A stretch of DNA of 64,000 nucleotides from Nitrospinales bacterium. Lineage in GTDB: Bacteria > Nitrospinota > Nitrospinia > Nitrospinales > VA-1. Position numbers and translations under genes: made by a program. The stretch covers positions 93,426-157,425 of the forward strand of contig CBDCWG010000007.1 of the NCBI GenBank assembly GCA_965223345.1, written 5' to 3'. Positions within the stretch are counted from its first letter, which is position 1, and the number at the start of each line of letters is the position of its first letter. Of this stretch, positions 1 through 64,000 are shown piece by piece. The notes under the pieces were generated by a model. The model was not told the origin of the DNA and searched no databases. It saw nothing but the letters and a program-made list of their open reading frames with translations.

Positions 1-478
1 TCTTCAGCACCGTATCGACGGTCGGGCCGTTGGGCATCAGCTGTTTGCGAGCGTTGCCCAGCGTGATGACGGACAATTCGAAGTTGATGCGGCCGGGATG
101 CCGCTCGGCCAGCTGGTTGATGCGGACGGGATCGACGTAGCCCACCGTGAACATCGTGAGCTTCTTATCGGTGGTTTCCAGGAACTCCTCGATCCAGTCC
201 AGTGTTTTGGGATGCAGCGGGATGTCCGTCCACTCCATGTACTCGTTACCGCCGAGCACCCAGGATTCGTCCTCGTGGGTGGGGAATTTCCGGATTTCCC
301 CCAGAATGAACTCCCAGTCTTCCTGCGTCGTCCGCGGAACGTCCACCGTGTTGCGGTAACTGTGATCCTTCTCGTAGCAGAAGGTGCACTTCACCGGGCA
401 GGTTTTCCCCAGGCTGATGGGGATTTTCCGGTCGCGAATCTCGGTTTTGAGGATTTCCCGCAGGGCCTGCTTATCCAC
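1..478 (-). CDS. radical SAM domain protein, N-terminal part (continues beyond window start)
   Basis: Reverse-strand translation from GTG at 476-478: VDKQALREILKTEIRDRKIPISLGKTCPVKCTFCYEKDHSY... It carries a CxxxCxxC[Y] radical-SAM cluster motif at aa 27-34. An AAGGAGA Shine-Dalgarno sits 7 nt upstream of the GTG. The ORF runs off the left edge of the window. Confidence 0.6.
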   Translation of the reverse strand, partial: MDKQALREILKTEIRDRKIPISLGKTCPVKCTFCYEKDHSYRNTVDVPRTTQEDWEFILGEIRKFPTHEDESWVLGGNEYMEWTDIPLHPKTLDWIEEFLETTDKKLTMFTVGYVDPVRINQLAERHPGRINFELSVITLGNARKQLMPNGPTVDTVLK

Positions 479-490
479 GGTTTGGTCTCC

Positions 491-850
491 TTATTGCCAC
501 TCTTTGAAAATCGCCATCAACTGCTCGTCCACCGGCACCTCGGCCTTCTGGTCTTCGTCCAGATTCTGGATCAGAGTGTTGAGGTGCACCGCCGCGCATC
601 CCATGTAGGCGATGCTTTCCTGCTGTTTTTTGAAGTCTCCGGCCTTGAGCTTTTTCTCAAGCTCGTCCAGGTGGGTCGCTTCAAACATGTGGATGGACGA
701 TGTCTTTCTAAAGGCTTCGATGGCCTGTTTGAATTCTTTTTTTTCGTGCAGTTCGATCCCCGCTTTGAGGAACTCCTGCGCTTCCCGGACTTCCTCAACC
801 GTCACCAGCTTTTCTTCCATTCGCTTCCGCCTGTTCTGGGGCCACTCCAT
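491..850 (-). CDS. hypothetical 119-aa helical (TPR-like?) protein immediately upstream of the radical SAM gene
   Basis: ORF MEWPQNRRKRMEEKLVTVEEVREAQEFLKAGIELHEKKEFKQAIEAFRK... Its stop lies 12 nt from the radical SAM start, in the same reading frame. No domain recognised. Confidence 0.5.
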   Translation of the reverse strand: MEWPQNRRKRMEEKLVTVEEVREAQEFLKAGIELHEKKEFKQAIEAFRKTSSIHMFEATHLDELEKKLKAGDFKKQQESIAYMGCAAVHLNTLIQNLDEDQKAEVPVDEQLMAIFKEWQ

Positions 851-940
851 GATATCCGGCCACGGCGCAGCGCTCCGGAAATCCGGGAGTTGAGCCCGAA
901 ATTTCTTGATTTTATTCAGTTTCCTGGGAAAAACACGGTC

Positions 941-971
941 ATTGTATCATCCTTCGAGGAAGGATTGTCAA
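941..971 (-). promoter_or_regulatory. sigma70-like promoter (TTGACA-N19-TACAAT) with a 7-bp perfect palindrome in the spacer
   Basis: Minus-strand reading gcTTGACAatccttcctcgaaggatgaTACAATgac. The palindrome ATCCTTC-gag-GAAGGAT lies between the -35 and -10 elements. The promoter sits about 90 nt upstream of the 119-aa ORF start. Confidence 0.4.
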
Positions 972-1143
972 GCGGGCAATTTGCCGGGAGGGAGCGGGAA
1001 GGCGGGGAGAAAGGTCAAGACGCCGCAATTCACGCCGGGACCGGCGTGCGGCATCCTGCAACATGCCTGCAATGGCGTGAGCCGAAGCGGAAGGGTTGTC
1101 CGCCTCCTGATGGAGGCGGGAATCCAAAGCGGATCGAATCCGG

Positions 1144-1272
1144 TTATTCTTTCTTCTCTTCAATATTATCCGGCTTCACCTGTTTGCCATGCGGGAACTT
1201 CTGCTCCAGGCACCCGGAAGTGGCCACGAGGACACAAAACATCAATGCCAGAAAAAGTGCTGCCTTTCTCAT
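1144..1272 (-). CDS. small lipoprotein (about 42 aa)
   Basis: Internal Met of the 77-aa ORF gives MRKAALFLALMFCVLVATSGCLEQKF... with an LVATSGC lipobox. AGGAGA RBS lies 8 nt upstream of this ATG. Confidence 0.4.
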   Translation of the reverse strand: MRKAALFLALMFCVLVATSGCLEQKFPHGKQVKPDNIEEKKE

Positions 1273-1452
1273 CCCTTCTCTCCTTTGAAAATAGAGTGAG
1301 GGCCGGGCGAGCGGCGGCTCTTCCCTCAACCCTCGTTTTTTAAGAAGATTATTATCAACATTTTGCTCAAAATTCAATGAATTTCTGATTTTTTTTGCTT
1401 ACAATCCTCTGGCGGCGGTCGCTGGAATCGCCCCCGTTTCCAATCTGTTACG

Positions 1453-2256
1453 ATGACTTTGCCCGCCGATCTCAATCCCCATAGCCTCACCGAAGGCCTC
1501 GCTCTCAAGCGCATCGGCAAGCCGGTTCGGAGCTATGAAACCCTCGCCTCGACCAACGATGCGGTCAAACAGGCCTTCGAGGCGGGCGACGCCGAGGGTC
1601 TGGTGGTGCTCGCCGACAGCCAGTCCTCGGGACGCGGCCGCCAGGGCCGCTCCTGGGTGTCTCCCAGGCAGGTGGGGGTCTACCTTTCGGTCCTGCTCAA
1701 GCCGGGCATCGAACGGGAACGCATCCCGCAGCTCACGCTCCTGGCGGGGGTGGCGGTGGCGGAGGCGCTCAAAGGCGATGTGCCCTCCCCGCTCCTGAAA
1801 TGGCCCAACGACGTGCTTGCAAGCGGAAAAAAACTCAGCGGCATCCTGTGTGAATTCCACAAAAGCAGCGGCGGCGAGGGGGTGATTCTCGGCATCGGCG
1901 TCAATGTCAACCAAGTCTTATCCGATTTTCCGCACGAGCTGCAGGCCACCGCCACCTCGCTCTCTATCGAGACCGGCAGGCGCTGCGACCGCGCGCAGGT
2001 GATCCGGTCGCTGCTTGTGAGCCTGGACCGGGAATACGACGATTATCTTTTGGGCAGACAACCGGGGCTGGCGGAAAAATGGTCGCGCCATACGGATCTG
2101 TTCGGCAAGAACATCGCCCTCACGCACGGCGGTACGGTGACTCGAGGCACCGCGCTGCGGCTCGATCCTGCGGGCCGCTTGATCGTGCGCACCGAAGACG
2201 GCGTGGAAAGGGCGTTCGATTCCGGCGAGGTCAGCCTGACGCCGCAGTCGGGATGA
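1453..2256 (+). CDS. birA: biotin--[acetyl-CoA-carboxylase] ligase (group I, no N-terminal HTH)
   Basis: Carries the GRGRQGRSW and KWPNDV BirA signature motifs. 267 aa. Confidence 0.85.
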   Translation: MTLPADLNPHSLTEGLALKRIGKPVRSYETLASTNDAVKQAFEAGDAEGLVVLADSQSSGRGRQGRSWVSPRQVGVYLSVLLKPGIERERIPQLTLLAGVAVAEALKGDVPSPLLKWPNDVLASGKKLSGILCEFHKSSGGEGVILGIGVNVNQVLSDFPHELQATATSLSIETGRRCDRAQVIRSLLVSLDREYDDYLLGRQPGLAEKWSRHTDLFGKNIALTHGGTVTRGTALRLDPAGRLIVRTEDGVERAFDSGEVSLTPQSG

Positions 2257-2276
2257 AAAACCAGCGAGTCTGAGAA

Positions 2277-2293
2277 CCGGCTCAAAACGAGCC
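2277..2293. terminator. candidate bidirectional hairpin between convergent birA and slp
   Basis: CGGCTC-aaaac-GAGCCG is a 6-bp stem. It overlaps the slp stop codon. No clean T-run follows. Confidence 0.2.
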
Positions 2294-2779
2294 GAACACA
2301 CCGATGCCCAGATGGAACTGCGGGTTGGAGCGCTGGTAGCCTTCCGGCCAGAGGTGGTATTCGCGCAGGGTGAGCCTGGGATAGTTGTAGCTGATCTGGT
2401 CGAGCGACCGGGTCTCGCTGCCGCTCACCCTGCCTGCGACGGTGATGCGCCGGCCTTTGGCGAACACGCTCTCTTCGAGGATCTGGTCGCTGAGCACCAG
2501 AAAGCGCCCTTCGGTCTGATCGTTGAGCTTCGGTTCGAGACGGTAATCCAGCGGGCGCTGCAATACGATCATCCAGCTTCCCGAGGCGTCGTTGCCCACT
2601 TCCACGATGGTGCCGCCCAGCACGACGGATTTTTCCAGATAATTGTCCGTATTCTGTTTCAAGTCCCCGAACACGACCTTGGTGTCGCTTTCATTGAGCA
2701 CCTCTTTGGAGATCACCGAAGCGCAGCCGGTCAGCAGGACGAGAGCCAGAATCGAAATGGTTTTCATCAGAGGGAGCAT
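2282..2779 (-). CDS. slp: Slp family outer-membrane lipoprotein
   Basis: Signal peptide with LTGC lipobox. Slp/YeaY-like core (VVLGGTIVEV...FLVLSDQ). Confidence 0.75.
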   Translation of the reverse strand: MLPLMKTISILALVLLTGCASVISKEVLNESDTKVVFGDLKQNTDNYLEKSVVLGGTIVEVGNDASGSWMIVLQRPLDYRLEPKLNDQTEGRFLVLSDQILEESVFAKGRRITVAGRVSGSETRSLDQISYNYPRLTLREYHLWPEGYQRSNPQFHLGIGVFGSF

Positions 2780-2788
2780 GGTCGTTTC

Positions 2789-3352
2789 TCACCAGTAATA
2801 AGGGTAACGCGAAAACCGCGAAAACGGGTGCCGGTAAAACGGATGGTAATAATGGGGATAAAACGGATCGTAATAGGGGCCATACTCGTACTCTTCTTCC
2901 AGATGCAGCTCTTCCGCCTCGATCACCGGGTAGCGGTAATCCGCCTCACCCAGTTTCCCATCCTGGCCGCCCACGATCCGGCCGGCACCGATCACCTGCC
3001 TACCCTTCTCGTACACCTCCGCTTCGAGGTAGCCCGGACGGACAAAGATGAAACGGCCGAGGGTGGCGTCGCCGCCTTCCACGTATCCGAACGAATCCAC
3101 CGGCTTTTGCACGACCTCGATTTCGGTTTTGCCGGGCAGATTGCGGGTTTCGACGATGTCGCCGCCGAGGATCACCTTTTTGCCGGACTGGGCATCCGGG
3201 TTCTCGAACAGTTGAGACAGGCTGACCGTGGGGTCCACGCTCTCCCGCATCTGCTTGGAGATGGGGTGGACGCAGCCCGTAAGCAGCCACAGCAGCGCGC
3301 AGCCCAGGAGGGTGAACTGCTTGATTCGACGGTTCGGGTGACATTCCTGCAT
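2789..3352 (-). CDS. Slp family lipoprotein paralog with Tyr/Pro/His-rich C-terminal tail
   Basis: Start chosen at MQECHPNRRIKQFTLLGCALLWLLTGC because an AGGAG RBS lies 8 nt upstream. Slp core (KVILGGDIVE..RFIFVRPGYLE). The tail reads YGPYYDPFYPHYYHPFYRHPFSRFSRYPYYW. Confidence 0.7.
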   Translation of the reverse strand: MQECHPNRRIKQFTLLGCALLWLLTGCVHPISKQMRESVDPTVSLSQLFENPDAQSGKKVILGGDIVETRNLPGKTEIEVVQKPVDSFGYVEGGDATLGRFIFVRPGYLEAEVYEKGRQVIGAGRIVGGQDGKLGEADYRYPVIEAEELHLEEEYEYGPYYDPFYPHYYHPFYRHPFSRFSRYPYYW

Positions 3353-3671
3353 CGCAGTGCTCCTGATTTGCTGATTCCATCGTCCGGCCTGTGTCATCGG
3401 CAGGACGAAGACGGCGCTTGGGGATCCATTTTCAAATTACCATTTTTTCAGAATACATCCAATTATTTACACAATATCGACATCAAACCTCCCGCCCCGC
3501 CCGGCGCAAAACCGATTACCACCCATTTTCTCAGGGATTTCAACCCTTCCGGCAGCGCGTGCGCCGCTTTCTCCACGGCCGCAGGCGCAGCTTGAACCGG
3601 GCGGAAAATAAATATAAACTTATGTTTATCAACCCTTAACCGCCCGGATTGCGATCCGGCGCCTGCCGCTG

Positions 3672-4598
3672 ATGGCCGCAACGAAAAATTACTACAAGAT
3701 CCTCGGCGTCGAAAAAAACGCCAGCACCGCCGAAATCAAAAAACGCTACCGGGAGCTCGCGAAAAAGCACCACCCCGACGTCAACAACGGCAGCAAAAAA
3801 GCGGAAAACAATTTCAAGATCCTCTCGGCGGCCTACGATGTTTTGAGCGACAAAAAGAAACGCCAGGAGTACGACCGGCAGCGCGCCCAGCGTCCCCGCC
3901 CCTCGCGGCCGCGGCCGGGCCCTGCGGAATGGGCCGATCCGGGAGCGGGTTTCGGGGAAAACCAGGAACAGCGGTGGCGCACGGAACAGGACTTCGGCGG
4001 CGGCGCGGCGCAGCAGGAGGAGCCGGTCTACGATCCGGAGATGCCGACGCGCGGTTTCGATTTGCAGTTTCTCATCGATCTGCCGATCGAAACGGTGGCT
4101 CTGGGCGGCGAGGTTCCCTACAGCTATGAAAAATACGTGCGCTGCGAGGAGTGCGAGGGCACGGGCCGCATCGACGGTGCCGAGTGCGGCGTGTGCCGGG
4201 GAAAACGGCTGACGGTCGCGCCTGTGACGATCACGGTCGCCATCCCGCCCGGCGTCGCCGATCAATACACGATCCGCATTCCCGAAGCGGGCGGCGAAGG
4301 CAAAAACGGCGGGCCTCCCGGCGACCTCATGCTCAAGGTCAACATGCAGAAGCATCCGCACTTCAAGCGGGTGAAAAGCGACATCCACACGGAAGTGAAG
4401 ATCCCGCGCGATCTGGCAGAAAGCGGCGGGCCGCTGGAGGTGGACACGCTGGAGGGGAAACAAACCATCCAGGTCGAAGACGGCACCCTGACGGGCGAGG
4501 AAATCCGCATTCCCGGTGCGGGCGCCGCCATTTTATGGGGCAAAAAACGCGGCGACCTGGTGATCAAATTCAAAATCGTGGACGAAGAGAACGTATGA
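3672..4598 (+). CDS. DnaJ-family co-chaperone (J domain, single Cys-rich zinc centre, C-terminal domains)
   Basis: YYKILGV...HPDVN J-domain with HPD motif. CEECEGTGRIDGAECGVCRGKR zinc finger. Confidence 0.8.
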   Translation: MAATKNYYKILGVEKNASTAEIKKRYRELAKKHHPDVNNGSKKAENNFKILSAAYDVLSDKKKRQEYDRQRAQRPRPSRPRPGPAEWADPGAGFGENQEQRWRTEQDFGGGAAQQEEPVYDPEMPTRGFDLQFLIDLPIETVALGGEVPYSYEKYVRCEECEGTGRIDGAECGVCRGKRLTVAPVTITVAIPPGVADQYTIRIPEAGGEGKNGGPPGDLMLKVNMQKHPHFKRVKSDIHTEVKIPRDLAESGGPLEVDTLEGKQTIQVEDGTLTGEEIRIPGAGAAILWGKKRGDLVIKFKIVDEENV

Positions 4599-4852
4599 AA
4601 CCGATCTACCTTTCCATTCTGTTTTTCACGCTCGCCGGCATCCTGATGCTCGCGGTGTTTCTTAGCCGTCCGGCACGCCGCAGCCGCAAACCCGCCGCCG
4701 CCAAACGGAAAAAAGCGCTGCCCGCTCGCTCGCAAGCCGCGCCCTCCGAAGCGCACAGCAACCGCCGCAGGGAAATCATCGAATGGATAAAAAGAGATCC
4801 GGTGAAGGTGAGCCAGGCCGTGCGGCAGTGGATGCAGCAGGAAAAACCGTAA
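4595..4852 (+). CDS. small single-pass membrane protein, translationally coupled to the DnaJ-like gene
   Basis: Its ATG overlaps the upstream stop as ATGA. Sequence MKPIYLSILFFTLAGILMLAVFL, followed by a basic Ala/Arg/Lys-rich segment. Confidence 0.45.
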   Translation: MKPIYLSILFFTLAGILMLAVFLSRPARRSRKPAAAKRKKALPARSQAAPSEAHSNRRREIIEWIKRDPVKVSQAVRQWMQQEKP

Positions 4853-4874
4853 ACGACAACTCGGGAAATGCGGT

Positions 4875-5672
4875 TCAGCCGCCTTTCGCCTTGCGCGCCC
4901 GGACTTCGGCGGCGTGCGCCTTGGCCCGTTTCAACATGGCGGCTTTTTCTTCCGGGGTGCGGTTCTTTTTCGGAATGGGTTTGGGCGTTCCGCCGGCAGA
5001 CGGCGCTTTGGCCGCCGCGGGTTGGGGGGCCGCGGTTTTGGCGGGCGCGTCGGCCGCTCCGGCATCGGCGGTTGCCGCCGCTTCAGCCGCCGGGGCTTCC
5101 GGTTCTTTACCTACCGGTGGCGGCGGCGCTTCCCCTTCCTTGCGCACCAGCCGCATGGAGGACCACACGTCGGTGGTGGGGTAAGCCGTGTCGATGCCGA
5201 TTTTCAGATCGAAGCGGATGATCTTGTCGTCGCTGCACTCGCTGATCCAGGTGCTGGCGGCGCTGCCCGCATCGAATATGGGATCGATGGGATAGAGCGT
5301 GCCGTTTTTGTCCATGCACTTCTTCGTCTTGTCCACCAGCGTCGCCGCTTCCTTTTTAGACGGAATGCGCCAGTTGTCGTAACCGGCAAACTTCTCCTTG
5401 TTGACCTTATCGACGTATTCCCGGTGCATGGCCCAGGTGTAGAACTTGTGCGTGTCGAGCCAGGCGTCGGTCTTCTTCCACATCAGACCGGTGCTGGGAT
5501 CGGTGACGGTGCCGTCGCCGTTGTCCACAAGAGGTTCCTTAGGCTTTTCCTCTTTTTTGGCAGCCTTGGCTTTGGCTTTCACCGCGGTTTTGGCTGCGGC
5601 GGGCTTGGCGTCTCCGGAAGCGGCCTTCGGTGCGGGCTTGCTCTCTTCAGGAGTCGGTTGCGTTTGTTCCAT
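4875..5672 (-). CDS. DUF1566 (Lcl C-terminal-like) domain protein flanked by Ala/Lys/Pro-rich histone-H1-like tails
   Basis: Core VTDPSTGLMWKK...GYDNWRIPSKKEAATL matches DUF1566. Both termini are AKP low-complexity. No signal peptide is visible. Confidence 0.65.
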   Translation of the reverse strand: MEQTQPTPEESKPAPKAASGDAKPAAAKTAVKAKAKAAKKEEKPKEPLVDNGDGTVTDPSTGLMWKKTDAWLDTHKFYTWAMHREYVDKVNKEKFAGYDNWRIPSKKEAATLVDKTKKCMDKNGTLYPIDPIFDAGSAASTWISECSDDKIIRFDLKIGIDTAYPTTDVWSSMRLVRKEGEAPPPPVGKEPEAPAAEAAATADAGAADAPAKTAAPQPAAAKAPSAGGTPKPIPKKNRTPEEKAAMLKRAKAHAAEVRARKAKGG

Positions 5673-5696
5673 TCTTTTTCCAGGCCCCCTTCCTCG

Positions 5697-5981
5697 TTAT
5701 TGGGAAGGTTTGGATTGGGTTGGGGTCCAGGAGGATCCTTCAAGAATCTGATTCAAATCTTTTCCGGTCCGGGTCAACTGGTTCAGGATGTCTCCAAGCT
5801 CGGAGGTGGAAAACTCGGCGAGACGGTCCATGAAGACGCGCCGGTAATTGGCGGCGTTTTTGCGGATCCATTCGACCACGCTGCTCTCGCCGCCGTTTTC
5901 CTCGGACTGTTTCCGGCCCAAAAGATTGGTTTGGGACACCCGGATGATTTCGCAGATCAAATCGTCTTTGATACGGCTCAT
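5697..5981 (-). CDS. hypothetical protein (94 aa)
   Basis: ORF only. It lies 25 nt upstream of the DUF1566 gene on the same strand. Confidence 0.35.
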   Translation of the reverse strand: MSRIKDDLICEIIRVSQTNLLGRKQSEENGGESSVVEWIRKNAANYRRVFMDRLAEFSTSELGDILNQLTRTGKDLNQILEGSSWTPTQSKPSQ

Positions 5982-6226
5982 GAGAACCTCTTTTGAATCA
6001 CCCCTTGCTAATAAGACGCAAAAAGGTGGCTAATGTATACTTATTTTCAAACCTTGTCAAATCCTAATCGTTTCAACCAAACCGGCAGAAAAACAAGGGG
6101 TTGAATAAAAATTCCGATCTCCAAATTCGACTCGGTTCTCTAATATATTTTATCTCAGAGCCCTAGCGGAAAAAAGAAAAATAGGGCGGCAACTTCTGCA
6201 TGGGAAATCCGAAAACCGCCCTGATT

Positions 6227-7036
6227 TCAATCGGATTTCGGATCCAGGACGTCCCGGAGCCCTTCGCCCAAAAAATTGAAGGACAAAATGGTGAGAAAGA
6301 TCGCCAGCGAGGGGAACAGAATCAGGTGCGGGTAGAACTTGATGGCCTGCCAGCCCTCGTTCGCGAGGGTGCCCCAGCTGCTGGTGGGCGGCCTGATGCC
6401 GAGCCCGATGAAGCTCAGGGTGGATTCGGCGAGGATGGCCACCGGGATGCGGAAGCTCAGGGTGACGATCAGAAGCCCCACGATGTTGGGCAGGATCTCG
6501 CCGATCAGGATGCGCGGGTGCCCCGCCCCCAGCGCGCGGGCGGCCTCGACGTAGGTGTATTCCTTGATGCGGATCACCTCGCCGCGCACCAGCCGGGCCA
6601 CGGTGACCCAGCTCACCAGCGTCAGGGCGATGAAGATCGCCGTCACGCCGCGGCCGAGCAGCACGGTGATGAGGATGATCATCAACAGGTCGGGAAGCGC
6701 AAAGACCACATCGACGATGCGCATCATCACGTTGTCGGTGCGGCCGCCGATGTAGCCGGAAACCGCGCCGTAGACGGTGCCGATCAGGATCGCCAGCGCC
6801 GTGGTCGCCACGCCGATGAACAGCGACACGCGGGCCCCGTAGATCATGCGCGAGAGCAGGTCCCGCCCCAGTCGGTCGGTGCCCAGCAGATAGGGCTCGC
6901 CCGGCGGCGCGAGGGTGTTGGCGGTGTCCTGCGCGTCGTAGGCGTACGGCGCGACCCACGGCGCGAACAGGGCCGCAAGCGCGACGGTCAAAAGAAACAG
7001 GGCGCTGATCCTGGCAGCGAGGGGCAGTCGGTTCAT
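6227..7036 (-). CDS. ABC transporter permease, DppC/OppC family
   Basis: Six-TM permease with the EAA-like region (EAARALGAGHPRILIGEILPN). Confidence 0.85.
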   Translation of the reverse strand: MNRLPLAARISALFLLTVALAALFAPWVAPYAYDAQDTANTLAPPGEPYLLGTDRLGRDLLSRMIYGARVSLFIGVATTALAILIGTVYGAVSGYIGGRTDNVMMRIVDVVFALPDLLMIILITVLLGRGVTAIFIALTLVSWVTVARLVRGEVIRIKEYTYVEAARALGAGHPRILIGEILPNIVGLLIVTLSFRIPVAILAESTLSFIGLGIRPPTSSWGTLANEGWQAIKFYPHLILFPSLAIFLTILSFNFLGEGLRDVLDPKSD

Positions 7037-7051
7037 GCGCAGCGTCCCGGC

Positions 7052-7450
7052 TCAGAGAGGATTGGGGGGATAGTCAAATTCATACATTCGGTTGCGGGCG
7101 GGGGAATGGCCGGCATCGACACCCTGGTGCCGCGCCAGATAATCGAGGATGCGGCGGCGCACTTCCGGCGAGAGCGGCCCGAGCCCCTGCTTTTCCTGCA
7201 TCCAGGTCAGGGTTTCGTCCCAGCGTGCGCGGCTCATGCGGTTCTGCACGATGAGCGCGGCCGAATGACAGGCGGTGCAGGTGTCCGCGACCAGTTCCCG
7301 GTCCGCATCCGGCGGCAGCATCTTCCCTTCCTGCGCCTGTCCGGCGCCGACGACGAACAGGAAAATACCGGCACACAGTACGAACCACCGTGCTGTTTTT
7401 TTAAATCGCAATGCGATGTTGGATCTCATGAACACGATTCGTTCTTTCAA
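7052..7450 (-). CDS. mono-heme cytochrome c (SorB-like)
   Basis: Signal peptide followed by a CTACH (CxxCH) heme-binding motif. It sits immediately downstream of the sulfite-oxidase-family gene. Confidence 0.7.
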   Translation of the reverse strand: MKERIVFMRSNIALRFKKTARWFVLCAGIFLFVVGAGQAQEGKMLPPDADRELVADTCTACHSAALIVQNRMSRARWDETLTWMQEKQGLGPLSPEVRRRILDYLARHQGVDAGHSPARNRMYEFDYPPNPL

Positions 7451-7452
7451 GC

Positions 7453-8778
7453 TCAGACCACGGTCACCGCGATGCGGTGCATGGCGTTGTTGAGATAGCC
7501 TTTCGGGTTCCAGCCCGGAACCACCATCGGCTGCTGCACGCCCGCGCTGTCGGTGGCGCGCGCCCAGACTTCGTAATAGCCCTTCTGAGGAAAACGGATC
7601 TTAGCCTGCCACTGCTGCCAGGCGTAGCGGTTGACCGGCTTTTTCAGCGCGGCGGCGATCCAGGTGGCGCCGAAATCCCAGGACAGGTCCAGCCGCTGCA
7701 CGCTGCGGTCGCCGGCCCAGGCGTGCCCGGCCACGGTCAACGGACTGCCGAGCGCATGACGCAATCGGGTTTTGGGCCGCGTGATCAGCGATTTCACCGG
7801 CATCGACTCGATGATCTTCATGTCCGCTTCGGGAACGTGCGCGCCCGGCGGCACGCGGTACTTGGGAACCCGGTAGGAATAGCCCGTCATCTTGGGTCCG
7901 TCGTGAACGCGGTCGCGCACCCAGATGCGGCGCAGCCACTTGATCGACGTGGAGCCCGGCCATCCGGGCGAGATCACCCGCACCGGAAACCCGTGCAGCG
8001 GCGCCAGCGGTTGGCCGTTCATCGCCCAGGCCACCAGGGTGTGTGCCTCCATCGCCTTGGCGATGGGCGTGCCGCGGGAGATCGGCACTTTATTGGGATC
8101 GCCGGACAGGTGAATGTCTCCGCCGTAATAGCCGGTGTAGACGGCGCTGTCCTTGAGCCCGGCCTGCTTTAAAAGATCGCGCAGCCGCACGCCGGTGTAG
8201 CGCGCGCAGCCCACCGCGCCGAAGGTCCATTGGTTGCCCTTGGCGGGCGGATGGTAGCCGGCGCGGCCGTTGCCGCCGCACTCCACCTGCAAAGCCAGGG
8301 TCACGTTCTCAAAGCGCTTGAGCTGATCCAGCGTGAAGGTCTGCGGCTCATGCACTTCGCCGTCGAGGGTGAGTGTCCAGTCGGACGCATCGTCGCCGTA
8401 GGCGGAAGGCGGCACCAGCCCGTTGTTGCGCACGAAATGCCGGTTCACAGGCGTGACGGCGTCGTCCAGCAGATGCGGCGGCGTTTCGGCGTTGACCGGC
8501 CGGTCGTTCAGCACGGTGAGACCGTCCTTGCCCTCGATGACGAATTCCTCATCGGTCCCGGCGAGCGCTTCCGGAATCCAGCCCGCCGACAGATGCCGGG
8601 CAAAGGGAATCTGCGCGCCGACGACAGCGGCCAATGCGGCGAGTCCGGTGTTTTTCAGAAAACCGCGGCGCGAAACGCTGCGCCGCCCCCAGATGGCGGC
8701 GTCGGCCCGTTCCGGATCGTCGTGGTAAAGTTCGTTCAGTCCGCGTTCCTGTTTTCGTTTCATGATGACCTCACTCAT
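7453..8778 (-). CDS. sulfite oxidase family molybdopterin oxidoreductase (SorA-like), Tat-exported
   Basis: Twin-arginine signal (SRRGFLKNTGLAALA). Moco-binding SO core and a C-terminal dimerisation domain. Its ATG overlaps the upstream dppB stop as ATGA. The 746-aa track ORF wrongly merges this gene with upstream sequence. Confidence 0.8.
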   Translation of the reverse strand: MSEVIMKRKQERGLNELYHDDPERADAAIWGRRSVSRRGFLKNTGLAALAAVVGAQIPFARHLSAGWIPEALAGTDEEFVIEGKDGLTVLNDRPVNAETPPHLLDDAVTPVNRHFVRNNGLVPPSAYGDDASDWTLTLDGEVHEPQTFTLDQLKRFENVTLALQVECGGNGRAGYHPPAKGNQWTFGAVGCARYTGVRLRDLLKQAGLKDSAVYTGYYGGDIHLSGDPNKVPISRGTPIAKAMEAHTLVAWAMNGQPLAPLHGFPVRVISPGWPGSTSIKWLRRIWVRDRVHDGPKMTGYSYRVPKYRVPPGAHVPEADMKIIESMPVKSLITRPKTRLRHALGSPLTVAGHAWAGDRSVQRLDLSWDFGATWIAAALKKPVNRYAWQQWQAKIRFPQKGYYEVWARATDSAGVQQPMVVPGWNPKGYLNNAMHRIAVTVV

Positions 8779-9695
8779 TTCTCCAGCGACACTCTCGGAT
8801 CCAGCCAGACGTAGATCAGGTCCACGGCGATGTTGGCCAGCACGATGAGCACCGCGTACACCAGCGTCACCCCCATGATGAGCGGATAGTCGCGGTTGGT
8901 GACGGCGGTGATGAAAAAACTGCCCATGCCCGGAATCGAGAAGATGAACTCGATGACGAACGAGCCGGTGACCAGTCCCGCCAGCAGCGGCCCCAACACC
9001 GACACGATGGGATAGATGGAATTTTTCAGCGCGTGCTTCAACACCACGGCGGGCTCGGTGAGCCCCTTCGCGCGCGCGGTGCGGATGTAATCGGACGCCA
9101 TGACGTCGAGCACGGTGGAGCGGGTCAGGCGCGCGACGTAACCGGCGAAGCCCGCGCCCAAAGCGAGGGCGGGCAGCAGGACGTGGCGCGGCCCCTCCCA
9201 CAGCGCCGGCGGCAGCAGGTGCCATTTGTGGGCAAAGGCCCAGACCAGGACCGTCCCGAGAACGAAGCTGGGCACGGAGATGCCGAGCGTGGCGACGAAG
9301 ATGAAAAACCGGTCGATCATCGTGTTCTTCCAGTACGCCGAGGCGATGCCGGCGGGCACACCGATGCCGAGCACCACCATAAACGCGCACAGCCCGAGCG
9401 TGATCGAAACGGGAAAGGTGTCGGCGATGATGGTGCTGACGTCGCGGCCGAGGTATTTGTAGGACGGGCCGAGATCGCCCTGTATCAGTTGCTTGAGATA
9501 CAGCAGGTATTGCGTGAACACCGGCTTGTCGAGATGATACTTGGCTTCGATGTTGGCCTTGATTTCCGGCGGCAGCGTTTTTTCTTCGTCGAAAGGGCCG
9601 CCGGGAACCGTGTGCATGATGAAAAACGTGATCGTGGCGACGGTGAGGAGGACCGGGATGCCAAACAGAATCCGCTTGCCGAGATAGATCCACAT
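8775..9695 (-). CDS. ABC transporter permease, DppB/OppB family
   Basis: 306 aa, six-TM BPD-transport permease (IYVWLDPRV tail). Confidence 0.85.
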   Translation of the reverse strand: MWIYLGKRILFGIPVLLTVATITFFIMHTVPGGPFDEEKTLPPEIKANIEAKYHLDKPVFTQYLLYLKQLIQGDLGPSYKYLGRDVSTIIADTFPVSITLGLCAFMVVLGIGVPAGIASAYWKNTMIDRFFIFVATLGISVPSFVLGTVLVWAFAHKWHLLPPALWEGPRHVLLPALALGAGFAGYVARLTRSTVLDVMASDYIRTARAKGLTEPAVVLKHALKNSIYPIVSVLGPLLAGLVTGSFVIEFIFSIPGMGSFFITAVTNRDYPLIMGVTLVYAVLIVLANIAVDLIYVWLDPRVSLEK

Positions 9696-9768
9696 TCGGC
9701 TATCCTAACACAGTGAAATCACAGGCGGCAATCGTCGCTGACCGTTTGCCCGCTGGAGATTCCCGGCC

Positions 9769-9798
9769 TTGTGGGGGCAAACGGCGGTGCGCTATAAT
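9769..9798 (+). promoter_or_regulatory. candidate sigma70 promoter (TTGTGG-N18-TATAAT) upstream of the UbiD-family gene
   Basis: Perfect TATAAT at 9793-9798. It lies in the divergent intergenic region. Confidence 0.35.
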
Positions 9799-9864
9799 GA
9801 CTGCCTTTGAAAACGACCCGAGATTCCGTCTTCCCATCAACCCTGGCCGCGCCCGATCGATCCC

Positions 9865-11703
9865 ATGAACGACCCGTCTCTGCGTGAATTCATCGCCCGT
9901 CTCGAACGGGAGGGGGAGCTGATCCGCATCGCGAAAGCGGTTTCGCCGGTTCTGGAGATCGCCGAGATCACCGACCGGGTCTCGAAACAACCGGGCGGCG
10001 GCAAGGCGTTGCTGTTCGAAAACGTCGAAGGCAGCGACATCCCGGTGCTGATCAACGCGTTCGGCAGCACCCGGCGCATGCAGCTGGCGCTGGGGGTCGA
10101 GGACATCGAGGCGATCCCCAAAGACATCGAGCGCTACATCAAGCTCGCGCCGCCGGCGACGCTGCTGGACAAGGTGAAGCTGCTGCCGATGCTGTTCGAG
10201 GCGGCGCACTTCCCGCCCAAGACGGTGCGCGGCGGGGCCGCCTGCCAGGAGGTGGTGCACACGGGCGACGCTGTCGATCTCGGCATGCTGCCGATCCTGC
10301 AATGCTGGCCGAAAGATGCGGGCCGCTTCATCACCTTTCCCATCGTCATCAACAGCAGCGTGGACGGCCGCATTCGCAACGTGGGGCTCTACCGCATGCA
10401 GGTGTTCGACAAGCGCACGACCGCCATGCACTGGCACATCCACAAGGACGGCGCGCATTTTTTCCACGAATTCAAAAAGCAGGGCAAGAAGATGGAGGTG
10501 GCGGTGGCGATCGGCGCGGATCCGGCGAGCTGCTACGCGGCCTCGGCCCCCCTGCCCTACAGCATCGACGAATTCCTGCTGGCGGGCTTCATCCGCAAGG
10601 CGGCGGTGCCGCTGGTGTCCTGCAAAACGGTGGACCTGAAAGTGCCGGCGAACGCGGAGATCGTGCTGGAGGGCGTCATCGATCCGGAAAACCTGCGCGT
10701 CGAGGGGCCGTTCGGCGATCACACAGGCTATTACTCGCAGGACGGCGACTACCCGGTGTTTGAGGTGCAGGCGATCACGCACCGCAAAAACCCGGTCTAC
10801 CTCACCACCATCGTCGGCATCCCGCCGCAGGAGGACTACTACCTGGGCAAGGCGACGGAGCGCATCTTTCTGCCGCTTCTGCGCACGCAGCTTCCGGAGA
10901 TCGTGGACATGAACATGCCGCTGGAAGGCGTGTTCCACAATTCGGTGATCGTCTCTGTGGACAAACGCTTTCCCATGCAGGCGCGGCGGCTGATGAGCGC
11001 GCTGTGGGGGCTCGGGCAGATGAGCTTCGTGAAAACCATCGTGGTGGTGGATGCGGACATCGACGTGCAGGACCTGGATGCGGTGGCGCGGCGATTGCTC
11101 AACGATACGGATTTCGCGCACGATCTGTTTTTCTCGGAAGGCATCCTCGATGTGTTGAACCATGCGTCCGATCGGGCGCTTTACGGTTCCAAGCTCGGCA
11201 TCGACGCGACGCAGAAGATCCTGGGCGAGCCGGGATACCTCGCGAAATCCCCGGCCCGGCCGGAGGCCTCGCCGCCTGCGGCGGAGTCGATCGCGCAGAC
11301 GTTCGAGGCGGTGAAGGATGGCGCGTTTCTCGAAATGGACACGGCGCGGCCGGTGCTCTTCATAGCGTTCGATAAAACCCGCCCGCACCAGGGCAAGGAG
11401 TTCATCGAAACGTTTTTTGAGGACGCGCGGTTTACCGCCGTCTGTGTGCTGATCGTTCTGGAAGCGCACGTGGACGTGCGCGATCTTTCTGCTATCATGT
11501 GGAAATTTTTCAACAACCTCGATCCGAAACGGGATTTTCATTTTGTTGGCGACAAACTGGGGATCGACGTGACGCGAAAGAGTGAGGCGGAAGGTTATTT
11601 CCAGAACTGGCCGGACGAGATCGTCATGGACGCCGACGTCATCGCAGCGGTGCGCCGGGACTGGGACGAGCTTTTTCCCAACAAAACAATGCCCTATGAC
11701 TGA
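9865..11703 (+). CDS. UbiD family (prFMN-dependent) decarboxylase with extended C-terminus
   Basis: UbiD-type core ([22 protein letters not shown]). 612 aa, versus about 490 aa for E. coli UbiD. Confidence 0.85.
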
Positions 11704-11735
11704 CCCTTTCACTTCCCTCTTTTCATAAAACTTCC

Positions 11736-14570
<2,835 letters not shown>

Positions 14571-14595
14571 AAAAATATAAATATTCCAAGTAATA

Positions 14596-15789
14596 TTAGT
14601 CACCCTCTGGATCAACAAAGGGTTTCAGTTTTCTGTTAACAAAATGACTAGGCCGCCAACCGCCGAATATTTTTTCAATTAAAAATGTGTTACATGCGGA
14701 TACACCAGTACCAATAATCGGGTCAGCCATTCCTGCTCCCCGGCTAAGAAGGTACCGCAAACCTTTTGCTGGAATTTTGCTAATCCACCCTTTATTCGCC
14801 ATTTCATTCATATACTGGCGCACAAAGTTTTCATCAGGATTTATTCCTACGATCCATTCTTTAAATTTATCGGCCTCATCCAAAAGAATTAAAAATTCAT
14901 CAAATGATCTTTCCCCACTATTAATCACTTCCCGTATAGCTCTACCATTATTAAGAACAATTTCTTGAAACTGATCTTTTTCAGAAATTTCTAAACCAAT
15001 CCTGCGCATTAACTCTATATTGCGAATGCGAATAATATCCGAACAAACATCTGAGGTATAGTACTCACCTCCATAATGAGCTGCTAGCATTAACTCACTT
15101 TTCGCAGTAAGAATGTTTCCTATCAGTTGCGCTTCTGTCACATCCTCCGAAGAGGGTTTGTTTGATCGATATAACCTGTTCAACTCTTCGAAATTAAGAT
15201 TCGTGTTAATGTGAAATGATGGTCGATTTAATTCAACCCTGAAAAAAAAATCACTAGGCAGCGGAATTCCTGGAAGCATTTTTGAAATTACACATCGAAT
15301 TGCTTCATCAATGAAACCCTCATCTTCTAGATCATCTAAAGCAGCTTGTATAAGACCTCCTTTTGTGAAGTAATTACTATTTAACTTTTTGGTCGGAACT
15401 TCATTGGAGAATCTTTCAGTCAACTTTTTTGCTTCCCTTTTTTTGTATCCTCTTCGTTGCAGAATATCCCGCAACCTTTTTTTACGTGAAGGTAGTTCAC
15501 CAGATTCTTTGCTACCAGCATACGTAACCGATACAAATGAATGAATCCGCCGTCCAGCCTTTGTCTCTGATTTAGTACCAAGTTGATCCTCACAATAGAC
15601 GGCCGAAAAATTTGTTTTTTTTAATAATTTAAGTATGGTTTTAAAACCAATTGTAGAATCAAGTCCGACTAAGCTGCCGTGGCCCAAAACTAAATGAACG
15701 TTTTGGTAGTAAAATAGGGCTTCCGCGAGCTCACCTGCTGTAATTGCAGCCCCTCCCTCAGAACGACGAAGAATTACTTTTTCAAACAT
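14596..15789 (-). CDS. hypothetical 397-aa protein encoded in a very AT-rich single-gene islet
   Basis: Long clean ORF in a segment with roughly 35-40% GC, against about 63% in the flanks. No domain recognised. Confidence 0.6.
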   Translation of the reverse strand: MFEKVILRRSEGGAAITAGELAEALFYYQNVHLVLGHGSLVGLDSTIGFKTILKLLKKTNFSAVYCEDQLGTKSETKAGRRIHSFVSVTYAGSKESGELPSRKKRLRDILQRRGYKKREAKKLTERFSNEVPTKKLNSNYFTKGGLIQAALDDLEDEGFIDEAIRCVISKMLPGIPLPSDFFFRVELNRPSFHINTNLNFEELNRLYRSNKPSSEDVTEAQLIGNILTAKSELMLAAHYGGEYYTSDVCSDIIRIRNIELMRRIGLEISEKDQFQEIVLNNGRAIREVINSGERSFDEFLILLDEADKFKEWIVGINPDENFVRQYMNEMANKGWISKIPAKGLRYLLSRGAGMADPIIGTGVSACNTFLIEKIFGGWRPSHFVNRKLKPFVDPEGD

Positions 15790-15938
15790 TTACCCTTATC
15801 ATTCAATTATTTATATGGAAGGATCTGAAGGTATTTAGAGATCGCACACTGGTTTCAAAAAGCGCTGATCTGATTGATTATATAGCCTATTTAAACTCGA
15901 ACGAAAATTATCGAGTCTAATTTGTTGGATGCAGGGTT

Positions 15939-15958
15939 TAAAAAGTACGAGGGTGTAC
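15939..15958 (-). terminator. weak intrinsic terminator after atpC
   Basis: Minus-strand AGTAC-ACCCTC-GTACT hairpin followed by TTTTTAAA. The 5-bp stem makes it weak. Confidence 0.25.
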
Positions 15959-16368
15959 TAATTCTCTTCGGTGTGTTCGAGGCGGGCGATGGCGCGGAAG
16001 AGCTTGAGCTGGGTTTCCTCGAATTCCTTTTCGCTGAGATCGGCGCGGCCCAGGATCTCTTCGGCCTTGGCTTTGGCGGCTTCGGCGCGGGCGCGATCGA
16101 CTTCGTGCAGGAATTCGGCGGTTTCGGCGAGGACGGTGACGCGGTTTTCGGTCACTTCGAGGTAACCGCCGCTGACGACGAGGCCGGTGGTCTTGCCATC
16201 GACTTCATAGGACAGCGGGCCGGGCCGGAGGTTGGTGATGAGCGCGGCGTGGTCGTACAGGATGCCGAGGTCGCCCTCGATGCCGGGGGCATTGACCTGA
16301 TCGACGAATTGCTCGACGACGTTTTTCTCGGGGGTGACGAGGTGCAGCAGCAGTTTGTTTTCGGCCAT
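15958..16368 (-). CDS. atpC: F1 ATP synthase epsilon subunit
   Basis: MAENKLLLHLVTPEKNV... Confidence 0.85.
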   Translation of the reverse strand: MAENKLLLHLVTPEKNVVEQFVDQVNAPGIEGDLGILYDHAALITNLRPGPLSYEVDGKTTGLVVSGGYLEVTENRVTVLAETAEFLHEVDRARAEAAKAKAEEILGRADLSEKEFEETQLKLFRAIARLEHTEEN

Positions 16369-16500
16369 GGTTGCGTGTTTTTCTCGGTCGTGTTGAATCT
16401 TATCTGTGACGGTCACCCTTCGCCAGGCTCAAGGTGACGACGATCCACGGGTCTGGACGCCGGGTCGGCGGCTCGGCGGCCACTCGGTGTCCAGGCTTTC

Positions 16501-18844
<2,344 letters not shown>

Positions 18845-18901
18845 GCTTTACGAATGGTCTCCATTAAAACGGTGAGCCCTGCGGTTTCTCTCCCGCAGCG
18901 A

Positions 18902-20404
18902 TCAGAACAATCCTTTGTACTCCTGGACGGCCGCTTTCAATTTGTTTTCGATGTCGTCGTTGAGCTTCTTTTCCTTGGCGATCGCATCGACGATGTCTTT
19001 GTGCTTCTCCTCGACGAACGCGAGGAAACCGGTCTCGAACCGTCTCACATCGGCCACGGCGATGTCGTCCAGAAGCCCGCGCACGCCGGCGAAGATGGAG
19101 ATGATCTGCTGCACGACCGAAAGCGGCTTGTACTGATCCTGCTTGAGGATCTCGACCAGCCGTTCCCCCCTCGAAAGCTGGGCCTGCGTCGCGGCGTCCA
19201 GGTCACTGCCGAACTGCGCGAAGGCGGCCATCTCGCGGTACTGCGCCAGATCCAGCCTGAGCTGGCCGGCCACCTGCTTCATGCCTTTGATCTGCGCGGC
19301 GCCGCCGACACGGGAAACGGAAAGTCCGACGTTGATGGCGGGACGCACGCCGGAGTAGAACAGGTCGGTCTCCAGGTAGATCTGCCCGTCGGTGATGGAA
19401 ATGACGTTGGTCGGGATGTAGGCGGACACGTCGCCGGCCTGGGTTTCGATGATCGGCAGCGCGGTCATGGAACCGGCGCCCAGCTCGTCGCTCACTTTCG
19501 CGGCGCGCTCCAGGAGGCGCGAATGCAGGAAGAACACGTCTCCGGGATACGCTTCGCGTCCGGGCGGCCTTCTCAGCAGGAGCGACAACTGCCGGTAAGC
19601 GGCGGCCTGTTTGGAAAGATCGTCGTAAACGATGAGGCAGTGCTGGCCGTTGTCGCGGAAGTATTCTCCCATGGCGCAGCCGGCGTAAGGCGCGATGAAC
19701 TGCATGGGCGCGGGCTCACTGGCGGAGGCGGAAACGACGATGGTGTATTCCATCGCGCCGTGCTCTTCCAGGGATTTCACCACGCGGGCGACGGTGGAGC
19801 GTTTCTGCCCGACCGCCACGTAGATGCAGAACATGTTCTGCCCTTTCTGGTTGATGATGGTGTCGATGGCGACGGCGGTCTTGCCGGTCTGCCGGTCGCC
19901 GATGATGAGTTCGCGCTGACCGCGGCCGATGGGAATCATGCCGTCGATGGCCTTGATGCCGGTCTGCATCGGCTCGTGCACGGATTTGCGGTCGATCACG
20001 CCGGGGGCGATGCGCTCGATGGGGCCGAACTTCTTGGTCGCGATGGGGCCGCGTCCGTCGATGGGTTCTCCCAGCGAGTTGACGACCCGGCCCACCAGTT
20101 CGGGGCCGACCGGCACTTCCATGATGCGGCCGGTGCGTTTGACTTCATCGCCTTCCTTGATCTTGTCGTCGAAGCCGAGGAGGATGGCGCCGACGTTGTC
20201 TTCTTCGAGGTTGAGCACCATGCCCACCAGCCCGCCGGGAAATTCGAGGAGCTCTCCGGCCATGGCCTGATCGAGCCCGTAGATGCGGGCGATGCCGTCA
20301 CCCACCGAGATGACCCTTCCGGTTTCCTTGAGCTCGATCCCCTCTTCAAACCCCTTGATCCTCTTTTCGATCAGGGAACTAATTTCATCGGCTCGCAAGT
20401 TCAC
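18902..20404 (-). CDS. atpA: F1 ATP synthase alpha subunit
   Basis: 500 aa, Walker A GDRQTGKT. Confidence 0.95.
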
Positions 20405-20956
20405 TTAAGCTACCTCCTCTTTTTCGATGATTTGTCGCAATTTTTGCAGGCGGTTGGCGATCGTCGCGTCGGCGACCTGATCCCCGACGCGCAGCCGGAC
20501 GCCGCCGATCAGCGTGGCGTCCTCATGGGTCTCGAGCAATACCGTTTTGCCGAAAATGCGTTCCAGCCCGGTGTTGAGCCGCTTGACGTTTTCCTGGGTC
20601 AGCGCCTGGGCGGAATCGACGGACACGCGGATCTGATTGAGCCTGGAATCCACCTTTTCCTGAAAGTATTCGGCGATCTTTCCCAGATAGAGCATCTTGT
20701 TGCGCTCGGACAGCATGAGCACCAGATTGCGCACACCGGGTTTCACACCCAGCTTGCTGCACAGATCCTTGGCCATCTCGGTCTTTCTTTCCGGCGGGAT
20801 CGAGGGATGCTCGAAAAACCGGGTCAACTGGTTCTGCGTGGTGAACGCGGCGTTCAGCTCGCGCAGGTTGTCGAGAGCCGGGCTGAGATCGGCGTTTTTT
20901 TCGATGCTGTCGGAAAGCGCTTCGGCGTAGCGTTTGCCTATCAGATTTTCGATCAT
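20405..20956 (-). CDS. atpH: F1 ATP synthase delta subunit (OSCP)
   Basis: 183 aa, delta-like. Lies between the b and alpha genes. Confidence 0.85.
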   Translation of the reverse strand: MIENLIGKRYAEALSDSIEKNADLSPALDNLRELNAAFTTQNQLTRFFEHPSIPPERKTEMAKDLCSKLGVKPGVRNLVLMLSERNKMLYLGKIAEYFQEKVDSRLNQIRVSVDSAQALTQENVKRLNTGLERIFGKTVLLETHEDATLIGGVRLRVGDQVADATIANRLQKLRQIIEKEEVA

Positions 20957-20970
20957 GGCGTTTTATGCGG

Positions 20971-21495
20971 TCAGGCTGAGGCCTGTTTCTGCTCCAGTTC
21001 TTTCAACACTTCCTCGATCGCTTCGTCGGCGAGGCGCTTGCGCTCCGCTTCGTCGAGGGCTTTTTTCAGGAATTTCTCTGTGGACGCGATGGTCAGAGCG
21101 GCGGTGTGGGCGCGGATCTCGCTCATCAGCTTGTTGCGCGTGCGCTCCATCTCCCGCTCGACATCGGTCTGCATCTGCCGGACTTTGGCCTGGGTTTCCT
21201 CCAGGGTTTTTTCCTGGATCTTCTTGGCTTCGCCGGTCGCCATCTGCACGATGGTGCTGGCTTTGTTGTGGGCTTCCTTGAGCTCGTGCTCCAGGTCGGA
21301 CTTGATGACTTTCGCTTCGCCCTTCAGCTTTTCCGCTTCTTCAATGTCGCTGCGTATCTTTTTCTGGCGCGACTCCAGCACTTCCAGAATCGGCGGGAAG
21401 GCGAATTTTTTCAGCAGCAAAAACAAAAGCAGAAAAGAAACGACCGACCAGAATATGACAGAGCTGAAGACTTCTACTTGCTCGAATTGTGGCAT
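20971..21495 (-). CDS. atpF: Fo ATP synthase subunit b
   Basis: N-terminal TM helix followed by a long charged helix. Confidence 0.85.
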   Translation of the reverse strand: MPQFEQVEVFSSVIFWSVVSFLLLFLLLKKFAFPPILEVLESRQKKIRSDIEEAEKLKGEAKVIKSDLEHELKEAHNKASTIVQMATGEAKKIQEKTLEETQAKVRQMQTDVEREMERTRNKLMSEIRAHTAALTIASTEKFLKKALDEAERKRLADEAIEEVLKELEQKQASA

Positions 21496-21625
21496 CGCAC
21501 ACTCTTTTAAGGATTGGTTTCAACAGTGGGGACGGTGTTCGATCGCACCGTCACCTATTTTTGCATCCCACAGGCATCGCGCCCCCCCCCCCAACGAAAT
21601 CGTCGAGGCGCGGGCGGGAGCGAAT

Positions 21626-21856
21626 TCAGCCCACTTTCCCCATGATGATGAAGGCCAGTACGAGCGCGTACAGGGCGATCGCCTCGACCAGGGCGAACCC
21701 GATCCAGCAGTATTTGGCAACCCGTCCTTCTGCGTTGGGCTGGCGGCCGACCGTCTCGATGGTCTTGGAGAAGATATACGCGATCCCGAGAGCGGCTCCG
21801 AAAAAACCCGCCGCACACAATCCCATGCCAATCATTGCTGCTGCTTCTAAACCCAT
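21626..21856 (-). CDS. atpE: Fo ATP synthase subunit c
   Basis: 76-aa two-helix proteolipid with the conserved acidic Glu (VEAIALYALV). Confidence 0.9.
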   Translation of the reverse strand: MGLEAAAMIGMGLCAAGFFGAALGIAYIFSKTIETVGRQPNAEGRVAKYCWIGFALVEAIALYALVLAFIIMGKVG

Positions 21857-21882
21857 GCTCGATCTCCTTTATTTTCGGATCA

Positions 21883-22620
21883 TTAATGAAGTTTGATCAC
21901 ATCCCCGATGTAAACGCAGGTCAGGATGGTGAATATATATGCTTGAATAAACGCAATGGCGATTTCCAATCCGTTGATGACGATGGTGAACCCGAAGGGC
22001 ATCCAGCCGATCCACAAGGGAGCCGAAACGGCCAGGCCGAACAGAACGGCGAGCACGGTGTGCCCCGCGGTCATGTTGGCGAACAGACGCACGGCGAGAG
22101 AAACCGGCCGGGCGAGCATGCTGATCAGTTCGATGGGGATCATGAACGGGATCATGATCTTCGGCACGCCGGGCGGCACGAGAATGGAAAAGAAGTGCAG
22201 CCCGTGCTTCATGAACCCGATCACCAGGGTCATGAGGAAAATCAATATGGCAAACGCTCCGGTGACGGCGAGCTGGCTGGTGATGGTGTAGGAGCCGGGG
22301 ATCATGCCGGCGAGATTGCAGGTGAGGATGAACACGAACAGCGAGGCCACGAAGGTAAGGTATTTTTTCCCTTCTTCCTTGCCGATGAACTCCTCGACCA
22401 TGTCCTGGATGAATTCGATGCAGAGCTCGAAAACACTCTGCAGCTTGCCAGGAACGAGGCTCATGCCGCGGTTGACCACCAGCATGAACAGGACGACCAC
22501 AACGGCCAGTCCGGCCCACATGACGAGAACCGCTTTGTTGATGGAAATATCGATTCCAAAAAACTGGAGGGGGATGATGGGGTGCAACTCAAAATGATGC
22601 AGGGGACTTTCTATCTTCAA
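21883..22620 (-). CDS. atpB: Fo ATP synthase subunit a
   Basis: 245 aa. Conserved Arg in the VRLFANMTAGH helix. Confidence 0.9.
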   Translation of the reverse strand: MKIESPLHHFELHPIIPLQFFGIDISINKAVLVMWAGLAVVVVLFMLVVNRGMSLVPGKLQSVFELCIEFIQDMVEEFIGKEEGKKYLTFVASLFVFILTCNLAGMIPGSYTITSQLAVTGAFAILIFLMTLVIGFMKHGLHFFSILVPPGVPKIMIPFMIPIELISMLARPVSLAVRLFANMTAGHTVLAVLFGLAVSAPLWIGWMPFGFTIVINGLEIAIAFIQAYIFTILTCVYIGDVIKLH

Positions 22621-22826
22621 TTCCGCTTGTCTCCGTTGTCGTCTTCTTCGTTCGCTTCTTCTTCGCGGGCCATCTCCATGGCCGCACGGTACACATTCAA
22701 CACACCCGCGGCGCCGCCGAAAATCACACCCACCGCAAGCCCCCAGGGTCCGGTACCGAAGTAGTGATCTACCGCGTACCCCATGACGGCGCCCAGGAAG
22801 GTGGCTACGGTCATCTCTGTCACCAT
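22617..22826 (-). CDS. AtpZ/AtpI-like small membrane protein at the head of the atp operon
   Basis: MVTEMTVATFLGAVMGYAVDHYFGTGPWGLAVGVIFGGAAGV... Two TM helices. The track ORF starts further upstream on a TTG codon that lies inside a tandem repeat. Confidence 0.5.
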   Translation of the reverse strand: MVTEMTVATFLGAVMGYAVDHYFGTGPWGLAVGVIFGGAAGVLNVYRAAMEMAREEEANEEDDNGDKRN

Positions 22827-22856
22827 CCTGGTTGCGTATCCGAACCCGTGGCGGAA

Positions 22857-22890
22857 ACCGTTGCCTTTGCTCAACCGTTGCCTTTGCTTT
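22857..22890. repeat. 17-bp tandem direct repeat x2 (AACCGTTGCCTTTGCTC/T)
   Basis: Two adjacent copies, 16 of 17 bases identical, at the 5' end of the atp operon. Confidence 0.5.
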
Positions 22891-22934
22891 TAAAATGTCT
22901 GGGGAAAACCAACCAATCTGGAAACGGGGCCTAC

Positions 22935-22964
22935 ATCATACAACAACCTGTTTTATTTGTGCAA
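22935..22964 (-). promoter_or_regulatory. candidate atp operon promoter (TTGCAC-N18-TATGAT)
   Basis: Minus-strand reading TTGCACaaataaaacaggttgttgTATGAT. About 60 nt upstream of the repeat and the atpZ ORF. Confidence 0.3.
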
Positions 22965-23164
22965 GTATTGTTGTCCACTATTGCGATTCTAAATGGAAGG
23001 TTCCACCCGGCGCCGGCGCGCAGAGACATCCCGCAGACAGGCCGAAACCCATCCTCAGGTTAAAAATCCAGCTTGACCGTAAAAGGGGGAAGCCTTTTTT
23101 GTGAAACAGGCGGGGCCAGAACCGTTTTGGCTGGACAGAATGAACAACCGGCCGTGGAAACGAT

Positions 23165-23491
23165 TTAATAAGGAAGGGTTCCGTTCTCCTCCTCGTATTC
23201 TTTCAGGGGAATCATGTCGATGGCATCCCAGGGACAGCCTTCCAGCAGCGTGTCCATGGGTCCCTTGGTGATGCATTTCTTGCAGCCGATGCAAAGAAGC
23301 GGATCCACGTAAACCCGGTTGAAAAAAGGGGCGTCCGGGTTTTCCACTTCGAACATGCAGTCCTCCACCGGGCATTCGGTGATGCAGATGGGAGAACCGC
23401 CGCAACCCGTGCAGGCGTCGTTGATGACCGCCAGAATCTTGGGTTTTCGCTTGCGTTTGACAGACCGTTTTTCTTTTTCCTTAACTGCCAT
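23165..23491 (-). CDS. 2x[4Fe-4S] ferredoxin-like protein with Lys-rich N-terminus
   Basis: CTGCGGSPIC...C and CIGCKKCITKGP...C cluster motifs. Confidence 0.7.
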   Translation of the reverse strand: MAVKEKEKRSVKRKRKPKILAVINDACTGCGGSPICITECPVEDCMFEVENPDAPFFNRVYVDPLLCIGCKKCITKGPMDTLLEGCPWDAIDMIPLKEYEEENGTLPY

Positions 23492-23754
23492 TCTTCTCTA
23501 TCCTCTGTGACGATTGATCGCAAGAATGATCGTATTGCGTTGAATTCTCATTTTAGCAGATCGGCGAAAGATTAATACCAAAAACCCAATCCAATTGCAA
23601 CACTCGCCCCGCAAGGCGCGGCCCGGCGCGCATTTTCACCGCATCTGGCCGGGCATTTTGCGTGGTTGCGCTGGAAAACCGCGGTTTTCGGCGGCCAGGG
23701 TTTTTCATTTACAGGGTATCGCCTCTGTATTAATATACGGTGAGGATTCCGAGG

Positions 23755-23872
23755 CCGGATTCCCCTCTTAACTGCTTATGAAATAAGCGGTGCAGAGTTC
23801 TCAGGCAGGGGCGGCAGCCCCGTCGCCCATAATCCACCCGAATCGTTCCTGTCTCATCCCGAAGGGATCCGG
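23755..23872. ncRNA. candidate structured RNA element (holB leader or small RNA)
   Basis: CCGGATTCCC at the 5' end pairs with GGGATCCGG at the 3' end, enclosing about 100 nt. Inside are a GCTTA-tgaaa-TAAGC hairpin and a GGGGC-ggca-GCCCC hairpin. The region is non-coding on both strands. Confidence 0.2.
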
Positions 23873-23896
23873 AGGCAATGGATAACCATAAACGAC

Positions 23897-24919
23897 ATGT
23901 CGTTCGCAACCATCCTGGGCCAGGACCGGCCCCGGCAGATCATACAAAAGGCTCTTCAAAACAACAGCTTATCTCATGCCTATCTGTTTTACGGCCCGGA
24001 TAGCGTCGGCAAACGGCACACCGCGCTGCAGTTGGCCAAGGCGCTCAACTGCCCGGATTCCGGCCCTGTAGACAGTTGCGACACCTGTTCCTCCTGCCGT
24101 AAAATCGAGACTCAAACGCATCCGGATTTCTTTTTTCTGGAGCCCACAAAAAGCACTCCCACCAGCCGGGAGGCGGTGCTCAAAATCGAGGCCATCCGGG
24201 AATTGCAGAAAAAGCTGAGTTTTTTCCCCTACGAGGGGAAAACCAAGGTGGCCATCATCGACGGTGCGGAATCGATGAACCCGCAGGCGGCCAACACGTT
24301 TCTCAAAACTCTTGAGGAGCCCCCCGAAGCGACGGTGCTGATTCTGATCGCCGCTAACCCGTTTCAGCTGCTGCCGACTCTGGTTTCCCGCTGTCAGGGC
24401 GTCAAGTTTCACCCGCTGGCCCCCTCGGTGGTGGAGACGATCCTGGCGGACACCCTGGATGCCGAGGAACGGGAGAGCATGACCGCAGAGGAACTCAAGC
24501 TGCGCGCGGCGCGGTCGATGGGCGGCATCCAGCGCGCCCTGGACGCGGACATCCAGCAGGCGGAAGCGGTGCGGCAGGAGTTGCTGGAGCTTTTGGAAAC
24601 GCTCTCGTTCAAACGCATGGATGTGGTCTTTAAATGGACGCGCGGCAAGGCCAGGCAGCCGGGGGAGCTGCAGGCGGTTCTGGACGAACTGCTGAACCTG
24701 CTGCGCGATCTGGCGGTGATGCGGACGCCGGGAACGGAGGAGCGGGTCTTCAACCGGGACCTTGTGGACCGGCTTCGGCCCCTGGCCGGGCGGAAACAGG
24801 CCCGGTCGCTTTCCGCCATGTTCGACGCGGTGCTGCAAACCCAGGCCGCCCTGAAAGGCAACGCCAACACCCAGCTGGCGCTGGAAAACATGTTGATCCG
24901 GTTCTGCGAAGCCGCCTGA
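23897..24919 (+). CDS. holB: DNA polymerase III subunit delta'
   Basis: AAA+ clamp-loader fold (HAYLFYGPDSVGK, zinc module CPDSGPVDSCDTCSSC). Confidence 0.8.
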   Translation: MSFATILGQDRPRQIIQKALQNNSLSHAYLFYGPDSVGKRHTALQLAKALNCPDSGPVDSCDTCSSCRKIETQTHPDFFFLEPTKSTPTSREAVLKIEAIRELQKKLSFFPYEGKTKVAIIDGAESMNPQAANTFLKTLEEPPEATVLILIAANPFQLLPTLVSRCQGVKFHPLAPSVVETILADTLDAEERESMTAEELKLRAARSMGGIQRALDADIQQAEAVRQELLELLETLSFKRMDVVFKWTRGKARQPGELQAVLDELLNLLRDLAVMRTPGTEERVFNRDLVDRLRPLAGRKQARSLSAMFDAVLQTQAALKGNANTQLALENMLIRFCEAA

Positions 24920-24937
24920 ACCGGTGGATATCATAAA

Positions 24938-25813
24938 ATGAACATCTTACCCCAGGACAAAGAGATCCCGACCACCGAGCCGAAGACGCCGCGGTTTCTG
25001 ATCGGCGTGCGGCTGAGGAACCGGGAAAAAACCCGGCAGTTCGATCCCGGCAGCCTGAAACTCCGGGTGGGCGCCGAGGTGGTGGTCGAATCCAAGCACG
25101 GCACGGAGATGGGCGTCGTCGCTTCGAACAAGGTCGCCAATTTCCGCAAGGACGACTGCAAAAACGTCAGCCGGGTCCTTCGCATTGCCAACGAAAACGA
25201 CTATCAGGCGGAAGCGCGCCGGGAAAACCTGGAGCGCCGGGCGAAAAAGCTGTGCTCCGAGAAGATCGAGGAATTGAATCTGCCGATGAACCTGAGCCGG
25301 GTGGTGCACGTGCCCGGATCGAACAAGACGATCTTCTTTTTCACGGCGGAAGGCCGGGTGGATTTCCGCCAGCTGATCAAGGAGCTGGCCTCGCGACTGC
25401 GGCACCGCATCGAAATGAAACAGGTGGGCGTGCGCGACGAGGCGCGGGAGATCGGCGGCAACGGCATCTGCGGCGAATCGCTGTGCTGCGCCACCTTTCT
25501 CAAGGATTTTTCCCCGGTGACGATCCGCATGGCCAAGGATCAGGGGCTCGCGCTCAACCCCAGCAAGATTTCGGGCGTGTGCGGCCGGCTGATGTGCTGC
25601 CTGCAATACGAACACAACACGTACAAAAACCTCATCAAGGGGCTTCCCAAACTGGGCAGCCGCCTGGAAACGCCGGACGGACCGGGCAAAGTGCTGAAGC
25701 ACGAAATCCTGGACCAGAAAGTCATGGTCCGGCTGGAGGACGAGAGCATCCTGGTCTACCATCTCGATGAATTGAAGGAACGCCCGAAGGCCAGACAGGG
25801 CGAACCCTCCTGA
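24938..25813 (+). CDS. PSP1 domain protein (RicT/YaaT-like)
   Basis: PSP1 C-terminal region with Cys cluster (GICGESLCCATFL...GVCGRLMCCLQYE). Conserved holB-adjacent position. Confidence 0.8.
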   Translation: MNILPQDKEIPTTEPKTPRFLIGVRLRNREKTRQFDPGSLKLRVGAEVVVESKHGTEMGVVASNKVANFRKDDCKNVSRVLRIANENDYQAEARRENLERRAKKLCSEKIEELNLPMNLSRVVHVPGSNKTIFFFTAEGRVDFRQLIKELASRLRHRIEMKQVGVRDEAREIGGNGICGESLCCATFLKDFSPVTIRMAKDQGLALNPSKISGVCGRLMCCLQYEHNTYKNLIKGLPKLGSRLETPDGPGKVLKHEILDQKVMVRLEDESILVYHLDELKERPKARQGEPS

Positions 25814-25831
25814 AGGATCGATCCACACTCC

Positions 25832-27781
25832 ATGAGCGACAACGCAAAAAAATTCTACGTGACCACACCGATTTACTACGTGAACGACGTGCCGCACATC
25901 GGGCACGCGTACACCACCATCGCGGCCGATGTGATCGCGCGCTACAAAAAGCTCGACGGCCATGAGGTGTTCTTTCTCACCGGCACCGACGAACACGGGC
26001 AGAAGGTGCATCAGGCGGCGAAGGATCTGGGCGTCTCGGCGCAGGAACACGTGGACAAATTGAATGGGCGCTTCAAGGAGCTCTGGGTGCGCCTCAACAT
26101 CACGAACAACGATTTCATCCGCACCACCGAGGAGCGGCACAAAAAGGTGGTGCGCGAAATCCTCACCGATCTGTACGAGCGCAAGGAGATCTACAAGGAC
26201 ACTTACGAGGGCTGGTACTGCACGCCGGACGAGCGGTTCTGGACGGAGAAGGACCTGGTCAACGGCAACTGCCCGGAATGCGGCCGCAAGGTGGACAAGA
26301 TCCGCGAGCACAATTATTTTTTCAAGATGGGGCAGCACCGCGACTGGCTCGCAGATCACATCAAAAACAACGAGCACTTCATCCTGCCGGCTTCGCGGCG
26401 CAACGAGGTGCTGGGTTTTCTGAACAAGCCGCTGGAGGATCTGTGCATCTCGCGGCCGGTGGAGCGGATGCCCTGGGGCATCCCCCTGCCCTTCGACGAA
26501 AAATACGTCACCTACGTCTGGTTCGACGCGCTCATCAACTACATCTCGATCTTCGGCTCGCCCGATGCGATCCGCAGTTCGGGCTTCTGGCCGGCCGACC
26601 ACCACCTGGTGGGCAAGGACATCCTCACCACGCACGCGGTGTACTGGTCCACCATGCTGAAAGCGATCGGGCTGGACCTGCCGAAAAACATCTTCGCACA
26701 CGGCTGGTGGACGGTGAACGGGCAGAAGATGTCGAAATCGCTGCGCAATGTGGTGGAACCCAACCTGCTGATCGATCAGTTCGGCGTGGACGTGATCCGC
26801 TACTTCCTCATGCGCGAGGTGCCGTTCGGCCTGGACGGGGACTTTTCGCACAAGGCGCTGATCGGCAGGCAGAACAGCGATCTCGCCAACAACCTGGGCA
26901 ACTGCCTCAACCGCACCGTCAAGATGATGCACAAGTATTTCGACAACGGCGTAATCCCGGAACCCGGCGAGAGCGGCCCGGAGGACGCCGGCCTCAAAGA
27001 CACCGCCGCCAGGACGGTGGCGGAGGTGAAAAAACTCTACGACGATCTGGCGTACAACAAGATCCTCACGGAAATCTGGATCCTGGTGGACGCGACGAAC
27101 CAGTACATCGACAAGGCGGGTCCCTGGAACCTGGTGAAGACCGAAGAAGGCAAACAGCGCCTCAAGACGGTGATGTACAACGCCGCCGAATCGCTGCGCG
27201 TCGTGGCGATGCTGATCTATCCGTTCATGCCGCAGTCGGCCGAGAGCATGATGCAGCAGCTCGGCGTCGAAACGCCGATCGATAAACAGGGCATGGCTTC
27301 GGTGGAACAATGGGGCGGATTGCCCTCCGGCAAGCCCACGAAACCCGGTGCGCAACTGTTCCCGCGCATCGACGACAAGGCCGCGGCGAAGCTGCTGGCG
27401 GCGGCGGGAGCGGACGAAAAACCCCAGGCGCCCGCGAAAAAACCGGAAGCGCAGGACGGCCAGGTTTCGATCGACGATTTCATGAAGATCGATCTGCGCA
27501 CCGGCACCATCGTGGAAGCGGAGAAGGTGAAAAAATCGCGCAAGCTGGTCAAGCTGCAGGTGGACATCGGCAGCGAGACGCGGCAGGTGGTGGCGGGCAT
27601 CGCCGAAGCCTACGAGCCGCAGGACCTGGTGGGCAAGACCATCATCCTGGTGGCCAACCTGAAACCGGCGAAGCTGATGGGCATCGAATCGCAGGGCATG
27701 GTGCTGGCGGCGAGCGACGACGACAAAGTGCTGCTGGCCGGGTTCGCAGAAGAACCGGCGAAAGGAGTCCGCGTCAAATGA
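25832..27781 (+). CDS. metG: methionine--tRNA ligase with C-terminal tRNA-binding domain
   Basis: HIGH motif (PHIGHAYT), KMSKS motif, C-terminal EMAP-like domain. Confidence 0.95.
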   Translation: MSDNAKKFYVTTPIYYVNDVPHIGHAYTTIAADVIARYKKLDGHEVFFLTGTDEHGQKVHQAAKDLGVSAQEHVDKLNGRFKELWVRLNITNNDFIRTTEERHKKVVREILTDLYERKEIYKDTYEGWYCTPDERFWTEKDLVNGNCPECGRKVDKIREHNYFFKMGQHRDWLADHIKNNEHFILPASRRNEVLGFLNKPLEDLCISRPVERMPWGIPLPFDEKYVTYVWFDALINYISIFGSPDAIRSSGFWPADHHLVGKDILTTHAVYWSTMLKAIGLDLPKNIFAHGWWTVNGQKMSKSLRNVVEPNLLIDQFGVDVIRYFLMREVPFGLDGDFSHKALIGRQNSDLANNLGNCLNRTVKMMHKYFDNGVIPEPGESGPEDAGLKDTAARTVAEVKKLYDDLAYNKILTEIWILVDATNQYIDKAGPWNLVKTEEGKQRLKTVMYNAAESLRVVAMLIYPFMPQSAESMMQQLGVETPIDKQGMASVEQWGGLPSGKPTKPGAQLFPRIDDKAAAKLLAAAGADEKPQAPAKKPEAQDGQVSIDDFMKIDLRTGTIVEAEKVKKSRKLVKLQVDIGSETRQVVAGIAEAYEPQDLVGKTIILVANLKPAKLMGIESQGMVLAASDDDKVLLAGFAEEPAKGVRVK

Positions 27782-29169
27782 CGATCGACACGCACGCCCA
27801 TCTGGACATGGATTCCTTCGACACCGACCGGCAGGAGGTGATCCAAAGGGCCCAGGAACAGGGCGTGGATTACATCCTCAACATCGGCTGCGACGTGGAA
27901 AGCAGCGTCCGCTCGCTGGAGCTGGCCGAGCGCTACGATTTCATCTACGCCACGGCGGGGGTGCACCCGCACGACGTCAAGTCGATCAACGGCACCACCT
28001 ACGCGGACCTCAAGCGGTTGCTCGCGCACCCGAAGATGATCGCGGTGGGAGAGATCGGGCTGGATTTTTATAAGAACTACTCGCCGCAGGACATGCAGAA
28101 AGAGCACCTGCGCAAGCAGATGCAATTGGCGAAAGAGGTGGACAAGCCCATCATCGTGCACTGCCGCGACGCCAAGGAGGACATGATCGCCATCCTGTCC
28201 GAGTATTACCCGGTGAACGAGAAGGCCCGATCGGGCATCTTTCACTGCTTCTCGGGCGATCAGGAACTGGCGGAAGCGGCGCTGGAACGCGGCTTCTACA
28301 TTTCGTTTTCCGGATCGGTGACGTTCAAAAAATCCGACGAACTGCGCGAGGTGGCGAAGACGATCCCGGCGGACCGGCTGTTCGCCGAGACGGACTGCCC
28401 CTACCTTGCGCCGGTGCCCAAGCGCGGCAAGCGCAACGAACCGGCGTACGTGAACTTCACCACCGAACACCTGGCCGAGATCCGCGGGCTCAGGCTGGAG
28501 GATGTCAAGCGCACGATGGAGCTGAACTTTTTCGAGCTGTTCGGCATCGGCAAAAACGCCCCGATGGGCACGGTCTCCTATCAGATCCGCAACTCGCTGT
28601 ATCTCAACCTGACGACGCGGTGTACCAACGACTGCGTGTTCTGCTCGCGCCTGACCCGGCCGGTGGTGCAGGGCTACAACCTCAAGCTGGAGCGCGAACC
28701 GTCCGCAGAGGAAGTGTGGGCGGCGATCGACGACCCGGCGAAATACGATGAAGTGGTGTTCTGCGGTTACGGCGAGCCGACGCTCAGGCTGAACGTCATC
28801 AAGGAAGTGGCGAAAAAGATCAAGGACGCCGGCGGCCGCGTGCGGCTCAACACCAACGGCCACGGCAACGTCATCAACAAGCGCAACATCCTGCCGGAAC
28901 TGGCCGGACTGGTGGACGAGGTGTCGGTGAGCCTCAACACCGACACCGGCGATGCTTACGATGAGATCTGCCGGCCGCTGCCGGGATTCCGCAACGGCAT
29001 CTACGGCAAGATCAAGGAATTCATCGCGGAGGCCAAGATTCACATCCCCAAGGTGCAGGCCACGATCGTGACGCAGCAGGAAGGCGTGGACGAAACGGTC
29101 TGCGAGGACATCGTCAAAAAAGAATTCGGCGTGGACTACCGGGCCCGGCGCTACAACCTGGTCGGATGA
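27778..29169 (+). CDS. TatD-family hydrolase fused to a C-terminal radical SAM domain
   Basis: N-terminal TatD (MTIDTHAHLDMD...). C-terminal half carries a CTNDCVFC CxxxCxxC motif. The ATG overlaps the metG stop. Start taken at Met157 of the track ORF. Confidence 0.8.
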   Translation: MTIDTHAHLDMDSFDTDRQEVIQRAQEQGVDYILNIGCDVESSVRSLELAERYDFIYATAGVHPHDVKSINGTTYADLKRLLAHPKMIAVGEIGLDFYKNYSPQDMQKEHLRKQMQLAKEVDKPIIVHCRDAKEDMIAILSEYYPVNEKARSGIFHCFSGDQELAEAALERGFYISFSGSVTFKKSDELREVAKTIPADRLFAETDCPYLAPVPKRGKRNEPAYVNFTTEHLAEIRGLRLEDVKRTMELNFFELFGIGKNAPMGTVSYQIRNSLYLNLTTRCTNDCVFCSRLTRPVVQGYNLKLEREPSAEEVWAAIDDPAKYDEVVFCGYGEPTLRLNVIKEVAKKIKDAGGRVRLNTNGHGNVINKRNILPELAGLVDEVSVSLNTDTGDAYDEICRPLPGFRNGIYGKIKEFIAEAKIHIPKVQATIVTQQEGVDETVCEDIVKKEFGVDYRARRYNLVG

Positions 29170-29651
29170 GCGTTCCCGAGGCGGGGCCGGACTCCCCGCA
29201 AGCAGGAGGTCCCATGAATCCCGATGAGCAGCCCCTCTCCCCTGCCCCGAAAGCGCGCGGCGTCGGCTGGATCTCTCTGGGAGCCCTCTTCGGCGGGCTG
29301 AGCGTGATGCTGGGGGCGTTCGGCGCGCATTCCCTCAAAGAGCGCCTGACCGAAAAGAGTCTCGCCACCTTTCACACCGCAACCGATTACCTCGCCTACC
29401 ACGCCATCGCCATCGTGCTGGTGGGCATCCTTTCGTTGATGCTCGGCGAACGCGGGCACCGGGCGCTGAAAAAAGTCGGCCTGTTTTTCACCGCGGGCAT
29501 CCTGCTTTTTTCCGGCAGCCTGTACGCCCTCGCCTTCGACGGACCGCGCTTTTTCGGCCCCGTCACCCCCTTCGGCGGCCTCTGCTTCATGATCGGCTGG
29601 TTCACCTTGGCCGTCACCCTCGCCAAAAACTTCCGCTCGAAACGGGATTAA
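29166..29651 (+). CDS. DUF423 family membrane protein
   Basis: Four TM helices. Contains GAFGAH. Confidence 0.7.
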   Translation: MSVPEAGPDSPQAGGPMNPDEQPLSPAPKARGVGWISLGALFGGLSVMLGAFGAHSLKERLTEKSLATFHTATDYLAYHAIAIVLVGILSLMLGERGHRALKKVGLFFTAGILLFSGSLYALAFDGPRFFGPVTPFGGLCFMIGWFTLAVTLAKNFRSKRD

Positions 29652-29696
29652 AATTCTAAAAAAGCCCGCAAACCTTTTTTGGGTATTTAAATTTAG

Positions 29697-30644
29697 ATGT
29701 CGAAAGACAGCCCAGATATTCTCCAATGCCCCTGTCAAGAAATCCACAAGGTTGAGCATGATGATATCTTGTTAAAACTTGAAAAAATTAGGGAAACTTG
29801 TCCTGCTTTAAAAAGCATCCTCATCCCCGATCGTGGATGGCATGAATATAAAAATTGGCATAAAAAAGATGACACGGTGGCATTTCATAGATCAATTCTA
29901 CTTATGGGCTTGAAAGATGGTTTTTTAGGAAACATAACAATTCTAATCCATAAATATTGTTTAGATAAACACGACATAAATCCCAATGTAAAAAAGCAAT
30001 ACATTAAAGACCTAGAGGAAAAATGGTTTAGCAAAACTGATTATAAAGAGCGACACAAAAAGTACCGAATTTTTATGGGCAAAATTGTTGAGTTAGCTTT
30101 TTCAAATTGGCTAGAAAGTAAGGAATACACCATATCAAACTTAGAGGCGTGGAGTGGGCAATATGACATAACTGCCTACAAGGAAAAGTTGACCTATAAT
30201 TTTGAGATAAAGTTTATCGGGCAGGAAGATGAGGATTTTAAGCACATTGTAAATAATCTTCGAGGAGGAACCTCTGTAGGTGGCGTTTCCCCTTATATAG
30301 CAGCAAACTTTCTCCTTTTTAGAGTATATGAGGCTGCTAAACAATTAGAGAATGCAAAAGGACCTGAACATCGAGTTGCAACAATAATTATTGATGGAAT
30401 GGCTTTTCCATATTTTAAAATTCTAATATTGGATCATTGGATCGATTGGTTTGAGCATCCGACTTTTAATGAAACTAGTGATCCAACTTGGGAGGAGTTT
30501 ATTGCATCTCAACGGAGCAAAAAATACCCCGATATTGATCATGAATTGCCAGAATTACTAAAAAAATTATCTGCGATAAAAATAATGAAAATAAATGGGT
30601 TCCAACTTGAAGAAGTAATTAAGTACAAAAACCCAAATATATAA
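29697..30644 (+). CDS. hypothetical 315-aa protein in a second very AT-rich single-gene islet (possible PD-(D/E)xK-like motif)
   Basis: The segment is roughly 33% GC. Contains D-x13-E-x-K (YDITAYKEKLTYNFEIKF), which is weak inference only. Confidence 0.6.
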   Translation: MSKDSPDILQCPCQEIHKVEHDDILLKLEKIRETCPALKSILIPDRGWHEYKNWHKKDDTVAFHRSILLMGLKDGFLGNITILIHKYCLDKHDINPNVKKQYIKDLEEKWFSKTDYKERHKKYRIFMGKIVELAFSNWLESKEYTISNLEAWSGQYDITAYKEKLTYNFEIKFIGQEDEDFKHIVNNLRGGTSVGGVSPYIAANFLLFRVYEAAKQLENAKGPEHRVATIIIDGMAFPYFKILILDHWIDWFEHPTFNETSDPTWEEFIASQRSKKYPDIDHELPELLKKLSAIKIMKINGFQLEEVIKYKNPNI

Positions 30645-30676
30645 ATCCCCAAATATTTACATTCCTCTTCTTCTAT

Positions 30677-31504
30677 TCACCCCCTGAATCTAAACTTCAC
30701 GCCCCACTTTCTGTAGGCGAGATAGAGCGCCAGCGACATGAGGCTGAGCACCAAAAGGTGCGGGCCGAGGAAGGCGGCGTTCCAGATGGGGCCGAAGCGC
30801 AGCTCGCCGCGCACTTCGCCGGTGTAGTGCTTGAGCATCTCGGCGTATTCGATCATCAGGTGCACGGGGTAGTTCACTTCATGGCTCTCGGGGGTTCGCT
30901 CGACGGGAACCTCGAACAGCTTCTGCTCACCGCCGCGCAGGGTGAAGCCCACCATTCCCTTGAAGGTGTCGGCGACCAGGCCGGGCGGCATGAGCAGCAT
31001 CAGCCGCACATTCTTGAGCGCCGGGGACTGGTTCGTTAAAAGGATCTTCAGCCGCGTCTCACCGCTTTCCTCCACGCTTTCGATCTTTCCTGCCACCTGC
31101 GATTCCACCTGCTCGCGGTAATAAAACGAATCGGTGTGAATCAGGCTTTGCGATGTTTTGTCTGAGGGCTGGTTGCGGTAGTGCACCATGGCGATCAGCG
31201 GATAGCGCCCGACGCTGCGCACCGGCGGATGGTCGGAATTTTTCATCGTGATGGACTGGCCGGGGTCGAGTTTGCGGAGATGGGTCAGCATGGCCATGGT
31301 GTGGTGGAAATGGATCATGGGGTGCACGTGGTGCAGGGTCCGGTCGCTGCGGTTTTCCAGGGTCAGAAACACGTGCACCTTTCCCTCTTCGCTGACCTGG
31401 GTCTGGGTGGAAATGTGCAGGGGGGCTGTGTTCGCCCAAGCCGGCTTTATCGGAACGGCGGCGCAAACGAAAAGGAGGCCTGCGCCTAAAGCTAGGATTT
31501 TCAT
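30677..31504 (-). CDS. secreted, C-terminally membrane-anchored protein with a His-rich segment
   Basis: Signal peptide. HHVHPMIHFHH motif. C-terminal TM helix. Divergent from the SPFH operon. Confidence 0.55.
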   Translation of the reverse strand: MKILALGAGLLFVCAAVPIKPAWANTAPLHISTQTQVSEEGKVHVFLTLENRSDRTLHHVHPMIHFHHTMAMLTHLRKLDPGQSITMKNSDHPPVRSVGRYPLIAMVHYRNQPSDKTSQSLIHTDSFYYREQVESQVAGKIESVEESGETRLKILLTNQSPALKNVRLMLLMPPGLVADTFKGMVGFTLRGGEQKLFEVPVERTPESHEVNYPVHLMIEYAEMLKHYTGEVRGELRFGPIWNAAFLGPHLLVLSLMSLALYLAYRKWGVKFRFRG

Positions 31505-31618
31505 GATATTTCATCCTTCATTGGCGGATTTTCTGGCGCCCCTTATTTTAGCATGGAAAAAATAAAACCTGCTATGATGGTAGCGTCGATTCCGGAACCA
31601 TTCTAAAGGAGAGGTCTT

Positions 31619-32383
31619 ATGGAAGGTCTAATGACATTGTTGATTCTCCTGGGCATATTGCTCTTCAGCGCCTTCAAGATCCTGCGCGAGTACGAGAGGG
31701 GGGTGATCTTTCTTCTGGGTAAATTCTGGAAAGTGAAGGGACCGGGCCTGATCCTTGTCATCCCTTTCGTTCAGAAAATGGTCAAGGTGAGCCTGCGGAC
31801 GGTGGTCATGGACGTTCCGCCTCAGGATATCATCACCAAGGACAACGTGACGGTGAAGGTGAACGCCGTGGTGTATTTCCGGGTGATCGACCCGCAGAAG
31901 GCCATCATCGAGGTGGAGGATTTTCTCTACGCCACCTCGCAGCTGTCGCAGACCACGCTGCGCAGCATATTGGGCCAGAGCCAGCTCGACGATCTGCTGT
32001 CGCGCCGGGACGAGATCAACGCGCATTTGCAGAAGGTGATCGACGATCAGACCGAGCCGTGGGGCGTGAAGGTGGCCAACGTGGAAGTGAAAAACGTGGA
32101 CCTGCCGCAGGAGATGCAGCGGGCGCTGGCCAAGCAGGCGGAAGCGGAACGCGAACGGCGCGCTAAGGTGATCAACGCGCAGGGCGAATACGAAGCGGCG
32201 GAGAAGATCAGCGCGGCGGCGGACCGGATCGGCGCGCATCCACCGGCGCTGCAGCTCAGGTTCCTGCAGACGCTTCTGGACATGTCCACCGAACGCAGCA
32301 CGACCACGTTCGTGCCGATCCCGATGGACCTGTTCAATCAGTTCCAGAAACAATCTCCCGGAAAGGAAAGCCCCGGCGCCTGA
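31619..32383 (+). CDS. SPFH/band-7 (stomatin-like) protein
   Basis: N-terminal TM helix, SPFH core, and C-terminal coiled coil. Confidence 0.85.
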
Positions 32384-32552
32384 GCCCTTCGACGCCAGGC
32401 CGGGTTCCCCGCGGCGAACCCCGCCCCCGGCGGAAAGCCTTTAAAACCCCGTTTTTTAAGGTTCCGTGCGGTGAAGTGCGGCCAGCGGGCGATTGTTTTG
32501 GGATTTGTTTTTGAATGTAATACAATGAAGGTGTCCATTTCCGAGTCACTCC

Positions 32553-35500
32553 ATGGAACCCTACTCTGCAATCGAGAATTTTCTCCGGCGGGTCAAGCAG
32601 ATCCGGGCGGGGGATCTGTCCCTCAAGGGAATCTACTGGCTGCTCGCGGTCGCGGGTGCGGTGTACCTGGCCGGGAACCTGCTCGCCTATTTCAACGTCC
32701 CTCATCTGCAAACGCTGAAGCTGCCGCTGGCGCTGCTGTTTGTGGCGGTCCTGGGTTACACCATCTACCGGCACCTGTTCAAGCAGGGGCCCTACGCGCC
32801 GTTCACGCTGGACGATGCGGCGTTGCTCACCGAATCCCGGCATCCGGAGCTCAACAACTCCCTGATCAACGCCTCGCAGCTTTTGCGCCAGCTTTCGGAC
32901 CCGGGGCGCGAGAGCCAGGTTTCGTTTTCGCTCATTCAGGAGCAGCTGCGCCGGACCCAGAAACAGATCGAAAACATCAATCCCGCATCGGTGGTGGACG
33001 ATTCGGACAGCGTCCGCAGCCGCTACCTGTTCCTGGGAAGCGCCGCGGCGCTGTTGCTTGCGGTCATGGTGCTGCCGAATTTTTTATCCCGGGGATACCA
33101 GAACTGGATCGCCCCGCCCGCTTCGGAGCCCGCGGCGGCGCTGGCGGTCGCTGAGAAGCCGCAGGAAACCGCGCCCGCCAAGGCGGTGCGCTCGACCATC
33201 GAGGATCTCAAGCTCACCTACCATTTTCCCGCCTACACCGGCAAGAGCAGCAAGGTGATCGACCCTTCGGACGGCAGCGTCTTCGTGCTGCCGGGGACCG
33301 AGGTGCGGGTGGAGGCCAAGGCGGTGCCGGCGGTGCCGGCGGCGGAGCTGGTGCTCAACGGCAAGGACGGCTTTTCCATGCAGGTGCTCGATGCCGGCCG
33401 GCTGCAGGCGCAGATTCTGGTCAAGGAACCCGGCTTTTACCAGTTCAAGGTGAAGGATGCGGACGGCGCCCGCCATCTGCTGGCGAAAAAATACGAGATC
33501 AATCTGGAAAAAGACAACCCTCCCAGCGTCACGCTGTTCATCGCCAATCCCAAGCCGGTGTATTACGCCAACTCCAAGGTGGAGCTGTTCTATGAGATTC
33601 AGGACGATTACGGCATCCGGGAAATCGAGCTGGTGGCCGTGATCAACGGCAACGCCCTCTCGATTCCGGTCAAGCGGCTGAAGGAAGGGGAAACGATGGT
33701 CAAAGGCAGCTATTCCTGGAATCTGGGCGGCATCGACTTCGGACCCGGGGACGAAGTGCAGTATTACCTGGAGTCCAAAGACAACGACAACGTGCTCGGG
33801 CCGAACATCGGCCAGTCGGAAACCTTCTCCTTCACCATCTTCGATTCGCGCAAGGAGCGGGAAGACCTGATCCTTTTGCAGGAAGAGCTGACGGAAAAAC
33901 TCATCGCCCAGCTGGCGGTGAGCCTGGTGGCGGGCAGCGATTTTGTGAAAGGCGGGCCCAAGGATGCGATGCACTGGAAAAACCATTTCGTCGGCAGCGC
34001 GGACGCCCTGATCGAGATCATCGGGCTGGCGCAGCGCATCGAGGAACGGGCCAAGGCGCTGGAGTTTTTCCCGCGGCCTTATTTCGACTTCCTGAAAAAC
34101 GTCATTTCCGGTCTGACGCGCATCCGCGACCAGCAGATCGTCATGATCAACCAGATCCAGAACACGGTGATGAAAACCACTCCGGTGGCCTACAGCGCGT
34201 TTGCGGTGGAGACGCTCAACGAACGGCTGATCACCCACCTGGAAACCGACGTGCTGTTTCTGATCCGCATGACCAACCGCCAGAAGCTCGATCAGGTGAT
34301 GGACCTGGAAAACCAGCTCAACGAGCTGACCCAGTCGCTGCGGGAGGAATTCGAGAAGATCCGCGACAAGAAAGCGCCGAAGATTCCGGCGGAGCTGAAA
34401 GCGAAGATCGACCAGATCAAGGAAACCATGCAGAAGATCATGGAGCAGCTGGCCCGCCAGACCCAGGCGCTGCCCGATGAGTTCCTCAATGCCGGGGCGT
34501 TCAAGAGCCTCGACCTGGACCAGTTTTCCGCATCGCTGGACCGCATCATGGATCTGGCGAACGAAGGCAAAATGGACCAGGCGCTGGAGGAGCTGCAAAA
34601 GACCGCCGAGGACTTGCAGACGCTCGCCAACCAGCTCGATCAGGCGCGTTCGGATATGGACGAGCTGGTGGACATGGAACTGATGAAGAAACTGGAAAAC
34701 TCGATGCAGGAAATCCTCAAACTCGAAGAGGGACAGAAAAAGCTGCTGGAGCAGACCACGGACATCAACCAGAAACTGCGCGAAGCGCAGACCAAAAACT
34801 TCGAGAGCGCGCTCAACAATCTGTTTGAAGAGCTCAAAAAAGACATCCACGCCATCCAGTCGATTTTCAGGGAGGACGACGCCTACCTGAAAAACCATCC
34901 CACCATGCAGTCCATGAGCAAACTGCAGGATGAAGAGATGGCGGTGAACCAGAAGATCCAGGAGCTCGGACAAAAAACCGTCGATGCCAACCAGAGTGAA
35001 GACCTGGACAAAAACTTCAAAGCCCTGAACCAGGCGCGGCGGGAGCTCACGAAACTCACGGCGGAGATGGACGCGCTGCGGGTGGACGTGTTCCTGAAAT
35101 TCCTGGCGGCGCTGCCCGGCCTGCAGGGCAAATACGAAGCGCTGGATGAAATGGCGGATCTGTTCGACCTGAACGAATTCAACAATCTGTTCAAAAGCAC
35201 CTATCCAGAGGTGTTCCAGTGGCAGAACTCGATCCGCACGGTGCCCAATCAGCGCGAGGACCTGCAGGACCGCGTGGGCACGGATCTCAAGGAAGTGACC
35301 CGGCTCAACAGCGAGATCTCCAAGAAGCTGGGATCGCTGATGCGCATGATCCGCGACAGCGACCAGTCGCTGCTTTCGGAAGCGGACAAGGCGGAGATGG
35401 AAAAGATGGCCGGGCAGGAAAAGGAAATGAAGCAGTCGGCGGACCGGCTGGCGCAGGAGTTCGGCCAGATCAACCGGCAGAACCCGATGATCACGCCGGA

Positions 35501-35897
35501 GCTGTCGGCCAAGATGTCGCGCACGGGACGCTACATGCAGCAGGCGGAATCGAACCTGAGCGAGCACCGGGTGCAGCGCAGCATCGATGCGGAAAACCGC
35601 GCGCTGCGTGAGCTTGCGGAAACCCGGGAGATGCTGCAGGAAATCAAGGAATCCAACCAGCAGATGGCGCAACGCTCGGCGCGCTCGACGCCGCTGAAGT
35701 TCGGAACCGGCCGGGCGCGGGATCCGCGGCGCGGCGGGTCGGCGCGCATGCAGAAGGAAAAGGTCAACCTGCCTTCGGAGGATCAGTACCGGGTGCCCAG
35801 CGAATTCCGCGATGAAATCCTGAAGGCCATGAAAAAGAACACCCCGAAAAGTTACGAGCGCCTCGTGATGGAATATTACAAGGAGCTGGTGAAATGA
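32553..35897 (+). CDS. 1114-aa membrane-anchored coiled-coil protein (DUF4175-like)
   Basis: Two or three N-terminal TM helices. Beta-rich region of about 200 aa. About 500 aa of E/K/Q/L coiled coil. C-terminal motif PSEFRDEILKAMKK...YERLVMEYYKELVK. Confidence 0.7.
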   Translation: MEPYSAIENFLRRVKQIRAGDLSLKGIYWLLAVAGAVYLAGNLLAYFNVPHLQTLKLPLALLFVAVLGYTIYRHLFKQGPYAPFTLDDAALLTESRHPELNNSLINASQLLRQLSDPGRESQVSFSLIQEQLRRTQKQIENINPASVVDDSDSVRSRYLFLGSAAALLLAVMVLPNFLSRGYQNWIAPPASEPAAALAVAEKPQETAPAKAVRSTIEDLKLTYHFPAYTGKSSKVIDPSDGSVFVLPGTEVRVEAKAVPAVPAAELVLNGKDGFSMQVLDAGRLQAQILVKEPGFYQFKVKDADGARHLLAKKYEINLEKDNPPSVTLFIANPKPVYYANSKVELFYEIQDDYGIREIELVAVINGNALSIPVKRLKEGETMVKGSYSWNLGGIDFGPGDEVQYYLESKDNDNVLGPNIGQSETFSFTIFDSRKEREDLILLQEELTEKLIAQLAVSLVAGSDFVKGGPKDAMHWKNHFVGSADALIEIIGLAQRIEERAKALEFFPRPYFDFLKNVISGLTRIRDQQIVMINQIQNTVMKTTPVAYSAFAVETLNERLITHLETDVLFLIRMTNRQKLDQVMDLENQLNELTQSLREEFEKIRDKKAPKIPAELKAKIDQIKETMQKIMEQLARQTQALPDEFLNAGAFKSLDLDQFSASLDRIMDLANEGKMDQALEELQKTAEDLQTLANQLDQARSDMDELVDMELMKKLENSMQEILKLEEGQKKLLEQTTDINQKLREAQTKNFESALNNLFEELKKDIHAIQSIFREDDAYLKNHPTMQSMSKLQDEEMAVNQKIQELGQKTVDANQSEDLDKNFKALNQARRELTKLTAEMDALRVDVFLKFLAALPGLQGKYEALDEMADLFDLNEFNNLFKSTYPEVFQWQNSIRTVPNQREDLQDRVGTDLKEVTRLNSEISKKLGSLMRMIRDSDQSLLSEADKAEMEKMAGQEKEMKQSADRLAQEFGQINRQNPMITPELSAKMSRTGRYMQQAESNLSEHRVQRSIDAENRALRELAETREMLQEIKESNQQMAQRSARSTPLKFGTGRARDPRRGGSARMQKEKVNLPSEDQYRVPSEFRDEILKAMKKNTPKSYERLVMEYYKELVK

Positions 35898-37462
35898 TGC
35901 GGACCGCGCTTGCCTTGTGGATCGGATGGATCGCCGCGGCCTTTCTGGCCGTCGCGGTGCCGGTGCGCGCGGCCACCATCGCGCCGGAAGCGATCTTCGA
36001 GGGCCACAAGCTGATCGAGGACTGGCGCATCGCCGAAGCCGACGCGTTCGTTACGGAACTGCTGAAGCGGTATCCCCAATCCGGCGACGTGCATTTTTTG
36101 CAGGCGCGGGTGGAGTTTTTCAAGGGCAATTACGACTACGCCTGGAAGGTGCTCAAGCGGGTGGACAGCTCCCGCGATGTGGTGCGGGAGTTCAAGAGCC
36201 TGGTGAACGAAACGCGCAAGGCGGCGGCCCCGTTCGTCACGCGCGAATCGGAACACTTCATCTTCAAGTTCGTGAAGGGGCCGGACGAGATCCTGGTGCA
36301 CTACGCCGAGGAGGTGCTGGAAGCCTCGTATCACACCCTCGGCAAACTGCTCGATTATTACCCCAGGGAAAAAGTGCGGGTCGAGATCTATCCGGACCGC
36401 GACCCGCTGTCGCAGGTCTCCCCGCTGACGCGCAAGGACATCCTCACCTCCGGCACCGTGGCCCTGTGCAAGTACAACCGGCTGATGCTGATCTCCCCGG
36501 CGTCCCTGGTGCGCGGCTACGGCTGGATGGACACGCTGAGCCACGAGTACATTCATTATCTGCTCACCAAGAAAAGCCGCAACAACCTGCCCTTGTGGAT
36601 GCACGAAGGCATCGCGAAATACTTCGAGAACCATTGGCGGCAGGGCAAGGATTTCCTCACGCCGCTCATGGAAACGGTTCTGGCCAGCGGGCTCAAAAAC
36701 GATTACCTGATTTCTTTGGACAGCATGATGCCCTCGCTCGCCAAGCTGAAAACGCAGGAGGACGTGCAGCTCGCCTACGCGGAAGTGGCCTCGATGATCG
36801 ATTTTCTGGTGCGGGAGCGCGGGCACGAAACCCTGCCGCTGTTGCTCACCGACCTGGCGGACGGGCAGGATTTCGAAACGGCGCTGGAAAACCGCTCGGG
36901 CATGGATCTCGACACCTTCCAGGAGCAATGGAAAGCGGCCGTGCAGGCGAAGAAGCTCAAGACCATTCCGGGGCTGAAGGTATTGGAGAAACGCTTCAAA
37001 AAAAACCGCTCCGCGGACGTGGAACAGAAGGAATACCGCGAGGTCGGCGCCCGCCGGTCGCAGGACCTGACGTTTCTCGGGGATATCCTGAAATCGCGCA
37101 ACGAATACAAAGCGGCGATCGTCGAGTACGAAAAGGCGTACAAGGAAAGCGAAGTGCGCTCGCCGATTCTGTACAACAAGCTGGCGGGCACGTACATGAT
37201 CCTCAAGGATCACGACCGGGCCGAGTCGTACCTGAAAACCACGCTGGAGCATTATCCGGACTTTCACACGACTCTGGTCAACCTGGGCGAGCTGTATTTC
37301 GCCACCGGCCGGCATGAAAAATCGCTCACGTACTTCCAGCGCGCCGTGCGGGTGAACCCGTTCAACCCGTTCGTCCACCTGCGGCTGATCGAAATTTACG
37401 AGGCGCTCGAGATGCCGGAAGAAAAAAAATTACAGGAAAGCCTGTACAAATTCATCGAGTGA
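35894..37462 (+). CDS. secreted putative gluzincin metallopeptidase with C-terminal TPR repeats
   Basis: Signal peptide. HEYIH followed by HEG 17 residues downstream (HExxH-x17-E). TPR-like C-terminal region. Confidence 0.65.
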   Translation: MMRTALALWIGWIAAAFLAVAVPVRAATIAPEAIFEGHKLIEDWRIAEADAFVTELLKRYPQSGDVHFLQARVEFFKGNYDYAWKVLKRVDSSRDVVREFKSLVNETRKAAAPFVTRESEHFIFKFVKGPDEILVHYAEEVLEASYHTLGKLLDYYPREKVRVEIYPDRDPLSQVSPLTRKDILTSGTVALCKYNRLMLISPASLVRGYGWMDTLSHEYIHYLLTKKSRNNLPLWMHEGIAKYFENHWRQGKDFLTPLMETVLASGLKNDYLISLDSMMPSLAKLKTQEDVQLAYAEVASMIDFLVRERGHETLPLLLTDLADGQDFETALENRSGMDLDTFQEQWKAAVQAKKLKTIPGLKVLEKRFKKNRSADVEQKEYREVGARRSQDLTFLGDILKSRNEYKAAIVEYEKAYKESEVRSPILYNKLAGTYMILKDHDRAESYLKTTLEHYPDFHTTLVNLGELYFATGRHEKSLTYFQRAVRVNPFNPFVHLRLIEIYEALEMPEEKKLQESLYKFIE

Positions 37463-37511
37463 CCGGCCGCCGCCCGGCGCGGCCGCACCCTAAACCGACA
37501 GGACGTTTTTA

Positions 37512-38498
<987 letters not shown>

Positions 38499-38544
38499 AC
38501 GGGCATGCTTTTTCAGGAACTGCGTTTCGATCCTGAAAGACGAG

Positions 38545-39213
38545 TCAATCCACCGCGACCGGTTCCATCAACTCGGCATCGTTGTTCTCAACTTTGTTGA
38601 CCCGCTTGTCCACTTGCCAAAACTCGATTGCCTCATCCGCAAGCGGCTGAAGCAGGTACCCGAGATCTTTTCCTTCAATATTCAGGTCGAGCCACTGCTC
38701 AAACCGATCTTCGCTCAAGTGAACGGGCACGCGATGATGGATGGCTTGCAACACAGGGTTGGCGGCAGCGGTGAGGATGGCTACGGTTGGGATGGGAGCG
38801 GTGCCTTTGTTCGGCGCCCAGCTCGACCAGACCGCTGCGAATGAAAACATCCCTTCCCTGGGCTTGATGAAATACGGGGTCTTGGTCTCATCGTCCCGCT
38901 TCCACTCGTAAAATCCGCTTGCCGGTACGATGCAGCGCTGTTTTTTGAAACTCTCGCGGAATGTGGGTTTTTCTCCGATGGTTTCGGAACGGGCGTTGAT
39001 CATGGGCTTCTTGTCATCCTGTGCCCATGAGGGAATCAGTCCCCAGCGCAGCAAATGGATTTCACGTTGATGGGATTTCCTGGATTGAAGGACAACGGAG
39101 ATGTCGGTTTGCGGCGCGATGTTGTAGTTCGGATCGAAAGGAGCGCGGTTTTTTGCTTTGTAGAAATGCTCCAGTTCCCGTTCTGATGCTATTTGAACGA
39201 ATCTGCCGGGCAT
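38545..39213 (-). CDS. SRAP/YedK (DUF159) homolog with Cys2 replaced by Pro
   Basis: N-terminus reads MPGRF (atg ccc ggc) rather than the invariant MCGRF. Downstream of umuC. Confidence 0.8.
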   Translation of the reverse strand: MPGRFVQIASERELEHFYKAKNRAPFDPNYNIAPQTDISVVLQSRKSHQREIHLLRWGLIPSWAQDDKKPMINARSETIGEKPTFRESFKKQRCIVPASGFYEWKRDDETKTPYFIKPREGMFSFAAVWSSWAPNKGTAPIPTVAILTAAANPVLQAIHHRVPVHLSEDRFEQWLDLNIEGKDLGYLLQPLADEAIEFWQVDKRVNKVENNDAELMEPVAVD

Positions 39214-39216
39214 CGT

Positions 39217-40470
39217 TCAGACCACCGTCAACAGTTCATCCCACTGCGTCGTGTATCGTGGCGACCGCAAGCCGCAGCGCATCTTCCATTCCCGGGTGAT
39301 TCCCTCTGCCCCAAAGAACAGCGTGTTGGGGCCGTGGCGGTCATTGATCCGGTCCAAAATACTCATCAAATGGTCTCTCTGCCCCCGATTCTGTTTCACA
39401 AACAAATGACCCTGCTCCATAGAATCGGGGATCAGGTCCAGCAGCATGAGCCCGGTTTTCTTGTAGCGGTATCCCGGCTTGTAAATCTTGTTCAGGCAAT
39501 ACTTTGCCACTGCGATGACGATGCGCGTGTCGCTGGTCGGGACCGGCAGGGTGCAGGTCATCCCGTTGTTGTATTGCTGGTCGTCTGGCCTGAACTCACT
39601 GGTGCATACAAACACATAGACGGCTTGGGCGCGGCTGTTCTGGTTTCTGAGCTTCTCGCAGGCCCGCGCTGCGTAATTGGACAGGGCTTCTTCCAATGGC
39701 CGCTTTTCCGTGAGCAGATTGCCGAACGACTTGGACGACATGATATTTTTGCGCGGCTGAATATCCTCCAGATCGATACAGGACTGCCCTCTGAGTTCCC
39801 GCAGGATGCGCTCTCCCACCACGGATAGTTGCTTGCGGATGATGTGCGGGTGCGCGTCTCTGAGCTGCGATGCTTTGCGGATACCCATTCGGCCCAACCG
39901 CTCGGCCCAGCCACCGGCTATGCCCCATACTTTGTGGACATCCAGTTTTTTCAGGATTTCCTCCTGTATCTGTACATTCCGGATATCGAATACGCCGTCC
40001 CGTTTCTTGGCAACGTGATTGGCCGCCTTCGCCAACACCTTGGAAGGGCCGATGCCGATGGACACCAGAATGCCGGTCCATTGCATGACCTTCCTGCGGA
40101 TCTTCTGGCAGTACGCGTCGAGATTTTCGTGCGGCAGGCGATCCAATCGTAGAAACGCTTCATCGATCGAATACACTTCCATATCAGGACAGAAAAGGCG
40201 CAGGCTGTCCATCACCCTTTGCGACATGTCGCCGTAAAGTTGGTAGTTCGAGGAAAAGACCGCGATCTTGTGCTTTTTAATCAGTTTTTCGTGCTCGAAA
40301 TAAGGCACCGCCATCGGGATGTTGAGGGCCTTGGCCTCACTGGAACGGGCAACGATGCAACCATCGTTGTTCGAAAGCACGACGATAGGACGGCCTTTTA
40401 GAGCGGGGTTGAAAACACGCTCGCAGGAAGCATAGAAGTTGTTGCAGTCCACCAGGGCGAAGATCTTCAT
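39217..40470 (-). CDS. umuC: Y-family translesion DNA polymerase subunit UmuC
   Basis: N-terminus ALVDCNNFYASCE. Confidence 0.9.
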   Translation of the reverse strand: MKIFALVDCNNFYASCERVFNPALKGRPIVVLSNNDGCIVARSSEAKALNIPMAVPYFEHEKLIKKHKIAVFSSNYQLYGDMSQRVMDSLRLFCPDMEVYSIDEAFLRLDRLPHENLDAYCQKIRRKVMQWTGILVSIGIGPSKVLAKAANHVAKKRDGVFDIRNVQIQEEILKKLDVHKVWGIAGGWAERLGRMGIRKASQLRDAHPHIIRKQLSVVGERILRELRGQSCIDLEDIQPRKNIMSSKSFGNLLTEKRPLEEALSNYAARACEKLRNQNSRAQAVYVFVCTSEFRPDDQQYNNGMTCTLPVPTSDTRIVIAVAKYCLNKIYKPGYRYKKTGLMLLDLIPDSMEQGHLFVKQNRGQRDHLMSILDRINDRHGPNTLFFGAEGITREWKMRCGLRSPRYTTQWDELLTVV

Positions 40471-40904
40471 AAAAGATTATGCAGGCAATGGGTCACCACG
40501 CCCCAAACCGTGACCTCGTTGCCTTCCTGCAGCTCAATCGGCGGGTGGTTCGGGTTTTCCGATTGCAGCGCAATCCGCCCGTTCATCTTGAACAACCGCT
40601 TAACAGTCAACTGGCCATCCACCTCGGCAATCACAATTTTGCGATGGGATGGCTCCAGGCTGCGATCGACGATCAATAAGTCTCCATCAAAAATTCCCGC
40701 TCCGGTCATGGAGTCCCCGGAAGCCCTGACAAAATAAGTCGCCGAAGGATGTTTTATGACATGCTCGTTGAGGTCGAGTGCCCCTTCCATGTAGTCGTCG
40801 GCGGGAGACGGGAACCCGGCTTCGACCCGGCACAAGGCGACGGGAACGGGGGTGCGCTCATGGGTATTGGCAGCAACCAGAGGATTCGCCATGGGGAAGA
40901 GCAT
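40467..40904 (-). CDS. umuD: UmuD / LexA-like S24 peptidase
   Basis: S24 Ser-Lys dyad region (GDSMTGAGIFDGDLLIVDR...KRL). Overlaps the umuC start. Confidence 0.85.
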   Translation of the reverse strand: MLFPMANPLVAANTHERTPVPVALCRVEAGFPSPADDYMEGALDLNEHVIKHPSATYFVRASGDSMTGAGIFDGDLLIVDRSLEPSHRKIVIAEVDGQLTVKRLFKMNGRIALQSENPNHPPIELQEGNEVTVWGVVTHCLHNLL

Positions 40905-40981
40905 ACCTTCCGTACTACAGAAGTGTCAATCTAATTTTCGCTAAATTTTCGCCCTCTGAAAAATGAATGAAGCAGTTGCTT

Positions 40982-42244
40982 TCAAGAAGCCGATCGGTGC
41001 GGGTGGCGGCTTTGCAGTTGTCCTGCATGCGCGGAGGTTGGCGGGAGCGGTTTGCTTCCCGCGAAGCGTTTGAGCCAGGAGTCGATCGTCTTTTCAAACA
41101 GGGGGAAGAAGAAGGCGATCGGGATGAAAACATACGCCACCTTGATCGCGGCTCCAAAGGGAATGTAGCGGGAATCCCAGATCAGGCCGACCGCAAAGGG
41201 AAGCGCGCGGAACAGAAACAAATAACCCGAATAGAAAACAAGATAGGTCAACGGATTCAAAAGCAGAAACACTTTGACCGCCTTGAAATCGGCGTACGTC
41301 CTGCCGTTCCACTGGAACTCAAGATAGGGACCGCTTCGATCTTCATTCAGGGATCGGGCAAACGGCTGCCAATGGAACGCCCGGTCCGGATCGATCCAGC
41401 GGGAAACCCGTTTCAGCCATTGGCTGAGGCGATGCCGCGGGTCGTACTGAATCCGTGTGGCCGTTTCGGGCCATTTGAAAAACACCAGGTAAGAAGCGGC
41501 CGCGACCGGGAAAAAATAGGCGAACAGGCCCTGCAGGTTTGCGGACTCGATCGTGAAGACCATGATCGAACTGTGCAGGAAGATCCCCAGCCAGACACCC
41601 ACGGTGTAGAACCGGGGAATCAAAAACCCGAGCGCAATACTGAACTCGAGAAAAATCGTCACCCAGCTGAACAGCCGGGAAAGCAGCATGGGTGGAAAGT
41701 AAGAGGCCGCCAGCATGTAAGGGGCGTGCTTCAGGCGCTCGTGCGTCCAGAATTCGAAAAACTGCCCGTTCAGCCAGTCAGGATCCAGGATCTTGTTCAA
41801 GCCCGCTCCAAAATAAATCACGGCGACCTGCAGGCGCAGCAGTGCCAGCCCGTGCTGTTTGTCATGCAATCCGATCAGAATCAGGAGAAACGAAGCGATC
41901 ACACTGTGGTTGCGGTATTCGATGCGTCCCGCCAGAATGGCAACCAGGACCGCCAGGCCCACCATCAGGCAACCCGCCCGCACGGAACGGTTGAAGAAGA
42001 CCAGAAACGCCCCGAAGAAAAACGCACCGCACAAAACGGCGGGAAACGCTTCGAAGGAACGCAGCGAATCGAAAACGGGAACGAACGGCAGAAAGGGAAC
42101 CTTAAAGTGTCTCCACTCGGAAAACAGGAAAAGGCAGAGCAGGATCAGCTTGGCCAGCAGCAACAGGTTGGCGGGCAGCGCGGTCCCACCGATGCGGACG
42201 GGGTTCCAGGAAGAGGCGGCCCATTTTTTCAGCGCGTGTTCCAT
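40982..42244 (-). CDS. HTTM-domain polytopic membrane protein
   Basis: Multi-TM protein. Start taken at MEHALKKW. Confidence 0.65.
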   Translation of the reverse strand: MEHALKKWAASSWNPVRIGGTALPANLLLLAKLILLCLFLFSEWRHFKVPFLPFVPVFDSLRSFEAFPAVLCGAFFFGAFLVFFNRSVRAGCLMVGLAVLVAILAGRIEYRNHSVIASFLLILIGLHDKQHGLALLRLQVAVIYFGAGLNKILDPDWLNGQFFEFWTHERLKHAPYMLAASYFPPMLLSRLFSWVTIFLEFSIALGFLIPRFYTVGVWLGIFLHSSIMVFTIESANLQGLFAYFFPVAAASYLVFFKWPETATRIQYDPRHRLSQWLKRVSRWIDPDRAFHWQPFARSLNEDRSGPYLEFQWNGRTYADFKAVKVFLLLNPLTYLVFYSGYLFLFRALPFAVGLIWDSRYIPFGAAIKVAYVFIPIAFFFPLFEKTIDSWLKRFAGSKPLPPTSAHAGQLQSRHPHRSAS

Positions 42245-42573
42245 CGCCACACCTGTTCTTTGCCCCCGTTGACGGTATAGGTGAGTTTCACCGCAGCGCG
42301 GTCGTTCCACCCGTAGCTTTCCTCATATTGCTGCACGATTTTCTGGATGTGCGCGATGGCGCGGTTGTCCGAGCCTCGTTGCGGTATCCGGTAGCGCGCT
42401 TCGATTTCATGGGCGGTCAGTTCCCCGTCCGGCAACACGACCTGAATCTGATACCGGTTTTGCGAATCGAACGGAGCCCAGCAGAAAAAACGCGTCGGCA
42501 CAAAGCGGGCGTAGCCGATCATGCCGAGTTGAAACAGCAGCAGCGCCCCCGCCAGAATGTATTTGAAGCGGCT
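42229..42573 (-). CDS. small two-TM protein between the DCC and HTTM genes
   Basis: MSRFKYILAGALLLFQLGMIGYARFVPTRFFCWAPF... Overlaps the HTTM start by about 16 nt. Confidence 0.4.
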   Translation of the reverse strand, partial: SRFKYILAGALLLFQLGMIGYARFVPTRFFCWAPFDSQNRYQIQVVLPDGELTAHEIEARYRIPQRGSDNRAIAHIQKIVQQYEESYGWNDRAAVKLTYTVNGGKEQVWRWNTR

Positions 42574-42584
42574 CATTGATGCGG

Positions 42585-43049
42585 TCATTTGAGAAAGCGG
42601 GCATCCAGCTCCGGGGTGGGAAGGCGGCAGGCGTCGAGCTTGCCGAACCTGAGGTACCGGCTGGCGGCGACCCGGCGGTAAACCCAATCCCGCACCATTT
42701 TGGGCACGACGGACAAGGCGTAGCAAACCGGCCACAACTTATGCAGGCGTCTCAGCGTCCTCAGGATGGACGTGGAATACAGGTAATGGGTGCCGTTTTC
42801 GATGAGGACGATGCTGTCGAGAAAGTCCGCCGGCAGCCCGACCTCCAGCAAAAGGCGCCGCCCCGCCGGCGACTGCAGCGCCGCAAACCGGAAACGCTTT
42901 TGCGGGTCGCGCTCGATCACAAAATCGACCCAGCCGTTGCACAGATTGCACACGCCATCGAACAGGATGATGGCAGCGGGGGGTTCCGCATCGTGCGGAC
43001 GGGGCCCCATCCCCTCTTCCATTTCCCTGTGGTTTGCCTTCTGGATCAT
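42585..43049 (-). CDS. DCC-family thiol-disulfide oxidoreductase (DUF393)
   Basis: ILFDGVCNLCNGWVDFV DCC motif. Confidence 0.75.
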   Translation of the reverse strand: MIQKANHREMEEGMGPRPHDAEPPAAIILFDGVCNLCNGWVDFVIERDPQKRFRFAALQSPAGRRLLLEVGLPADFLDSIVLIENGTHYLYSTSILRTLRRLHKLWPVCYALSVVPKMVRDWVYRRVAASRYLRFGKLDACRLPTPELDARFLK

Positions 43050-43236
43050 CGCCCCACCCCGTGCTCTTGCAGGAAAACACGCACTCCCTCCTCAGGAGGC
43101 GCTATACGTCCGATCTTTGAGTGTACGCGGCCCGTGTCAAGAGAATGTCAACGCTTTGTCGCGATATCGTTGCAAACGGGGTGTGCGGAACGCAGCGATG
43201 CGCTTCGGTTGATTCGGGGAGAAACTGGGGTGCGGA

Positions 43237-43896
43237 TTATTTCCCGGAGGGGGATTTGATGAGGTCAGCGGCTTGCCAGTTGACCTGCATGCGCTTGAGT
43301 TCGCCGGAGCGGCTTTCGTAGTTGAGGTAGCCTTCCTTTTGCCCGAACAGGAACAGATCGCGGGTGATCTCCACATCCTTGATGCAGTACTCGACGATCT
43401 TGTCCATTTTGCCTTCTTTGTACCACTGCAGGGCGATGAGGCCGTCGGCGGATTTTTCCGCGTGCAGGGTGTGATGGGCCAGGTGGTTGAGGCTCAGCCG
43501 GTGTCCGAGGATCTTGCGCACATCGACCAGCATGTCGAAGGTGGGGATTTCCTTGAGATCGAACGGCGCGTAGGGCTGCAGAACGGTGTAGTCGAAGCCC
43601 TCGACGTTGAACCCGACGACGAGATCGGCGGTTTTGAGCTTTTCGGCCAGTTTTTCAGCCTCGGGCTCCAGGTAGGTGTGGTATTTGCCGTCCACGCTGT
43701 CCCAGATGACGCCTGCGGCCAGTTTCATGAGGTGGGCGTTGTCCCAGCCGCCCACATCGTCGGCGCTTTTCTGGGTCTCCAGGTCGAAATACTGGATTCT
43801 CGGCGTGAAATCAGAGGTTTTCGGCGCCGGGGCCTTTTCCTCCTGAGGTTCGCCAAATAAATCGAGCTGATCTGTCATTTGCCGCCCAAAATTCAA
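43237..43896 (-). CDS. DEDD-type 3'-5' exonuclease-like protein
   Basis: YFDLETQ (Exo I-like) motif and later acidic motifs. Assignment uncertain. Confidence 0.5.
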   Translation of the reverse strand: MNFGRQMTDQLDLFGEPQEEKAPAPKTSDFTPRIQYFDLETQKSADDVGGWDNAHLMKLAAGVIWDSVDGKYHTYLEPEAEKLAEKLKTADLVVGFNVEGFDYTVLQPYAPFDLKEIPTFDMLVDVRKILGHRLSLNHLAHHTLHAEKSADGLIALQWYKEGKMDKIVEYCIKDVEITRDLFLFGQKEGYLNYESRSGELKRMQVNWQAADLIKSPSGK

Positions 43897-44049
43897 GGAA
43901 ATTCGCTATGCCGGTACTTTAGCACCCCACGGCCCGGAATCAAGCCTTTTTTCATAAACCACTGATTTTTTTAAACTTAAAAAATTGCGGCCGCAAAAGC
44001 CGCTGCGCGCCGATTTATCAAGCAGTTGCGCGAAATGCGTTTTAAAAGC

Positions 44050-44077
44050 TAAAGTTTACAATTTGTTAGGCCGTTAA
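44050..44077 (+). promoter_or_regulatory. sigma-28 (FliA)-type promoter upstream of fliD
   Basis: TAAAGTTT-N12-GCCGTTAA, against the consensus TAAAGTTT-N11-GCCGATAA. About 50 nt upstream of the fliD ATG. Confidence 0.55.
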
Positions 44078-44129
44078 TTGGGTTTGGTACAGTTGAACTC
44101 GCACTCTTATTCCAGGACGGAACGTTCCC

Positions 44130-45752
44130 ATGGCCGAATCCGCTATTTCGGGACTCAATTCAGGACTCGATACCGCGTCGTTGATCAGCAGCCTGATCGC
44201 GTTGCAGCGCCGGCCGATCGACCTGGTGGAAGCGAAAAAGGAGATCGAGAACCAGAAACTGGCCTCGTTCCAGGAGTTGCAGTCCCGCCTGCAGACCTTC
44301 AAAAGCGTGGTCACCACGCTCAACACGGAAGCCCGGTTTCTGTCCACCCGCGGGGATTTTTCCAACAACAGCGCCACGGACACCAACCAGGTGGTCACGC
44401 TCGACACGACGAGCCAGGCGGCCTCGGGAACGTTTTCGCTGACGGTCAATCAGCTGGCGCGGGAAAGCAAGCTGATCTCGGAAGGTTTCGCCGAGACCAC
44501 CTCCACGGTTCCGCAGGGCATCCTCGAAATCACGGTGGGTTCCACGACCACCGAGATCACCATCGACTCGACCAACAACACGCTCGACGGCCTGCGCCTT
44601 GCGATCAACAATTCGGGTGCGGACGTCTCCGCTTCCTTTCTGAACGACGGCAGCGCCACCAACCCGGTCAAGCTGCTAGTTTCGGGAACCAAGACGGGTG
44701 CGGACAACAGCGTTTCGGTTTCGCTCAAGCAGGGATTCATCGGCGGCGGCACACAGGAGGTGCTGGCGTTCACGGAAACCCAGTCGGCGCAGAACGCCAG
44801 CCTGGTTATCGACGGCGTTTCGATCACCAAGTCCAGCAACACGGTGACCGATGTGCTGAACGGCGCGGTGCTCAATCTCAAATCCGCAGGCTCCGGAATC
44901 ATCACGCTGTCTTCCGATCAGGAAGCCATCAAGGAAAAAATAAATAATTTCGTCAACGGCTACAACGACATCACACTTTTTCTCAACGAACAGCAGTTTT
45001 TGAATCCGGACACCTTTACCACGGGCGTCTTATTTGGTAACTTTACGGTGCAGAATCTTCAGCAGTCGCTTCGCAATACCGTGAGTGGCCAGGTAGCCGG
45101 AGTCGAAGGCACCTTCTCCTTTCTTTCCCAGGTCGGCATCCGGACGCAGACAGACGGAACGCTTTCCGTTGACGATGCCGTTCTGACCGACGCCCTGACC
45201 ACCGATATTTCCAATGTCAGTCAGCTTTTCTCCAGTAAGGGAACCACGACCAACAACGACGTCACCTTCGTCGGCTTCACCAAGAACACGGTTCCCGGCA
45301 CGTATGATTTGAGAGTTTCAGGCGGCGTCCCGCAACTGAGCCCCACAGGGCAGAACAACTACACGGACGCCGTTGGATCGGGCAATTTTTACGCAGGCGC
45401 GGAAGGCACCGACGCCGAAGGCCTCAATTTCCGGCTCGGCAATCTGAATGACGGCGATTACGGAACGATCACGCTTTCCATCGGCGTGGCGGAGACCATC
45501 AACCGGGTGCTCGACAACCTGGTGGACACGTCGCTCAACGGTCCGTTGTCCGCGGAAATCGACACCATCACCGAAACCATCAAGGATTTCGACAACACCA
45601 TCCTTGATCTGGAAGACCGTCTGGTCGTGTTCGAAGAAGATCTCCGGTTGCGTTTCACCAACCTGGAAATCCTCATCGGAGAGTTGAACACCCAAAGAGA
45701 TGCGTTCACGCAGGCTCTTTCGGGCGTTCAGAATCTGTTTAAAAATTCCTAA
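44130..45752 (+). CDS. fliD: flagellar filament capping protein (HAP2)
   Basis: N-terminus MAESAISGLNSGLDT. C-terminal coiled-coil segment. 540 aa. Confidence 0.85.
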   Translation: MAESAISGLNSGLDTASLISSLIALQRRPIDLVEAKKEIENQKLASFQELQSRLQTFKSVVTTLNTEARFLSTRGDFSNNSATDTNQVVTLDTTSQAASGTFSLTVNQLARESKLISEGFAETTSTVPQGILEITVGSTTTEITIDSTNNTLDGLRLAINNSGADVSASFLNDGSATNPVKLLVSGTKTGADNSVSVSLKQGFIGGGTQEVLAFTETQSAQNASLVIDGVSITKSSNTVTDVLNGAVLNLKSAGSGIITLSSDQEAIKEKINNFVNGYNDITLFLNEQQFLNPDTFTTGVLFGNFTVQNLQQSLRNTVSGQVAGVEGTFSFLSQVGIRTQTDGTLSVDDAVLTDALTTDISNVSQLFSSKGTTTNNDVTFVGFTKNTVPGTYDLRVSGGVPQLSPTGQNNYTDAVGSGNFYAGAEGTDAEGLNFRLGNLNDGDYGTITLSIGVAETINRVLDNLVDTSLNGPLSAEIDTITETIKDFDNTILDLEDRLVVFEEDLRLRFTNLEILIGELNTQRDAFTQALSGVQNLFKNS

Positions 45753-45783
45753 TCCTCTGACGCCTTAAGGAGATATTCGTTTC

Positions 45784-46218
45784 ATGGTCCCCTCCAAGCA
45801 CTACCAGACCTACAAGCAGAACCAGGTTTCCACTTCCAGCCAGGGCAAACTGATCATCATGATGTACGAGGGCGCCAAAAAGTTCACGCACATGGCTATC
45901 GAGGCGGTGGACCGGGGCGACATCGCCGCCAAGAGCCTTTACATCCAGAAAACCCACGACATCATCAACGAGTTGTCGGTGTCCCTGAACATCGAAAAAG
46001 GCGGGGATGTGGCGGTGCGGCTGGAAAGCCTGTACCAGTTCATCCTCAATCAATTGACGCTGGCGAACATCAAATCCGACCGCAAAGCGCTGGAATCGAT
46101 CCTCAAAGTGCTCAGCCCGCTTCTGGAAGGCTGGATGCAGCTGTACAACGAAACGAACGGTTCCAACGGCGCGGCGGTGCGGCCCCCGATGCAGAAAAGT
46201 ATCACGTCTAAAATCTGA
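45784..46218 (+). CDS. fliS: flagellar export chaperone
   Basis: 144-aa FliS-like helical bundle. Confidence 0.85.
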   Translation: MVPSKHYQTYKQNQVSTSSQGKLIIMMYEGAKKFTHMAIEAVDRGDIAAKSLYIQKTHDIINELSVSLNIEKGGDVAVRLESLYQFILNQLTLANIKSDRKALESILKVLSPLLEGWMQLYNETNGSNGAAVRPPMQKSITSKI

Positions 46219-46350
46219 CCGTTACCCCCTTCCCACATCCATTCCGGCACACGGTTTCCAGCCGGCACCCTTCTATCACCGATAACAGCGCGACACGATC
46301 GCCGAACCGGCAATCCCGTTGAAACCACGGGGATTTTTTGCCAATTTGCT

Positions 46351-46379
46351 TTGACAAGGTATGGGAGTTGTGATAAAAA
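46351..46379 (+). promoter_or_regulatory. candidate promoter for sucCD
   Basis: TTGACA-N17-TAAAAA. Weak -10 element. Confidence 0.25.
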
Positions 46380-46428
46380 CTGGGCTCTTTTATCCCGCAA
46401 ACCCCATTTCCCTTTTAAAGCAAGTGCG

Positions 46429-47589
46429 ATGAAAATTCACGAATACCAGGCGAAGGAGATCCTGGCGAAATACAACGTTCCCGTACCGGTCGGAATTCTG
46501 GTGGAGGACCCCGCGCAGGCTCCCGATGCGGCACGCAAGCTGGGAACGCCGGTGACGGTGGTCAAGGCGCAGATCCACGCCGGCGGCCGCGGCAAGGGCG
46601 GCGGTGTGAAACTCGCCAAAAGCCCCGAGGAAGCACAGACTCACGCGGACGACATCATCGGCATGACCCTGGTGACGCCGCAGACCGGGCCGGAAGGCCG
46701 CCTGGTCAAGAAAGTCCTGATCGAAGAGGGAATGGACATCGCCAAGGAGCTGTATCTCGGCATTCTCATTGACCGGGAGACCAGCCGGGTGCTGATCATG
46801 GCCAGCGAAGCCGGCGGCATGGAAATCGAGGAAGTGGCCGCGGAGACTCCGGAGAAGATCATCAAGGAAATCGTCGATCCGGTGGTGGGCGTCAAACCCT
46901 ACCTCGCCCGCAAGATCGCTTTCGCGCTGAACCTGGAAGGCGATGCGTTCAAAAAGATGATTCCGTTCATCATCAACCTGTACCAGGCTTTCGTGAAGGA
47001 AGACTGCGACATGCTGGAGATCAACCCGCTGGTCATCACTTCCGACAACCGGGTTCTGGCTCTGGACGCCAAGGTCAGCATCGACGACAACGCCCTTTAC
47101 CGGCACAAGGACACGCAGGCATTCCGCGATCTCGATGAAGAGGCGCCGCTTGAGGTGGAAGCGTCCAAGTTTCACCTCAACTACATCAAGCTGGACGGCA
47201 ACATCGGCTGCATGGTCAACGGGGCCGGGCTGGCGATGGCGACGATGGACATCATCAAGCATTCGGGCGGCGAACCGGCGAACTTTCTCGATGTGGGCGG
47301 CGGCGCCAACGAGGAGATGATCGAAAACGGTTTTCGCATCCTGCTTTCCGATGAAAACGTGAAAGCGATTTTCATCAATATTTTCGGCGGCATCCTGCGC
47401 TGCGACATCCTGGCGCGCGGCGTGGTGGCGGCGGCAAAAAAACTCAACGTTCAAGTCCCCATCGTTGTCCGGATGGAAGGCACCAATATGGAGGAAGGAC
47501 ACCAGATCCTGGAAGAGTCCGGCCTTTCCTTCGTCGTGGGCAACGGAATGAAAGACGCAGCACAAAAAGCGGTGAAATCGATCCAATGA
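46429..47589 (+). CDS. sucC: succinate--CoA ligase beta subunit
   Basis: [12 protein letters not shown]... ATP-grasp fold. Confidence 0.9.
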
Positions 47590-48455
47590 GCATTCTAGTC
47601 GATGAAAATACGAGATTGATCGTCCAGGGCATCACCGGACGGGAAGGCCAGTTTCACGCCGAGCAGAGCATGCTTTACGGCACCAAACTGGTGGGCGGCG
47701 TCACGCCCGGCAAGGGCGGACAGACGGTTCTGGGAAAAGTCCCCGTCTTCAACACGGTGTCCGACGCCGCCAAGAAAACCAGGGCCAACGCCACCATGAT
47801 CTTCGTGCCGCCTCCGTTCGCGGCGGACGCGATCCTGGAAGCGGCGGCGGCGGGGATCGAGCTGATCATCTGCATCACCGAAGGCATCCCCACCTACGAC
47901 ATGGTCGAGGTGTACAAATACCTGGAGAGCTCCGATTCCAGGCTGGTCGGCCCCAACTGCCCCGGCGTCATCTCGCCCGGCAAAGCCAAGATCGGCATCA
48001 TGCCCGCCCACATTCACAAGAAGGGCAACGTGGGCATCATCTCCCGCAGCGGCACCCTGACCTACGAAACGGTGGGGCAGCTGACCGCGATGGGCATCGG
48101 CCAGTCCACCTGTGTGGGCATCGGCGGCGACCCCATCATCGGCAGCCGGTTCACGGACATCCTGGAGCTGTTCAACAAGGACCGCGGCACCAAGGCCATC
48201 TGCATGATCGGGGAGATCGGCGGCAGCGCCGAGGACGAAGCGGCGCGCTACATCAAAAAGAACGTCAAAAAACCGGTGGTCGGCTTCATCGCGGGACAGA
48301 CCGCCCCTCCGGGCCGCAGGATGGGCCATGCCGGCGCCATCATCTCCGGCGGTCAGGGCACGGCGGAAGAAAAGATGAAGGTGATGAAACGCTGCGGCAT
48401 CAAAGTGTGCAAGAGCCCGGCGGACCTCGGAAAAACCATCTCCAAGGTGCTTTAA
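47586..48455 (+). CDS. sucD: succinate--CoA ligase alpha subunit
   Basis: CoA-binding and phosphohistidine regions. Start overlaps the sucC stop. Confidence 0.9.
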
Positions 48456-48594
48456 CAGATTCGGGGGGAGCCCGCTCCCCTCTTCCCTTCAGTCCCCCTC
48501 GCCAGCACGCTTTCCCGGCGCGGCCCCACGCGCGCAACGCTTCCAAAATGCGAAATTTTTTGCACCGGCCCGCGATCGCACTCATCTTAATGGC

Positions 48595-48792
48595 ATGAAC
48601 GCTCAAATCTGCAGCAAATGCGGCACGGAGAACGTCACGAAATCGGCCTGGTGTGAAAAGTGCCTGACGCCGTTTCAGGAATACGGGGAAGATCAGACGA
48701 TCCACTGCCCGGAATGCAAACACGTCAACGCTTACACACTGGAATACTGCGAAGTGTGCCACGAGCCCCTCAAACCGGGCCAGTGGGAATGA
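48595..48792 (+). CDS. small zinc-ribbon protein (65 aa, two CxxC pairs)
   Basis: CSKC...CEKC and CPEC...CEVC. Confidence 0.45.
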   Translation: MNAQICSKCGTENVTKSAWCEKCLTPFQEYGEDQTIHCPECKHVNAYTLEYCEVCHEPLKPGQWE

Positions 48793-48811
48793 GCACCGGC
48801 GCGCCTGCGTC

Positions 48812-49252
48812 TCACTCCTTTTCGTCCGCTTCCTCGAAGGACAGGTAAGACAGACGGCTCTGGTAATCGAGAAGATCGAACTGCTTGCCCTGGCGGAACG
48901 TGGAAAAATACAGATCCGCGTAGACGCCGATGATGGCGTGCAGGGCTTCGTGTTCCCCCATCCCCTGCTTCTTGAGCCGGTCCAGCGTTTCCTGAACGAA
49001 CGGCGGGTCGCCGTTCAAAAGCTGCTTGTCAACGGTCACATGTAAAACTGTGTGCACAAATGGACTCACGACCTGGCCGTCGATCTCCTGCGGATAGGTG
49101 GCGAGTTCCCCCTGTTTCCAGATTTCATCGAACTCCGGATGCAGGTCCATGACGTGCGCGATGCGCTCGTCCACCTCATCGATCTCCCTGCCTTCCTGAC
49201 GCCCGGCCGCAACGTGCAGGATGCGGACCTGGGTTTCCTTGTCAAAATTCAT
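48812..49252 (-). CDS. hypothetical protein (146 aa)
   Basis: ORF only. Local GC is lower than the surrounding backbone. Confidence 0.45.
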   Translation of the reverse strand: MNFDKETQVRILHVAAGRQEGREIDEVDERIAHVMDLHPEFDEIWKQGELATYPQEIDGQVVSPFVHTVLHVTVDKQLLNGDPPFVQETLDRLKKQGMGEHEALHAIIGVYADLYFSTFRQGKQFDLLDYQSRLSYLSFEEADEKE

Positions 49253-49340
49253 TTCAAATCACCTCACAGGATGCGCTTTCCCTGTTTTTCTGTAAAAGGC
49301 TGTGGAGCTGCCTGGTTTTTGGGTTAGAGCGAAAAAGCCG

Positions 49341-49625
49341 TCAGGGGGTTTCGGAAAAATGCGTCCTTCTTTCTTTTCCGCCGCCGCCGTACACCATAAA
49401 CACCCGTTTTCCCTGCCGCATGTGATATTTGGCCCAGGCCGGTGATTTTTCCTGATAGCTGGCGTTGGGGTCCTCGCCTTCCGCCTTCAGATAATCCGGG
49501 TAGTCCAGGCCGGCATCGTAGGCATCCATCAACAGGCAGTCGGTGGTGAAGCCTTCACCGGTCAGCTTGATCTGGCTCAAAAAGGTCTCGATTTCAGCGG
49601 GATCGTTCAGTTCAATGGGCTGCAT
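49341..49625 (-). CDS. hypothetical protein (94 aa)
   Basis: ORF only. Confidence 0.35.
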   Translation of the reverse strand: MQPIELNDPAEIETFLSQIKLTGEGFTTDCLLMDAYDAGLDYPDYLKAEGEDPNASYQEKSPAWAKYHMRQGKRVFMVYGGGGKERRTHFSETP

Positions 49626-49897
49626 GGGTCCTGTCCTAAAAAGGGTGTTCTTGATTGGGAAATAAGCTCAAACCCGGCGGGTGGAATCGCTGCCCCGCGG
49701 GCCCATCCGCCTTCTTCCAGGGCGGCGATTTCAACGGGGGGATGGATTCCAACCGACGAGGGCCGTATTGTAGAACAAACGGTAAAACAGGGAAAAACAA
49801 AAAACTCACATTTCTTCAAAACTATTTTTCCCCACAGTCATCGAAAACCTGTAAATTACCGCGAAAAGTGATTAAAATATATCTTTGGGGAAAAGCC

Positions 49898-50227
49898 ATG
49901 GTGATCCAGGACAACCTGTTGTTAAGCCGAACCGAACCGAATGGGATGGGCGGCACCCAGTTTCTCTATAAAGTGAAGGAATACGGCGTCGTCGCCGTCA
50001 CCCGTCCCGAAGAAAACATCGCCAACATTCACTGGCTGGTGGACATTATCCGCTATTCGAACACCAGTCCCATCGAATATTCCGTATGCCACACGACGGA
50101 ACTGGCGGACAAAACACTCAAATTCTACAACGACAAGTCCCTGAATGAATTCCTCGAAAAGGCCTTCGCCTATTTCAACGAACTGGACCTGCTCGAGAAA
50201 ATGCTGCCTGAGGAAAAGGATGGCTGA
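49898..50227 (+). CDS. hypothetical protein (109 aa)
   Basis: Internal ATG of the track ORF (MVIQDNLLLSRTEPNG...). GC about 48%. Confidence 0.35.
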   Translation: MVIQDNLLLSRTEPNGMGGTQFLYKVKEYGVVAVTRPEENIANIHWLVDIIRYSNTSPIEYSVCHTTELADKTLKFYNDKSLNEFLEKAFAYFNELDLLEKMLPEEKDG

Positions 50228-50511
50228 AAAGACTCATATTTAGTGGGTTATCACTTGACAGAACTCACCCCGGTTATTAATATGAGGCTCATTTTTGACA
50301 CGGTAGGAAAGTTATTTTGGGTGAATTTCGGGCGATTTTTCAGACCCTGCAACGGCCCTCACGCGCAGGACTGAGCGGGGCAGAGTGTGTGCCCCCCTTT
50401 GATTGCCCCAACTAAAATCTGAACCAAACAAGCTCAATTTTTCGGAATAGTCGGTAGCCGGTTTCTCTCATAGTCTACTGTATACAAACGCATTGATCGA
50501 GGAGACAGCAT

Positions 50512-51723
50512 ATGTCGAACGTAAATCCCCAGGCTGAAGGCAAACCGCAAGATTGGGTCCCAGCGGGTGATTTGCAGAAGGTCGTTTCTGCAGAAGAGAT
50601 GTTCCATAAACTTCCACGGGAGACCCATTTCATCACCGGCAGTGAAGCGGCCCGGGAATCCATACGTCGAGCCAACATTGATTGCGCGTTCTCTTACCCC
50701 ATCACGCCGCAGAGCGAAACGATGCAGCAGGCGGGCTACCTCTATGACGAGGGTTACATCAAGGATTATTATCGCGGCGAGGAGGAAATCGGCGTGATGT
50801 CCTCCATGTCCGGTGCGTCGCGCGCCGGAGTACGCTGCCTCACGGCCACCTCGGGTCCCGGCCTGATGCGCGGCATGGAAGCGATCGCTTCCTGGCCCGG
50901 AGCCCGGACGCCCATCGTTCTCTTGAATATGTGCCGGGTGATCAACACGCCGCTGGCGATTCAGCCCGACAACATCGAGATGTCCTTCATGCTGAACACG
51001 GGCATCATTCTGATGCACGCTGAAAACCAGCAGGACTTTTACGATTATCCCCTCGCGGCCTGTGTCGTCTCTGAAGAAGTCGATGTGACGCTGCCCGCCG
51101 TGGTTTCCGTGGATGGTTTTTTTGTGACGCATGCCCGCGGTCAGGTTTCCATGACTTCGGAAGAATACAAACTGCCACCGAGAGACGGCTGGCGATCCGC
51201 CGTGCCGGCGATGGACAACGAAAACCCGCCCGCGCGTCTCTCCCGCGACGCCCCGATTCAGAAAAGTAATTTCATCAGTTATCACATGCACTCCAGCTGG
51301 CAGCAGGAAGTGTTCGCCGCCAACGAACGCGCCGCGAAATATTTTGATTTCCTGCTGGGCGGTCTGGTTGAAGTGATCAATCCGGGTGCGGAGGATTTCA
51401 TCGTCGCTTCCGGATCAGCGGTATCGCAGGCGCGCGAAGCGGTGCGCCAGGAAGGCGAACAGGGCCGCAAGGTGGGACTGGTCAAAATCAAAACCATTCG
51501 GCCGTTTCCGGCCCGTCAGCTCATCGAGGCGGTGAAAGACGCCAAACGCATCCTGGTCCCCGAGTTCAACCAGGCGGGCTGGATGCACAAGGAAGTCTGT
51601 GCGGTGCTGTACGGCAACTGTAAAGCCGAAATCTCCCCGGGTCCCCGGGTGTTCGGCGGCATGACCATGCCGACGGAAATGATTCTGGAATGGCTGGCGG
51701 ATGCGAGAAAGCAGACGCCCTAG
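50512..51723 (+). CDS. 2-oxoacid:ferredoxin oxidoreductase alpha subunit (likely 2-oxoglutarate synthase)
   Basis: KorA/PorA-like (GASRAGVRCLTATSGPG). Confidence 0.85.
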   Translation: MSNVNPQAEGKPQDWVPAGDLQKVVSAEEMFHKLPRETHFITGSEAARESIRRANIDCAFSYPITPQSETMQQAGYLYDEGYIKDYYRGEEEIGVMSSMSGASRAGVRCLTATSGPGLMRGMEAIASWPGARTPIVLLNMCRVINTPLAIQPDNIEMSFMLNTGIILMHAENQQDFYDYPLAACVVSEEVDVTLPAVVSVDGFFVTHARGQVSMTSEEYKLPPRDGWRSAVPAMDNENPPARLSRDAPIQKSNFISYHMHSSWQQEVFAANERAAKYFDFLLGGLVEVINPGAEDFIVASGSAVSQAREAVRQEGEQGRKVGLVKIKTIRPFPARQLIEAVKDAKRILVPEFNQAGWMHKEVCAVLYGNCKAEISPGPRVFGGMTMPTEMILEWLADARKQTP

Positions 51724-51859
51724 ACTGTTGCAGGTTCCGGCTGAGCCGGTATGATTTCTGGTCTCAATCGAAAAACGCTTTGTTTTTCGGTTACAATATA
51801 AAAGACGATAACGTCCCAATTACTTATAAAATCTATTTTTTAATATAAAGGATCACGAT

Positions 51860-52732
51860 ATGTCTTTAGAAACCCTCTATCCCGCTCCGGCTTTCAAGGA
51901 TAATCTTCCGATCGAGTACAAAGATCTCGTGGATCACGGCCCTTACGGCAAGCAGAAAAAAGTCACCGACATGGGTAAGTTCAAAGAAGTGCTGGAAGAG
52001 CATCCCATGTGTGCGGGTTGCGCCATGACTCTGTTCATCCGGCTGGCTTACATCGGCATGCCCAATCCGGAGCACACGATTGTGGTGGGAACCGCCGGCT
52101 GCGGCCGTCTGGCTCTGTCTCAGGCATCGGTGCCTTTTGTCTACGGCAACTACGGCGACACCAACGCGGTGGCCTCCGGTTTGAAACGCGGTCTGGAAAT
52201 TCGCTTCCCGAATCAGAAAAAAGACGTTGTGGTGATGGCCGGCGACGGCGGTCTGGTGGACATCGGTTTCCAGGGGCTCATGCACAGCTGGTTCCGCCAT
52301 GAGAAGTTCACCACCATCATGCTGGACAACGAGGTGTACGGAAACACCGGCGGACAGGAAAGCGGCATGACCAATCACGGGAAAGTTCTGAAGATGGCCC
52401 CCCGCGGCAAGATCGGCGAGAAAATGGACGTGATCGGGCTGGCGAAAGTCGCCAAACTGGATTACATCGCCCGGCTGGCGCCCACCAATCCCGCCCGTGT
52501 CGCACGGACGGTGCGCCGCGCCATTCTGGTGGCCCGCGAATTCGGAGCGACCTATGTTCAGGCTTACACCTCCTGCAACATCGAGTACTCGATCCCGACT
52601 CCGGAAGTAATGAAGGACGCTTTTGAGATCGAAAAAGAGCGGTATGGTTTTGAAGAAATCATCTCCGATCGCGCCAAGGAGTACCTGAAAGAGATCGAAG
52701 CCAAAGACAAGAAGAAAAAAGCCAAGAAATAA
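51860..52732 (+). CDS. 2-oxoacid:ferredoxin oxidoreductase beta subunit (TPP-binding)
   Basis: Cys cluster ligands and a GDGG TPP motif. Confidence 0.85.
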   Translation: MSLETLYPAPAFKDNLPIEYKDLVDHGPYGKQKKVTDMGKFKEVLEEHPMCAGCAMTLFIRLAYIGMPNPEHTIVVGTAGCGRLALSQASVPFVYGNYGDTNAVASGLKRGLEIRFPNQKKDVVVMAGDGGLVDIGFQGLMHSWFRHEKFTTIMLDNEVYGNTGGQESGMTNHGKVLKMAPRGKIGEKMDVIGLAKVAKLDYIARLAPTNPARVARTVRRAILVAREFGATYVQAYTSCNIEYSIPTPEVMKDAFEIEKERYGFEEIISDRAKEYLKEIEAKDKKKKAKK

Positions 52733-52744
52733 GGAGGAACACCA

Positions 52745-53479
52745 ATGGCAGAAGTCAAGCGCTACAACGTCCGCATGGCGGGAATCGGAGGCCAGGGGGT
52801 CGTCACGGCATCCCATATCATCAGTAACGGGGTGGTCATTTCCGGTGGGCACAGTTCTCTCGTTCCTTTTTTCGGCTCCGAGAAACGGAATGCCCCGGTT
52901 GAAAGTTACGTGAGGATTTCCAATCAGGAGATTTACGAGATCGGCGAGATCATCTTCCCCAACGTGATCATGATCTTCCACCCCTCCGTCATCACCCTGG
53001 GCAAATCCTACACGATGCCGTTTTACACGGGTCTCAAAAAGGGCGGCATCATCCTGATCAACAGCCGCACGCCCATCCCCTTCTCCCGGGATGAGCAAAA
53101 AGAGATGGACGATTTGGAGGCCAAACTTTACTACCTCCCGGCAACTGAAATCGCAAACGAGGTCGCCAAAACCGAGCTGGCCACCAACATGGCCATGTGC
53201 GGTGCGATCGCAGCCGTATTCGGGATGCCGGATCTGAAATCCCTCGCGGCATCGGTCAAGGACCGCTTCATCGGCAAAGGCATCGTCGTTTCCGGCGGCA
53301 CGGCAGCACTTGACAGTGCCATCGAGAAAAAGTTCGCCAAAAAGCAGAAGCTTTTGGAAGCGAACATGAAAACCCTTGAAGCCACCTACAAATACATGAT
53401 GGAAAAAGGGTGGGCGCACAAAGATGCGAAGTTTGAAGCACTCACGGACGCACAACACGCTGCTGCTGCGGGCGTTTAA
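52745..53479 (+). CDS. 2-oxoacid:ferredoxin oxidoreductase gamma subunit
   Basis: MAGIGGQGVVTASHII N-terminus. Confidence 0.8.
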   Translation: MAEVKRYNVRMAGIGGQGVVTASHIISNGVVISGGHSSLVPFFGSEKRNAPVESYVRISNQEIYEIGEIIFPNVIMIFHPSVITLGKSYTMPFYTGLKKGGIILINSRTPIPFSRDEQKEMDDLEAKLYYLPATEIANEVAKTELATNMAMCGAIAAVFGMPDLKSLAASVKDRFIGKGIVVSGGTAALDSAIEKKFAKKQKLLEANMKTLEATYKYMMEKGWAHKDAKFEALTDAQHAAAAGV

Positions 53480-53503
53480 TATTTTTAATTTCCTGGAGAA
53501 ACC

Positions 53504-53767
53504 ATGTACTACGTTGCTCAAGTAGACAAGGACATCTGTTCGCAGAAGAACTGTTCCCTGTGCACGACCTACTGTCCTGAAGCCAATTGCATCAACTACA
53601 GCGAAGCAGACAAGTCCGCCTACGTTTCCGTGGACCGCTGCAAGGCCTGTGAGATCTGCGTTTATATCTGCGACGAGATCGCCAAGAACAATGCGATCCA
53701 GATGAAATGGATCGACAACCTGGATGAAGGTTTTGTGATCAAGAAGACCGGGGTTGTTCTTCGGTAA
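53504..53767 (+). CDS. 2-oxoacid:ferredoxin oxidoreductase delta subunit (2x[4Fe-4S] ferredoxin)
   Basis: Two Cys cluster motifs in 87 aa. Confidence 0.8.
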   Translation: MYYVAQVDKDICSQKNCSLCTTYCPEANCINYSEADKSAYVSVDRCKACEICVYICDEIAKNNAIQMKWIDNLDEGFVIKKTGVVLR

Positions 53768-53857
53768 ACAGTTTGTCATCAAAGGGGGGTATTTGGGCGG
53801 ATACGCCCAGATACCCCTTTTTTTTTCCGCAACACATTCACCTGAGGAAGGATTTTC

Positions 53858-54274
53858 ATGGAACAAACCCTGGCCATCATCAAACCGGATGCCGTCGAGC
53901 GCAACCTGATCGGCAAAATCACCGAACGCATCGAATCCAAAGGATTCAGAATCCTCGCCATGAAGCGCTGTCTGCTGTCCAAATCCGTGGCGGAGGGCTT
54001 TTATCACGTTCACAAGGAACGGCCCTTTTTCAACGACCTGACGACGTACATGAGTTCGGGACCTGTGGTATTGATGGTGCTGGGAAAAGAAAACGCCATT
54101 TCGGGCTGGCGGGAACTGATGGGGGCGACCAACCCCAAGGATGCGGCGGCGGGAACCATCCGCAAGGATTTCGCCATCGACATCGAGAAAAACTCCTCGC
54201 ACGGGTCCGACTCGGCTGAAAACGCGGCGTTCGAAATCCGCTACTTCTTCAGCCAGACCGAAATTCTGCCATGA
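53858..54274 (+). CDS. ndk: nucleoside diphosphate kinase
   Basis: [21 protein letters not shown]... Active-site NSSHGSDS motif. Confidence 0.9.
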
Positions 54275-54801
54275 ACCGCATGCACCGAAAACCGCGCACG
54301 CTCGCACAGGCCCATCCCGCACGGGTCCCGGCCGATCTGTTTGTGTGGGCAGCGTTTCTCCTGCTGCTCTTTTGGGCCGGCGCGGCCGAACCGGCCAGGC
54401 CGGATACTCCCGATTATGAGCTGTTCAAAAACAGCGAAAATTACGGGATCGTGCTCTTTCCCAAAGAAAACATCTACCCGGGGCTTGCCGATTCGCTGAA
54501 ATCTCTGCTGTTCGAATCGGTGGAATCCGGAAAATCGGAGATGCGATTCGGCGTGAAGGAGGAGAACGAAACCTTCATGATGCCGTTCGCGGTGCAGAAA
54601 AAGCACCAGATCGAAAAATTTATTGTGATTCAAATCCTGGGCAAAGATAGAATGCTGGTAGGCGTGTACGATCCGGAATGGGGCCTCACCCTGCCCTCTT
54701 CGGTGTTCACGCTGGAACAGTTGAACCAGAATATCCCCAAGACCCTGAACGTGTTTCGGGGCGGCGCCAAGCGGCAGCCGATTCTCTGGCAGCCAAAGTG
54801 A
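54271..54801 (+). CDS. hypothetical exported protein (176 aa)
   Basis: Overlaps the ndk stop. Hydrophobic N-terminal segment. Confidence 0.4.
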
Positions 54802-54892
54802 AACACGCCGCCCAGCGCCCGCTGGTTTTACAGGGCGTCCGGATTGAGGGGCGTGTTTGTTAGAGTTGTGGTTTCTCGGAGGTGATCGAACC

Positions 54893-55084
54893 ATGCCTGT
54901 TTACGAGTATCAATGCGAAAAGTGCAAAAAGGAATTCGAGTATCTGCAGAAGGTCGATGACGAGCCGATCGCAAAATGCGAGGAGTGCGGCGGCGCGCTG
55001 CACAAGACGTTCGGCAAGATGACGTTTCATCTGTACGGACCGGGTTTTTACACCACGGACAACAAAAAGAAATACCTGAAGTGA
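54893..55084 (+). CDS. FmdB-family zinc-ribbon protein
   Basis: MPVYEYQCEKC...CEEC. Confidence 0.6.
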   Translation: MPVYEYQCEKCKKEFEYLQKVDDEPIAKCEECGGALHKTFGKMTFHLYGPGFYTTDNKKKYLK

Positions 55085-55169
55085 ACGGGGAAGCAGGCGG
55101 GCCTTCATTCCGTCTGCCCATCGCCCCACGGTCTCCTGTGTCACGACATTTTTTGAGCCCCGACTGCCC

Positions 55170-55595
55170 ATGATCTACATCACCCGGCGGCTGGACTTTT
55201 GCGCCAGTCACCGACTGTTCAATCCCGATTATTCCGATGAAAAGAACGCCGCGGTGTTCGGTTTGTGCAACAACCCGAACGGGCACGGGCACAATTACGT
55301 TCTGGAAGTGACTGTGCGCGGCGAAGTCGCGCCGGAGACCGGCATGGTGCTGGATCTGAAAGCGCTCAAGCAGATCATCAACGAAGAGATCGTCGAAAAG
55401 GTGGATCACAAGAACCTCAATGTCGATGTGGATTTCATGCGCGGCATCATCCCCACGGCGGAGAACATCGCGATCAAATTCTGGGAAATTCTCGAACCGA
55501 AAATCAAGTATGGAGAGCTGCACGAGTTGAAACTGTACGAATCCGAGCGAAACTTCGTGGTCTACAGAGGAGCCGCCAGTGAAAGAACTGATTGA
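55170..55595 (+). CDS. queD: 6-carboxy-5,6,7,8-tetrahydropterin synthase / 6-pyruvoyl-tetrahydropterin synthase family
   Basis: CASHRL...HGHNY zinc and catalytic motif. Confidence 0.8.
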
Positions 55596-56136
55596 ACAAA
55601 TCCTGATGCAAATCGGAGAAGATCCCTCACGCGAAGGCCTGGTGAACACACCGGAGCGCGTTGAGAAGTCGCTCAAGTTTCTCACCAGCGGCTACTGGGT
55701 CAACATCGACGATCTGGTCAACGACGCACTGTATGCGGAAGACTACGATGAGATGGTGATCGTCAAGGACATCGACCTGTTCAGCCTCTGCGAGCACCAC
55801 ATGCTGCCCTTCTTCGGCAAATGCCACGTGGCCTACCTGCCCAAAGGCAAGATCATCGGGCTCAGCAAGGTTCCCCGCATCGTCGATGCGTTCAGCCGCC
55901 GGCTTCAGGTGCAGGAACGGCTGACCACCCAGGTCGCCGAATGTCTGGACCGCATCCTCAACCCCAAAGGCGTGGGTGTGGTCATCGAGGCGCTGCATCT
56001 TTGCATGTCCATGCGCGGGGTGGAAAAGCAGAGTTCCTACACCACCACCAGCTCGATGCTGGGCTCCTTCAAATCGGACGCCCGCACCCGCGGCGAGTTC
56101 CTCGACCTCATTCAGCCGCAGGGAACCCGGCGCTGA
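55579..56136 (+). CDS. folE: GTP cyclohydrolase I
   Basis: GTG start overlapping the queD end. Conserved CEHH motif. Confidence 0.9.
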
Positions 56137-56288
56137 CCCCTTGAGCCCGAACACCACAATTCCATTATTTTCAATGCCTTACCTGGCTCTGCCGGTGAAA
56201 GCGGGCCGCGATTTTCGGCGGCAGCCTTTTCCGCTGCGACAGCGGATGCCCGCTCCCCGGCAAACCCTTGTGGGCACGGATCTAACTT

Positions 56289-56315
56289 TTGCTTCCAGCC
56301 ACCCGTCTGTATAAT
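56289..56315 (+). promoter_or_regulatory. candidate promoter for phoH (TTGCTT-N15-TATAAT, TG-extended)
   Basis: Perfect TATAAT at 56310-56315, preceded by TG. Confidence 0.3.
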
Positions 56316-56338
56316 AGAACTGGAATGCACGAACCTTC

Positions 56339-57313
56339 ATGAAGGCCGACTTGGACACCATCAGCAAAGACATCACCCTCGACAACCACCGCCTGATCCC
56401 CGAAATCTTCGGGGTGCACGATCTCAATCTCAAACTGATCGAAAAAAAATTCGACGTGCGCATCACGACGCGCGGCAACGAGATCAAGGTCCACGGCGCT
56501 TCGCACGCGGTGGCCGCGGTCGAACGGCTGCTGTTGCAGCTTGAAAAACTGTTCGCGGGAAAAAATCCGCCGCAGAACGGCGACATCAAGTTCGCGATCC
56601 GGCTGGTGGCGGAGGACCCCAAGGCCGACCTGGTGTCCATCTTCACCGAACGCGTCGCGGTTTCGCCGTCGCGCGGATTCGTCACGCCCAAAGGGGCGGC
56701 TCAGCGGGACCTGATCCAGTCCGCCAAAAAGCGCGACATCATCATCGCCATCGGTCCCGCCGGCACCGGGAAGACCTACCTGACGGTCGCGCTCGCCGTG
56801 GAGGGGCTGCTCAAACGGAGATTCAAGAAGATCATGCTGGTGCGGCCGGCGGTGGAAGCGGGAGAAAAACTCGGTTTTCTGCCGGGCGACATCTCGGAAA
56901 AAATCCACCCGTATCTGCTGCCGCTCTACGATGCGCTGAACGACATGCTGGACGTCAACCAGGTGTGGCAGCTCATTGAGGACAACGTCATCGAGATCGC
57001 GCCTCTCGCCTACATGCGCGGGCGCACGCTCAACGACGCGTTCATCATTCTGGACGAAGCGCAGAACTGCACGCGCGAGCAGATGAAAATGTTTCTCACG
57101 CGGCTGGGCTTCAACTCCAAGATGGTGGTCACCGGAGACATCACGCAGGTCGATCTGCCGCGCCATCAGGATTCGGGGCTGATCGAAGTGGAAAAGCTGC
57201 TGCGCGATGTCGAGGGAATCCGTTTCATCTATTTTTCCGAGAAGGATGTGGTGCGCCACGACCTGGTGAAAAAAATCATCTCCGCTTATGAAAAAAACGG
57301 CAGCCAGCGCTGA
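56339..57313 (+). CDS. phoH: PhoH-family ATPase
   Basis: Walker A GPAGTGKT. Confidence 0.85.
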   Translation: MKADLDTISKDITLDNHRLIPEIFGVHDLNLKLIEKKFDVRITTRGNEIKVHGASHAVAAVERLLLQLEKLFAGKNPPQNGDIKFAIRLVAEDPKADLVSIFTERVAVSPSRGFVTPKGAAQRDLIQSAKKRDIIIAIGPAGTGKTYLTVALAVEGLLKRRFKKIMLVRPAVEAGEKLGFLPGDISEKIHPYLLPLYDALNDMLDVNQVWQLIEDNVIEIAPLAYMRGRTLNDAFIILDEAQNCTREQMKMFLTRLGFNSKMVVTGDITQVDLPRHQDSGLIEVEKLLRDVEGIRFIYFSEKDVVRHDLVKKIISAYEKNGSQR

Positions 57314-57393
57314 GCCCCTGAAACCCGCACACCCAAGCGGTTTGCCGTTCAACGCGCGTTTCACCCGCCGTTGACATCGCTCTCTTCCCGCAC

Positions 57394-57855
57394 ATGCAGA
57401 TCCTGCTGACCGACGAACAGACACTACATCCGGTGGACGGTGAGTTGCTGACCGAACGCCTGCGGACCGTGCTCGACGCTCTGCAAACCGGCGACAAGGA
57501 ACTCAGCATTCTGCTCACCGACGATGCGGCGATCCGCAAACTCAACCGGCAATACCGCGACCGCGACGCGGCCACCGACGTGCTCGCCTTTCCCCAGGAA
57601 GATGCGGACAATTTCAGTTCCCATTTGCTCGGGGACGTGGTAGTGTCTGTGGAAACAGCACAGCGGCAGGCGGCGGAACATCAACTGTCTTTGGAACAAG
57701 AGTTGATTCTGCTTTGCATCCACGGCCTGCTGCACCTTTTGGGTTTCGACCACGAGGTTTCGCCGGCGGAAGCGGAACGCATGCGGAAGCAAACCTGGGA
57801 GTTGTTCCAAATCATCTTTCCAGGCACCCAACCCTCCGAATCCTGCGATTACTGA
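57394..57855 (+). CDS. ybeY: rRNA maturation endoribonuclease YbeY
   Basis: HGLLHLLGFDHE zinc motif. Confidence 0.85.
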   Translation: MQILLTDEQTLHPVDGELLTERLRTVLDALQTGDKELSILLTDDAAIRKLNRQYRDRDAATDVLAFPQEDADNFSSHLLGDVVVSVETAQRQAAEHQLSLEQELILLCIHGLLHLLGFDHEVSPAEAERMRKQTWELFQIIFPGTQPSESCDY

Positions 57856-57894
57856 TTTTCCCGGCTGGTTCACAAACGGAGTGCGGCCTTCATC

Positions 57895-58383
57895 ATGGAA
57901 CAGATCTGGGCTCCCTGGCGAATGGAATACATCAATGCGGAAAAATCCGGCGAATGCATCTTCTGCACCCTGCCCGGCTCCGGCGACGACAACAAGCATT
58001 TCATCCTGCACCGGGGGCCGCATTGCTTTGTCATCATGAACATCTTCCCCTACAACACCGGCCACCTCATGGTGTCGCCGAACCGCCACCTGGACTGCAT
58101 CACCAAGCTCAACGACGACGAAACCGAGGAGCTCAACCGGCTCACCAAAAAATGCGTGGAGATCCTGAGAGCCGATAAAAACCCGGAAGGCTTCAACATC
58201 GGCATCAATGTCGGCAAGGCGGGCGGCGCGGGGTTCGACGAGCACCTGCATGTCCACATCGTGCCGCGCTGGATCGGGGACACCAACTACATGCCGGTCC
58301 TCGCCGACACGAAAGTCCACCCCGAGCACCTGCGGGCCACCTACGAAAAACTGAAACCGCATTTTCAAAAAATCTCTCAATAG
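57895..58383 (+). CDS. HIT-family hydrolase
   Basis: HLHVHIVPR histidine triad. Confidence 0.8.
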   Translation: MEQIWAPWRMEYINAEKSGECIFCTLPGSGDDNKHFILHRGPHCFVIMNIFPYNTGHLMVSPNRHLDCITKLNDDETEELNRLTKKCVEILRADKNPEGFNIGINVGKAGGAGFDEHLHVHIVPRWIGDTNYMPVLADTKVHPEHLRATYEKLKPHFQKISQ

Positions 58384-58399
58384 CCAGGTCGATGACTCG

Positions 58400-61072
58400 A
58401 TGAAGTCCGGCACCGCATCCCGGAGCCATCCGGAAGAAGACACGCCCATGATGCAGCAGTTCCACCGCATCAAACGGGAATGCTCCGACGCCATCCTGTT
58501 TTTCCGCATGGGGGATTTCTACGAGATGTTCCATGAGGACGCGAAGGAAGCCTCGCCCATCCTGGAAATCGCGCTGACTTCGCGCGGCAAGAACAAATCC
58601 CAGTCCATCCCCATGTGCGGGGTGCCGCACCATTCGGCGACCGCCTACATCTCCAAGCTGATCAAGGCCGGGAAGAAAGTCGCGATCTGCGAGCAGACGG
58701 AAGACCCCAAGCAGACCAAGGGGCTGGTGAAGCGGGAAATCGTCCGGGTGGTGACGCCGGGAACGGTGATCGACGACGCGCTGCTCGATCCGAAGGAACA
58801 CCATTTTCTCGTCTCGCTGTATTTCGGCAAGGACGGGCTGGGGCTGGCGGCGCTGGACGTCTCGACGGGGCTGTTCAAGGTCACCGAAATGCGCGGAGAC
58901 GCCGCGGCCGCGCAGCTTGCGGACGAGCTGGAAAAGCTCGAACCGCGGGAGGTGCTGACTCCCGAGACGCTGCCCGGCGACGATTTCCTTCCCAAGCACT
59001 GGAACCACAACGGCGGACCGTACCGGCACACACTGGAAGACTGGAAGTTTTCGCACGGGGAGGCGCGCCGCAAATTGCTGGAACATTTCAAAACCCATTC
59101 TCTGGAAGGCTTCGGCTGCGAATCGCTCGACTACGCGGTGTGCGCGGCGGGGGCGCTGATCCAGTATCTGGCGGAAACGCAGAAATCGACGCTCGAGCAC
59201 ATCCGTTCGATCACCTGCTTTCACATCCACGACCACATGCTGCTGGATCCCACCACCATCCAGAGTCTGGAGCTGGTGCGCTCCAGCGAGGGCAGCCGCA
59301 GGCATTCGCTGCTCGATCTATTGGACTGCTCGAAGACGCCGCTGGGCGCGCGCCGCATCAAGGAATGGATCCTCAAACCGCTGGTGAACGCGGCGGCCAT
59401 CGAGGAACGGCTGGAGAAGGTGCAGGCGCTCAAGGAAAACGTGCTGCTGCGCGGCGACCTGCGCGACCTGCTGTCCCGCGTGCACGACCTGGAGCGGCTG
59501 ACCGGACGCATCTCGCTGGCGGTTGGCAACGCGCGCGATCTGGTGGCGCTGAAAAATTCGCTCGAAACGTTCCCCAGGCTGCGGGCGCTGCTGGAAAACG
59601 CGGACGCAGACGCGCTCAAGCAGATCACCGAACACTGGGACGACCTCACCGATGTGTTCGATCTGATCGAAAACAACATCAACGACGAGCCGCCGCTCAA
59701 CCTCAAGGAGGGAAACATCCTGAAACCGGGCTGCGATGCGGAACTCGACCGGCTGCGCTCGATCCGCAAGGACGGCAAGCAATGGATCACGGCTCTGGAG
59801 ACCAAGGAAAAGGAACGCACGGGAATCCCGGCGCTCAAGGTGGGCTACAACAAGATCTACGGCTACTACCTGGAGGTGACGAAGAAACACCAGGACAAGG
59901 TGCCCGCCGAGTACATCCGCAAGCAGTCGCTGGTGAACGCGGAGCGCTTCGTGTCGCCCGAGTTGAAGGAATACGAAAGCGAGATCACGCAGGCGGAGGA
60001 AAAAATGGCGGCGCTGGAGCTGCGCCTGTTTCAGGAAATCCGCACGCGCGTCGCCGATGAAGGCGCGCGCATCCAGCACATGGCGCGCATCGTCGGCGAG
60101 ACCGACGCGGTGCTTGCGTTTGCGGAGACGGCGCACCGCAACAACTACTGCCGCCCCGCGATCGGCGAGGACACGGAACTCGTTCTGGAAAACGGCCGCC
60201 ATCCGCAGGTGGAGCAGATGGTGCCCGCCGACCAGTTCATCGCCAACGACGCGCACCTGGACACGAAGGACCGGCAGATCCTGATCCTCACCGGCCCGAA
60301 CATGGCGGGCAAATCGACCTATCTCCGGCAGGTGGCGCTCATCACCCTGATGGCGCAGATCGGCAGCTTCGTGCCGGCGGATTCGGCGCACATCGGCCTG
60401 GTGGACCGCATCTTCTCGCGCGTCGGCGCGCAGGATCACCTGCTCAAGGGCGAGTCCACGTTCATGGTCGAGATGAACGAGACCGCCAACATCCTGAACA
60501 ACGCCACCTTGAGAAGCCTGATCATCCTGGATGAAATCGGCCGCGGCACCAGCACCTTCGACGGCATCAGTATCGCCTGGTCGATCGTGGAATACCTGCA
60601 CCGGGAAAACCGCGCGCAGGGCGGCCCCAAGACGCTGTTCGCCACGCACTACCACGAACTGACCGAACTGGCGCTGGTGCTGGAGGGCGTGAGAAACGTG
60701 AACGTGCAGGTCAAGGAATGGAACGAGGAGATCATTTTTCTGCGCAAGATCGCTCCGGGCGGCGCGGACAAAAGCTACGGCATTCAGGTGGCGCGGCTGG
60801 CGGGTCTGCCGGACTGGGTGCTCAAGCGGGCGGTCGAGGTGCTGGACAATCTGGAAAAAAACGAATTCGACGCAGTGGGCCTGCCCAAAATCTCGCACAC
60901 CGACACCCTCGCCGCAAAACCCGAGACGGGGCAATTGACCCTGTTCAGCCCGGAGATCCATCCGCTGGTCCACAAATTCAAAAAAATCGACCCCGACGAA
61001 CTCACTCCCCGGCAGGCGCTGGACTTGCTGTACGCGCTGAAAGAGCTGGAAAAAGAAAACCGCGCCCCGTGA
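58400..61072 (+). CDS. mutS: DNA mismatch repair protein MutS
   Basis: MutS domains I-V with Walker A GPNMAGKST. True start may be MMQQF at about 58448. Confidence 0.9.
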   Translation: MKSGTASRSHPEEDTPMMQQFHRIKRECSDAILFFRMGDFYEMFHEDAKEASPILEIALTSRGKNKSQSIPMCGVPHHSATAYISKLIKAGKKVAICEQTEDPKQTKGLVKREIVRVVTPGTVIDDALLDPKEHHFLVSLYFGKDGLGLAALDVSTGLFKVTEMRGDAAAAQLADELEKLEPREVLTPETLPGDDFLPKHWNHNGGPYRHTLEDWKFSHGEARRKLLEHFKTHSLEGFGCESLDYAVCAAGALIQYLAETQKSTLEHIRSITCFHIHDHMLLDPTTIQSLELVRSSEGSRRHSLLDLLDCSKTPLGARRIKEWILKPLVNAAAIEERLEKVQALKENVLLRGDLRDLLSRVHDLERLTGRISLAVGNARDLVALKNSLETFPRLRALLENADADALKQITEHWDDLTDVFDLIENNINDEPPLNLKEGNILKPGCDAELDRLRSIRKDGKQWITALETKEKERTGIPALKVGYNKIYGYYLEVTKKHQDKVPAEYIRKQSLVNAERFVSPELKEYESEITQAEEKMAALELRLFQEIRTRVADEGARIQHMARIVGETDAVLAFAETAHRNNYCRPAIGEDTELVLENGRHPQVEQMVPADQFIANDAHLDTKDRQILILTGPNMAGKSTYLRQVALITLMAQIGSFVPADSAHIGLVDRIFSRVGAQDHLLKGESTFMVEMNETANILNNATLRSLIILDEIGRGTSTFDGISIAWSIVEYLHRENRAQGGPKTLFATHYHELTELALVLEGVRNVNVQVKEWNEEIIFLRKIAPGGADKSYGIQVARLAGLPDWVLKRAVEVLDNLEKNEFDAVGLPKISHTDTLAAKPETGQLTLFSPEIHPLVHKFKKIDPDELTPRQALDLLYALKELEKENRAP

Positions 61073-61475
61073 TTCTGATTACCGATTCTTTCACTGTTAA
61101 AAAAGCGCCTCGAGTTTGGAATGGCGATATTTCGTTCGCCGCAGCGAATCTGTTTGCCTTAACTTTTTCAATCACTTTTCATGCGGATCGTGAAGGTTTG
61201 CCGGCTTTTTCCCCAGTTTCGAACCGCTGCGCGCCACGGGAGCCGCAAGCCTAAGCCCCGTTTTTTAGAGGCTTTACATCCTCCACGAAATAAGGTATCT
61301 TAAAGGCACCCGGAAAAAGGCTTTTCCGCCTCCCGGGGGTCGGCTCATTTTCAGTACGATGTTTGAATTTGTGTGGAGGAGGTTGAACACCACGTATACC
61401 GAATTTGAGTTGAGGGTCCAAATGGACTTTAGTATTGAATAGTTAGGTTTTCAACCTGTTTACCGGAGGAGCGGC

Positions 61476-62177
61476 TTGGACCTTTCGACTATTCGCAATC
61501 GTGACATTGCGCCATTCAAAATAAGCGGTTTTGCCGCTGTGCTTTTCTATTGGGTCGTGTGCACCACGCCCGCTTTTGCAGACGCCCCCGCCATGGTCAA
61601 TCTGGGGGTGGACACGAAGGGCCGTTATGTGACGATGAGCGCCCGGCTGGTGGACGGATTCACCGGGAAAATCCTCGAAGCCATTGAAAGTGGGGTCCCC
61701 ATGACCTTCACGTTTCAGATCGAGCTGAGGAAGCAGACGCCCCTGTGGGCCGACGAGCTGGTGCGGTCCAACACCATCCACCACACGGTTCAGTACGATT
61801 CGCTGAAGAAAGCCTACCGGTTTTCAGAGGTCGGCAAGAATGTGAAGCGCAACATCATCACCCGCAAGAAAAGCCAGTACCGGCAGCTGATGACGACGTT
61901 GAAAAACATTCCCATCGCGCCGCTGTACCGGCTGGACCCCAACGAGGAGTATTATGTGCGGGTGAAAGCCGACCTGGAGATGGACCGGTTCTGGTTTCCC
62001 TTCAACTATTTATTTTTCTTTGTCCCCTTCAACGACTTTCAAACCCCGTGGACCGAAACGGCTTCCGTCACCGTGGTTTCGGATCCGGACGCTGCGGACG
62101 AGGCATTCAGCGAAAAATCCAGGGACGGCAAACCGTCCAAGGGGTTGAACCATGTCATCCGGTCTTTTAACAAATAA
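61476..62177 (+). CDS. DUF4390 domain protein
   Basis: 233 aa with N-terminal TM or signal segment. Immediately upstream of an NtrY-like kinase. Confidence 0.6.
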   Translation: MDLSTIRNRDIAPFKISGFAAVLFYWVVCTTPAFADAPAMVNLGVDTKGRYVTMSARLVDGFTGKILEAIESGVPMTFTFQIELRKQTPLWADELVRSNTIHHTVQYDSLKKAYRFSEVGKNVKRNIITRKKSQYRQLMTTLKNIPIAPLYRLDPNEEYYVRVKADLEMDRFWFPFNYLFFFVPFNDFQTPWTETASVTVVSDPDAADEAFSEKSRDGKPSKGLNHVIRSFNK

Positions 62178-64000
62178 GCCTCCGTACTCGCCCCCTTCCG
62201 AAGAACTCATACGCAGGAAAAAAAAGCGAACACAGAAAACCATCGCCACGATCCTCATCTCGCTGGTGGGGCTCACCTGGATCGAGAATCATTTTCTGCA
62301 ACAGGGGACCAGCGCCCCGATCGCCAACAACATCGCCGTCTTGGCGTTGTTCAACATCATCCTCATCCTGCTGTTTCTGCTGATCGTTCTCATCGCCCGC
62401 AATCTGGTCCAGCTTTACAACGAACGTAAAAGCAAAATCATCGGCTCGAAGTTCCAGACCAAGCTGATCATCGCGTTTCTGATCCTCGCGCTGGTGCCCT
62501 CGATCCTGCTGTTCACCACGGCGAGCAAGCTGTTCACCTACAGCATCGGCAACTGGTTCAGCCTGCAGGTCGAACAGACGCTGCAGCGCTCGATGGACGT
62601 GGCGCGCGATTATTATTCCTATCTGGAAAAGGGCGCGCTCTCCCGCGCCATCCGCATCGAGCGGTTCATCATCGACAACGAACTGTTTTTGCAGAAAAAC
62701 CGGGAAAAACTCCAGAAACTGGCCGAGGACAAGGTGAGCGAGTACGAACTGGGCGGGCTGGTGGTGTACGACAACAAGAAAGAAGTGGTGGTCTCCGTCT
62801 ACAACCCGCAGTTCATCAACCAGAGCAAGAACCTGAAATTCCAGGATCTGATCCAGAAAAGCGTCGGCGGCGAGCGGGTCTCCGAGATCCGCACGTCCAA
62901 CCGCGAGATCTTCCTGGTGGTGGTGGAACCGCTTACCGAATCGCATAAAACCGACCTGTCCGTGTGGGGTTACATTGTCACGCTGACGCACGTGCCGAAA
63001 AATTCGCTCGGCCGCATCGAGGCGATCCGCAGCACCTACGAGGATTACAAGCAGCAGAGCTTTCTCAAACTGCCGGTCAGCGCCAGCTACTACATCACCT
63101 TTCTGCTCATCACCCTGCTCATCCTGTTTTCGGCGATCTGGCTGGGGTTTTACATGGCGCGCGGCATCACCATCCCCATTCAGCAACTGGCGGAGGGGAC
63201 GCGGCGGATCGCCGAGGGGGACCTGAATTTCAAGATCGGCGTGCGGGCGCGCGATGAGATCGGCATCCTGGTCAATTCGTTCAACCAGATGACCGCGGAG
63301 CTCAACGAGAGCCGCCACAGCATCCAGCAGGCGCACGAAAACCTGAAAAACACCAACGTGGAGCTGGAACAGCGGCGCAAATACATCGAGACCATCCTGG
63401 AAAACATCGGCGCCGGCGTGGTGTCGGTGGACAAGCGCGGCCACATCACGACGTTCAACAAGGCCGCCGAGAAGATCCTCGGGCTCAAGGCCGCCGATGT
63501 GTTCGGCGCCAGCTACCGCGACGCGTTCACCCCGTCGCTGCACCGGCCGATCCGCGACATGATCCGCAAGATGAACGAAAAGGGCACCGGCGCGCTGGAG
63601 GAGCAGATCGAACTGCGGGTGGGGGAAACCCATCTCACGCTGCTCGCCAGCATTCAGGAGCTCAAGGACCAGAGCGGCAAATACCTGGGGCTGGTGATCG
63701 TGTTCGACGATCTGACGCAGATGATCAAGACCCAGAAAGTCGCCGCCTGGAAGGAAGTGGCGCAGGGGATCGCGCACGAAATCAAAAATCCGCTCACGCC
63801 GATTCAGCTCAACACGCAGCGGCTGCGCAAGAAATTTTACGAGGACAAAAAGGATTTCGACCGGGTGTTCGAGGAGAGCATTTCCATCATTTCCCAGGAA
63901 GTGGAAGGCATGAAGGAGCTTCTGAACGAGTTTCTGCGGTTCTCGCGCATGCCGACGGCGAACCCGCGGCCCAGCTCGCTGCACAAGATCATCGACGACG
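62152..64000 (+). CDS. NtrY-like sensor histidine kinase (N-terminal part, runs off window)
   Basis: Not in the ORF track because it has no stop within the window. Manual translation: MSSGLLTNKPPYSPPSEELIRRKKKRTQ..., TM helices, HAMP, PAS, and the HisKA H-box AHEIKNPLTPI. Confidence 0.8.
   Translation, partial: MSSGLLTNKPPYSPPSEELIRRKKKRTQKTIATILISLVGLTWIENHFLQQGTSAPIANNIAVLALFNIILILLFLLIVLIARNLVQLYNERKSKIIGSKFQTKLIIAFLILALVPSILLFTTASKLFTYSIGNWFSLQVEQTLQRSMDVARDYYSYLEKGALSRAIRIERFIIDNELFLQKNREKLQKLAEDKVSEYELGGLVVYDNKKEVVVSVYNPQFINQSKNLKFQDLIQKSVGGERVSEIRTSNREIFLVVVEPLTESHKTDLSVWGYIVTLTHVPKNSLGRIEAIRSTYEDYKQQSFLKLPVSASYYITFLLITLLILFSAIWLGFYMARGITIPIQQLAEGTRRIAEGDLNFKIGVRARDEIGILVNSFNQMTAELNESRHSIQQAHENLKNTNVELEQRRKYIETILENIGAGVVSVDKRGHITTFNKAAEKILGLKAADVFGASYRDAFTPSLHRPIRDMIRKMNEKGTGALEEQIELRVGETHLTLLASIQELKDQSGKYLGLVIVFDDLTQMIKTQKVAAWKEVAQGIAHEIKNPLTPIQLNTQRLRKKFYEDKKDFDRVFEESISIISQEVEGMKELLNEFLRFSRMPTANPRPSSLHKIIDD

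Follow-up and report, generated by a model that had tools for sequence, protein, structure and literature searches.

What is a lone AT-rich gene doing in the gap between uvrA and the ATP synthase operon of a Nitrospinaceae bacterium, how did it get there, and what might its product do? The host has a UvrA protein 79-94% identical to Nitrospinaceae UvrA proteins, and the gene lies within the 64-kb stretch of its DNA that was analysed here (the window). Foreign islets in chromosomal hotspots are well known, so the islet itself is ordinary and its value lies in the gene. Our reading, to which we assign a probability of about 0.5, is that the islet is a one-gene cargo, specific to the strain and acquired horizontally, at a variable place of the Nitrospinaceae chromosome, and that its product probably acts by itself in phage exclusion or abortive infection.

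Composition and content of the islet

The islet extends from the first base past the uvrA stop codon to the last base before the atpC stop codon (14571-15957), both borders coinciding with stop codons of the flanking genes. The conserved left flank is uvrA (11736-14570, + strand; Pfam UvrA_DNA-bind and UvrA_inter, E ~1e-38 to 1e-40), and the conserved right flank is atpC, which encodes ATP synthase epsilon and is the last gene of the atp operon (15958-16416, - strand; Pfam ATP-synt_DE_N, E = 1.7e-25), followed by the Pfam-identified atpD (ATP synthase beta; 16501-17970, - strand). GC content is 37% in the islet versus 58% in the background (z = -4.6); specifically, the interval 14575-15960 has 37.4% GC, compared with a mean of 57.8% (sd 4.4) across all 1386-nt windows of the 64-kb window. 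When profiled in 300-nt windows, GC is 34-41% across 14650-15999 and 60-65% in the flanks. The sequence-only reading, which had placed an islet of roughly 35-40% GC in a backbone of about 63%, was thus right about the islet but set the backbone too high: it is ~58% over the whole window and 60-65% in the immediate flanks only. The difference persists on calculation, also in the codon-usage profile that had been proposed as a check, with a GC3 of 0.29 for the islet ORF versus 0.89 for uvrA, 0.78 for atpC and 0.81 for atpD.

The only other stretch of the window below 45% GC is a second islet, with 31-37% GC and one ORF across 29700-30750. Its gene (29697-30644, + strand; GC 0.31-0.37) encodes a 315-aa protein that has no Pfam or PADLOC match and, in a set of 5.8 billion proteins, only 5 homologues, which makes it a near-orphan. 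The earlier description of an islet of the same type at 29652-30670 therefore holds for composition and layout, both of which are alike, but not for the protein, given its near-orphan status.

The sole gene of the first islet (14596-15789, - strand), recognized as an ORF with its translation, specifies a cytoplasmic protein, 397 aa long, whose stand-alone family is uncharacterised. As had been proposed, the protein has no recognisable domain: it matched nothing in Pfam, NCBIfam, PADLOC, PHROGs or the PDB sequences, and PADLOC v2.0.0 returned no family even at E values up to 10. The gene is under purifying selection, with a dN/dS of 0.12 relative to its closest homologue and of 0.11-0.21 for the family. 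A membrane effector was considered and rejected, as there is no transmembrane segment and no 19-residue window exceeds a Kyte-Doolittle score of 1.14, and so was a type II toxin-antitoxin module, since the islet holds a single ORF and no neighbour is conserved across the loci of the family.

The gene was placed correctly between the convergent uvrA and atpC in the sequence-only reading; it is itself co-oriented with the atp operon and convergent with uvrA only. Its stop codon is separated from that of uvrA by an AT-only spacer of 25 bp, AAAAATATAAATATTCCAAGTAATA (14571-14595), in which the terminator scan detected no hairpin or terminator-like site. At the opposite end, a possible weak terminator of the atp operon was noted by eye (15939-15959, - strand), consisting of a 5-bp stem (AGTAC/GTACT), a 6-nt loop and TTTTT, and overlapping the atpC stop codon; the scan demands at least three G-C pairs, of which this stem falls short, and the element is at best a candidate for that role. 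The gene has, as had been claimed, its own AT-rich upstream region, a non-coding segment of 168 bp and 34.5% GC (15790-15957, - strand) that presumably contains its own promoter and includes a presumed ribosome-binding site (AAGGG) lying 4-8 nt upstream of the ATG. Scans for promoter consensus sequences and terminators gave nothing above chance, the segment has no Rfam match, and no conservation was detected between the DNA upstream of the gene and the upstream regions of nine homologues.

A variable site beside uvrA

The synteny of ubiD-uvrA and atpC-atpD is kept in related Nitrospinaceae, with atpD, atpG and atpA also syntenic with atpC, and the uvrA-atpC gap could be compared across five lineages. 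It is empty in one genome (31 bp; L072) and in another pair (145 bp, 24 contigs read; L075/L076), and in N. watsonii it holds a CBS-domain gene of native GC content. The closest relative (L071; UvrA 94% identical) carries in the same gap an AbiJ-like gene of 239 aa (E = 1.5e-7), a BrnA antitoxin gene and a 45-aa ORF, in an insert of 43% GC versus 62%. A blastn comparison of the islet with the equivalent locus in four related Nitrospinaceae genomes detected no similarity. The comparison with relatives that had been proposed thus found the islet gene missing from the syntenic site. Because the gap is either empty or filled with other cargo in these relatives, the site is a variable hotspot and the islet gene is strain-specific. 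Foreign composition, absence from relatives and alternative cargo at the same site are established directly for this islet.

This arrangement resembles the defence hotspots of core genomes, for instance those of Pseudomonas aeruginosa (PMC10250203), in that a fixed gap between core genes is either empty or occupied by varying AT-rich cargo, no integrase is required, and the cargo of the sister genome comprises an Abi-like gene and a toxin-antitoxin component. It differs in that the cargo studied here is one gene of predicted role, and the five lineages compared set the scope of the likeness.

The low-GC stretch could in principle be native sequence or an assembly chimera, with no acquisition at all, and the window is indeed a single contig of a probable metagenome-assembled genome, a type of assembly in which chimeric joins occur. 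We consider this hardly credible: syntenic core genes with intact ends flank the insert on both sides within one contig, the sister genome carries AT-rich cargo of another kind at precisely this site, the islet gene is intact and under purifying selection, and the second islet, of like composition, lies 14 kb away.

As for the route of acquisition, the absence of integrase, tRNA and obvious direct repeats noted from the letters was borne out. No tRNA was found in the entire 64-kb window and no integrase among the adjacent genes (ubiD-like, uvrA and atp operon genes), and neither terminal inverted repeats nor a significant target duplication were found at the islet. The sole direct repeat spanning the flank pairs 15 nt inside the 3' end of uvrA, GGAAGTATCTGAAGG (14536-14550, + strand), with GGAAGGATCTGAAGG (15817-15831, + strand), which lies 126 bp inside the AT-rich segment and away from its edge. 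Chance probably accounts for this 14/15 match: it is not significant, since 4% of shuffles that preserve composition contain one as good, and, given also the position of the right copy, it was rejected as an att site or target duplication. In the absence of an integrase, a tRNA and an att-like repeat, recombination running through the conserved genes on either side would most likely be how the cargo was gained and swapped.

A large nameless family in phages, prophages and bacterial chromosomes

One search recovered 194 full-length homologues of the islet protein and another 1,852 representative clusters at 50% identity, almost all of them 390-410 aa long. The family is large yet nameless; no domain model matched it in the libraries searched, and it lacks a structural relative that convinces. 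It is present in 61 of 185,579 species genomes from at least six phyla, including Pseudomonadota, Nitrospirota, Desulfobacterota, Actinomycetota and Chloroflexota, but in only one of 72,556 plasmids and, as a single copy, in one of 5,426 complete E. coli genomes. Family genes are nearly always AT-richer than their host, with a GC content lower than that of the flanks by a median of 0.12 (50 loci). No conserved partner gene emerged from an all-against-all BLAST of the neighbours in 52 loci, and that hypothesis was rejected, the best neighbour family reaching only 5 of the 52. Wherever it occurs, the family gene behaves as a 'moron', an accessory gene complete in itself that prophages and mobile elements carry. 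The idea of a defence, toxin or orphan accessory gene is consistent with the patchy spread over phyla, the low GC content, the defence and mobile-element neighbours and the occurrence in P2-like slots; its orphan component fails, with ~1,850 clusters known.

Several members reside in phages. A full-length homologue, WP_047090168.1, is encoded in a prophage of E. coli UTAK-6, where the gene lies reversed between gpV and gpS, that is, in the orf30 slot, as it does in six P2-like phages from IMG/VR. In another P2-like phage (L082), the family gene is the sole AT-rich cargo between the portal gene gpQ and gpA, the old/tin hotspot. Elsewhere, a distant homologue shares a primase-helicase slot with a putative AbiC gene (L093), and a lone family gene occupies a portal-terminase slot. 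Searches of the sequenced phages in INPHARED by tblastn, with the islet protein or the E. coli homologue as query, gave no match, and no paper mentioning WP_047090168 was found in the literature. P2 phages are themselves parasitised by mobile elements, the P4 satellites. Of eight loci of unknown function that were picked at random from the main defence hotspot of such P4-like satellites, six protected against phage (PMC13586616). The gpQ-gpA old/tin site is a P2 defence hotspot (PMC9122126), and the family, through L082, resides in an experimentally validated defence hotspot of mobile elements. The orf30 slot is known to receive horizontally acquired genes in general and is not documented as a defence site in particular (PMC3091744). 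The P2-like hotspots comprise old/tin, Z/fun and orf30; like old, tin and fun, the family gene is a reversed, AT-rich, single-gene insert in the two of them that it occupies, orf30 and old/tin; unlike these phage genes, the islet gene is chromosomal, with no prophage around it. The systems named in the main text of the three papers (PMC9122126, PMC3091744 and PMC13586616) do not include the family.

The positions just described would also suit a selfish mobile gene, for instance a homing nuclease or recombinase of a new, free-standing kind, which would insert copies of itself in the gaps that separate highly conserved genes. The family gene is always alone and often reversed between core genes (uvrA and atpC, gpV and gpS, gpQ and gpA, primase and helicase, portal and terminase), no integrase accompanies it, and the borders of the islet are the stop codons of both flanking genes. 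We nevertheless regard this explanation as improbable. Searches of the protein (Pfam, NCBIfam and PHROGs) and of 66 members (Pfam) revealed no motif or domain of a nuclease or recombinase, and the islet has neither terminal inverted repeats nor a significant target duplication. Copying would also be difficult to reconcile with the single copy in a single complete E. coli genome and with a nearest homologue of the islet gene that is merely 66% identical. In the P2-like phages, moreover, family genes are 58-66% identical, versus 64-86% for gpV and gpS; divergence that tracks or exceeds that of the flanks indicates that the gene has long been inherited vertically at its site and did not home there recently.

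In bacterial genomes, defence genes recur in the vicinity of the family. The closest homologue adjoins GmrSD_N/GmrSD_C and SNase genes; other members have AlpA, resolvase, GmrSD and HNH genes as neighbours, or adjoin a Dnd cluster or an IS transposase. Across 53 loci, PADLOC matched at least 14 defence families among the 150 nearest neighbours, including mads, type IIG restriction-modification, HEC-07, HEC-09, NERD+UvrD, bSEFIR and Nsn, as well as Sng, PD-T4-2, PD-Lambda-2, BrxH, DndE and PDC-S31. A distal control set, taken from these loci at a distance of 6.5-10 kb, was matched too (mads, AriA and type I restriction-modification specificity subunits), but the comparison of near with far genes is uninformative because the distal set is swamped by one type I specificity protein that matched dozens of models and because large mads islands reach into it. 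Many bacterial loci have ordinary housekeeping genes as neighbours.

A further parallel is offered by the single-gene Abi proteins in the loose sense (for example, AbiJ and AbiC), which are likewise stand-alone, cytoplasmic, a few hundred residues long and free of a partner gene, and AT-rich and borne by mobile elements; the family adjoins Abi-like genes or is replaced by them (L093 and L071). Conversely, it shows no similarity to the Abi models of PADLOC and has no HEPN, nuclease or membrane domain.

The main competitor of a defence role is a horizontally acquired moron whose benefit is something else, be it in stress response, regulation, the cell surface or metabolism, or a counter-defence function that serves the element itself. 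It predicts the same evidence of horizontal transfer and moron status, no defence HMM matches the protein, and many of the neighbours are housekeeping genes. The phage slots are likewise ambiguous, since the cargo of P2 hotspots extends to partition systems and toxins (PMC9122126), and orf30 is described only as a place where horizontally acquired genes reside (PMC3091744). We judge this to be a serious but rather unlikely explanation. Known defence genes recur beside the family across unrelated taxa, a family gene occupies the old/tin hotspot, the sister genome has Abi-like and toxin-antitoxin cargo at the identical chromosomal site, and there is no conserved metabolic partner. A counter-defence gene, in particular, would not be expected to stand alone on a chromosome outside any phage, which is the situation in the window and at two other loci (L004 and L008). 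The islet gene is a candidate new defence gene, because elsewhere its large nameless family occupies the slots in which phages and bacteria keep their anti-phage genes; the genomic context points to a role as a single-protein phage-exclusion gene.

Predicted fold and proposed mode of action

The AlphaFold2 model of the 397-aa protein has a pLDDT of 76 overall and below 50 in the C-terminal segment 313-380. In this model, an N-terminal Rossmann-like alpha/beta domain (approximately residues 1-255) is followed by a conserved helical C-terminal region. A structure search of the viral structures in BFVD gave nothing. The predicted fold weakly resembles that of cyclodipeptide synthases (CDPSs), which have a Rossmann fold like that of class-Ic aminoacyl-tRNA synthetases, and this faint likeness hints at a possible nucleotide or aminoacyl-tRNA substrate. 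The catalytic residues of the CDPS AlbC are Ser37, Tyr178, Glu182 and Tyr202. Membership in the CDPS family was rejected: hhalign gave a probability of 0.27% for the family alignment against four solved CDPSs (AlbC, Rv2275, YvmC and BtCDPS), and none of 66 members has a CDPS match in Pfam. The family further differs from CDPSs in its extra C-terminal region of ~140 residues and in the absence of a biosynthetic gene cluster around its genes.

These results bear on the proposal that the protein is a biosynthetic enzyme akin to CDPSs or class-I aminoacyl-tRNA synthetases that would turn an aminoacyl-tRNA or nucleotide substrate into a small molecule. We consider it very improbable. Tailoring enzymes that might accompany such an activity were sought by Pfam among the neighbours, and no recurrent P450, oxidase or methyltransferase was found, nor any conserved neighbour in the 52 loci. 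No paper tying cyclodipeptide synthases to phage defence was found in the literature.

Pfam searches of the 66 aligned members otherwise returned only noise (Radial_spoke_3) and a sub-threshold motif of the phycobilisome linker domain (PF00427). The latter concerns a segment of ~50 residues (235-293; HYGGEFYTS...LLRR...E) that is reminiscent of the repeated Y..FY....S.vIEL...hlLGR motif of ApcE and other linkers. It was matched in 16 of the 66 members, all below threshold (best E = 9e-4), and not in the islet protein itself; the family profile, searched against the PDB sequences, likewise recovered only a weak ApcE motif (E = 1e-3, ~45 residues). The similarity stays below the Pfam gathering score, covers a helical hairpin only and has no biological tie to phycobilisomes; it probably reflects a shared small structural motif.

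For the defence reading, a simple division of labour can be envisioned, in which the conserved N-terminal Rossmann-like domain would be an enzymatic or nucleotide-binding effector, and the conserved, poorly modelled C-terminal helical region would serve in sensing or oligomerisation. Extended to all members, this reading would make the family of ~400-aa proteins a new and widespread single-protein anti-phage system, with a predicted, hitherto undescribed Rossmann-like enzyme as effector, possibly acting on nucleotides or aminoacyl-tRNA, and carried, in hosts as different as E. coli and marine nitrite oxidisers, at chromosomal hotspots as well as by P2-like prophages and phage-plasmids. We put this broader claim forward tentatively, as possible rather than probable.

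Overall, the placement in P2 hotspots, the Abi, GmrSD, Dnd and mads neighbours and the swap with an AbiJ-like gene at the same site suggest a role in phage exclusion, and the presence of WP_047090168.1 in an E. coli prophage makes the family directly testable. Uncultured marine nitrite oxidisers of the Nitrospinaceae swap cargo at a fixed site beside uvrA, which bears on virus-host dynamics in the nitrogen cycle of the ocean.

An AT-rich islet in a variable chromosomal gap

The islet between uvrA and atpC (14571-15957) differs markedly in composition from its surroundings. GC content is 34-41% in 300-nt windows across approximately 14650-16000, with flanks at 60-65% in the sliding profile, and the stretch 14575-15960 has 37.4% GC against a mean of 57.8% (s.d. 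4.4) over all 1386-nt windows of the 64-kb window (z = -4.6). GC3 is 0.29 in the islet ORF versus 0.89 in uvrA, 0.78 in atpC and 0.81 in atpD, so the compositional difference claimed by the sequence-only reading persists on calculation. The AT-rich DNA runs from the first base past the uvrA stop codon (uvrA, 11736-14570, plus strand; Pfam UvrA) to the stop codon of atpC (ATP synthase epsilon, 15958-16416, minus strand), with atpD (ATP synthase beta, 16501-17970, minus strand) beyond it, both recognized by Pfam. It contains one long ORF (14596-15789, minus strand; 397 aa), preceded by a 168-bp upstream region of 34.5% GC and separated from uvrA by a 25-bp spacer. The description of a single-gene islet in a convergent gap thus holds, with the qualification that the gene, convergent with uvrA, is itself co-oriented with the atp operon. 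Equally borne out is the lack of mobility hallmarks: there is no tRNA in the entire window and no integrase among the genes adjoining the islet, and the sole islet-spanning repeat (14/15 match; 14536-14550 and 15817-15831), whose right copy lies 126 bp within the AT-rich DNA, is not significant, an equally good match occurring in 4% of composition-preserving shuffles.

The UvrA of the window is 79-94% identical to UvrA proteins labelled by their sources as Nitrospinaceae, Nitrospina or Nitrospinota, and all the relatives examined share the order ubiD-uvrA followed by opposite-strand atpC-atpD-atpG-atpA. The gap itself consists of 31 bp with a hairpin in L072 (UvrA 83% identical), 145 bp in L075/L076 (79%; 24 contigs read, all alike), a CBS-domain gene of native GC (0.57 versus 0.59) in N. 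watsonii (L077; 80%) and, in the closest relative (L071, a 3.25-Mb contig; 94%), a different insert of 43% GC in a 62% GC background. In the latter insert (L071:8830-10130), an AT-rich ORF of 239 aa is matched over its C-terminal part by the PADLOC AbiJ model (E = 1.5e-7); it is accompanied by a gene for a BrnA antitoxin and by an ORF of 45 aa, possibly what is left of BrnT. Directly before atpC, L071 has a motif of ~22 nt in two copies, CTTCGACAAGCTCAGGATGACA and CTTCGACAGGCTCAGCATGACA, reminiscent of a small repeat element. The islet DNA shows no similarity to the gap loci of L071, L072, L075/L076 or L077, and no relative was found to hold the islet gene at the syntenic site, with native GC or otherwise. 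The gap, empty or filled with other cargo in relatives, thus constitutes a variable hotspot, whose 397-aa gene is specific to this strain. In a contig of an uncultured Nitrospinota MAG (L067:474-593), a 40-residue match of 70% identity to the N-terminus only of the family protein could be a decayed remnant of the gene.

Horizontal acquisition of the islet, as cargo of a chromosomal hotspot, is well supported; an assembly artefact is hardly credible. Given that there is no recombinase, tRNA or significant repeat, the simplest route of arrival would be homologous recombination via the conserved uvrA and atp flanks, a route also proposed for core-genome defence hotspots of the kind described in PMC10250203.

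Elsewhere in the window, GC falls below 45% only at ~29.7-30.7 kb, in a second islet (29652-30670; 31-37% GC) with one ORF (29697-30644, plus strand; 315 aa) flanked by a DUF423 gene (29166-29651, plus strand) and a 275-aa unknown gene (30677-31504, minus strand). Its protein matches nothing in Pfam or PADLOC and has only five homologues among 5.8 billion proteins (38-43% identity), all on contigs shorter than 3 kb; it resembles the first islet in composition and single-gene layout, as had been proposed, but not in family size. Nearby, the longest ORF (27310-29169, plus strand; 619 aa) appears by eye to be a fusion of a TatD-like hydrolase region (MTIDTHAHLDMD...) with a radical-SAM-like one (CTNDCVFCSR); its true start is probably internal, the Arg/Gly-rich leader being implausible.

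A large family of stand-alone proteins

The 397-aa protein has no match in Pfam, NCBIfam, PADLOC v2.0.0, PHROGs v4 or PDB sequences, in agreement with the sequence-only reading, but it is no orphan. A word-seeded search recovered 194 homologues (38-66% identity), nearly all of 390-400 aa and all labelled 'hypothetical', and a profile search with HMMER over 1.84 billion cluster representatives recovered 1,852 proteins at E <= 1e-3 (721 at E <= 1e-30), aligned end to end in nearly all cases and without informative fusions among the best 150. The family is strongly conserved from its first residues on (consensus MFEKIVLRRS) and in the motifs AEALLFYQNVH, HYGGEFYTS, SGERSFDEFL, NPDE and GGWRPSHF, with G19, Y28, S250, F299, Y326, R345, G377, W378 and F391 invariant. 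Ratios of dN/dS of 0.11-0.21 in five pairs, including the window gene and its closest homologue, indicate that the gene is functional and under purifying selection. The protein has a pI of 8.7 and no predicted transmembrane segment.

An AlphaFold2 model (66-sequence alignment; mean pLDDT 76, pTM 0.73) consists of a confident alpha/beta domain (residues 1-255) followed by a helical region, in which residues 313-380 are modelled poorly despite their conserved sequence. Viral structures gave no match, and nothing in the PDB qualified as a convincing structural relative. The top Foldseek match was AlbC, a solved cyclodipeptide synthase (CDPS), at E = 0.014. When four solved CDPS sequences were aligned and their profile compared with that of the family by hhalign, the probability was 0.27%, and none of 66 family members matches a CDPS Pfam model. 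By any sequence criterion the family is thus not CDPS; the likeness of the modelled fold is no more than a weak lead, and a CDPS-like biosynthetic enzyme appears very unlikely. Residues 235-293 (14911-15087, minus strand) show a weak, recurrent likeness to the phycobilisome linker/ApcE repeat motif (Y..FY....S.vIEL...LLGR....E), with sub-threshold PF00427 matches in 16 of 66 members and E = 1e-3 for the family profile against PDB ApcE. We read the likeness as a common helical hairpin with no functional implication.

Patchy distribution and phage hotspots

When a single genome of each species was scanned, the family occurred in 61 of 185,579 species, mostly Burkholderiales and Gammaproteobacteria, with further carriers in Alphaproteobacteria, Zetaproteobacteria, Nitrospirota, Desulfobacterota, one Solirubrobacterales genome and one Chloroflexia genome. 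Family genes have a median GC 0.12 lower than their surroundings (50 loci with enough flank; more than 0.05 lower in 39). When neighbouring ORFs at 52 loci were compared all against all, no partner proved to be conserved: even the most recurrent neighbour family was present at five loci only. The gene is a self-contained unit. Mobile-element or defence genes are frequent neighbours. Nitrosomonas marina has AlpA, resolvase, GmrSD_N and HNH there, and Mariprofundus an IS transposase; a DndB-E cluster and an NYN/HEC-09 gene are further examples, and the closest homologue, P0002, adjoins GmrSD_N, GmrSD_C and SNase. Among the 150 genes nearest to family members at 53 loci (two on either side), PADLOC matches were mads (two loci), type IIG restriction-modification, HEC-07, NERD+UvrD, bSEFIR, NsnA, SngC, PD-T4-2, PD-Lambda-2, BrxH, DndE and PDC-S31. 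Control genes 6.5-10 kb away also match defence models (mads, AriA and a single type I specificity subunit, which matched dozens of models), and we treat the enrichment as no more than suggestive. In Nitrosomonas marina (L001:6165-7898) and on a Logan contig (L002:1855-3588), a 577-aa protein unmatched in Pfam and PADLOC is encoded divergently from the family gene, 103 bp away; missing beside other family members, it probably shares the island with the family gene as unrelated cargo.

Among complete E. coli genomes, one of 5,426 (strain UTAK-6) encodes a full-length member, WP_047090168.1 (398 aa; 41% identity to the window protein, E = 3e-112). Its gene (GC 0.37 versus 0.53 for the prophage) lies on the opposite strand between the genes for baseplate protein gpV and for gpS of a P2-like prophage, which is the P2 orf30 position, one of three regions of P2-like phages that commonly hold non-P2 genes predicted to be horizontally acquired (PMC3091744). 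Separate cargo at the gpQ|gpA hotspot of this prophage (L079:25067-28721) encodes a DUF3696 protein (AAA ATPase-like), a 340-aa hypothetical, a small hypothetical and DUF3850, so the prophage bears cargo in two slots. No deposited phage genome (0 of 50,697) and one of 72,556 plasmids contain the family, the latter a Buttiauxella IncFIB replicon of phage-plasmid-like gene content. IMG/VR yielded 14 viral loci, six of them P2-like with the gene in the gpV|gpS slot. In a seventh P2-like contig (L082) it lies between the genes for the gpQ portal and the gpA replication protein, with no other AT-rich cargo there; this is the old/tin locus, an experimentally shown hotspot of anti-phage systems (PMC9122126). 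Distant homologues (21-35% identity) lie between Toprim primase and DnaB helicase, alone in L089-L092 and, in the related phage L093, directly followed in the same slot by a putative AbiC gene (L093:9187-10137; Pfam putAbiC, E = 1.7e-14); another, in L086, lies between portal and terminase. A study from 2026 describes less-populated defence hotspots within P2 tail genes; it also reports phage protection by six of eight loci of unknown function, picked at random from the principal defence hotspot of P4-like satellites, which are mobile elements parasitising P2 phages (PMC13586616).

Across P2-like lineages the family protein is 58-66% identical, versus 64-86% for gpV/gpS, and every copy has its full 398 aa, which means that the gene has long resided in these phages, evolving somewhat faster than the structural genes, and did not home there recently. 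A selfish mobile gene is accordingly unlikely: the family gene co-diverges with its flanks and has no nuclease motif.

Probable role of the family

The most probable role of the window protein, to which we assign a probability of about 0.5, would be that of a one-protein phage-exclusion or abortive-infection factor. This role is favoured by a self-contained gene, AT-richer than its surroundings and patchily distributed, by frequent defence-gene neighbours and the occupation of P2 hotspots, and by its interchangeability at uvrA|atpC with AbiJ-like and toxin-antitoxin cargo. A moron, that is, a self-contained accessory gene of mobile elements, conferring a benefit other than phage exclusion is a possible but distinctly less probable alternative. 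For phage exclusion, the N-terminal Rossmann-like domain could act as the effector, with S10, Y28, H32 and D36 as candidate active-site residues, and the conserved C-terminal region might serve in sensing or oligomerisation, a division drawn from conservation and fold class only.

As a genomic phenomenon, the islet is of a known kind, hotspot cargo or a moron. In the literature searched we found no mention of the family. Candidate defence families are numerous; the present one is large, cross-phylum and located in validated hotspots, and it is directly testable because E. coli carries a copy.

Follow-up and report, generated by a model that had tools for sequence, protein, structure and literature searches.

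Solitary PD-(D/E)xK nucleases in variable genome regions are a familiar theme, and several described systems offer points of reference for the gene reported here. XisH, the fdxN-element excision controlling factor of cyanobacteria (PF08814; PDB 2okf/2inb), is a protein of ~130 aa that acts together with XisI and occurs mostly in cyanobacteria (PMC3424549); in the archaeal Holliday junction resolvase Hjc, mutagenesis has identified E9, D33, E46 and K48 as essential for catalysis (PMC10956419). Larger arrangements are found in the modification-dependent Type IV restriction enzymes, Mrr among them, where a solitary PD-(D/E)xK nuclease carries an extra recognition domain, has no methyltransferase and occurs in variable regions, and in Shedu (SduA, DUF4263), a single antiphage protein of defence islands in which a variable N-terminal domain is followed by the nuclease. 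The window, that is, the whole 64,000-nucleotide stretch of Nitrospinales DNA that was analysed, contains a gene for a 315-aa protein of this general kind, the position and parts of which are collected in Table 1. Against the background of these systems the case is plausible rather than surprising.

Table 1. Features of the islet, its flanking genes and the encoded protein (positions in the 64-kb window)
Feature	Position	Strand	Details
ORF of the first islet	14596..15789	-	397 aa, GC 0.383, GC3 0.29
Upstream native flank, DUF423 membrane protein	29166..29651	+	Pfam PF04241 at 3.9e-27; synteny in L012, L014
AT-rich leader, 45 bp	29652..29696	+	Left edge of foreign segment, directly after DUF423 stop codon
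Predicted nuclease gene, complete	29697..30644	+	ATG start, stop codon included, 315 aa
N-terminal all-helical domain, aa 1-115	29697..30041	+	Predicted secondary structure; C11, C13, C35, H64, H85 conserved
Predicted nuclease core, aa 116-233	30042..30395	+	AlphaFold2 model
E132 codon, putative first acidic catalytic residue, on core helix	30090..30092	+	100% in 104 members; aligns with Hjc E9
D157 codon, 'D' of PD-(D/E)xK	30165..30167	+	100% in 104 members; aligns with Hjc D33
E170-I171-K172 codons, '(D/E)xK'	30204..30212	+	E170 98%, K172 99%; align with Hjc E46, K48
C-terminal alpha/beta subdomain, aa 234-315	30396..30641	+	pLDDT 80-93; conserved only among closer relatives
Right edge of foreign segment	30645..30697	.	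32-bp trailer and divergent last codons of the convergent 275-aa gene
Downstream native flank, 275-aa membrane/secreted protein, Nitrospinota-specific	30677..31504	-	ORF; 108 homologues

The base composition of the gene sets it apart from its surroundings. A trough of GC 0.31-0.37 extends over ~1 kb (29700-30600) between regions of ~0.60-0.65, with a climb from 0.28 to 0.62 between 30625 and 30749 at the right edge and full recovery by 30750. The gene itself has a GC content of 0.345 and lies within the lowest-GC part of the 64 kb, as judged in 948-bp windows (minimum 0.339 at 29732; z = -4.67 for the window of the gene); its GC3 is 0.31, against 0.80-0.89 for MetG, DUF423, the 275-aa gene, Band7, the DUF4175-like gene and UvrA. 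The sequence-only reading of this DNA had described a ~1-kb AT-rich islet with a single 315-aa gene, which these values (GC 34.5%) bear out, and its count of two such islets in 64 kb is also right: a second AT-rich ORF, listed in Table 1 as that of the first islet, encodes a 397-aa protein that has no Pfam or PADLOC match and no sequence relatedness to the 315-aa protein. Because a stop-free frame of 315 codons has a chance probability of ~5e-12 at the local base composition, and because homologues exist, the 315-aa ORF is a real gene.

Both edges of the foreign segment can be placed by comparison with related genomes. Upstream, DUF423 is the last gene of a conserved metG / tatD-radical-SAM / DUF423 run; downstream, the 275-aa gene is convergent with both DUF423 and the gene of interest, and the organism names on its 108 homologues are all from Nitrospinota (Nitrospinaceae, Nitrospina, Nitrohelix and Nitromaritima among those named) with the single exception of a Candidatus Marinimicrobia MAG, which gives the lineage to which the host belongs. 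In the closest relative (L012, a 3.25-Mb contig), where the counterpart of the 275-aa protein is 74% identical, the genes follow the same order as in the window, holB-PSP1-metG-tatD/rSAM-DUF423 and then the convergent 274-aa-Band7-DUF4175, and the junction between DUF423 and the 274-aa gene is occupied by an unrelated, geneless spacer of 241 bp. Nucleotide identity between the two genomes is ~95% through the 3' end of DUF423, stops abruptly at its stop codon and restarts at ~30698, within the 3' end of the convergent gene. With the site empty in a relative of otherwise identical gene order, and with a composition that deviates from that of the flanks, the 315-aa gene was almost certainly acquired horizontally into the lineage of the window, and probably recently. 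The claim that it had been inserted between convergent native genes thus holds, given DUF423 on the plus strand, the 275-aa gene on the minus strand and the empty site of L012.

Among more distant relatives, L014 has a 69-aa DUF2283 gene at this junction and L013, which is rearranged, has an RNase-H-fold exonuclease-like gene, while in Candidatus Nitrohelix vancouverensis (L015) the two flanking genes overlap and have nothing between them; as its content differs among all four relatives, the spacer is a variable spot in Nitrospinota. The islet had further been said to lack mobility genes, and none was found: the annotated immediate flanking genes include no integrase or transposase, the whole 64-kb window contains no tRNA, and no direct or inverted repeat scars beyond chance flank the insert. 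No defence, toxin-antitoxin (TA) or mobility gene was seen adjoining the gene in the window. Whatever the function of its product, the locus represents a clean, datable case of a single gene gained at a hotspot of variation in Nitrospinota, the spacer between two convergent genes. That mobility genes and insertion scars are both missing is relevant to the way in which islets of this sort enter genomes.

An AlphaFold2 model of the 315-aa protein, built from a six-sequence alignment (pTM 0.81, mean pLDDT 77), consists of three parts: a helical N-region, a core and a C-terminal subdomain. The predicted core is made of a helix (116-141), three strands (145-149, 158-162 and 165-174), two helices (179-188 and 199-217) and a last strand (225-233), in the order alpha-beta-beta-beta-alpha-beta that defines the PD-(D/E)xK superfamily fold. 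Its conserved acidic and basic residues occupy the positions expected of an active site of this superfamily, with a glutamate on the helix, an aspartate on strand 2 and the (D/E)xK element on strand 3, and are conserved at 98-100% in an alignment of 104 diverse family members. In a comparison of the family profile with P. furiosus Hjc, the sequence of which is identical to 1gef_A, these residues align with the four catalytic positions of that enzyme, in an alignment that is statistically weak (hhalign E 0.016, probability 2.8%). The fold, the position of the motif within it and its conservation together support a nuclease core, and the protein very probably adopts, as modelled, a PD-(D/E)xK fold whose active site is intact. 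A restriction-endonuclease-like core had been suspected from the letters of the window on the strength of a D-x13-ExK arrangement; the model contains such a core and the motif is present, and its spacing is x12 (D157-x12-E170-x-K172) rather than x13.

Structural comparison of the model places XisH (2okf) first, with a figure of 8.4, followed by SfsA (7.1), AF1548 (6.6), NucS (6.5), Hjc (6.4), SdaI (6.4), YraN (6.2) and Vsr (6.0), and, lower in the list, by PaqCI, CdiA-CT toxins, HindIII, Can2, NucC and HamA. Foldseek searches of the PDB and of the viral models of BFVD gave no match at E <= 0.001, and their weak lists include many nucleases of PD-(D/E)xK type.

The regions on either side of the core are less easily placed. 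Within the helical N-domain, C11 and C13 are conserved in 88% of the 104 members, C35 in 95%, H64 in 89% and H85 in 96%, and the members that lack C11 and C13 are N-terminal truncations. The resulting pattern, CxC-x21-C-x28-H-x20-H, differs from the two short N-terminal Cys pairs that had been reported, as there is a single CxC pair (C11 and C13) and a lone C35; judged from its sequence conservation, this Cys/His set is a probable structural metal site. It is not a Cas4/AddB-type Fe-S arrangement, because C11, C13 and C35 are all N-terminal and no conserved cysteine follows the core, whereas in the four-Cys cluster of Cas4/RecB-like nucleases one cysteine precedes the core and a CxxCxxxxxC-type set comes later. 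Modelled alone, the N-domain has low confidence (pLDDT 52), which suggests that, instead of forming an independent unit, it packs against the core. It has been matched to neither a fold nor a family, and may serve as a recognition module.

How the gene is expressed is suggested by its position. No sigma-70-like promoter, Shine-Dalgarno sequence or terminator was recognised for it, and the 45-bp leader has no significant RNA structure, including no terminator structure between DUF423 and the gene. The gene shares the orientation of the metG / tatD-rSAM / DUF423 run and starts only 45 bp beyond its end. In view of this, and as no promoter specific to the gene is recognisable, it would probably be transcribed by read-through from that run.

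The family of the 315-aa protein is described in none of the libraries searched and is a new one within a well-known superfamily. Neither Pfam, NCBIfam, PADLOC and PHROGs nor PDB sequence profiles, the latter searched with 6- and 99-sequence alignments, gave a significant match to the 315-aa protein; among 99 family members, sub-threshold matches to NOV_C, UPF0102 and SduA are limited to 1-4 sequences, and PADLOC matched none convincingly (0/99). A word-indexed protein search recovered only five relatives, at 38-43% identity. An HMMER profile search of 1.84 billion representatives of clusters formed at 50% identity found 450 clusters at E <= 1e-3, 251 of them at E <= 1e-30; nearly all are of ~300 aa and align end to end, and every member listed in the databases has no name or is called 'hypothetical'. 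Its distribution over Nitrospirota, Acidobacteriota, Bacteroidota and Nitrospinota is scattered, with sparse genome matches in Nitrospira/Nitrospirales, Vicinamibacterales, Bryobacterales, Terriglobia and an uncultured Bacteroidetes bacterium, and each member is found on just 1-3 contigs. Orthologues that were widespread core genes would have spoken against an islet of this kind, but they are not: the site of the closest relative is empty, distant Nitrospinota differ, and across phyla the family has a thin, patchy distribution.

Such patchiness, combined with the clean insertion of a lone nuclease gene in the absence of other mobility genes, is also what a selfish, free-standing homing-type endonuclease gene that had inserted itself at an intergenic site would leave behind. 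Every family locus has a different insertion site, however, and there are no near-identical copies, the cluster of the window protein consisting of one member on one contig; members differ from one another by 55-70%, unlike a recently spreading element, and no relatives were found in phage, plasmid and IMG/VR collections or in introns or inteins. A homing gene is consequently very improbable, the least likely of the alternatives considered.

The window protein has been seen once in 15 billion proteins, and this single sighting, together with extremely unadapted codon usage (GC3 0.31 against 0.85 for the host) and the lack of a recognised promoter, ribosome-binding site or terminator, would suit non-functional, hitch-hiking DNA, a silent recent transfer headed for decay. 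Against this stand the 315-codon frame, intact in AT-rich and stop-prone sequence (P ~5e-12), and the retention of every catalytic and Cys/His residue, so that a decaying passenger is improbable.

A different reading is prompted by the structural neighbours of the model, which favour a structure-specific repair, recombination or excision factor that nicks or resolves DNA structures in the style of Hjc, RecU, NucS, Vsr or XisH. Yet sister genomes lack the gene, and its composition is foreign; the distribution of the family, patchy across phyla with members on 1-3 contigs each, is unlike that of repair genes; there is no Pfam match to the XisH, Hjc, NucS or Vsr models; and no XisI-like or Dcm-like partner recurs. 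Although it is the strongest of the alternatives, a role of this type is unlikely.

Gene neighbourhoods were compared by calling and clustering ORFs at 40 family loci (~33 non-redundant), which were recovered with alignment A1, the deep alignment A2 being too divergent, and are thus biased towards closer relatives. Except between loci of the same genome region, no neighbouring gene family recurs across the 40 loci, and none of their annotated neighbours is a DNA methyltransferase; as no neighbour recurs, the family has no conserved partner, be it a methyltransferase, an antitoxin or an immunity gene. One or more neighbours could be annotated at 22 non-redundant loci, and ~11 of these have a conflict-type gene within a few kb, a raw count from environmental phyla in which TA genes are very common; the remaining half have only housekeeping or unannotated neighbours. 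The conflict-type neighbours comprise PemK/MazE (L001), HicB (L003), PIN toxins (L006 and L009), a HepT toxin (L008), a DDE transposase (L011), an IS3 fragment (L016) and integrases (L024 and L037, the latter with an additional CHAT-AAA-TPR STAND protein). At L017 there are an HSDR_N_2-like protein, RmuC and a TIR protein that matches PADLOC PDC-S35 at 4e-28, and at L019 an integrase, HEPN_AbiU2, PDDEXK_1, Shedu SduA_C and a transposase form one island.

In P0026, one of the members, the N-terminus is formed by a DUF2971 domain (2.8e-7); the linker that follows is Arg-rich and may be the product of ORF read-through instead of a true fusion. DUF2971, an ADP-ribosyltransferase domain of the DarT/AbiGi-like kind, makes up the lactococcal antiphage protein Aristaios (PMC12522546, PMC11381338).

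These neighbourhoods bear on two further explanations. The protein could be an orphan Type II restriction endonuclease whose cognate methyltransferase lies elsewhere or has been lost: its fold matches those of SdaI, HindIII, NgoMIV, Bse634I and PaqCI, and NotI, with its N-terminal Cys4 metal site, is in the weak Foldseek list. This is hard to reconcile with the absence of methyltransferases from the annotated neighbours and of any family recurring over the 40 loci, with the retention of the family as a solitary gene across phyla, and with the lethality to the host of a sequence-specific enzyme without protection; we regard it as improbable. About equally improbable is a toxin module, either a TA nuclease toxin or a CdiA-CT-like effector, with an immunity partner that is non-adjacent, very small or unrecognised. 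No conserved small ORF adjoins the gene; it occupies the whole insert, and its spacers of only 45 and 32 bp leave no room for an antitoxin. The protein has no secretion or delivery domain, and the TA genes found near its homologues are already complete pairs of their own kinds.

The lack of a conserved partner and of a methyltransferase, set beside the TA, integrase, Abi, Shedu and TIR neighbours of the homologues, makes a single-gene defence nuclease the most likely reading. We thus favour, with a modest degree of confidence, a recently acquired, stand-alone and metal-dependent PD-(D/E)xK DNA endonuclease with a defensive function as the best explanation of the locus. The defence role as such, argued from genomic context, is a serious possibility that we would place just short of probable; the suggestion that the islet carries defence or toxin cargo agrees with the neighbours of the homologues and is best kept conditional. 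In such an enzyme, E132, D157 and E170 would bind Mg2+ and K172 would complete the active site, as in Hjc and Type II restriction enzymes, while the helical N-domain would pack on the core and, with the C-terminal subdomain, supply substrate recognition. Like Type IV restriction enzymes or Shedu, it would attack foreign DNA. Because a solitary nuclease must spare the chromosome of its host, the enzyme is expected to select modified DNA, DNA ends or unusual structures. More tentatively, the ~450 clusters, which come from nitrite oxidisers and phyla of soil or sediment and chiefly from uncultured Nitrospirota, Acidobacteriota, Bacteroidota and Nitrospinota, may represent a previously unrecognised family of single-gene antiphage or anti-plasmid systems, whose Cys/His N-domain would sense a feature of the invading DNA and license the core. 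Should the defence reading be true, a compact (~300 aa), partner-free nuclease family with a new recognition domain would join the defence repertoire of environmentally important and poorly studied phyla, including the nitrite-oxidising Nitrospinota and Nitrospirota.

Measured against the described systems, the protein resembles XisH in structure only, at 8% identity: the XisH Pfam profile has no match at E <= 1 in the window protein and none at E <= 0.01 among the members (0/99), and unlike XisH the 315-aa protein has extra N- and C-terminal domains and no partner. To Hjc (PDB 1gef) and YraN/UPF0102 (PDB 3fov) the sequence signal is sub-significant, with UPF0102 matching 1/99 members; both are minimal proteins of ~120 aa and core genes of their lineages, whereas the gene in the window is accessory and encodes a three-domain protein. 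Two other candidate classes were rejected, Type II restriction-modification since no DNA methyltransferase is among the annotated neighbours and no neighbour is conserved over the 40 loci, and the toxin-antitoxin module since there is no conserved adjacent partner and the insert leaves only 45 + 32 bp on the two sides of the gene. NotI-type and Vsr-type endonucleases possess a Cys/His metal site, but the CxC-x21-C-x28-H-x20-H helical domain matches neither, and no similarity in sequence was found. The Shedu layout of a distinct N-terminal domain followed by the nuclease within one protein is shared, and in one case a homologue and a Shedu gene are 3 kb apart; membership was nevertheless rejected, given that the SduA model matches 1/99 members (E 0.0067) and that there is no SduA_C/DUF4263 match in Pfam. 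With Type IV restriction enzymes of the Mrr kind, finally, the protein has in common a solitary PD-(D/E)xK nuclease, an additional candidate recognition domain, the lack of a methyltransferase and residence in a variable region; it has no Pfam or PADLOC match to Mrr_cat or to a known modified-base reader domain, and differs from Mrr in that its N-domain is all-helical and carries the conserved cysteines and histidines.

Only two tracts in the whole window fall below 0.40 GC: the islet that encodes the 315-aa predicted PD-(D/E)xK protein, between the convergent DUF423 and 275-aa genes, and a first islet that consists of a single 397-aa ORF (GC 0.383, GC3 0.29) flanked by uvrA and atpC (table). 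The 397-aa protein has no match in Pfam or PADLOC and is unrelated in sequence to the 315-aa protein.

The spacer between the DUF423 and 275-aa genes is a variable hotspot in Nitrospinota, being occupied by other genes in two relatives (L013 and L014), reduced to an overlap in Candidatus Nitrohelix (L015) and filled in the closest relative (L012) by a short sequence unrelated to that of the window. The Candidatus Nitrohelix genome has DUF423 directly adjoining both atpC and the ATP synthase operon; since DUF423 and atpC each border one islet in the window, both islets may coincide with breaks in synteny between the window and that genome. Upstream of DUF423 lies a gene whose product has both a TatD-type hydrolase and a radical-SAM domain, and its position beside metG is conserved in Nitrospinota; the product is 463 aa long in relatives, and the longest ORF for it in the window overlaps metG, its first codon being far ahead of the probable real start.

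Coordinates of the islets, their flanking genes and the corresponding or related loci
Feature	Sequence	Position	Strand	Remark
uvrA	window	11736..14570	+	one flank of first islet
First islet, single 397-aa ORF	window	14596-15789	-	low-GC tract about 14460-16060
atpC	window	15958..16416	-	other flank of first islet
TatD-type hydrolase/radical-SAM gene	window	27310-29169	+	upstream of DUF423
DUF423 gene	window	29166-29651	+	borders nuclease islet
241-bp spacer	L012	6826-7066		sequence unrelated to window's
RNase-H-fold exonuclease-like gene in spacer	L013	7195-7830		plus rearrangement
DUF2283 gene in spacer	L014	6896-7105
DUF423/275-aa gene overlap	L015	6767-6786
DUF423 next to atpC and ATP synthase operon	L015	6767-7585
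Integrase-bounded island with family member	L019	4805-14003
STAND-like gene next to family member	L037	1738-5844

Among the homologues of the 315-aa protein, the metagenome protein P0026 (639 aa) carries at its N-terminus a DUF2971 domain (ART-like, Aristaios-type). A low-complexity linker rich in Arg connects this domain with the nuclease, and the arrangement is either a real fusion or a read-through of two adjacent genes. At locus L037, a family member is immediately preceded by the gene for a 1368-aa CHAT protease/AAA_16/TPR (STAND-like) protein and followed downstream by a tyrosine integrase. Finally, the family member at locus L019 is located inside an integrase-bounded island together with HEPN_AbiU2, a PDDEXK_1 protein, Shedu (SduA_C), a Mutator-type transposase and several unannotated ORFs; this island, within which there could be further unknown systems, looks like a compact defence island.

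Follow-up and report, generated by a model that had tools for sequence, protein, structure and literature searches.

In the literature, two features define proteins of the SRAP (YedK/HMCES) family, namely a Cys2 that is invariant and a suicide crosslink of the thiazolidine type, with which they shield abasic sites in single-stranded DNA and restrain mutagenic bypass. The stretch of Nitrospinales DNA analysed here (64,000 nucleotides, hereafter the window) carries a SRAP gene, linked to the Pol V genes umuD and umuC, in which Pro occupies position 2. This raises the question of whether such a protein is catalytically dead or mechanistically different, the two possibilities named in a preliminary description of the locus. 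If natural Cys2-to-Pro forms are indeed selectively maintained, they would amount to a second chemistry on the SRAP scaffold, and would be the natural counterpart of the laboratory C2A lyase.

The proposed umuD-umuC-SRAP cassette was confirmed as three minus-strand open reading frames, with profile matches to UmuD, UmuC and SRAP, which form one tightly coupled operon (Table 1). Linkage of umuDC to SRAP genes has already been published (Aravind et al. 2013). The UmuD product matched Pfam Peptidase_S24 (114 bits) and NCBIfam NF007621 (165.9 bits against a cut-off of 110), and its alignment retained the EA/GFPSP cleavage-site motif together with the GDSM serine and the TVKRL lysine, i.e., the Ser/Lys dyad of S24 peptidases. 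UmuC scored above the family threshold of NCBIfam NF002955 (432.9 bits against 431) and was 80-84% identical to its counterparts in related cassettes, at omega values of 0.02-0.12. The umuD and umuC genes overlap by 4 nt. Since umuD relatives begin at the equivalent of Met5, and this position lies just past the predicted -10 box, the second ATG is most likely the true start of umuD. The predicted promoter hexamers matched the consensus at 10 of 12 positions, and the block ahead of the -35 hexamer was almost unchanged in two relatives of the cassette, L001 and L002, despite saturated synonymous sites in the genes. A canonical E. coli-type LexA box (CTGT-N8-ACAG) was not seen at the operon.

Table 1. 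Features of the umuD-umuC-SRAP operon, in positions of the window.
Feature	Position	Strand	Basis and remarks
Operon promoter	40900..40955	-	TTGACA-18 nt-TATGCT (40929..40900), conserved block GGCGAAAATTTAGCGAAAATTAGATTGAC ahead of it
umuD (Pol V autoproteolytic subunit)	40467..40904	-	Longest ORF from 40904; probable start 40892
umuC (Pol V catalytic subunit, Y-family)	39217..40470	-	Pfam IMS, IMS_C, DUF4113
SRAP gene, 222 aa, MPGRF N-terminus	38545..39213	-	Pfam PF02586; translationally coupled to umuC (TGA ACG ATG)
SRAP codon 2, CCC (Pro)	39208..39210	-	Read directly; family has TGY (Cys2, thiazolidine-forming nucleophile)
Asn73 codon (YedK Asn75 equivalent)	38995..38997	-	YedK alignment
Glu103 codon (YedK Glu105 equivalent)	38905..38907	-	YedK alignment; Glu105 role from PMC9436759
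His159 codon (YedK His160 equivalent)	38737..38739	-	YedK alignment

Direct reading of the umuC/SRAP junction gave GTC TGA ACG ATG CCC GGC AGA TTC, in agreement with the MPGRF N-terminus first reported. The umuC stop codon TGA is in the same frame as the SRAP gene, two codons (6 nt) upstream of its ATG, and therefore leaves no room for an alternative upstream start. With the N-terminus also aligning residue by residue with MCGRF relatives, a start giving MCGR was ruled out. Codon 2 of the relatives is TGC or TGT, so that a Cys codon is no fewer than two neighbouring base changes away from CCC, as had been argued from the outset. A six-frame HMM search of the window found no second, canonical SRAP gene that might serve as a compensating paralog. 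The protein thus lacks the residue whose amine and thiol build the thiazolidine in YedK/HMCES-type crosslinkers. Because its codon 2 encodes Pro and the window offers neither an upstream start nor a second SRAP, we do not class it as a thiazolidine-forming crosslinker.

The remainder of the protein was that of an ordinary SRAP, which bears out the earlier remark that the rest of the N-terminal motif and the fold are conserved. It matched PF02586 with 222.1 bits (cut-off 27.1) over the whole profile (1-214 of 214), and YedK and HMCES chains with phmmer E values of 1e-22 to 1e-28. An AlphaFold2 model (pLDDT 94.1, pTM 0.92) was compared by Foldseek with YedK, HMCES and BT_1218, giving TM scores of 0.83-0.89 at E values of about 1e-20; all significant structural matches were SRAP proteins. 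Every one of the 22 invariant family columns was kept. In the alignment with E. coli YedK and human HMCES (PDB 6NUA, 6KBZ, 5KO9, 6OOV), the remaining catalytic and DNA-binding residues were intact: G3-R4, the Trp106 equivalent, and N73, R75, E103, T148, H159 and R161, which correspond to YedK N75, R77, E105, T149, H160 and R162. The window SRAP therefore belongs to the YedK/HMCES family as a naturally occurring 'Pro2' variant, in which solely the nucleophile codon is altered, from TGY to CCC.

We examined whether relatives share this change. The nearest ones, at 63-72% identity and in the same cassette, all have Cys2, and Pro2 was unique to the window protein within its own subfamily, with Cys in 5/5 nearest full-length relatives and in the 110 homologs listed; the metagenome scan returned no Pro2 relative of this protein either. 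As compared with its Cys2 relatives, the window SRAP showed an omega of about 0.11-0.12 and only 10 other lineage-specific changes, mostly conservative, and it lacked the pocket remodelling of the best-sampled Pro2 clade described below.

Outside this subfamily, Pro2 SRAPs recurred. They were sought by directed DNA pattern scans of genomes and metagenomes. Of 38 matches in the genome scan, 26 were full-length MPGR SRAPs and 1 was a fragment; cultured bacteria are represented among them by Dongia soli D78 and Methylocapsa sp. S129. In the metagenome scan, 33/42 matches were MPGR SRAPs. Together the two scans yielded about 60 further MPGR SRAPs, which fell into at least 21 groups at 55% identity and came from many phyla. 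Among the clades were those of Anaerolineales, Hyphomonas, Methylocapsa/Roseiarcus, Dongia, Opitutaceae, Caldisericales and a Nitrospirota-type clade (L068); P0429 was a separate Pro2 singleton. In the Anaerolineales clade, 64 Pro2 clusters lay nested within Cys2 lineages, their MCGR sisters being no more than 55% identical. The L068 clade comprised four Pro2 members, whose MCGR sister was 65% identical; the representative of this clade has a CCC codon derived from the TGC of that sister. The pattern scan of viral contigs gave 0 Pro2 matches, and 79/79 sampled viral SRAPs with intact N-termini had Cys. Specificity for Pro was assessed from undirected samples and from conservation within clades: among roughly 575 N-termini in the undirected lists, residue 2 was Cys in about 506, Pro in about 70, and nothing else. 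Full-text searches of the literature found no mention of natural Pro2 SRAPs.

Within the Pro2 clades, omega was 0.03-0.22 at dS values of 0.14-2.0, and the Pro codon drifted synonymously among CCC, CCG, CCA and CCT. The other Pro2 clades carry the same substitution in an otherwise canonical SRAP, and none shares more than 43% identity with the window protein, so that their origins are independent. Taken together, the comparisons show that the Cys-to-Pro swap arose independently in many SRAP lineages and was kept there by purifying selection. The catalytic Asn, Glu and His were mostly kept across Pro2 groups; in the Anaerolineales proteins P2, G3, R4, N75, R77, E105, W106, T149, H160 and R162 were each present in 63/63. 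Some Pro2 lineages, however, no longer have Asn75, Glu105 or His160, and a frameshift was seen in one, which means that Pro2 can also mark a step to lost or changed function. Five groups lacking some triad residues are nevertheless under purifying selection (e.g., Hyphomonas, omega about 0.03).

The pocket that holds the thiazolidine is formed by YedK positions 103, 147, 149 and 164 (PMC6821365), and it was convergently remodelled in several Pro2 groups. The changes seen in some clades were P164G, T150C and I147T, of which P164G was present in 4/24 Pro2 representatives as compared with 0/399 Cys2 proteins (p = 8e-6). There is no universal second-site signature of Pro2 SRAPs; a candidate, D161H, proved to be lineage-specific and also occurs in the Cys2 relatives of the window protein. 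The Anaerolineales clade has a TIGR03916-like radical-SAM repair protein as its partner, and differs from the window protein in this as well as in its remodelled pocket. Nor are Pro2 SRAPs linked to Pol V in general, since only L044/L068 adjoin umuD and umuC and most other clades lack such linkage.

What could a SRAP with Pro2 do at an abasic site? Methionine aminopeptidase would take off Met1, as suggested by the specificity of this enzyme and the precedent of Nei2, leaving the secondary amine of Pro free. As in YedK, opening of the abasic sugar would fall to Glu103 and His159, and attack of Pro on C1' would yield an iminium (Schiff-base-type) adduct. Whereas the amine and thiol of Cys2 build the crosslink in YedK and HMCES, ring closure with Pro is chemically impossible, and in the absence of the thiol no thiazolidine crosslink can form. 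The adduct might then undergo beta-elimination, making the protein an AP lyase on single-stranded DNA comparable to Fpg, Nei, Nei2 and YedK C2A, or it might dissociate, making it a transient, non-blocking shield. Within a Pol V operon, an abasic site in the template would thus meet with incision or free access rather than a long-lived crosslink that blocks translesion synthesis. A lyase would introduce breaks into single-stranded template DNA, an activity hard to square with a protective role.

Two known systems bear on this scheme. The YedK mutants C2A and C2S form no crosslink; their N-terminal amine makes a Schiff base that borohydride can trap, and they cleave AP-DNA (PMC9436759), from which the window SRAP is predicted to form no stable crosslink. 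These mutants, like the window protein, have a SRAP active site without the thiol, and their structure (PDB 8D2M) was among the best structural matches of the model. They differ in carrying a primary amine (Ala or Ser) instead of a secondary one, whereas the natural Pro2 variants are evolutionarily maintained and have pockets that are sometimes remodelled. In Fpg and Nei, the N-terminal Pro is the Schiff-base nucleophile, and Nei2 acts likewise on single-stranded DNA after Met removal; the exposed Pro attacks the abasic C1', followed by beta-elimination (PMC11323726). The window SRAP, with its Met-Pro-Gly N-terminus, would resemble these enzymes by mechanistic analogy, as the Fpg/Nei/Nei2 fold (H2TH and zinc finger) is unrelated to SRAP and shares no homology with it. 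Membership of the Fpg/Nei family was rejected, given that significant structural matches were to SRAP proteins only. Against the proposed mechanism, the reciprocal Nei2 swap, P2C, was inactive (PMC11323726), and nucleophile swaps are therefore not automatically tolerated.

Because many unrelated bacteria have fixed this swap and kept it by selection, we consider that a Pro2 SRAP is probably a working variant, which would cut or transiently bind abasic sites and form no crosslink. For the window itself, we see about an even chance that the intact operon encodes a Pro2 SRAP that uses iminium chemistry, as a lyase or a transient binder. The comparative data favour 'different' over 'dead' (at least 21 groups, low omega, catalytic residues mostly kept). 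The window gene itself is a singleton among Cys2 relatives, so that selection after the switch is measurable in the other groups alone, and its product may be either. We regard it as unlikely, though still a serious contender, that a tandem TG-to-CC change in codon 2 produced a recent loss-of-function allele, whose product is dead or a weak adventitious lyase encoded by an ORF otherwise undamaged so far. Such an allele would account for the isolated position of Pro2 in the subfamily and the lack of compensatory pocket changes, and the omega of about 0.11-0.12 against Cys2 relatives is a pairwise value averaged over long branches that gives no date for the change. The triad erosion and the frameshift in other Pro2 lineages point the same way, as does the C-terminally disrupted SRAP of L001, which indicates that some hosts can do without the gene. 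However, a frameshift, a nonsense change or a single-base missense change (to Arg, Ser, Gly, Tyr, Phe or Trp) would be a far likelier route to inactivation than Pro, which by our reckoning is 1/27 of the double mutants of TGC and takes two specific adjacent changes. Pro is also precisely what at least 21 other groups have fixed and conserved at this position, and the window gene has kept its 22 invariant columns and tight translational coupling.

A non-catalytic role, in which the protein binds AP sites or single-stranded DNA, or serves as an accessory subunit of Pol V, would make the nucleophile irrelevant. According to a proposal in a 2026 survey, SRAP-like proteins are regulatory subunits that bind Y-polymerases and are linked specifically to UmuC-like ones (PMC12926913). 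YedK C2A retains binding to single-stranded DNA (Kd 7.9 vs 2.2 uM; PMC6821365), and the five groups with triad losses remain under purifying selection. Yet a pure binder would need none of the Asn, Glu and His that the window protein has kept, as have most Pro2 groups (63/63 in Anaerolineales), and Pro is invariant inside clades despite the drift of its codon; we therefore hold this role to be improbable. Least of all do we expect the CCC codon to be an artefact of the metagenome-assembled contig that conceals a true TGC. The SRAP gene and its neighbours have been seen only once in the databases, on one 377-kb contig, but errors seldom change two neighbouring bases and leave no indel, the neighbouring ORFs are intact, and chance would have had to hit the one alternative residue that is used repeatedly in nature.

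On a wider view, which we put forward tentatively and with somewhat less than even confidence, Pro2 SRAPs may be a repeatedly invented functional class, in which a suicide crosslinker has become a turnover enzyme with Pro iminium chemistry (an AP lyase or a reversible shield). This class would have remodelled pockets in some clades and new operon partners (Pol V in the window and L068, the TIGR03916-like radical-SAM protein in Anaerolineales), and would count the window gene as a young, Pol V-linked member. As variants occur in cultured isolates (Dongia soli and Methylocapsa sp. S129) and two lie in Pol V operons, Pro2 SRAPs would offer an experimental handle on how cells choose to shield, cut or bypass abasic sites. 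Even if the window allele is null, it was the pointer that exposed the wider Pro2 class.

The cassette had also been suspected of mobility on the basis of a lower GC content, put at about 50%. The GC content was indeed below that of the window (57.8%), but the difference had been overstated, the real value being 54.8%; with a z of -0.85 it is not significant, and bulk GC was rejected as a sign of foreign origin. GC3 was 0.64-0.72 as compared with about 0.75-0.86 in most neighbours, which is suggestive only, and the argument from GC is weak. In the window the cassette lies between ordinary chromosomal genes; neither an integrase nor a tRNA gene nor any convincing flanking repeat was seen around it, and rRNA and tRNA genes were absent from the window as a whole. 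Mobility is better supported by the homologs, which share the promoter block and are found in prophage or integrative-element settings.

The preliminary description had recognized a umuD-umuC-SRAP cassette, and three minus-strand ORFs were found there, each scoring above its family cut-off, with a 4-nt overlap between umuD and umuC; linkage of umuDC with SRAP genes has been described previously (Aravind et al. 2013). The umuC-SRAP junction, GTC TGA ACG ATG CCC GGC AGA TTC, shows directly that the SRAP begins with MPGRF (Pro2, codon CCC) in place of the family nucleophile Cys2 (MCGR; YedK numbering). An upstream MCGR start, which would have refuted this reading, is impossible, since the umuC stop lies in the SRAP frame two codons upstream. 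The N-terminus is colinear with those of MCGRF relatives from residue 1 onward. Codon 2 of these relatives is TGC or TGT, so that two substitutions are indeed needed; being adjacent, they could have arisen in one tandem event.

Coordinates of features in the window and at related loci
Feature	Location	Strand	Remarks
Cassette	window 38545-40904	-	three ORFs
umuD	window 40467-40904	-	Peptidase_S24; NCBI UmuD model 165.9 bits (cut-off 110)
umuC	window 39217-40470	-	IMS, IMS_C, DUF4113; UmuC model 432.9 bits (cut-off 431)
SRAP gene	window 38545-39213	-	PF02586 over full length, 222.1 bits (cut-off 27.1)
Block of ~25 nt	window 40930-40955; L001:6275-6300; L002:2130-2155	- (window)	GGCRAAAATTTAGCGAAAAT..ATTGAC
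Predicted -10 box (TATGCT) to second umuD ATG	window 40892-40905		second ATG at 40892
Low-GC ORF	window 29697-30644	+	315 aa
Fusion ORF	window 27310-29169	+	619 aa
Radical-SAM partner genes	L006:5329-6528; L022:2188-3447; L032:1493-2707; L047:5225-6475		Anaerolineales
Pol V-linked Pro2 operon	L068:350-2901		SRAP-umuD-PD-(D/E)XK nuclease-umuC
Cys2 sister operon of L068	L164:1-9216		
Desulfovibrio Pro2 copies	L023:5893-6117; L033:1476-2156		one MAG contig
P0427 gene	L166:1272-1950; L167:1161-1676		frameshifted
Transposase gene	L002:2716-3774		IS-type (HTH + rve)
Cys2 SRAP in two ORFs	L001:8001-8682		3.25-Mb contig

Apart from residue 2, the protein is canonical, in agreement with the earlier view that the remaining motif and fold are conserved. 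Of the columns that are invariant across a family alignment of 49 sequences it retains 22/22, together with the equivalents of YedK G3, R4, N75, R77, E105, W106, T149, H160 and R162. Its AlphaFold2 model is confident (pLDDT 94.1, pTM 0.92) and aligned at TM 0.83-0.89 (E ~1e-20) with YedK, HMCES and the Schiff-base complex of YedK C2A with DNA. Compared with a consensus of the five relatives nearest to it, the protein has just 11 changes of its own (C2P, A6V and nine others, mostly conservative), and pairwise omega against these relatives was ~0.11-0.12, with dS saturated. No second SRAP gene was found within the window. By homology the protein belongs to the SRAP domain family; by function it lacks Cys2, the defining feature of the YedK/HMCES crosslinker class.

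A collection of 5.8 billion proteins contained a single identical entry, from a 377-kb contig. MCGRF is the N-terminus of every one of the nearest full-length relatives (63-72% identity) and of 109 among the 120 matches listed, the remainder being one MCGSF and N-terminally truncated entries; within its own subfamily, Pro2 is a singleton. The preliminary description had suggested looking for C2P variants in relatives; none occurred among those listed for this subfamily, and Pro2 was present in 21 groups elsewhere. Species-representative genomes were scanned with a degenerate DNA pattern for M-P-G-R-[FY]...[YF]-N-[IVM]-A-P, and the 38 loci obtained gave 26 full-length SRAPs and one fragment. 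The hosts were Anaerolineales (7 species), Hyphomonas and relatives (3), Opitutaceae (2), Caldisericales (2), Dongia/Rhodospirillaceae (2), Methylocapsa/Roseiarcus (2), Desulfovibrio, Algoriphagus, Dadabacteria, Sulfuricella and others. Among these hosts, Dongia soli D78 and Methylocapsa sp. S129 are isolates in culture, and Pro2 is therefore not a MAG artefact. The Desulfovibrio contig carries two Pro2 copies ~4 kb apart, one full length (226 aa) and one a 74-aa fragment. In JGI metagenomes, 33 of 42 matches to the same pattern were SRAPs, adding further clades; viral contigs gave no matches to the MPGR pattern.

The complete Pro2 proteins formed 21 groups at 55% identity, all of them at most 43% identical to the window SRAP. 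Identity between groups (34-47%) was no higher than to arbitrary Cys2 SRAPs. Three homolog searches, including that of the window SRAP, directly placed the Pro2 clades within Cys2 lineages. The Anaerolineales clade had Pro2 in 64/64 cluster representatives down to ~55% identity, and the next 54 sequences were MCGR and shared its N-terminal region. A Nitrospirota-type clade contained four Pro2 proteins, with an MCGRF sister at 65% identity and a separate Pro2 singleton, P0429, in its homolog list. Undirected sampling, through homolog searches, viral loci and 150 cluster representatives (50% identity), gave ~575 N-termini, in which position 2 held Cys (~506) or Pro (~70) and nothing else. In a family of ~50,000 representatives at 50% identity, Pro2 thus appears rare, probably well below 1%, yet recurrent. 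No mention of natural Pro2 SRAPs was found in full-text literature searches; they form a recurrent, previously undescribed class, to which the window gene adds a further and perhaps young member.

Within Pro2 clades, dN/dS was 0.03-0.22 at dS 0.14-2.0 and the Pro2 codon drifts among CCC, CCG, CCA and CCT; to judge from these sequences, Pro2 is selectively maintained there. P2, G3, R4, N75, R77, E105, W106, T149, H160 and R162 were invariant in 63 Anaerolineales Pro2 proteins, and Pro2 SRAPs look catalytic. In Cys2 SRAPs, N75, E105 and H160 were each present in 399/399 and P164 in 398/399. Among 24 Pro2 representatives, P164G occurred in four independent groups (Fisher p = 8e-6) and T150C and I147T in three each; all were absent or nearly so among the 399 Cys2 SRAPs. 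These changes were seen in independent Pro2 groups at L022, L034, L067, L075 and L049. Trp103, Ile147, Thr149 and Pro164 make up the hydrophobic pocket in which the thiazolidine ring is accommodated (PMC6821365), so the pocket of the missing ring has been convergently remodelled. Cys150, beside the pocket, is a speculative trap for a Pro iminium. The window SRAP represents the largest Pro2 type, with triad and pocket unchanged. Five Pro2 groups have instead lost Asn75, Glu105 or His160, and one clade member, P0427, was frameshifted in three samples, showing that the class is heterogeneous. The P0427 frameshift follows PIHDRMPVI, with the C-terminal part in frame +1; its presence on three contigs from different samples marks a decaying Pro2 copy.

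In canonical SRAPs, the Cys2 alpha-amine attacks C1' of the ring-opened abasic site to give a Schiff base, catalysed by Glu105 and His160, and the thiol then closes a thiazolidine; the thiol-less C2A and C2S enzymes form no stable crosslink, give a borohydride-trappable Schiff base and cut DNA as AP lyases (PMC9436759). In Fpg/Nei enzymes the nucleophile for the Schiff base is an N-terminal Pro that methionine aminopeptidase has uncovered, and Nei2 uses such a Pro on single-stranded DNA (PMC11323726). Pro1 of the window SRAP would form an iminium with an abasic site; not being trappable as a thiazolidine, this would either eliminate (lyase) or reverse (transient shield). The pyrrolidine ring may be isosteric with the thiazolidine ring, which might explain why the pocket has changed in some clades. 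Since canonical SRAP crosslinks restrain translesion synthesis (PMC9436759), a non-crosslinking SRAP in a Pol V operon might keep abasic sites open to this polymerase or, alternatively, divert them to incision.

One alternative is that the window gene is a recent null allele, consistent with the lack of any close Pro2 relative. However, a random null would rarely arise by a two-base change to the exact residue fixed in other lineages, and we consider this explanation the less likely. The same improbability makes an assembly error at CCC unlikely. A 2026 survey proposes a Y-polymerase-binding subunit role for SRAP-like proteins (PMC12926913); a purely non-catalytic role for the window SRAP fits poorly with the invariant triad.

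In Anaerolineales, Pro2 SRAP genes lie directly downstream of a gene for a ~400-aa radical-SAM and helix-hairpin-helix protein resembling TIGR03916 (rSAM_link_UDG), at 276.7 bits against a cut-off of 343.5 that it does not reach; members of TIGR03916 usually have a UDG-like partner. This radical-SAM gene was not adjacent to two Cys2 sisters (L168, L170), and the Cys-to-Pro switch therefore coincides with a new gene partnership. Linkage of a Pro2 SRAP to Pol V occurs a second time in L068, of the Nitrospirota-type clade, where a PIN toxin gene lies upstream; the sister operon with Cys2 stands beside LigD, DUF72 and SprT-like genes, a dense DNA-repair neighbourhood.

The nearest Cys2 relatives of the window SRAP share the umuD-umuC-SRAP arrangement; the L001 and L003 cassettes adjoin phage capsid and terminase genes, and that of L002 an integrase and a TrwB-type coupling protein. 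A ~25-nt block directly upstream of the umuD -35 hexamer, with the repeat GCRAAAAT twice, 11 nt apart, is almost unchanged between the window and these relatives despite saturated synonymous sites, and could be an UP element or an operator of some regulator. Given the mobile settings and the common block, the promoter-umuD-umuC-SRAP unit behaves as mobile-element cargo. The window cassette is flanked by ordinary chromosomal genes (MoxR/Bat-type, HTTM, DCC1, fliD/fliS, sucCD), with no integrase, tRNA or flanking repeats around it. Its lower GC, previously taken as a sign of mobility, was right in direction and overstated in size (54.8% vs 57.8% for the window, z = -0.85); GC3 was 0.64-0.72 vs ~0.75-0.86 in most neighbours.

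No classical LexA box was visible upstream of umuD in the window. In the long umuD ORF the first ATG overlaps with the predicted -10 box, and umuD of relatives begins at the second ATG (window 40892); umuD is probably 141 aa, its mRNA leaderless or with a very short leader. In L002, a transposase gene is inserted between umuD and umuC. In L001 the SRAP is divided between a 186-aa ORF and, after it and overlapping it, one of 45 aa, suggesting a C-terminal frameshift.

Elsewhere in the window, the 315-aa ORF (GC 0.345, GC3 0.31, amid 58% GC) had no match in Pfam, NCBIfam or PADLOC and appears to have been acquired recently. The adjoining 619-aa ORF is an unusual fusion in which residues 156-410 match PADLOC QatD (TatD-like; E 4e-29) and residues 431-586 match pVip (viperin-like radical SAM; E 7e-7).
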